From NCBI GenBank assembly GCA_051453625.1, contig JBOZIK010000001.1, forward strand, positions 13,124,682 through 13,157,727: a stretch of DNA of 33,046 nucleotides, in the 5' to 3' direction. Each line of letters begins with the position of its first letter. Position 1 is the stretch's first letter. The DNA comes from Welwitschia mirabilis (lineage: Eukaryota). Below the pieces are notes generated by a model. The model did no database searches, was not told the DNA's origin, and worked only from the letters and a program-made list of their open reading frames with translations. Positions 1 to 33,046 of the stretch are shown here, piece after piece. The position numbers and the translations under genes are program-made.

Positions 1-1025
1 AATTTTGAGTGCATTAAATTGTTTCTTTAGAAGTTGTAGCAACTGCATTTAGTAGATTTTTTTCAAAAATTTTAGTTTCTCTTTAAGGTTCTCATAGAAT
101 TTGTACAACTAAGTTAAATTCTTCTTTCACCTCTGCCTATTCTTCTCTGATCGTTTTTATTCTTTAGCTTTTTATTCTTATAGAAATTTAAAGTACTTTC
201 TATTACAAACTCAAAATATTAATGGCATGATTTCATCAAATCATTAACTACTCTAAAATCCTTCATAGACTATATGTCCTCAAAAGAAGAAAGAAGAAAT
301 TAATACATGAATTTCTTTGGATTCTTATAAATTTTAAATTTGTAGATCTAGGAGATCTATTTAAGCCATTACAAATCAATAAATTCATTGCCTTTGTCCA
401 TGCTAGAAATTTTTTTCTGGCTGTATTAAAAGTTTTATCAGTAGAGTGTTAAGACAACTTTAAATCAGAAATCACATCTATTCTGTCATTCTAACGATAT
501 CATTGTATAAGATTTTATTATTGCAATCCAATTCAAGCATNNNNNNNNNNNNNNNNNNNNNNNNNNNNNNNNNNNNNNNNNNNNNNNNNNNNNNNNNNNN
601 NNNNNNNNNNNNNNNNNNNNNNNNNNNNNNNNNNNNNNNNCTAGAAATTTTTTCTGGCTATATTAAAAGTTTTATCAGTAGAGTGTTAAGACAACTTTAA
701 ATCAGAAATCACATCTATTTTGTCATTCTAATGATATCATTGTATAATATTTTATTATTGTAATCCAATTCAAGCATCAAGACCTTCATGACATATTATA
801 GCCAACATATTAGCATCTTCTATAATTAACATTAATTTTTCATGTAGAGTAAAGCCCTCATTTTTATTGAACTTATTTAGCTTGATATTTTTAATGAACA
901 GTTTATTAATATCTAGTATTCCTCTAAGTGATACTTCTATAAGCATATTACTTTTATCTTGTTTCAAGAATGCATCAATATAAACTTTAATAGGCTTAGG
1001 ATACTCCAAGACATGCTCTTCTAAA
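1..1025 (-). pseudogene. Unassigned degenerate coding remnant, probably a TE accessory protein with a charged helical C-terminus
   Basis: An 84-codon open stretch at 770-1024 (LEEHVLEYPKPIKVYIDAF...ICHEGLDA). Further downstream on the minus strand there are charged helical segments (RIKTIREE*AEVKEEFNLVVQIL). No family recognised; interrupted by N gaps. Confidence 0.3.
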
Positions 1026-4000
1026 TNNNNNNNNNNNNNNNNNNNNNNNNNNNNNNNNNNNNNNNNNNNNNNNNNNNNNNNNNNNNNNNNNNNNNNNNNN
1101 NNNNNNNNNNNNNNNNNNNNNNNNNNNNNNNNNNNNNNNNNNNNNNNNNNNNNNNNNNNNNNNNNNNNNNNNNNNNNNNNNNNNNNNNNNNNNNNNNNNN
1201 NNNNNNNNNNNNNNNNNNNNNNNNNNNNNNNNNNNNNNNNNNNNNNNNNNNNNNNNNNNNNNNNNNNNNNNNNNNNNNNNNNNNNNNNNNNNNNNNNNNN
1301 NNNNNNNNNNNNNNNNNNNNNNNNNNNNNNNNNNNNNNNNNNNNNNNNNNNNNNNNNNNNNNNNNNNNNNNNNNNNNNNNNNNNNNNNNNNNNNNNNNNN
1401 NNNNNNNNNNNNNNNNNNNNNNNNNNNNNNNNNNNNNNNNNNNNNNNNNNNNNNNNNNNNNNNNNNNNNNNNNNNNNNNNNNNNNNNNNNNNNNNNNNNN
1501 NNNNNNNNNNNNNNNNNNNNNNNNNNNNNNNNNNNNNNNNNNNNNNNNNNNNNNNNNNNNNNNNNNNNNNNNNNNNNNNNNNNNNNNNNNNNNNNNNNNN
1601 NNNNNNNNNNNNNNNNNNNNNNNNNNNNNNNNNNNNNNNNNNNNNNNNNNNNNNNNNNNNNNNNNNNNNNNNNNNNNNNNNNNNNNNNNNNNNNNNNNNN
1701 NNNNNNNNNNNNNNNNNNNNNNNNNNNNNNNNNNNNNNNNNNNNNNNNNNNNNNNNNNNNNNNNNNNNNNNNNNNNNNNNNNNNNNNNNNNNNNNNNNNN
1801 NNNNNNNNNNNNNNNNNNNNNNNNNNNNNNNNNNNNNATTATTATAACTTCTTCTAATTTCAATAAAATAATGGTACATATAATAGTAAAGGAGGAAAAA
1901 TAAAAATAGATAAAGAAGTAGAATTCCTTTGATATATTATTGTAGGAAATAGTAGTACTAGACTTACTTAAATGACATAATAAAATGTAGTAGAGCTAAG
2001 CTTCATAGTAAGAAAAGATTTAAAAAGTATGACCTTTGGCCCTTTTTATAGACTTTGTTTTGTACATCTTAACATGGGCTTTCAAAATAATATTAAAAAT
2101 TTTATTAATTTTTATTATTTTGATTTGATAATCTATTTAAATCTAGCTGATATGTGTTAAGCTAATTTTTAGAAAATGTAGATCTCAAATACCCCTCCAT
2201 ATCATTTATTAAATTAAAAATTGGAGTAACGTCTATACTATTCATTTAACAATGCTTTGGAAAGTAAGAAGGTGTAAAGTAAAACTTCATGTTTTGTTGT
2301 GGTGGAATGCATAGATCTCATTCAATTTTAGCCATTGAACATAACACATCAGCAGTTGACAAACTTCATCTTCATAAAACAAAACAACATTGTGTTTTCT
2401 ATGTTATTAATTTCTAATTTTATAGCATGGTTACTAGGTGTCTTTCTACATTTTTTGTAGAACATCTATAACATACCTATTTTATATATCTTTTTAATTG
2501 TAGTTTGATGTTTCATTACTTCATGATATAGGATTATCGTGCTTCAATTCAACATGGACTTCAGTCTTATTCTTAGATGTTGCATGATATTTTGGTATCT
2601 AGTAGGTGAAAAACTCCTTTTTGATCTTGTTGATCTTCATCTTTATGCTTCTAGTTTGTTACTTTAGTTTCTTCAATAAGGATTATAGGGCATTAATTTT
2701 CAATGAGACCCTATTTTATTCTTAATGAGACATGAATTGTAAAACATTATAAGAATTGACTTCTCTTGGAGTTAGATACTTTAACTTTTGCAACACTTGG
2801 ATTTTCTAGTTATCAATCCATCCACATTCCAATGGTAATTAATTGATAAGACAAATAATGAAACTCTCAATACTAAATGAAAATAACCTCTCTTACTTGC
2901 TTCTTATACTTTTCCAATATAGTTAAATTGTTATGATGCCAGTTCAAATCATTCCTTCTATCATAACTAAAGTTGATTACCATCATTATCTAATGAAATA
3001 AATGAATTTATTGCATTTTATTAATAGTCAAAATCCTATTTAAACCTTTCTAGTTTTCTTAACAAATTTATTTTTTTTATACTACTTTATGTTTCATGAT
3101 AAAGTCATGAGCTTTAATACCATGTTAGAAGTTTTTGCAAAAGTAGAAAGAGGTAGAATTCATCATGGAATTTGGAGTAGGAGTGTTGATTCAATGATAG
3201 AATTAGGTGTGGAGGTCTAAGCTATTTTATGATAACAAAACTAAGAAGTAAATGAATCAAAAATGTTAATATATTTTAAATTTTATTAAGTTAATTAAAT
3301 AATTCATGATTAAGAATTAAAAACAAAACATTATTATAAATTATAGTGTTTAATTTATCAAGTGGTTTCTTTAGTTTTTTTTCATACATCATCCAACTTT
3401 AGATGTGTTTCTTCTTCTTTTATTATTATTATTTCAACTAAATGATCCTTTTTTGATATAGTTTTTTACTAATAAGGAAGGGTCGCATCTTNNNNNNNNN
3501 NNNNNNNNNNNNNNNNNNNNNNNNNNNNNNNNNNNNNNNNNNNNNNNNNNNNNNNNNNNNNNNNNNNNNNNNNNNNNNNNNNNNNNNNNNNNNNNNNNNN
3601 NNNNNNNNNNNNNNNNNNNNNNNNNNNNNNNNNNNNNNNNNNNNNNNNNNNNNNNNNNNNNNNNNNNNNNNNNNNNNNNNNNNNNNNNNNNNNNNNNNNN
3701 NNNNNNNNNNNNNNNNNNNNNNNNNNNNNNNNNNNNNNNNNNNNNNNNNNNNNNNNNNNNNNNNNNNNNNNNNNNNNNNNNNNNNNNNNNNNNNNNNNNN
3801 NNNNNNNNNNNNNNNNNNNNNNNNNNNNNNNNNNNNNNNNNNNNNNNNNNNNNNNNNNNNNNNNNNNNNNNNNNNNNNNNNNNNNNNNNNNNNNNNNNNN
3901 NNNNNNNNNNNNNNNNNNNNNNNNNNNNNNNNNNNNNNNNNNNNNNNNNNNNNNNNNNNNNNNNNNNNNNNNNNNNNNNNNNNNNNNNNNNNGAAGGGTC

Positions 4001-4249
4001 GCATCTTTTAAATGTAAAATGAAACATGTCATTTCTTATTTTATTAATCAAGTTAAAAATTAGTGAATCACTTATATTAATTTTCTAACATTCTGGATGG
4101 GATTAAACTCTACCTAACTAAAATCAAATATATATATTTGAACATGGATTAGAAGATTGAACAAAAAAATCTTCATATGTAATGTATATAATTAATAATG
4201 ATTAGATGCAATCTTGTAAATAATTTTGATGATATAACTTCTTCTCAAA

Positions 4250-7200
4250 TTTAGAACTGCTTAGGTCGTAACTAAGTAGTTCTAAGGAAGATATGGTTTT
4301 CAACATAAAAAGTTTTTATTTCTAGCTATATTTTAAAACTATATTTAACAATTTAGTTTGGTTCTCTTAAGATTCTTACTACACTTATTGAAACATTTTA
4401 AATATTTTGTAGTATCTCTAACTCTTTTGTAGGATGGCTTCTTCATGAAGTATTATTATTACCCTTATTTCAAATGTTTCATTAATTTTTTATAGATAAT
4501 ATTAATTTATATCATAATATTTCTCTCTAACAAATCTTTTACTTAAAAACAAAGAATAACTTTATTTATATAAAAACCCTAATAGCATAAAAAGATCCAA
4601 TCACACCTTGTGTCTTTGTAAATCTCTAATAATACTTCTCTTTGTTTCCAATCTCCATTAAAAAAAACTTTAATAACCTTCATGCAAACATAATATAATA
4701 AATAGTGGACTCTCCCTGAACAAACCACTAATTCAAAATATTCATCATTCCTATGTAAGTAATATTTCGTACTTCACATAAAACTTATCACCTTTTCCAT
4801 CCTACTCCTTTATTAATTCTTAAAGAAAACTCTAATTTACCTCCTTCTTAGTGTTAAGATGGCCTTGAAGAAGCCTTGCTTAGTCATTTTAGAGTTAGAG
4901 AGAGAGGTATAATTATCATTGACTATTCTCTAACTGAAGAAGTTTCTAAATCCATTTCTAAGGATCATGCCTTACATTTTCTTTCAAATTATTAGTTTTC
5001 TTTTCTATCATACATGTATTCTTACATGTATTTCAAATATTTTAATGTCAAAAAATATTGATGATATTTTTATACACTATTACACATATAACTTTATTCT
5101 TACTGAGCTTAAATCTCACTCCATGATTAAGAAATTTCTATTAGTTAAAATCTTTTAGGCATAAATTGTAACTTTTTTCACTCACAAATGAAAATTTAAT
5201 TTTTTTATTGATGATCCTATGCATGAGCATATTTCATGCTATGTAGAGATCCCAAATCTTCCTTTGATTTTTAATTAATAGAGAAATGTATTATTTCAAA
5301 AGTTGATAATGACATTTACCCTCTAGGAAAAGGTTTTGAGTTTTATCAAAAATGCCATTTTATAAAAGTCATGGTTTTGGAGTAAGTACATTTCTTAACT
5401 TTATAATCGGTGTATACATTTTTATCAAAAGGGTCAAATAATTTAATTTACTAAACTCTTATAACTATTATTAATGTGAAGGCAACCATGCTTCTATATG
5501 TCAATTTTTAGGTTGAAAGAAAGAATGATATGACATTCTTGTAAAGTATTTGATTTCTATGACTAGTTTTTAATGCTCTTAAGTGAATTTTATCTTTGAA
5601 AAATTCACTACAACTACTTGTTCTCCTTGTACTTAACATTTTAAAAGGACAAGGCAACCTTAACAACAATCTATTTCATTGAAGCCATAACTCCTATAGC
5701 TCTTATTTCTCTTACAATAACCTCTATTCATGCTTCTAAACCTCTAATCAATCTGTTATTATCCTAAGACATGATATCTATTTGAGGATGAATTTGTACT
5801 GATAAAAAATAAGAATGTAAAGGCATCTTCAACTCATGATTAAAAATGAGCATCTTCTAATGCCTTAGGTTCTAATTATCTGTGAAACATAAGAATTTTT
5901 CTTAGGCTCTCTCTAATACCATGGAAGTTGATAATCTCATTATAAATCTTCACAAGGATAACATAAATAAAAAACTTATTAATGATTCATGAACATTTTA
6001 TCATGGAATGTTTAAAGTCTAATAGATAGGCCTTAACATAAGAGAGATAACGATTTTCTCTCTAGATTAAGTAATCATTTTAATTTCATGCTACTTCAAA
6101 AATTCAAGATTTATTTTATAAATATTTCTTTTTTAGCACACTCTTTTATTTTTAACTTTACTATCTTAGTTGCCAATCATGATAAAGGTAGAGGTGTGCA
6201 ATTCTCTTTTTTTCCCCCTCTGGTCTTTTTAGAAAGGTAAATCATTTTAATCTTATTCATTCTCTACTTATAAAAGTGTCTGAGCCATATTCTCTTATAT
6301 TCATAATCCTTTGGTATTTGTTCTCTCTATGCTCCCAATAACTAAGATGATCTATTTCAATCATGGCAATATGTTTTTGCTATTCTTCTTTTAATTCCTT
6401 TGATCACTGATGGAGATTTCAATATGATAGAATTTATAGATAATAAAATTGAGGGAACTTTATCTTTTATATTTGAAGTTGAGTACCAATACTAGCTCAC
6501 TTTTAAGAAGAACTAGTTATTTAATAGACATAAATAATACAAACTCTTAACATTTATTTAATTAATATAGTTGTATCAATTATCACATGTACCAGGATTG
6601 AATTTTTGATTGACTTAACAAGATCTTTTTTTAATTATCCTTAATTTTTAGTTAACTAGTTCTCTTGTTAAGGTTCTTTAACATGCTAGTATGTCTAATC
6701 TTTTTCTAATCCTCATTTAAGTAGAAAGTAATTCCTCAATAAGGACAACTTATTGTTTATTTCATCTGTATGAAAATTTATTCTCTTCTTTAACAATGAA
6801 GGAAATTCTTCATAATATTTAGAATGTGTAGCCTAGACCCATGGGTTACATAGGCTAGATTACTTAGTGATGTCATGATGGGTATTAAGTAAATAAGTTT
6901 ACAAGATAATTTGATAAAGGCTTTTTGAGAAAAACCAAAGTACTTCAAACTACAATAAATAATAACAGACCTCTCTTTCCAACTTACTCATGATTCTTTT
7001 AATTCTTTTATTTATGTTTAATTAGCTAATGTTAAAAATAAATTTTTTAAAGTGGAAAGTTAACAAAGTAGAGATCACTTTAATTAAGAGTAGAATGGCT
7101 TAACTTAACATTTAAGATGAAAATTATAAGGGAATTTTCAAATACTTAAAACATGATTTACCTCTATGAAGATTAAATCTCTCCTTTAATGGATATTTGA

Positions 7201-10095
7201 TTACTAATTATGATCCACAATAATCTTATCTCAAAGATCATTTTGCACAACTATTCAAATCTAATCCAATGAATTTAGCTCATTTTGAAAAGGATACATG
7301 CTTATATTCTCAGCTAGTTTCTCTTATAATATCTTGTATGTTTGATTAATACATCACAATTGATGAATTAAAAGCATCTTGCTTTTTTATTAAGACTAGT
7401 AAGACACAAGTACATGATGGTTTCCAAGTTGAATCCTTTAAAGATCATTGGGTTATTATCAAGTAGGACCTTTTTAATATCATTCATAAATTAATTGAGG
7501 TTGATTCTTTAGGAATAAAGCTAAATCAAGGAATAATCTACTTACTTCTTAAGTTAGGATATTTATCACAAGTTTATAAATGAAATTCTATTACTTTGTT
7601 GAATATTATTTATGAAATATGAATTAAATGTTTACCTTTACTACTTAAGCCTAGATATTATTTCAAATCAATAAATTAACTTCATTTTTAATAGATACAT
7701 TTTAAGTAATCTAGTTATTTCTTGAGAGGGTCTTTAGTGGGAAAAATGTAGTAAATAAGAGGTGCTTCTTCAGCTTGATTAAGCTAGATCATATGAAAAA
7801 GTCCAATGGGACTTTATTCTTCACATTATGCAAAATCCAGGAGTTGACCAATACTTTATTCACATGGTTTAGTGCTTATTTTAGGGTGTTAATGCTTGTG
7901 TTGTGACATAATATGAGACTAGTTCATATTTTTCAATACAAGGTCCTATTCATCAAGGTTAATATCTACCACCTTACTTGTTGATCATAGTAATTGATTA
8001 TTTGTTTCATCATATTTAGTAGAATATTTAGAATTAAAAAAATAAAGAAATTATTCTTACTAGAGCTGATAACCAACTTTTGAATACGCATTTTTTAGAT
8101 GATTTTATTCTTCTTTATGAAGAACCACATAGAAGATATTAAATGGATTCTTTACTAACTTCATTAATATTACTCTTTGTTAAAATTTTCTATTAATTGA
8201 TCTAAGTATTTATTTTATAGTTATAAAGTTCATCCTTAAAATATACTAGTAAAAGTTTATTATAGAGTGTAAAAGAAGGAAATTATCAAGCATTTAGACA
8301 TTCCTTTTAGTTTGGACATTTCCCCTTTTACTCTTTAGTGGTTTAAAAAGTTCAAAAGAAACTAGATAAATGAAAAACTAGTTATCTTACTCTTATGGGC
8401 AAACATCTATTTTGTAAATCTATTTTACTTCTACACAATTTTATTATTCTTCATACTAGGATGCTTTGTTTTCAGCTTATCAAAGTTAAAGAGGATTTTT
8501 TAAAAATTTTATATGGTTCTTATTTCAAAAATTTTATATGTTTATTTCAAAAATTTTATATGGTCCTTAATAGATTTATGGTAAAGCTTTATTTGAATCA
8601 CTTGGAATATTCCAATTGTTTCTAAAGATCAAGGTGGACTAGCCTTTATTAATTCTTTTAAGTAAGGTCTAATGTCTATGGATAAATAGTTATTTTAATA
8701 CTTATAGATAAATGATTTTATTGGTACCTTTTTATAGTTGATATTACAATAAGCCTATCCTACTAATCATTCTTTATAGAAATGTATACATTTTTTTAAT
8801 TAGAGTTCCCCCTACTATGATAATCTTCTAGGCACACGTCTCTTCTAAGGTATTTCGTTCTCATGAAAAATTATGTATTCTTAAACTATATGCGGAAAAA
8901 AATCATACCTCCATACTCACTCCAAAATTTTTTTACTCAAATCCAAATTAACTATGTAATGGCATCAAAAACCATTTTCTCACTTTCTTATTTTATATTA
9001 ACAGGTTAATGAATTTCTTAGGACACTTTCAAAAATTTATACAAAAAATTCTCTAATACTTTTTAATTGTTTTATTCCATTACATACATTTTTCATTTAG
9101 TTAATCTCTCTAAATACTACTCTTCACTAGGTCTTTAAAGGTTTGCAATGATTTAACAACTTAATAATTTTATCGTTAAGACTTAGATCCCATTCAAAAT
9201 CCTTTATGATTATACTACTATAGTAGCTCACTATAATAGAATGTAAACTAATTAAAAAAAGATAGCCTTTTGGAATTCTGTTTTCAATAATATCTAGAAA
9301 ACTCCAATGATTCCTAAAATAAAAGAGTCCTTGTGGAATCTTCTTCATCAAGATTTACTAGTCAATTAACATTTACAATGTTTGGACTTTATTTAAAACC
9401 TTTTTTCCCCTCAATGTGAACATGAAGATAGTTTTGTGCATGTTTTATGGCTTTCCCTTTTACTATAAACACCTAGATAGGAACATGCCACATCCTTCAA
9501 GATGTGTATCTTGTAGAGTCTATGCTATTCTTTGGCTCTTTCCAAATATCAATAGACATCTTTAGTTTCTTTAGAATGTATTCTATTTTATTGTTCTATT
9601 ATATATCTGCAAATAGCAGCATAATGTTATTTGTCAAAGAATAAAGAACTCTCCTCCTTATTCTTTATTCATTGCAGAACTGACTAATCTACTTTCAAAT
9701 TCTTACATTGGTGAAGAGGGTTAAATTAGAAGTAAACTATCTAGTGAAATAGCTTAAGCACTACTTTGATCAATAGCATAACACTCATGAATACACTTTT
9801 ATAGTCATAAGTTCTTCACATTTGTTTCTTATCATCATTTGTTTTGGCCTAGGTTTTCAAGTTGTTTTATTTAATGTTGGACTTGGTTACTATTTTTTTA
9901 ACACATTTTAAATTTATTATTTTTGGATACTTTATGAAATATTTTTTGGGATCTAACATCCCCCTCTGTAGATAAGAGTTTTATTGAAAATGCTAACCCT
10001 CAGCCCCTAATTATTTGAGATATTACAGCATAATGTAATTCTTAGACCTTTATTTTCTTCATATGAATCATTTAATAATTTAAGCATTTAACTTT
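4250..10095 (+). mobile_element. Degenerate non-LTR retrotransposon (L1 superfamily), LINE-A; 5' boundary and ORF1 poorly defined
   Basis: Collinear APE endonuclease, RT and C-terminal zinc-finger motifs at 5989-9630, followed by a T-rich 3' UTR-like tail to about 10095. The 5' limit is a guess and no TSD was found. Confidence 0.75.
5989..9760 (+). pseudogene. LINE-A ORF2 (APE endonuclease, reverse transcriptase, zinc finger), many stops and frameshifts
   Basis: MNILSWNV*SL at 5989 (=SWNVRGL); LYAPNN ~6325; GDFN 6412-6423; KTQVHDGFQVESFKDHW ~7401 (=KSPGPDGF..EFF); ITLLNIIYEI ~7590; LD*ARSYEKVQW ~7775; IHQG*YLPPYL ~7948; HFLDD ~8089 (YADD box); KDQGGL ~8624; HVLW ~9438. Confidence 0.9.
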
Positions 10096-13007
10096 TAAAA
10101 GGAGAACATCTAGATTAAAATGCATAACTGTGTGAACATAGACTTATTAAGAAATCTTAGAACTCCATCTTATAATTTCATCTCAAAATAATGTAATGTA
10201 AGTTACTCTAAATCAGATATTTTATAAAGTGAAATTATGATTAAAGAGATATTACATTTATACTAAGATTTTGAAAATTTAGTTGAGTCTTATAAAATTA
10301 TTTCTTTTTTGGTAATAAAATGAGAGCCCAATCATGTTACAGATGAGCCATAAAATGATTAATTGAAAACTATTTCTTATTTATTGCATTGTAAGGTATA
10401 AGTTTTTCATTGTCGATTGACATAGTACTTTTCATAGTTTACATTCTTAATCTTATTATAAATACAACTTGAAATCAAAAGAAATGTACTATGGAATTTT
10501 AATATAAACTTAATTAAAACTAAATGTAATAAATTTAAAATGCTTAATTCTTACTTTTTTCCAAGTAATTAATATCTTTATTAATCCTCTCGACTATATG
10601 TATTCCATTCTCTTTTGTTTTAGTATTTTTGTCTTCATGTGATAGACTTTTATAAATTTTTGTTGTGCTATAAACTATTATCATTATGATAAGGATTCCA
10701 TTATTATAGATTTATTAATAATATGAGTAGTTTATTAGTGTAAGTTATTTAATACAAAAACCTTAGTCTTAATGTCTAGTACTCTTAAGAATGTGAAATA
10801 AATTAAAGGTTATTATATCTATCTATAAACCTTTTTTAAGGAAGCATTCTTCAATCACTTAGAAATGGTAGTGCTTACTAATGAATTACACTTTCATCTT
10901 TACCATCTTTAATGAAACATATGGCTAACCAAACTCATCAAAATATTACTCATAGACCTATTATGTTAAACAAATTTACAAAGATTACCTCTCGTATAAT
11001 AAGCAATATACATAGGTATTCTTAGCTAAACATTATATATATATGAATTATATGTTTATTCTAGTATAAATATGATTTGACTAAGAAGTTCTTAATATGA
11101 TAATTTAAAGTACATAATCTATATGAAAATTTTAAATAGCTTACTCAAATATACTAGATTATTTATCTGTAATAGAAATATAACATGTCTGAGAGAGTAT
11201 TAAAGTTGTAGGCTTTAAGCCTAATAACAAGACAACTTAAAGTATTACACATAACTATTATCTTTTCCAAAATTTTTGTAAATGGTAAGTCATGTTAAGA
11301 TAATAAATTTTGGTGGAGAAATTTCTTATGTGTAATATTTTATTTGATCTTGTTATCTAACCTATAGCCTAAATATTTGATACTCTCTAGACAATGTTAT
11401 ATCTATGCTACATATAAATAAGCTAGTAGTATGGAGCTACAAACATATATGTTATGATTCTATGATTATATTAATGTAAAATTTTAACATAACGAGATAT
11501 ATTAATAATAATTTACTCTGTTAGGAATTAAAATCATATAGAATATATCATAAGAATGAATGCTGTAAAATTTTATGTTAAAAATATATTAAAATGTTTT
11601 CAAATTTTATGTAAAATATATTAATTTTTTGGGCTATATATGCACATGGTTTCATGAATGAAATATTTTAAAATAATTATATCCATGTGATAAAAATCAT
11701 TCAAAATGTAAGAACATATTTATTGCATAGAAAATTTACAATATTGAAAATAAGAAATATAAAATAAAATTTACTACATAAATGGCTTAACTAAATTTTA
11801 AATATATATTTGGAAATGACATCAATATTTTAATTTCATATTATAAATCTAACAAATAAATAAGAGTGTATCCTCATTATTTGTAAAATTTAATAACAAA
11901 GGTATTAGGAAATATAGAAAGGCTTTAATGAATGAAAAGTAGATAGCTCAATACAGTTATGATAATTTCAAATTATATTATGTCATACATGGCCCTCCTC
12001 TTTAGGAAATAAAAAAATACTTTAAGGAATAGGGAAAAATCCAATTTAGTAGGGACAATTTATAACATTATGCATATGATCATCTTCTATAGTGCTTAAT
12101 ATTTCATCTATCTTTTTGTCATATTCTTCTTTATTAAATTGTTTTTTTTTTTTTTATATAAGTTTTCTCATTTCTTGAGATAGAAAGTACTCCATATAGA
12201 TGTGAACTATCATTGCAATAATGGTAAGAGAATATTACTAACATAAACTATAATTTTTTCCAATGTAAATATTAAATTTATCCATTAAGTAATGAATGTC
12301 TACTTTGGCATTTTAAATGCATGTATTTAGTCTAATTAAGATATCATGAAGGAAATTTCCAAATTAGGATTTAAAGAAATCACTTACAAAAAAAAATTTC
12401 TTTAATGGTTTAGGAATATGATTGGACCTTTCTGAAAAATGTTTGCTTTGCTTTCTCTATTACTTTAGGGCCATTGTAATTTACAACCAGTAATGTTTAA
12501 GATGGATAATGGTTGATCTTTTTTCCCTCGATCTTTACCTTTTTCTTTTTTCCATTAGTATTATAGCTTCTATATGATAGGATAATAGGAACAAGGTAAT
12601 ATTCCATCTTTAATCCTAAGGACTTTCTTTGTGACATACTATTGTTTGAATTTAATTTATCATATAATCCAATGAATGTCTTTGAAAAGTAAATAGTTAT
12701 TTTTATTAATAGATAATAATTTAACATTTTGAAATAAATTTAAAAGAAGTAGTGTTTTCTTCTAAGTAATAAGAGTACATTAAAATATGTTTAACGAAGA
12801 ACAAAATTAGAAATAAAGACTAACTATAATTTTGAATTAAAAACTCTAATAATGTTACCCTTGAATTTTTACATTGAAAATGAAAGTTTTAAGAATTTGG
12901 TTAGAATATATATGTCAAATAGTAAAACACTACATTATACTCTTTAAGTAGTGATAATATTAATACTTTTACAAATGAAAATTACAAAGAGCTATCACAT
13001 GTAAGAA

Positions 13008-13016
13008 ATGATGCAT
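13008..13016 (+). repeat. Candidate left target-site duplication of LINE-B (ATGATGCAT)
   Basis: An identical 9-mer lies at 19409-19417; this copy sits at the compositional change from AT-rich flank to the LINE 5' UTR. Confidence 0.6.
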
Positions 13017-13232
13017 TTCGGAGATAGAAGGCTAGTTCACAGGTGGAGATATAGGAGCTAGAATTTTGGATGTTTCATGATTAGGAAGAATAGTTTCAGT
13101 CTAGGGGAGCTATGGCATGTAGAGGGGCGATTTCGGCTAGGTTTCAGGTGCTCAGGAAGGTTATTTATAGTTTTTCTCTTATTTTAAAATTGCTTTAAAG
13201 TAGCTTTTTAAGGTAGTCATCTAGCCCTTGAA

Positions 13233-14320
13233 ATGGAGAAGATTCAATTCTCTAAGTAAGAGAAAACCCTTATTTTGAATAGATGAAAATGCATGTTCAC
13301 AAATAGAGAAGAAACTTCAATATAGCTTGATAGGTAAGTCCATTTTGTCAAGCCCCAGGCCTAGACTAGACCTCATCAGGGAATGTGTGGCCACCAAGTG
13401 AATAAGAGTCGGTAGAGTATAGGTTATCATCATGTTAGAAACCTTGGTCCTTGTTTAGCTTAGTAATGAATAGAATAGAGATGAAGTTATTACTAGAGAT
13501 CCATGGTTCTGTGGAACAAGAGGACTAGCACTAGCTAATTAGACTCCAAAGACATAAGTAGACTTGCATCTGTTTAAGAAGTTACCTATCTAGATTTGAA
13601 TAATAGATTTCCTCTCGAGCTCTGGGATGAGAATCTTTTAAAAAGAATTGCCTCTCAATTCAAAGAACTGATTAAACTAGATAGAATCACCATTAAACAA
13701 ACCAAACTAGTCTTAGTAAGATTTTGTCTTTAAATAAGCCTTGAAGAGATAAAAAAGATCTAATCTATTAAGTTTAGATCCAAATAGAAAATGTACAATC
13801 TAGACATCACTTATGAGAACCTCCTAATAACATGTGAGACATGTGAAAACATTAGAGATACCCTAGAAAAATGTGTTACAATAGGGAAAAATGCACACAC
13901 TGCGGGAAAAAGGCCATGAAAGAGATGAGTATGGGAAGAGATAAATAGAGATTGAGAATAAGTAGAAAGAAGCTTGCTTTTTCTATGGAAAATTAGGGCA
14001 CATCCAAAGTGATTACTAGCATGAATAGAAAAAAGAAAAAATGATTAAGAATATAATGGTATATCCTAAGGAAAAGAAAGATATAAAAAAATTATGAGCA
14101 TAATCCATTCCAGCACCTATCGAAAGATGAGGGAGACATGCTCCAATTTGAGAAATACATAAAAAAAGATGAGCTAAATGATGTTGAAATACACATGAAA
14201 TGTAGGCCCAACAAGATAGTGTTAAAATATAGGAAAGGAAAAAGAACATGGCAAATACTTCCCAGGTAACAATCAAAATACTTTAAAAAAAAGTTAAGGT
14301 GCACCCAAAAAGAGGTAAAA
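13233..14320 (+). pseudogene. LINE-B ORF1 (DUF4283-like domain plus zinc knuckle)
   Basis: SLIGK ~13324; RDPWFCGTRGLALAN*TP ~13495-13548; FPLELWDENLLKRIASQFKELIKLDRIT...LVRFC ~13610-13728; YENLLITCETCENIRDTLEKC at 13812-13874 (decayed CX2CX4HX4C). Confidence 0.85.
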
Positions 14321-14326
14321 GTAGAC

Positions 14327-17300
14327 ATGATGGAGTGCCTCTCTTGGAACTGTAGGGGTTTAAGATCCCCCTCTAAAAAGAACACTCAAAGAAATTTAAT
14401 TAGTACGTACAACATAAATTTAGTTTATTTATAGGAGATGAAGATGCATGACAACTTGATATTAGGTAATTTTTGGTAGCAACGGAACATATTTATTTTA
14501 GTAATGCAAGAAAACTTAGGTAGAATCATGACCCTCATAAAAAAGGAGGTAGAATTAATTCACAGTAGTGAGCACCATATAACTATCTACCTCAAGGAGT
14601 AAGAAACTACATAAACAAAGCCTATATGCTAAAGAAACTACATAACTTAGTTATGAATAAAGATAAATGGATAATTATTAGGAATTTTAATCAATGCCTC
14701 CATGGATGCGGAAAAAATAAGGGGAAAAAACTAGAATAGTAAGGGAGCTAAGATCCTTAGAGACTTCATGGAATAAAGAAAACTTTCAGATATTCCCATC
14801 TTAGGATGCAAATTTACATGATCTAATAGAAGAAGTAGAGGTAACCAAATTATGTCCAAAATCGATAATATCTTTACAGAAAAAGAAATAACTAAGATGA
14901 TTATTAATGCATGGGGTAAATAGAATAGCTTCGAATCACATGCCAATCAAATTTAGAATTAGTACAATAATGCCCCTTAGATATCCCTTCAGAATATAAA
15001 GATATTGACTTATAAGAGAAGAAATCAAAAGGATAGTTAAAAAGATTTAGGATCAATATGATGGTATCCAACCAATTACCTTTCTATATAAAGGCTTGAA
15101 AACTCTCAAAACTCATCTTAAGGGATGAAGACAGAAGGATAGAGAAAGATTTAAATCTAAGAAGAAATTAGAGCAAGAGTTATAAGAGATCCAAATAGAG
15201 CAANNNNNNNNNNNNNNNNNNNNNNNNNNNNNNNNNNNNNNNNNNNNNNNNNNNNNNNNNNNNNNNNNNNNNNNNNNNNNNNNNNNNNNNNNNNNNNNNN
15301 NNNNNNNNNNNNNNNNNNNNNNNNNNNNNNNNNNNNNNNNNNNNNNNNNNNNNNNNNNNNNNNNNNNNNNNNNNNNNNNNNNNNNNNNNNNNNNNNNNNN
15401 NNNNNNNNNNNNNNNNNNNNNNNNNNNNNNNNNNNNNNNNNNNNNNNNNNNNNNNNNNNNNNNNNNNNNNNNNNNNNNNNNNNNNNNNNNNNNNNNNNNN
15501 NNNNNNNNNNNNNNNNNNNNNNNNNNNNNNNNNNNNNNNNNNNNNNNNNNNNNNNNNNNNNNNNNNNNNNNNNNNNNNNNNNNNNNNNNNNNNNNNNNNN
15601 NNNNNNNNNNNNNNNNNNNNNNNNNNNNNNNNNNNNNNNNNNNNNNNNNNNNNNNNNNNNNNNNNNNNNNNNNNNNNNNNNNNNNNNNNNNNNNNNNNNN
15701 NNNNNNNNNNNNNNNNNNNNNNNNNNNNNNNNNNNNNNNNNNNNNNNNNNNNNNNNNNNNNNNNNNNNNNNNNNNNNNNNNNNNNNNNNNNNNNNNNNNN
15801 NNNNNNNNNNNNNNNNNNNNNNNNNNNNNNNNNNNNNNNNNNNNNNNNNNNNNCTAAAAGAGGGAAACAAGCATACTAAATTCTTCTTCCAATAGGCTAA
15901 TCAATACAAAATAGATAACAAAATCAGAAAGCTTACAATCAAAGAATAAGTTATTGAAGATGAAGAGGTTGTAACTTCAGAAATGCAAATCCATCTTAAG
16001 AATACATGAGAATGGAAGGATATCACCTCCAATCCCATTCAGATAGATAAGAAATTTTCTCACGAGAGCAATGGAAACCTAAAAATAATCCTATATACAA
16101 GGAATAAGTGCAGGTAGCAATTCAATCAATAAAGAATAACAGAGCCCTAAGACCACATAGGTGGTTAATATAATTATTCAAGGATTATTTCTCTTTCATC
16201 GAGGATAACCTTAATGATGTTATGCAAGACATCTTCACCAATAAGTGCATTCCAGTAAAGATGAATAGGACCCAGGTAGTTCTCATCCTAAATAAATGAG
16301 ATGATAACAAATCAGAGGATTATATACCTGCAATATTCTTTATAGAATCTTTATAGAAATAATGGTGGACCATATTGCCTCCCTGCTTATCAAGGTAATC
16401 TTCAAGAACTAACTATCTTTATCTGATTCAGGTACATTCAGGAAAAAACCATTTTAACTCACGAAATCATTCATTCTATCAAGAAAAGTAAATTTCCTTT
16501 AATTCTTGCTAAACTAAACATAGTAAGCCTATTATTTTGTGAGCTAGAAAGTCTTAAGTACTATCCTAAAAAACCAGATTTAACTCTAACATCACTAACC
16601 TTTGGCTAAACATGCAAGGTTCAGATGAATTCATTGAAGAGATTAATAGCAATAGATCAAAATTATTTTCACTAGGATGCAGATCAAGGTAGGGAAACCT
16701 TTTATTCACTCACCTCTTTCTATTTGTCATGAATGTTTTACAAGGAATGCTCAAAAGGAATGGAGTCTTAGGGATAAAAATAGAAAGCTAAGTGTTCATC
16801 AATAATCACTATGAAAATGATACCATTATCATGACTCAAGCCTCTTGTAAATAATTAAGAGCCATGAAAAACATCATGAACCTTTGTGCTAAGGCCATGG
16901 GGCTCAACACCAACTAGAACAAGTATGGCATTCACATCATCAACAAATGCATGAGGAGAAGGGTGGATATTTCTAGAACCTTAAAAGCCAAATTAGGAGA
17001 TCTATAAGATATTTACTTAGGAATTTCCCTCAAAAACTGGCATAAGTACCTAACTTGAAACTTTATCTTAGAGGAAAATTCATAAGAAATGTAATACTTA
17101 GTTAAACAAATTTCTCTCTTTAAACACCAAGATCATCTTATCAAATACCTGTCTAATTGCTTTTTTTAGATATATAGCTTTTGTTATCACCCACCTAAGT
17201 TCATAATTACAAAAATCAACAAAATGTTGAAGGAGTTCCTCTAGTGTGGAGGTAGTGATAGAAGTTGCATTTATCTCTACAAATGAGACCTCACTACTCG

Positions 17301-17914
17301 TCCTAGGGTTGTAGAAGGCTAAGGAATTCATAAACTAGAAGACTACCTATTCACAAGATCTCACAAAATTATTAAAAGATTACTTATGAGAGGATAGCCT
17401 TGGAGTGAACTAATTAATTATAAATACCCATCTTGAACTACAAATAGAGGAATTTCTTAATTTTGGAAGCATTTATCAAAAGGCAAAAGAGATTTGATTG
17501 AACTAGGTATAACCAATGAAGACACATCAAAATCTATCTTAATCAAGAACTATGATAAGGATGAAGTTAAGAAAAGATTCTAGCAGGGATGGATTCCTAA
17601 CAAAATTAAGATCTTCTATTGGCTTAGAGACCATAATAGCCTATTAACTAGAGACTAGATTATCAAATGTGACATGCAAATTTTTTCTACATGCCCAATA
17701 TTCCAATCAAATAAGGAAGATATTCACCATGTTGTTCATCAGTGTAAGTGGAGTACAAACTTAATAGAATTAATGACAATTTATTACATGAATAGACAAG
17801 AGACTATGAGATAGATGCTAGATGGGATTCACTTGACATTTTGGTAGATTTGGTGTACTTGCAATGACTTAATTTTCAATAACATATCCCCCCTCCCTCC
17901 ACTTCTTTCCTATT
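14327..17914 (+). pseudogene. LINE-B ORF2 (APE endonuclease, RT, zinc finger); contains N gap 15203-15853
   Basis: MMECLSWNCRGL at 14327; YL*EMK ~14426; WIIIRNFN ~14668; FT*SNRR ~14813; ASNHMP ~14928; EGNKHTKFFF ~15860; RSR*GNLL ~16681; HYENDT ~16807 (YADDT); YLGI ~17014; CPIFQSNKEDIHHVVHQC ~17692-17745; FW*IWCTCNDLIF 17839-17877. Confidence 0.9.
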
Positions 17915-17934
17915 AATACAGCTAGAAGGATTTG

Positions 17935-19076
17935 ATGTTATCACTTGCAAATTCAGGTGGTAATGGAGTTACTCTGACATTTAATCCAGAAAATCTAAGC
18001 CTTTATGAGAGCTTCTAGATCTATGAAATAAGGTGCAAGCCTTGGGATGGAAAAACCTACTACACAATCTTAAGGGAGAGCTAGATTTTGATATTGCCTC
18101 ATTTTACAGATTCTAAAGAGGATACAAAACTACATTTAGAAGAATTTCAATTGAAGTCACTAAGTAATCATTGTCTTAGCTTCAAAAAATTTTTATGGAA
18201 GAGGAGAGGGTTCTCCTTAATTATAGAGGGCAAAGGGAGGCTTTCCATTTCTTCTCTAATGGCAACCCTAAACTTTTTAATGGTCACATTAGTAGGAAAG
18301 TGCTTTTACCCTCCTAGGGTTTGGGGCCTACATTAGTTGATAGATACTTTATTCAATCAAGCTATTACTTAAAGCTCTTTAACTTATATTTCATTTTTCT
18401 TAAGGCCCTAGATCATGGGCACTGCATGAAATTACTTTACATTTTCATTTAAACTTTAAGAAGAAAACATGTAGTTAGGAATTATGGACTTATAATGACC
18501 CTTTTAAGAGCTGTAAGGGACTCTAAGATGATTACAGAGGCCTCCTTCTCTCTTCCACATTATAGGGCAATAGTAGAGGTCCAGTAGTCAAGTCAGTTGG
18601 AGAATGAGCCGAGTGCTTCATAATTTCACGGGGAGGAATCTCTACCCTCACCTCAAGAAAATCATGAATTGGTAGAACTGATTCCACCCCTCAAAGAATA
18701 TCATACTATAGAGTAGCAGGAGGAGCACATCCAGCCTAAGAAGGACTAGCAGAAAACTCCTCCTGAGAAGCTAAAAAGCTCTAAGTATAGTGAGGAAATA
18801 GAGTATTAAAGCCAGATGGATTCAAATCCAGGTATAGAACATTAGACCATACAAGAAGACATTGACCCAGAGTAAGCAGGGAGGGAGGTATTATATGCCA
18901 CAATTCAAGGGATTAAAAGATGTTCCTTTCTAATTCTTAGCATTACACACAAAGCTTCCCTAGGTACCATCAAATCGATATTTCAAAAGAAGGCCTCAAG
19001 ACTTTATCTTGACAAGAATAATAGGAGTGAAGGAGTTTAAAGAAGTGAACTAGGCCTTCAAGCTCTTGAGGGATGA
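17935..19076 (+). pseudogene. LINE-B extra ORF3 or C-terminal extension resembling LTR-retrotransposon accessory (Transposase_32/Athila env-like-type) proteins, with an acidic Q/E/P-rich tail
   Basis: ATG at 17935 is in the ORF2 frame. After one frameshift near 18027, a single frame runs to about 19076 whose internal stops are all TAA/TAG. It reads VQALGWKNLLHNLKGELDFDIASFYRF*RGYKTTFRRISIEVTK*SLS...DRYFIQSSYYLKLFNLYFIFLKALDHGHCMKLLYIFI*TL...NYGLIMTLL. Confidence 0.65.
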
Positions 19077-19408
19077 AAAGGGCAGGCTCGTGATCTAGCA
19101 CCATCACAGTCACTTATTTCCAAGTTGCTAGGGATATTGATCAACCATTTTCTTCTAATTTTATCTTAGTTTTTCATAATTCTATTGTTAATCACATTAG
19201 TCTTAGGGTTGATATTTTCTTACTCCATTTTTGCAGTTAATTACTTTCGTCCTGATTCTAGCATTGCTCATGAGTTTACTTTAAGATCTGATTATGTCAC
19301 AAACTCATTTTCTTATATTTCCCTGCTGGAGGGTGCTTTTATCCCCTTATTTCTAATTACTCCTTTCTAATATAAATTTTAGTTCTTACTATTTCAAAGA
19401 ATATATAT

Positions 19409-19417
19409 ATGATGCAT
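19409..19417 (+). repeat. Candidate right target-site duplication of LINE-B (ATGATGCAT)
   Basis: Immediately follows the decayed A-rich tail and matches 13008-13016. Confidence 0.6.
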
Positions 19418-20384
19418 CTTGTACTAAATCCTATTGTAAGCAATATTTTGAATGAATAAACTCCTAACATGTACTACTTAAAGAGCATTAGTTGTAACTA
19501 GTATGGAATATTTAGCAAATGTTTAAAAGAGAGATTGATAATGAATGCCTTCATGTACTGTGGAAATATTGACTAGCATTGTTTCATGGAAATGGAGAGA
19601 TAAAAATATTTGATAAGAACATAAGCACTAATGAAATTATTATTAACATAATATTAATGATAATATAAATCTTCATTCATAACAACATCAGCCTTGAAAT
19701 GTTCTCATCACTTAAATAGTCAAACATTATTTACAATCTTAGAAATTAGGTAAGTCCTCAAAAACACATTTAGGAAAAATATCATGTTTGAAAATCTTTA
19801 TCAATTTAGAAAATTTTAGATCTTAAAATATAAAAATATATAAGAATTTAAAGATTAAAAAAATGCAATGTTATGTTATGACCATATTATCTTATTTCAT
19901 CTAACATGTATTGGGTAAAATAGAATATTACTGCAAGGAACTTCAAAAGTACATATTTTTTGTTTTATTTAGATGTGCATTCTCATTGAATTTCTAACAC
20001 ATTCTTCAAAAAACCCCCTAATGTTATAAAAATTAATTATAACTAGCTCCTTCATTTCCAAGATTTGTGATACATAGAGAAATTTAAAATAAAAAGGAAA
20101 AGCATTTTAAAAATTTTCAACTAATAGAATACACAAAGAGCTATGAAATTAAATGAGTATATAGACATCCCATTCCAATTTGAAGAAATACCATGATGTT
20201 GTAATTGGTTAAATTTTCATATCAGTCGAACATGAAAGAAAGGAAAAAGAAGCTTGTATTTGAGATACTTTTGTATTTATTACATTCTTCCTTTTACACT
20301 GCCTAATATTCATCAGTTTTTCTTCTTAATTAAGATAGAAATAAGATTATCTAGTTATAAAGAGTCTTTCTTGTAATTTTGTAG

Positions 20385-20850
20385 AGATCTTCTCTTCTCT
20401 TGAAAACTTTCAATTCCACAAAAGAAGAGCAAAGAAGACTCATCCATGTGATTTCAAGGATTATGAAGGAAGTAAAGGTGAAAAAAGAATGGATAAATCT
20501 TAAATTATTTTCTTTATTATTTTCACACTATTTAGAAAGGAATTCTAATCTTTAATGTGTGTTTTTTAATATACATAACATTTTAAGTTATCACTCTTTC
20601 CCTTTTTTTTGATGGTTTAACTCCATAATATGTTTTTTTTTTTAACTCAAGGAAGATTTTTGAATAATAAATTATGAATGAAGAAGAGTAAAGAAAAGAT
20701 CTAAGAATGATAAGTATTGCCTATATGAGTCTCTTAGATTTTCTTTTTAATAATAAGAAGAATATGAATGATTTTTAGCTTTGGAGATGCTTAGATATCC
20801 AAATAGCAGTGGTAGCTATGAACAGAGATCATTCAAACAACTCACTCGGG
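20385..20850 (+). pseudogene. Possible decayed three-exon fragment, weakly CACTA Ptta/En/Spm (TnpA-like)
   Basis: Polypyrimidine-AG acceptors precede 20385, 20652 and 20779, with donor-like ATAAAT/ATAAGT (GT>AT) at 20493 and 20710. The spliced frame stays in phase: ...VKKEW|EDF*IINYE*RRVKKRSKN|ALEMLRYPNSSGSYEQRSF. Confidence 0.25.
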
Positions 20851-20861
20851 CATATGTTATG

Positions 20862-21818
20862 TGATAAGGATGAATTTTAGATAAATCTTGCTTATTAATG
20901 AATTGTTCTCCCTTATTTTAATTATATATTTCATCAACAAATAAATATTTTTATTTATTTTTATGCATACTAATAAATAGGTTAGTTAGTTAGTATGTTA
21001 ATAAGTTAGTATGCATATATTTCATTATTATGTTTTTGGTATGAGATGCCAAGTGGTATGAAGATGAGAGAGAAGGTTGAGGTAGCGAATCAGCATAACA
21101 ACCCAAACCATGTACCTATTTCTCAGGAGCAAAGAATGAAAATAGAAAAACTAACAAGGGTATAAGAATGTGATCACCACCAAAGATGAGAATCTTTTTG
21201 GCAAAAAGGTACTAAGAATAGACAAGGCAAAAAGGTAAAGCTAGGAAATTCCAGCTAGATTGCAAAAGTGTTAGCAGCAATTTCCTAAATTCCATAGTAT
21301 TACTTGCAAAGGAGGCTATCATTTGTTAACTCATCTTTATGTAATAATTAGTATGTTAATATAAAGCTAAAAATAATTTAAGTATCATTGTATGCATACT
21401 TTGTTACTTGAAAAAAGTAATATTACTTTAATTTGCTCCTATTTGTGGAGTTGAACATAAACTAGGATGATTTTAGTACATAGAAATAAGTATTACTCAT
21501 CAATTCATTTAACTGTTATTCTATTTTATTTCTTTTAGTATTCCCCCTTGGTTTAATATATGTACATAGTAATTAATATTAAATAAATAACTTAACTAGT
21601 TTAAGTAACTTCATCGCAAGACTATTGTGATTATGAATTAAATGGTTAAGTCTGAGCTAGTTCTTTAGTAATCCTTTAATGTATTTTTGTTTAATGATGT
21701 GTGCTTATTTTGAGTTAGCAGTAGCATAGTTTCTACATTTTTCCAGCATTATTTTATAGTTTTTGATATTGTTTTGTGATATTTTATACACTTATTTTAT
21801 CACATAATCCCCTCATCA
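20862..21818 (+). repeat. Candidate 5' LTR (~957 bp)
   Basis: Ends ...CCCCTCATCA at 21818, 3 nt before the PBS. The start is placed at TGATAAGG (20862), a one-mismatch inverted match to the end CCTCATCA. The 3' end is well supported; the start is tentative because there is no second LTR to compare. Confidence 0.55.
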
Positions 21819-21821
21819 TTT

Positions 21822-21838
21822 TGGCACTAGAAGGAGGG
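21822..21838 (+). promoter_or_regulatory. Primer-binding site complementary to the 3' end of plant tRNA-Asn
   Basis: TGGCACTAGAAGGAGGG versus TGGCGCTAGAAGGAGGG, the complement of the plant tRNA-Asn(GTT) 3' end as I recall it. The single G>A difference is at a CpG. Confidence 0.85.
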
Positions 21839-21862
21839 TCGCCCTAAAGTAAATTAGTGGAG

Positions 21863-24420
21863 ATGACGAAAAGTGCCATGCAATAGGATAGTCAAGGAAA
21901 ATGGTGAGATGAAAGAGATAGGTACATTAAAGATTCACATAAATATGGTCTAGAAAAGTGGGCTAAAAACACTATTAAGTTAGAAGTAGAAAAGGACAAT
22001 TTTACAAAGGATGAAGTAACTTTAAAAAAGATGGTAAAAAACCAAATCTTTCTTGAATTAATGACCAAATTTGAGTAATGATTTGAATCTTTCTTACATC
22101 ACCTCACTCACTAGGAGAATCTTCTCAAATAGTTTAGGTCAGAAAACCTGAAAAAAAAGTTGTAACAGGATGTTACTAGAAAGGTGATGGAGATTCAAGA
22201 CCTTGGAACCATGATACCCACTAGTTAGATGATATAAGTCCTATCAATTATATATCCCTACAACAACTAGATAAAGTAAAAAACATAAATACTATTAATA
22301 TTCACTTTTGAAGGTAAAAAGTTAGATGAACCCCTAATACACCTAAGTTTATTTGATGCCTTTTGTAAGGCTAATTATGTTAACTTAGAATCTGACTTTT
22401 TAGATATTTTCTTTTTCCTTAAAAGGATATGCTCAATTATGGTATCATAATGGGAAACCCTTAATAATACTCTCCTAGCTATATTTCAATCCATGAAAAT
22501 GGTGGAAAATTTAAGAGAACAAATCCTAAACATTAAACCAAGAGAGAATGAAAGATTTGATGAATTTATGTATAAGTATAATATATTGTTAGCCAAATGT
22601 TCTAATCATGGAATCATATCTAGTGAGAGCCTTACTTAGAAAACTACAGAATCAGACATTGAAGGAATTAAACTTATTATATAGAGGAAGCATCAAAACC
22701 AAGAATGTCTAAGAAGTGAAAGAAGCCATTACTCAGTTTGATAATATGACTCAAGGATGGGGTCAAGAAATTGAAAAAAGAAAAAAGTAAATGAAGTGTG
22801 TGCTCCAAAACCATATGATAGTTTACATAGCTTAAAATATATTAGTCTTATGAAAGAAGTAGCTAAAAAATGATTGATGGCATGGTAGAAAAATTTGATC
22901 GATTAGCTATGCAACACCTCAAGGTAGAAGAAGGACCTACCTGTAAAAACTATGGAGAAGATAATCATGATGAAATAAAATACCTTTGGATGCAATAATT
23001 TGTTTAGTGGTTAGATATAAATAGATTGAATTTAAACTTTAGCAACCAACCTCAAACTAGAAAGCAACCATATCACTACCAAAGTAGAAAATGGGAAGGA
23101 AAAATGAAGAGACCNNNNNNNNNNNNNNNNNNNNNNNNNNNNNNNNNNNNNNNNNNNNNNNNNNNNNNNNNNNNNNNNNNNNNNNNNNNNNNNNNNNNNN
23201 NNNNNNNNNNNNNNACTTTAGCAACTAACCTCAAACTAGAAAGCAACCATATCACTACCGAAGTAGAAAATGGAAAGGAAAAATGAAGAGACCTTTACAA
23301 AGGTATGTAAACTCAAAGAGGTAAGAGCAATATGATTACTATAGAAATTGGAAAAATAAAGATCTATAAAACTAAAAATAAAATATAAAAATAAAAAGAA
23401 AATAAGGAAAAATCCCTGCTCAACCTCAACCAACTCCTAAAGAAGCAATAAGNNNNNNNNNNNNNNNNNNNNNNNNNNNNNNNNNNNNNNNNNNNNNNNN
23501 NNNNNNNNNNNNNNNNNNNNNNNNNNNNNNNNNNNNNNNNNNNNNNNNNNNNAAATAAAAAGAAAAGAAGGAAAAATCCCTGCTCAACCTCAACCAACTC
23601 CTAAAGAAGCAATAAGTAAAGCAGTAAATACTAGACCTAGAAAACAAAAAGTGACAAATGAATCATAGAAAAAGAATGTAAATCCAAGGAACTCCCTAGA
23701 AAAAGAAGAGGAAAAAGTTAAAATAAAAATAGTGGATAACACCTTAGCAGATTCTTTATCTTTTCTAATGAGAAGTAAAAAAAAAGAACATTTAAAAGTT
23801 AAAAAGGATATAGAATATTTAACAAGGACATTAGAAAACACAAAATATCAATACCTCTTTTAAAATTATTAAAGGATGTACCTATGTATTGAAAACAAAT
23901 AAAGAACATGTGCTCAAAACAAAAAGATAAAAAAGAACATAAGAAAAAAACAAATTAAGATGGTAAGAAAGGATCAAGTTTCTTAGGATTCCACACAAGT
24001 TCTTCAAAATAGATAATATGAAAAGTACAGTGATCCCGGAACACCTATGACAGATGTGAAAATAGATGGAAAACTTAAAGTAGTAGTACTTATAGATCTT
24101 GGAGTAATTATTAATGTTATAACCTATGAAACTTATGAAGAATTAAGAAAACCAAAATTAATACCTTACTAAGGAAAAGTTTACTTAATAGATGGCTCAG
24201 TAGCTATGCCAGTTCTAAAGTATATACCCATAGAACTCTAAGGTTTTATCTATTTGATAGATTCACTAGTAATGAAAACTTAAGAAGATACTCATGCAGT
24301 GATTCTTGGAAGACCATGAATGGATACTATAGATGCTACTATTTATTTTAGAAGAGGGACAATGGAAATTAATCTTAGTGATCTTAAAAAAGATATCAAA
24401 TTTTCTGATGTGTCAGTTGT
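21863..24420 (+). pseudogene. Gypsy gag and aspartic protease (decayed)
   Basis: FEGKKLDEPLIHLSLFDAFC ~22307; FSLKGYAQLWY ~22413; KYSDPG ~24022; VLIDLGVIINV with DLG at 24095-24103; VILGRP ~24299. Confidence 0.85.
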
Positions 24421-24639
24421 TAAATAAATTATGCAAAACACAGAAGCAAAAACTAATATAATCCTAACACAAGAAGTTAATCTAATGTTAAATAAACAAA
24501 ATAAGGATAAATACAAGAAATAAGATTTATCAACTAAAGAAATAGAAAAGCCTTCTCTTAAGGAAGGGCTAGAGTATATTAAGGTAGCTGCTAATAGATA
24601 TTTGATTATAAACAGTTATTTAACTCCTTCTCAAAAGAG

Positions 24640-26200
24640 AAGACTTAAAAGAATGTTAATTAAAAAAAAAAGGAGCCTTCGCTTGGGATCATACAAATAT
24701 TAAATGAATAGATCCAAAAATCTGCCAACATAGAATCTACTTAGGCACTTCCATTAAACCACGTCAGCAACCAAAGTGAAGGTGTAACCCACATATGCAA
24801 GAGCTAATTGAATAAGAAGTTTCCAAACTCTTAAAAGTAGGATTCATTTACCCAATATCTGACTCAGAATGGATGAATCTTGTAATAGTTGTATCAAAGA
24901 AAAGAAATAAATGGAGAGTGTGTATAGACTTTATAATGTTAAATACAGTAACTTATAAAGATCATTTTTCTGTTCCATTTGATGATCAAGTTTTAGAAAA
25001 ATTGTCTAGATATCAATACTATAGCTTTCTAGATGGATACAGCAGCTACAATAAGGGTCTTATAGCTTTGGAAGACCAAGAAAAAATAGCTTTCACTTAT
25101 CATTGAAATACTTATGCCTATAAAGTACTACTTTGAACTATGTAATGCTCCCACTACTCAAAGGTCAGTAAATAGCATTTTTCATGATATAATGGGAAGA
25201 TCAATTGAAGTATTTATGATCTACTTCTTAAAATTTGAAAAGGACTTTGAAGAACCACTTGAAAGATTGAGAAAAGTTTTACAAAGGTGTCAGGAAAAAT
25301 GCCTTAAACTTAGCTAGGTAAAAAGTCATATTATGGTAACAAAAGTCATAGTATTAGAACACAAAATATCTATAAAAAGGGTTTATATTGATAAACAAAA
25401 AATCAAAGCTATAAAAGATAGTCCATTCCTAACTAAACTTAAAGAGTTAAGATCTTTCCTAGGACATGTTGGATATTATAGAAGATTGATATCCAATTTC
25501 AGCAAAATCGCTAAATGTTTTAGTAATCTTCTACAAAAGGATGTGGAATATGACTAGACTGAGAAATGTCAAGATGCTTACCAAACATTAAAAGATAAAT
25601 TTTTATTAGCACCTATTCTATAAGGGCCAAATTAGACAAGACTATTCCACATTATGACAGATGCATCTAAACATGCTATGGGAGCAATTTTAGGATAGAA
25701 AGATGAAGACAATAAATCTTATGCCATTGCCTACATCAGTAAAAAAATTCAAACTAGCTTAACAAAATTATACACTAATAGAGAAAGGCTTTCTAGTAGT
25801 GATAATGGCATTGNNNNNNNNNNNNNNNNNNNNNNNNNNNNNNNNNNNNNNNNNNNNNNNNNNNNNNNNNNNNNNNNNNNNNNNNNNNNNNNNNNNNNNN
25901 NNNNNNNNNNNNNGCCTACATTAGTAAAAAAATTCAAACTAGCTGAACAAAATTATACACTAATAGAGAAAGGCTTTCTAGTAGTGATAATGGCATTGGA
26001 AAAATTTAGACATTGTATTTTAGGTTACAAAGTAAAAGTTCATACTGACCATAGTGCCATTAGATTTTCAATGAATAAGAAAGAAGTGAACTTGAGAATT
26101 ATGAGATGACTATTATTAATGTAGAAGTTTAATTTAGAAACCATTGATAAGAAAGGAAGAGAAAATTTGGTAGTAAATCACTTATTAAGGCTAGAGTTTT
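24640..26200 (+). pseudogene. Gypsy reverse transcriptase and RNase H (decayed)
   Basis: ORF-track fragments WRVCIDF..LN..T.KDHF, FLDGYSSYN, LCNAPTT, EVFMIYF (decayed MDD box) and ELRSFLGHVGYYRR; also MTDASKHAMGAILG ~25655 and VHTDHSA ~26038. Confidence 0.93.
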
Positions 26201-26269
26201 CAGATGAAGAACAGATCAACATTGAGATGAGTTTTTCATTGGATACCTTTTTCAAATAATCACAAACCT

Positions 26270-27500
26270 GTGGTATGCTAACATTGTTAACTTTCTTATA
26301 AGTAAAAGATTACCCTCTTTTATGACTTATTATGAAAGAAAAAAATTATTAAGGAAGTCTAGAGATTAGATTTGGCATGATAAGATGTTATTTAGAGAAT
26401 GCAAGGACCATGTCATTGGAAGATGCATAGAGGAAAACTTACAAAAAGAAATTTTAAATAAAGTTCATGAGAGAGAAGGAGGAGAACGTTATGGTGCAAA
26501 GAGAATAAGAATAAAAATTCTCCATATGGAATATTATTGACTCATCATATTCAAGGATATAAATACTTATGTCTAAGGTTGTGATAAATATCAGAGAGAA
26601 GGCATAGTTAGAAAAAAGTTAGAAAGGCCACAACAATGGATTCAAGTGATTAAAACTTTTAACATTTGGAGAATAGATTTTATTGGACCTATTAATACTT
26701 CATCTTTTAGAAAGAAATACATCTTGGTCTATGTTGATTACTTCACTAAATGAACTGAGGTTGCATCTGTAACAAATTGTTCTTTCCAAACTATAGTTAA
26801 CTTTTTCCTTATGAATATCATCTACAGATTTGGAGCCCTCCAAATTCTTATATCTAATAGGGGAACTCATTTTATTAGTAAAGTCTTTGAGAAACTTTTA
26901 TCTAAGTTTGAAATCCATCATAAAATCCCTACTACCTATTACCCCCAATCCAATGGCGAAGTTGAAGTNNNNNATAAAAAGCTCAATAGAATATTAATAA
27001 AGGTTATAAACAATAGGAAAACTAATTGGGCTAATAAGTTATATGAAGCTCTATGGGCTTATAGAATAACTTGGAAACATACTACAAGATTTATTCTATA
27101 TAAATTAGTCTATGGGAAAGAGCTATTTTACTAATTAAATTTAGAATAAAAAATTTAAATTAGCTAAAAAATTAAAATGTAATTTAGACATAAAAAAGAA
27201 TGAATAGAAAACATGAATATTGTAGATGAAAATAGATAAGAAACTGTTCAACATAAAAAACTCATATAACAAAAAACTAAAATATATCATGATAACAAAA
27301 TTAGAAAAATAAATTTTAATGTATGAGATTCTGTATTAATTGATGATCCTAAGAAAATCCATTCAAAACAAAAATATGAACAAAATTGGCTAGGACCTTA
27401 TACTATAACAAAAATTATAGGAAATAGAACCATAAAAATCTATAATCCTGATGAAAACATAACCTACCAAGTTAATGGGTAAAGAGTAAGTTGTATTACA
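26270..27500 (+). pseudogene. Gypsy integrase with GPY/F motif (decayed)
   Basis: WYANIVNFL ~26271; DFIGP ~26677; VDYFTK ~26733; SNRGTHF; YPQSNGEVE; ALWAYR; WLGPY ~27387; VNG*RV ~27471. Confidence 0.93.
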
Positions 27501-27893
27501 ATCATAAATCCATACTTAATTATTTAGGAAACCCTAACAAAATGGAAAAAATACTTCNNNNNNNNNNNNNNNNNNNNNNNNNNNNNNNNNNNNNNNNNNN
27601 NNNNNNNNNNNNNNNNNNNNNNNNNNNNNNNNNNNNNNNNNNNNNNNNNNNNNNNNNACTTCTACTCTACATATGAAATAAAGCTTCAAAATTAGATAAT
27701 AAAAAGGACATGTCATTTCTTTAAAGTTTATTCATTCTATTAATTTATCAAGTTGTTTAACATGAATGAAATAATTATAAACTAAGAAGTAGATACGATA
27801 AGTCTTCAACAAAAAATTGTGAATTATCTTTATTAAGAAGATTAGGAATACACATTTCACCACATAAAAAAAAACCTTCTGAGTATTATTATT

Positions 27894-27909
27894 GAGAGAG
27901 AGAGAGAGA
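27894..27909 (+). repeat. (GA)8 microsatellite
   Basis: Direct reading of the sequence. Confidence 0.9.
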
Positions 27910-28473
27910 ACCACAATGTTTTACTACAAGTGTAGCAGGGAAAATATTCCTGAAAGGGGCCTTTGGAAGTATATCTTGGGGCTCTTTCTCCTCTAACAAC
28001 GGTTGCATGCTCCTCATTATGGCCAATCTAAGTTGTAAAATATGAAAAGTGGAAGAATAGTTATTCCCAAGAGTCATCTGAGACACAGCTAGTTATCAAA
28101 ACTAGAACCTTATCACAACTAGAGATTAGGAAAAAAAAAACTAGAAGGGAATATTCTGGTCTATGATGGAATGTGTATCAGAATATTTTCAATTCAATAG
28201 CATGCACAACTATTAAATTTTGTTTAAGTTGAGAGAAGACTTGAATTTTTAAATCAATTTACATGATCATAACGATTTAATGAATTATTTAGTTTGAATT
28301 TCCTTTAATAGAATAGATGTGTCCATAATAAAGTAAAAACAATAAAAGATAATTTATTTGAAATAAAACTCAAAAACTTTATTAAGCAAAGTAATTATTT
28401 CAACTAATTATAGAAATAAAAAGTGAAAACACTTCTCAAATCCCTAAATAAACTACTTCTCAACTTAAGCAAC

Positions 28474-29367
28474 TTAATTCTTAAAGTAATCACAAAACTT
28501 ATTTCTATTTTGAGAATGCCTAGTCTTTGATTTTGACCTTGCAAAATTCTCACATGAGGGTAAGAGATGCATCTCACTTAGATATTTAGTTAGCATACCA
28601 ATCTCCTCTATATGGGCTAGTCAAAAGTTTTGATAAGTTTTAGCATTCCATATTATCCTCTCTATATTTTCCTTTTCAAAACTTAATGTAACCAAGCTCA
28701 AGATAAAATTGGTGCCCTAAAGCTAATCAACTTTCTTATTTAGCACCTACATCTGTCTAGCTAGCTAACCCAAAGAAACGTCGTGATTCAATTTTTCATA
28801 ATNNNNNNNNNNNNNNNNNNNNNNNNNNNNNNNNNNNNNNNNNNNNNNNNNNNNNNNNNNNNNNNNNNNNNNNNNNNNNNNNNNNNNNNNNNNNNNNNNN
28901 NNACTTAATGTAATCAAGCTCAAGATAAAATTGGTGCCCTAAAGATAATCAACTTTCTTCTTTAGCACCTACATCTATCTAGCTAGCTAACCCAAAGAAA
29001 CGTCGTGATTCAATTTTTCATAATTGAGCTACTAACATAATTCTTCACTTCTTAACCGTAGATACTTACTAACTAAGTGATGAATCAAAACACAAAATCT
29101 TAGAGGAATGAAACCACTTCCAAAGTGATCCTTACTAACCTTAGTGATGAAGGAATCTAAAGAATATACAACCTCAGCTATCGATTTGTAATCATAGTAT
29201 GGAAACTGTTGAACTACATTTTCAAACCTGATAGAGACTTGAGATGATTGAGGATCTACAATGCTAATGTACATATCTATTTGTGTAGAACTTAAGCTGA
29301 ATAAATAATGCTTCACTTTCTTGATTCCAGAGGTAGCACTAAGACAAGAAGAAGGAGTGTAAGCCAT
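28474..29367 (-). pseudogene. Antisense accessory ORF remnant in the Gypsy 3' region, unknown function
   Basis: The 111-aa ORF 29032-29367 continues in frame through TAG stops (LNYEKLNHDVSLG*LAR*M*VLKKKVDYL*GTNF...ENIERIIWNAK...) to TAA at 28474. The duplicate copy across the gap has CAG where the other has TAG. Confidence 0.55.
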
Positions 29368-30403
29368 GGAGATTAAATAAGAAAAAAAGACAAAAAGTAA
29401 AATGTAACTAAGTGAAGATATTATTAGGCTTAAATGAAAATTGAGGAATGATCAGCATGAAGAAAGTATATTTTATAGCACAAGTCTTACTTTCTTGTCT
29501 GGCAAGTGTAATTTAACTAAGTTATCAAGTACACANNNNNNNNNNNNNNNNNNNNNNNNNNNNNNNNNNNNNNNNNNNNNNNNNNNNNNNNNNNNNNNNN
29601 NNNNNNNNNNNNNNNNNNNNNNNNNNNNNNNNNNNNNNNNNNNNNNNNNNNNNNNNNNNNNNNNNNNNNNNNNNNNNNNNNNNNNNNNNNNNNNNNNNNN
29701 NNNNNNNNNNNNNNNNNNNNNNNNNNNNNNNNNNNNNNNNNNNNNNNNNNNNNNNNNNNNNNNNNNNNNNNNNNNNNNNNNNNNNNNNNNNNNNNNNNNN
29801 NNNNNNNNNNNNNNNNNNNNNNNNNNNNNNNNNNNNNNNNNNNNNNNNNNNNNNNNNNNNNNNNNNNNNNNNNNNNNNNNNNNNNNNNNNNNNNNNNNNN
29901 NNNAAAGTATATTTTATAGCACAAGTCTTACTTTCTTGTCTGGCAAGTGTAATTTAGCTAAGTTATCAAGTGCACACGTGTTTATTTTTAAAGTGAAAGA
30001 TTTCATAAAAGGGATATACCTATTTTACCAAACAGCAAAAGTGTATTAAGTGTCATCATAGATCTTTAAACAAGTCTCAAATCAAGGAATCTCAAACTAA
30101 TCAAGATTCAACCTAAAGTTGAGACTTCAGATTTATTTANNNNNNNNNNNNNNNNNNNNNNNNNNNNNNNNNNNNNNNNNNNNNNNNNNNNNNNNNNNNN
30201 NNNNNNNNNNNNNNNNNNNNNNNNNNNNNNNNNNNNNNNNNNNNNNNNNNNNNNNNNNNNNNNNNNGTTGTATTTAATAACTCAGAAAAGATTTTCTTTT
30301 ATTTTTCAAGAAAGAATAAGGAAGGAAAGTCACCGGTGTTTTTCTCCAGCAAAATTTCATTGCAAATAAAACCTTGAAATCATTAGAAGAAGGAAGATCA
30401 CTT

Positions 30404-30802
30404 GGTTAATTGACACCAATCCAAGGTCAAAGCTTTGAGTCAGATTTTAAATTAGCCATTCAAAATTTAAATTCTTTGACTGACACCAACTCAAAGTCAA
30501 AACTTTGAATCAGATTTTAAGCCAAATTATTCATCTTCCTTACTCTATAAACCTACATTCAAATAAGTATCTTGAGATTGACTGACACCAACTCGAAGTA
30601 AAGACTCTAACTTGGATTTCAAGCCAATTCAAGTATTTCTTTACCCTACAATCAAGAGAAAAGAATCACCTGATCAACTAAAACCGATTCGAAGTAAGGA
30701 CTTTAACTAAGATTTTAAGCTAGACCCTTAGCACATAAGTTCTAAAAGTTAACTAACACCATCCCAAAGCTGAAGCTTTGAACTAGATTTAAAGCTAACT
30801 TT
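30404..30802. repeat. Array of five ~50-bp imperfect-palindrome (stem-loop) units with variable spacers
   Basis: Cores T(G/A)A(C/A)ACC...AAGC (AAAT in unit 1) start at 30411, 30481, 30583, 30679 and 30754 (periods 70, 102, 96, 75). Inner stems include TCAAAGT-caaa-ACTTTGA and CAAAGC-tgaa-GCTTTG. Confidence 0.9.
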
Positions 30803-30913
30803 AATCCTTCTAACTTGTCTTTTAAAGAGGAAGGTCTCATTCTTAATGATCCCTCTTAACTTCTCTATATAACTATAGCATGATATTTTTTTTTTAACTT
30901 ATACTTACCTTTA

Positions 30914-31246
30914 TTATGATGATAGTAGAAATTTGATGACTACTTTTAAACTCCTTCAATCATCTCTACAACATATTTAATGGGCCTCATTGAGAACTTG
31001 TGAGTCCTCAATAACCCTCGTCAAATTTGGTGTTATGAAGAGTGACTACCACTTAAATATACTTTTCAATGATCTAATCTTTTTACTTAAAGTTATTCTT
31101 GATAACTCCTCTGCATTCTTAACGACCTCCATTACAATGTCAACTTCACATCACATCAACCACATCAGCGTTCATGATGTTAGCTTTAACTTAGCAAAAT
31201 TTTCGAATTTCACCTCACAAAATCTACATCTAAATTTTTTTAACAT
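30914..31246 (-). pseudogene. Antisense ORF remnant with a zinc-finger-like N-terminus
   Basis: ATG at 31246 gives MLKKFRCRFCEVKFENFAKLK, then HHER*CG*CDVK in a frame shifted by one base. The original frame resumes as CEVDIVMEVVKNAEELSRITLSKKIRSL. Confidence 0.35.
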
Positions 31247-31611
31247 CGGCAAGGTATGAAAATTTCTAGTTACAACTATTTTCTTTACAGTAAGATTTCT
31301 CATTTATTTCTCAATCATGCAAATTAAATACAATAGTAAATATGAGTTTTGCCTAGTTAAANNNNNNNNNNNNNNNNNNNNNNNNNNNNNNNNNNNNNNN
31401 NNNNNNNNNNNNNNNNNNNNNNNNNNNNNNNNNNNNNNNNNNNNNNNNNNNNNNNNNNNNNAGTTAAAGCATGCAATAGGTTGCTAATTTCTACTTTCAC
31501 CTTGCATTTTTTACCTTATTATGTTTAGCTGTTTTCTTCTTTTCAAGCTTCTCGACAATGGTGGAATATCTTAGAGAAAAAATTTTAGGTATAGCTAATA
31601 CTCTACTCTAA

Positions 31612-31650
31612 GCATTCAAGAGCATGTTAAACTTTACTTGGGGGGAAGAG
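31612..31650 (+). promoter_or_regulatory. Athila-type internal polypurine-tract-like motif
   Basis: CATTCAAGAGCATGTTAAACTTTACTTGGGGGGAAGAG resembles the conserved non-coding Athila motif ending TTTGGGGG. It is not followed by a TG LTR start, so it is internal. Confidence 0.45.
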
Positions 31651-31869
31651 TTTAAGGGAATCAATACATGCAATGCTTTTACATACAGGTAAATAATGTT
31701 CTCTAAAGTAAGTTTTACTTAATAAGCTATTTTTGAAGGTCCTTTGTTACAAGACTTACAAGAATTTCTCTTTTATTTACATGTTTATTCTTGTTTAATT
31801 CTAGCTTTAATACAAATACTTATAGAATATAGGGTTATTTTTATGTTGAATTTCACTCAAATTCTTTTA

Positions 31870-33046
31870 GATCCCTACTTAACAGAATTTAAATAAAAAC
31901 TTGTTGAGTTGGGATGGTACGAGTGGCTTACCCTCAATAATAGATTCTCTTTGGAATCTATATAAAAATTTAAGAATCAACGATGACAAAACTGTACTAG
32001 AAACTACTATAGGGAACTAGAAGATAATAATTACCTAAGAAGACATAAGAGAAATTTTGCACCTTCCACCCAATGGAAAGTCCATAGATAATACCAATAA
32101 AAAGGAAGATATAAATCTAAGTGTGAGTCTGCTAGAACAGGTGGTATTCCAAGCAATTATATTCGTTAAGAATGACATAGATCCAAAACTCTTTATTATT
32201 TCTAAAATTGTAGCCAGAAATGTAATATCCATTCTTCACAAACAAAAGGATATCATATTACTTTGTCTATATATAATAGTAGCAGTGAAGGATAAGACAA
32301 ACCACACCAATGTGAATATTACAGAAGGGATCTTTTTAGGGTTGGTAAGGCATATTACCAAATTAAATAAAGTTGAAATTGGATCTTTGGGAGTAGAAGG
32401 ACTTGGATTTCCTTCTTTAATCACCTAAATTTTGAGTAAAAATAAAGTTCCATTTCAACCGACCAAGTCTTGTATTGAGGTTTCTATTTAAACTTTGTTT
32501 GGGGTTAAGGAGTTAAGTCTTGTGAAAACTCCAAGACTCAAGGGAATCTTCTTCTACTCTTCAAAGTTTACCTTCATTAATACCCTCCTCAAGTTTGTCA
32601 GAAGACCTAATCTAGTTCACATTTGAAGAACTTTTGCTATTCCAGTCATTTCAGTCTAGTCAATTCTTCAAAGTACTATAGGAAGACACATTGGATAGCT
32701 TTTATAATGCTCTGAATTCAGTTAAAGATGAAATTCAAATTTGTCTAAGCAGGAAAGAAAAAGTTTTAAAATTACAAGATTAGGTTAGTAATCTAAAAGC
32801 TATAAATGAATTCTTAAAACAGAAATTAGATCAAGCAAAAGAGAATAATAAATAGCTATGTGAAGAGATCACTAGCCTAGAAGAAGATATTCATCTCTCT
32901 AAATCTTTCAAATAAGTAAGCAGGAAATTACAAAGGGTTTATTAATGCATTGCTGAACTAGAATCAGCTGTCGAAGACAAAGGAAATATAAAATTTTTGA
33001 GAGAAAGGGTAAAGATGTTAGCATTCTTATTATAGAATTTGGATTC
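31870..33046 (+). pseudogene. Sense accessory ORF of the Gypsy element (Transposase_32/Athila env-like-type) with a coiled-coil-like C-terminus; truncated by the window end
   Basis: KLVELGWYEWL ~31897; after a frameshift, WNLYKNLRINDDKTVLETTIGN*KIIIT*EDIREILHLPPNG (from 31952) runs in frame into the 123-aa ORF ending GLGFPSLIT*IL. Heptad-like KLQD*VSNLKAINEFLKQKLDQAKENNK*LCEEITSLEED from ~32769. Confidence 0.7.

Follow-up and report, generated by a model that had tools for sequence, protein, structure and literature searches.

A third open reading frame (ORF3) of ~380 codons, now decayed, together with ~325 bp of terminal sequence, appears on balance to be the normal 3' module of an L1-type LINE family of Welwitschia mirabilis. 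The segment in question spans positions 17935-19076 of the window, by which we mean the whole analysed stretch of 33,046 nucleotides (contig JBOZIK010000001.1 of assembly GCA_051453625.1, positions 13,124,682 to 13,157,727, forward strand). Three lines of evidence carry this reading: the distribution of stop codons in the frame, a single homologous protein encoded by a Welwitschia transcript, and the occurrence of the segment in many diverged copies, collinear with the end of ORF2. A plant L1 carrying an ORF3 is therefore probable. The origin of the encoded protein is a separate matter and is treated last.

LINE-B and the layout of its 3' tail

The window is an AT-rich and gap-rich draft scaffold with 13 runs of N and a GC content mostly between 0.2 and 0.3. 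Across 13001-19000 the GC content is 0.31-0.38, up from 0.23, and most of this region is occupied by a decayed L1-type element, which we denote LINE-B. Its features are given below; depths refer to the raw-read runs X13 and X14 introduced in a later section.

13018..19401, + strand: LINE-B, decayed L1-type non-LTR retrotransposon including the 3' tail (delimited by GC content and read depth)
13363..13602, + strand: ORF1 region with a weak DUF4283 match (PF14111, E 0.0002, 21.5 bits, below the cut-off of 27.2)
13975-14001, + strand: remnant of a CCHC-like knuckle, CFFYGKLGH (placed by motif position, 3' of the DUF4283 match)
14330..15203, + strand: presumed endonuclease part of ORF2, starting with MECLSWNCRGL (frame-2 translation; ends at an assembly gap)
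16141..16830, + strand: presumed remnants of the reverse-transcriptase core (placed by motifs; decayed catalytic box YENDTII at 16810-16830)
17545..17757, + strand: zf-RVT domain of ORF2 (PF13966, E 2.7e-9, 38 bits against a cut-off of 27.5)
17839..17915, + strand: C-terminal motif of ORF2, FW*IWCTCNDLIF (17839-17877), followed by a C-rich tract and an in-frame TAA (17913-17915)
17935..18015, + strand: putative start of ORF3, ATG + 27 open codons in frame 1, the same frame as ORF2
18030..18596, + strand: putative N-terminal domain of ORF3, 189 codons with 6 TAA/TAG stops (X13 depth 18-40)
18597..18837, + strand: putative E/P/Q-rich linker of ORF3, from the translation, poorly kept between copies (X13 depth 1.3-10.3)
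18838..19076, + strand: second conserved block, either the C-terminal part of ORF3 or a 3' UTR element (depth 26-33 in X13/X14)
19077..19401, + strand: terminal part of the repeat unit with (TA)n at its end (depth 4-9 against ~1 in the flank)
19398..19418, no strand: candidate copies of a target-site duplication (TSD), AGAATATATAT (partner at 12903) or ATGATGCAT (partner at 13008)

The segment starting with MECLSWNCRGL (14330) we take to be the endonuclease and that with YENDTII (16810) the reverse transcriptase, both from motif likeness. A Pfam search with three read-through frames of LINE-B returned neither RVT_1 nor an endonuclease family, the missing RVT_1 match being probably due to frameshifts. 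ORF2 is in addition interrupted by an assembly gap (a 650-N run, 15204-15853). About 52 codons lie between the zf-RVT domain and the TAA at 17913-17915, which is likely the ORF2 stop.

The element may begin at 12915 or at 13018, and its 3' limit is set by read depth. At its 3' end LINE-B has (TA)n instead of poly(A). Two candidate TSDs compete and neither is secured: an 11-mer (12903/19398), equalled or exceeded in 12 of 300 shuffles, and a 9-mer (13008/19410), spotted by eye. A search for repeats within 12800-19600 revealed nothing of note. Starting ~1.6 kb downstream of LINE-B, the region 21000-28800 is a Ty3/Gypsy element, to which Pfam RT_RNaseH and rve match.

The putative ORF3 opens with the ATG at 17935, located 19 bases 3' of the ORF2 TAA and in frame with ORF2. 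A single frameshift near 18010-18029 joins this frame 1 to the frame that runs through 18030-19040. The start is thus earlier than the one given in the preliminary description of this DNA, which had missed it, and lies in another frame. The motifs listed there were all recovered at the positions claimed (LGW at 18042, ISIEVT at 18144, RYF at 18342, LLYIFI at 18432 and GLIMTLL at 18486), and the acidic Q/E/P tail said to follow them is present in the translation as an E/P/Q-rich stretch after GLIMTLL. Toward its end the frame has a TAA at 19038-19040 and its first TGA at 19074-19076, exactly where the earlier segment had been terminated; this TGA may be the original ORF3 stop. Farther on in the same frame there is a hydrophobic ORF of 66 codons (19170-19370); the terminal part as a whole (19077-19401) has 3 stops in 108 codons, a number that is not significant.

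Coding character of the tail and its only protein homologue

According to the preliminary description, the frame spanning 18030-19040 contained 13 stops, all of them TAA or TAG. Our count is the same: 7 TAA, 6 TAG and no TGA in 337 codons. Each of the other five frames has 22-33 stops, 4-11 TGA among them. In 5000 Markov-1 shuffles at least one of the six frames had 13 or fewer stops in 4.2% of cases, and a frame that in addition lacked TGA occurred in 0.32%. A chance origin of the low-stop frame is unlikely. Expressed per 100 codons, the stop load of ORF3 is 3.9 (13/337), that of the 3' part of ORF2 is 4.2 (10/237) and that of the off-frames is 6.3-10.4. Since the load of ORF3 is that of ORF2, the two were about equally intact when this copy inserted. 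No intact copy of ORF3 was seen.

We used the read-through translation (stops as X) in a phmmer search against 1.84 billion representative proteins. The sole match with an E-value of 0.001 or better was a protein that we label P0001 (E 1.2e-9), a 91-residue ORF of a Welwitschia mirabilis Trinity transcript, labelled complete by its source. Residues 24-91 of P0001 align with 18030-18233, where 32 of 68 are identical (tblastn E 1.1e-17 against the window), while residues 2-16 align with 17965-18009 in frame 1, with 8 of 15 identical. Homology that continues on both sides of the frameshift is the mark of a decayed coding sequence, and it is this that moves the start of ORF3 upstream to the ATG at 17935. 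With only 91 residues and the label of a complete ORF, P0001 may stem from a transcribed copy that is truncated in its turn. Transcription of a dead copy does not prove a function.

The comparison with P0001 also bears on the course of decay. Out of the 83 codons aligned, 43 differ; C>T or G>A changes alone suffice to explain 18 of these differences and the opposite changes alone 8, while the remaining 17 are explained by neither. The direction of the codon changes fits decay driven by deamination, as PMC8275611 describes it for the Welwitschia genome along with a total GC content of 29.07% (TEs 28.77%). Raw reads point to damage in this particular copy as well. The in-frame stop at 18177-18179 is private to it, 23 of 24 reads having the letter of a sense codon at 18179. 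At two further positions the majority letter codes for the P0001 residue: 18184, with 25 of 26 reads, and 18210, with 65 of 72.

Other searches yielded no further relatives. None of the 565 candidates of near length proved homologous to the translation of the tail, and none of 77 longer proteins to P0001. A search with the ORF3 alignment (A1) at near lengths, with 8 candidates, matched only P0001 itself. A profile search of the PDB had no matches at E<=10, nor did Rfam over 17700-19600 at E<=1. Two candidates were rejected. The single locus obtained by scanning metagenomes with P0001 has 70% GC and a long, bacterial-looking ORF, and shares only the pattern EGERIPFE, so we consider it a chance match. 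The second, a P0001 match at 25396-25548 of the window (E 1.3), falls within the RT/RNase H region of the Gypsy element and was likewise taken as chance. AlphaFold2 models, having pLDDT values of 35.5 (alignment A2) and 48.7 (A1), were both unreliable and too poor for a fold search.

The tail in a repeated LINE family and alternative explanations

Parts of the stretch are contained in 12 public runs. Raw reads of two runs, X13 and X14, each comprising about 1.94 billion letters, and contigs of two sets, X3 and X5, were placed on 16300-20500 at 80% likeness. Mean depths, with both orientations summed, are as follows (X13 / X14):

17005-17850, 3' part of ORF2: 65.7 / 65.2
17851-18414: 33.9 / 34.2
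18415-18837: 5.8 / 5.6
18838-19119: 29.5 / 27.7
19120-19401: 7.9 / 5.4
19402-20500, flank: 0.96 / 0.77

The highest X13 depth within 16300-20500 at this likeness, ~316, is found in bin 16723-16863. Between bins 19261-19401 and 19402-19542 the depth falls from 6.5-8.9 to 0.3-0.5. From this profile it follows that the tail has at least some tens of copies, that the repeat unit ends near 19401, and that the tail itself is made up of a conserved block, a variable acidic linker and a second conserved block. Most X13 reads (2542 of 2972) are less than 90% alike, which points to diverged copies, rather than this locus, as their source. The window itself holds no second copy of 17700-19500 by DNA self-comparison, and no second LINE of the LINE-B family by protein self-comparison.

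Assembled contigs link the tail to ORF2 in other copies. A contig of 1263 nt covers 17551-17968, differing from the window in 68 letters and by 12 gaps. Among the joints listed, at least three contigs (two of X3, one of X5) join 17851 to 17939, at least two (one of X3, one of X5) join 17880 to 18269, and at least three of X5 have joints inside the tail, from 17955 or 17964 to 18135; the sides of these joints are 27-40 letters long, and when the likeness is below 95, or a side is shorter than 30 letters, a joint is frequently an artefact of repeats. The loose-end consensus of 30 X5 contigs behind 17882 continues as the window does, with the C-rich tract and then TTTCCTATTAATA, which makes the TAA triplet common to other copies. 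Being both multi-copy and collinear with the end of ORF2 in diverged copies, the tail is part of the LINE family and no isolated case. The earlier proposal of a LINE that extends beyond ORF2 is borne out, in that the 1.1-1.5 kb after ORF2 is a family-wide component and the remains of a genuine ORF, and the single-copy occurrence that had been named as evidence against it is contradicted by both the depth and the bridging contigs.

The tail reaches only about half the depth of ORF2's 3' part, whereas a true LINE 3' end would be expected to be at least as abundant. The tail may be present in a subfamily only or diverge more quickly, or reads of other LINE families may add to the depth of ORF2. 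The half depth, as for a subfamily, would also suit a different history, in which an early master copy transduced its 3' flank with a fragment of an LTR-accessory or host gene, and this passenger then spread as dead 3' UTR cargo. L1 elements transduce 3' flanks, so the process is an established one, and the language-model look-up described in the last section points to LTR-element families. We nevertheless consider such a history unlikely. The frame was open at insertion, judging by a stop load that resembles that of ORF2 and not that of the off-frames; the ORF is orderly, with its ATG 19 bases past the ORF2 stop, ~380 codons and an in-frame TGA at its end; and the pattern of block, linker and block is how a protein would be conserved.

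A sub-question within the ORF3 reading is whether ORF3 might be a C-terminal extension of ORF2, the two forming a fused polyprotein in which TAA 17913 and TAG 17922 are products of decay. The position of ATG 17935 in the ORF2 frame and the decay type (TAA/TAG) of both intervening stops agree with fusion. However, the TAA triplet recurs in the 30-contig consensus of other copies, and P0001 starts with Met near the corresponding position; indels in the C-rich tract prevent the frame from being followed in other copies. On balance a separate ORF seems the likelier arrangement, and fusion rather unlikely.

Two unrelated repeats might simply adjoin, the tail being a fragment of another transposon, such as the internal region of an LTR element, beside which the LINE inserted or which became nested at the LINE's end, with the bridging contigs being duplicates of one locus. 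The window is indeed a mosaic of transposons, the Ty3/Gypsy element being close by, and the depth does step down over 17850-18130. Yet the bridging contigs differ from the window by ~16-19%, whereas duplicates of a locus would differ by few letters, and near-identical contigs of this locus are present separately. Moreover, the loose-end consensus at 17882 leads into no foreign sequence, flank-level depth is reached only from ~19401, beside both candidate TSD copies, and the window has no other DNA match to the tail. We assign this explanation a low probability. Finally, a non-coding 3' UTR with a low-stop frame arising by chance, for which one could cite the 4.2% of shuffles with 13 or fewer stops and the absence of matches to known domains, is already close to refuted by the alignment of P0001 across the frameshift (E 1.2e-9 among 1.84 billion proteins), the zero count of in-frame TGA and a stop load equal to that of ORF2.

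If the segment is indeed ORF3 of a LINE family, then a single RNA would carry ORF1, ORF2 and ORF3, and ORF3 would be translated from its own ATG through termination-reinitiation or occasional read-through. Its product would begin with an N-terminal domain of ~190-215 residues, helical for the most part, followed by an acidic and proline-rich linker that evolves fast and by a conserved C-terminal block; the term helical stems from the weak models noted above. By analogy with the extra ORFs of LTR elements, the protein would most likely act in cis on the RNP of the element, either by binding or packaging RNA or as a shield against silencing. Roles of this kind are discussed for the extra ORFs of plant LTR elements in a passage of PMC11728184. 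Decay after insertion would have proceeded mostly by C>T and G>A changes, giving rise to TAA and TAG stops.

Proposed kinship with LTR-element accessory proteins, and known retroelement architectures

The preliminary description had proposed, from motif order, that the tail encodes a relative of the Transposase_32 and ATHILA ORF-1 accessory proteins and parallels a Gypsy ORF of the same window. No alignment method (Pfam, BLASTP, hhalign) supports this kinship. Pfam searches gave no family at E<=1 in six frames of 17935-19078, PF20167 and PF03078 included, and none at E<=10 for P0001. The former search also bears out the reported absence of RNase H, no RVT_3 match having been found in the six frames at E<=1. 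The parallel with the Gypsy ORF (about 31952-32452) fared no better, with a BLASTP E-value of 7.3 and an hhalign probability of 0.13% for the two-sequence ORF3 alignment. hhalign does pair TTFRRISIEVT with TTIGN.KIIIT, which is the match that had been made by eye. This comparison has little power, because the Gypsy ORF is itself a weak member of Transposase_32 (E 0.0021, 18.4 bits, cut-off 45).

A language-model look-up in the ESM Atlas, queried with P0001, gave the single indication in favour of the kinship. The nearest clusters overall were unnamed plant clusters (0.94). The nearest named clusters with a common Pfam family were two of PF20167 Transposase_32 (0.89 and 0.88, with PF20167 on 49% and 16% of members, respectively) and one of PF03078 ATHILA (0.88), all of them scoring below the threshold of 0.9. 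These clusters share 141-156 features with P0001 (ATHILA 141), where 170 is typical of true members. In this resource 7 of the 10 best matches that have a family share family or clan. The families named by the look-up are exactly the two that had been named from motif order. We treat the likeness as a lead and not as a test.

Descent of ORF3 from proteins of the Transposase_32/ATHILA-ORF1 type, or an origin shared with them, is possible. Considering the failed alignments together with the look-up, we regard outright homology to these accessory proteins as doubtful. The corresponding scenario, in which a gnetophyte L1 family gained a third gene genuinely, if very remotely, homologous to the Transposase_32/ATHILA-ORF1 accessory proteins of Athila/Tat LTR retrotransposons, with selection maintaining it for some period, is put forward tentatively, with the odds against it.

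Plant LINEs have been described with two ORFs, sometimes with an RNase H added to ORF2. LINE-B resembles the L1-clade LINEs of plants in the order of its parts: a weak DUF4283 match, a CCHC-like remnant, a presumed endonuclease start, presumed RT motifs and a zf-RVT domain above cut-off. It differs from them in having ~1.5 kb of extra sequence after ORF2 with a third ORF of ~380 codons. DUF4283 is the dominant ORF1 domain of plant L1s, according to a section of PMC5203782, and in some plant L1s ORF2 includes an added RNase H domain (Smyshlyaev et al. 2013, cited there). As in the latter elements, extra coding capacity was gained downstream of the RT in a plant L1 lineage; in contrast to them, LINE-B has no RNase H signal and the addition looks like a separate ORF past the stop. 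The same section of PMC5203782 mentions ORFs of L1s beyond ORF1 and ORF2, namely primate ORF0 and reverse ORFs. Those are short, antisense or located in the 5' UTR, whereas the ORF3 of LINE-B is long, in sense orientation and 3' of ORF2.

Among LTR elements, the additional 3' ORFs of Athila/Tat Ty3/Gypsy elements carry Transposase_32 (PF20167), which is said to be related to ATHILA ORF-1 (PF03078), as stated in an excerpt of PMC11728184. They have in common with the ORF3 of LINE-B the location 3' of the polymerase gene, an N-terminal domain of ~180 residues followed by a charged tail and, by eye, a similar motif order. The difference is that the host there is an LTR element and here a LINE, with no alignment linking the two. 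A precedent for one type of accessory ORF occurring across retroelement classes is provided by bdelloid rotifers, in which, as summarized in part of PMC5408684, ORF3 types are common to LTR, non-LTR and Penelope-like elements. By that account, the bdelloid cases involve animal hosts and enzymatic modules (GDSL esterase, DEDDy exonuclease), and the homology was demonstrated there.

A search of the openly accessible literature, supplements excepted, turned up no plant LINE described as having a long ORF3 in sense orientation; such an account may exist elsewhere. If true, a family-wide sense ORF3 in a plant LINE would be a new architecture. Extra ORFs are widespread in plant LTR elements, and the part of PMC11728184 dealing with them describes their functions as unknown. 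Should ORF3 be unrelated to these proteins, it would still be a lineage-restricted LINE gene with one homologue in the databases. Should the homology be true, an accessory-gene module would have crossed from one major class of plant retrotransposons to the other, which would point to a function of Transposase_32/ATHILA-type proteins that is independent of the LTR life cycle. One type of protein would then serve both capsid-based and target-primed reverse transcription, and its possible roles would be narrowed to steps common to both, for example the handling of RNA, entry into the nucleus or escape from silencing.

Read depth and continuity along LINE-B

When raw reads (run X13) were mapped on the decayed L1-type element LINE-B at 80% likeness, depth peaked at ~316 over the catalytic box of the reverse transcriptase (RT), at positions 16723-16863, five times the depth of the neighbouring positions. 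The peak is probably made up of reads from many other LINE families that map there at this level of likeness, and the ORF2 depth thus probably overstates the copy number of the LINE-B family. The window as a whole has 13 runs of N, six of which are exactly 100 N long and represent scaffolding gaps, and others span 368-811 N. In LINE-B, one run (15204-15853) takes out the last part of the endonuclease together with the beginning of the RT.

Sequences flanking the probable third ORF

The following features lie on either side of the probable, decayed third ORF (ORF3).

17883-17912: C-rich tract separating the terminal motif of ORF2 from the ORF2 stop
19170-19370 (+): 66-codon open frame with a very hydrophobic product, in the same frame as ORF3

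The length of the C-rich tract differs between copies (several contigs and reads have deletions of 1-3 bases within 17887-17903), and therefore the frame relation of ORF2 and ORF3 is not traceable from short reads. On the 3' side, positions 19077-19400 contain only 3 in-frame stops in 108 codons. The hydrophobic stretch encoded by the 66-codon frame (FFIILLLITLVLGLIFSYSIFAV) looks like a transmembrane segment. Read depth at 19170-19370 is low (4-9). The open frame could have arisen by chance in T-rich DNA, or else it could be the remnant of a membrane anchor.

A metagenome match and a neighbouring Gypsy element

For P0001, a 91-residue ORF from a W. mirabilis transcript that is homologous to the N-terminal part of ORF3, the pattern scan returned a sole metagenome locus (L001, 596-769), located on a bacterial-looking, 70%-GC contig with a 676-codon ORF. 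We rejected it as a false positive of the scan, because the peptide pattern EGERIPFE alone is common to both.

Two further features lie 3' of LINE-B.

21000-28800 (+): remains of a Ty3/Gypsy element, with matches to RT_RNaseH (E 1.5e-21) and rve (E 8.4e-10)
31952-32452 (+): ORF that matches Transposase_32 weakly (E 0.0021, under the cut-off)

The Transposase_32-like ORF is situated ~3 kb 3' of the Gypsy element, and together they resemble an Athila/Tat-type element with an extra 3' ORF.
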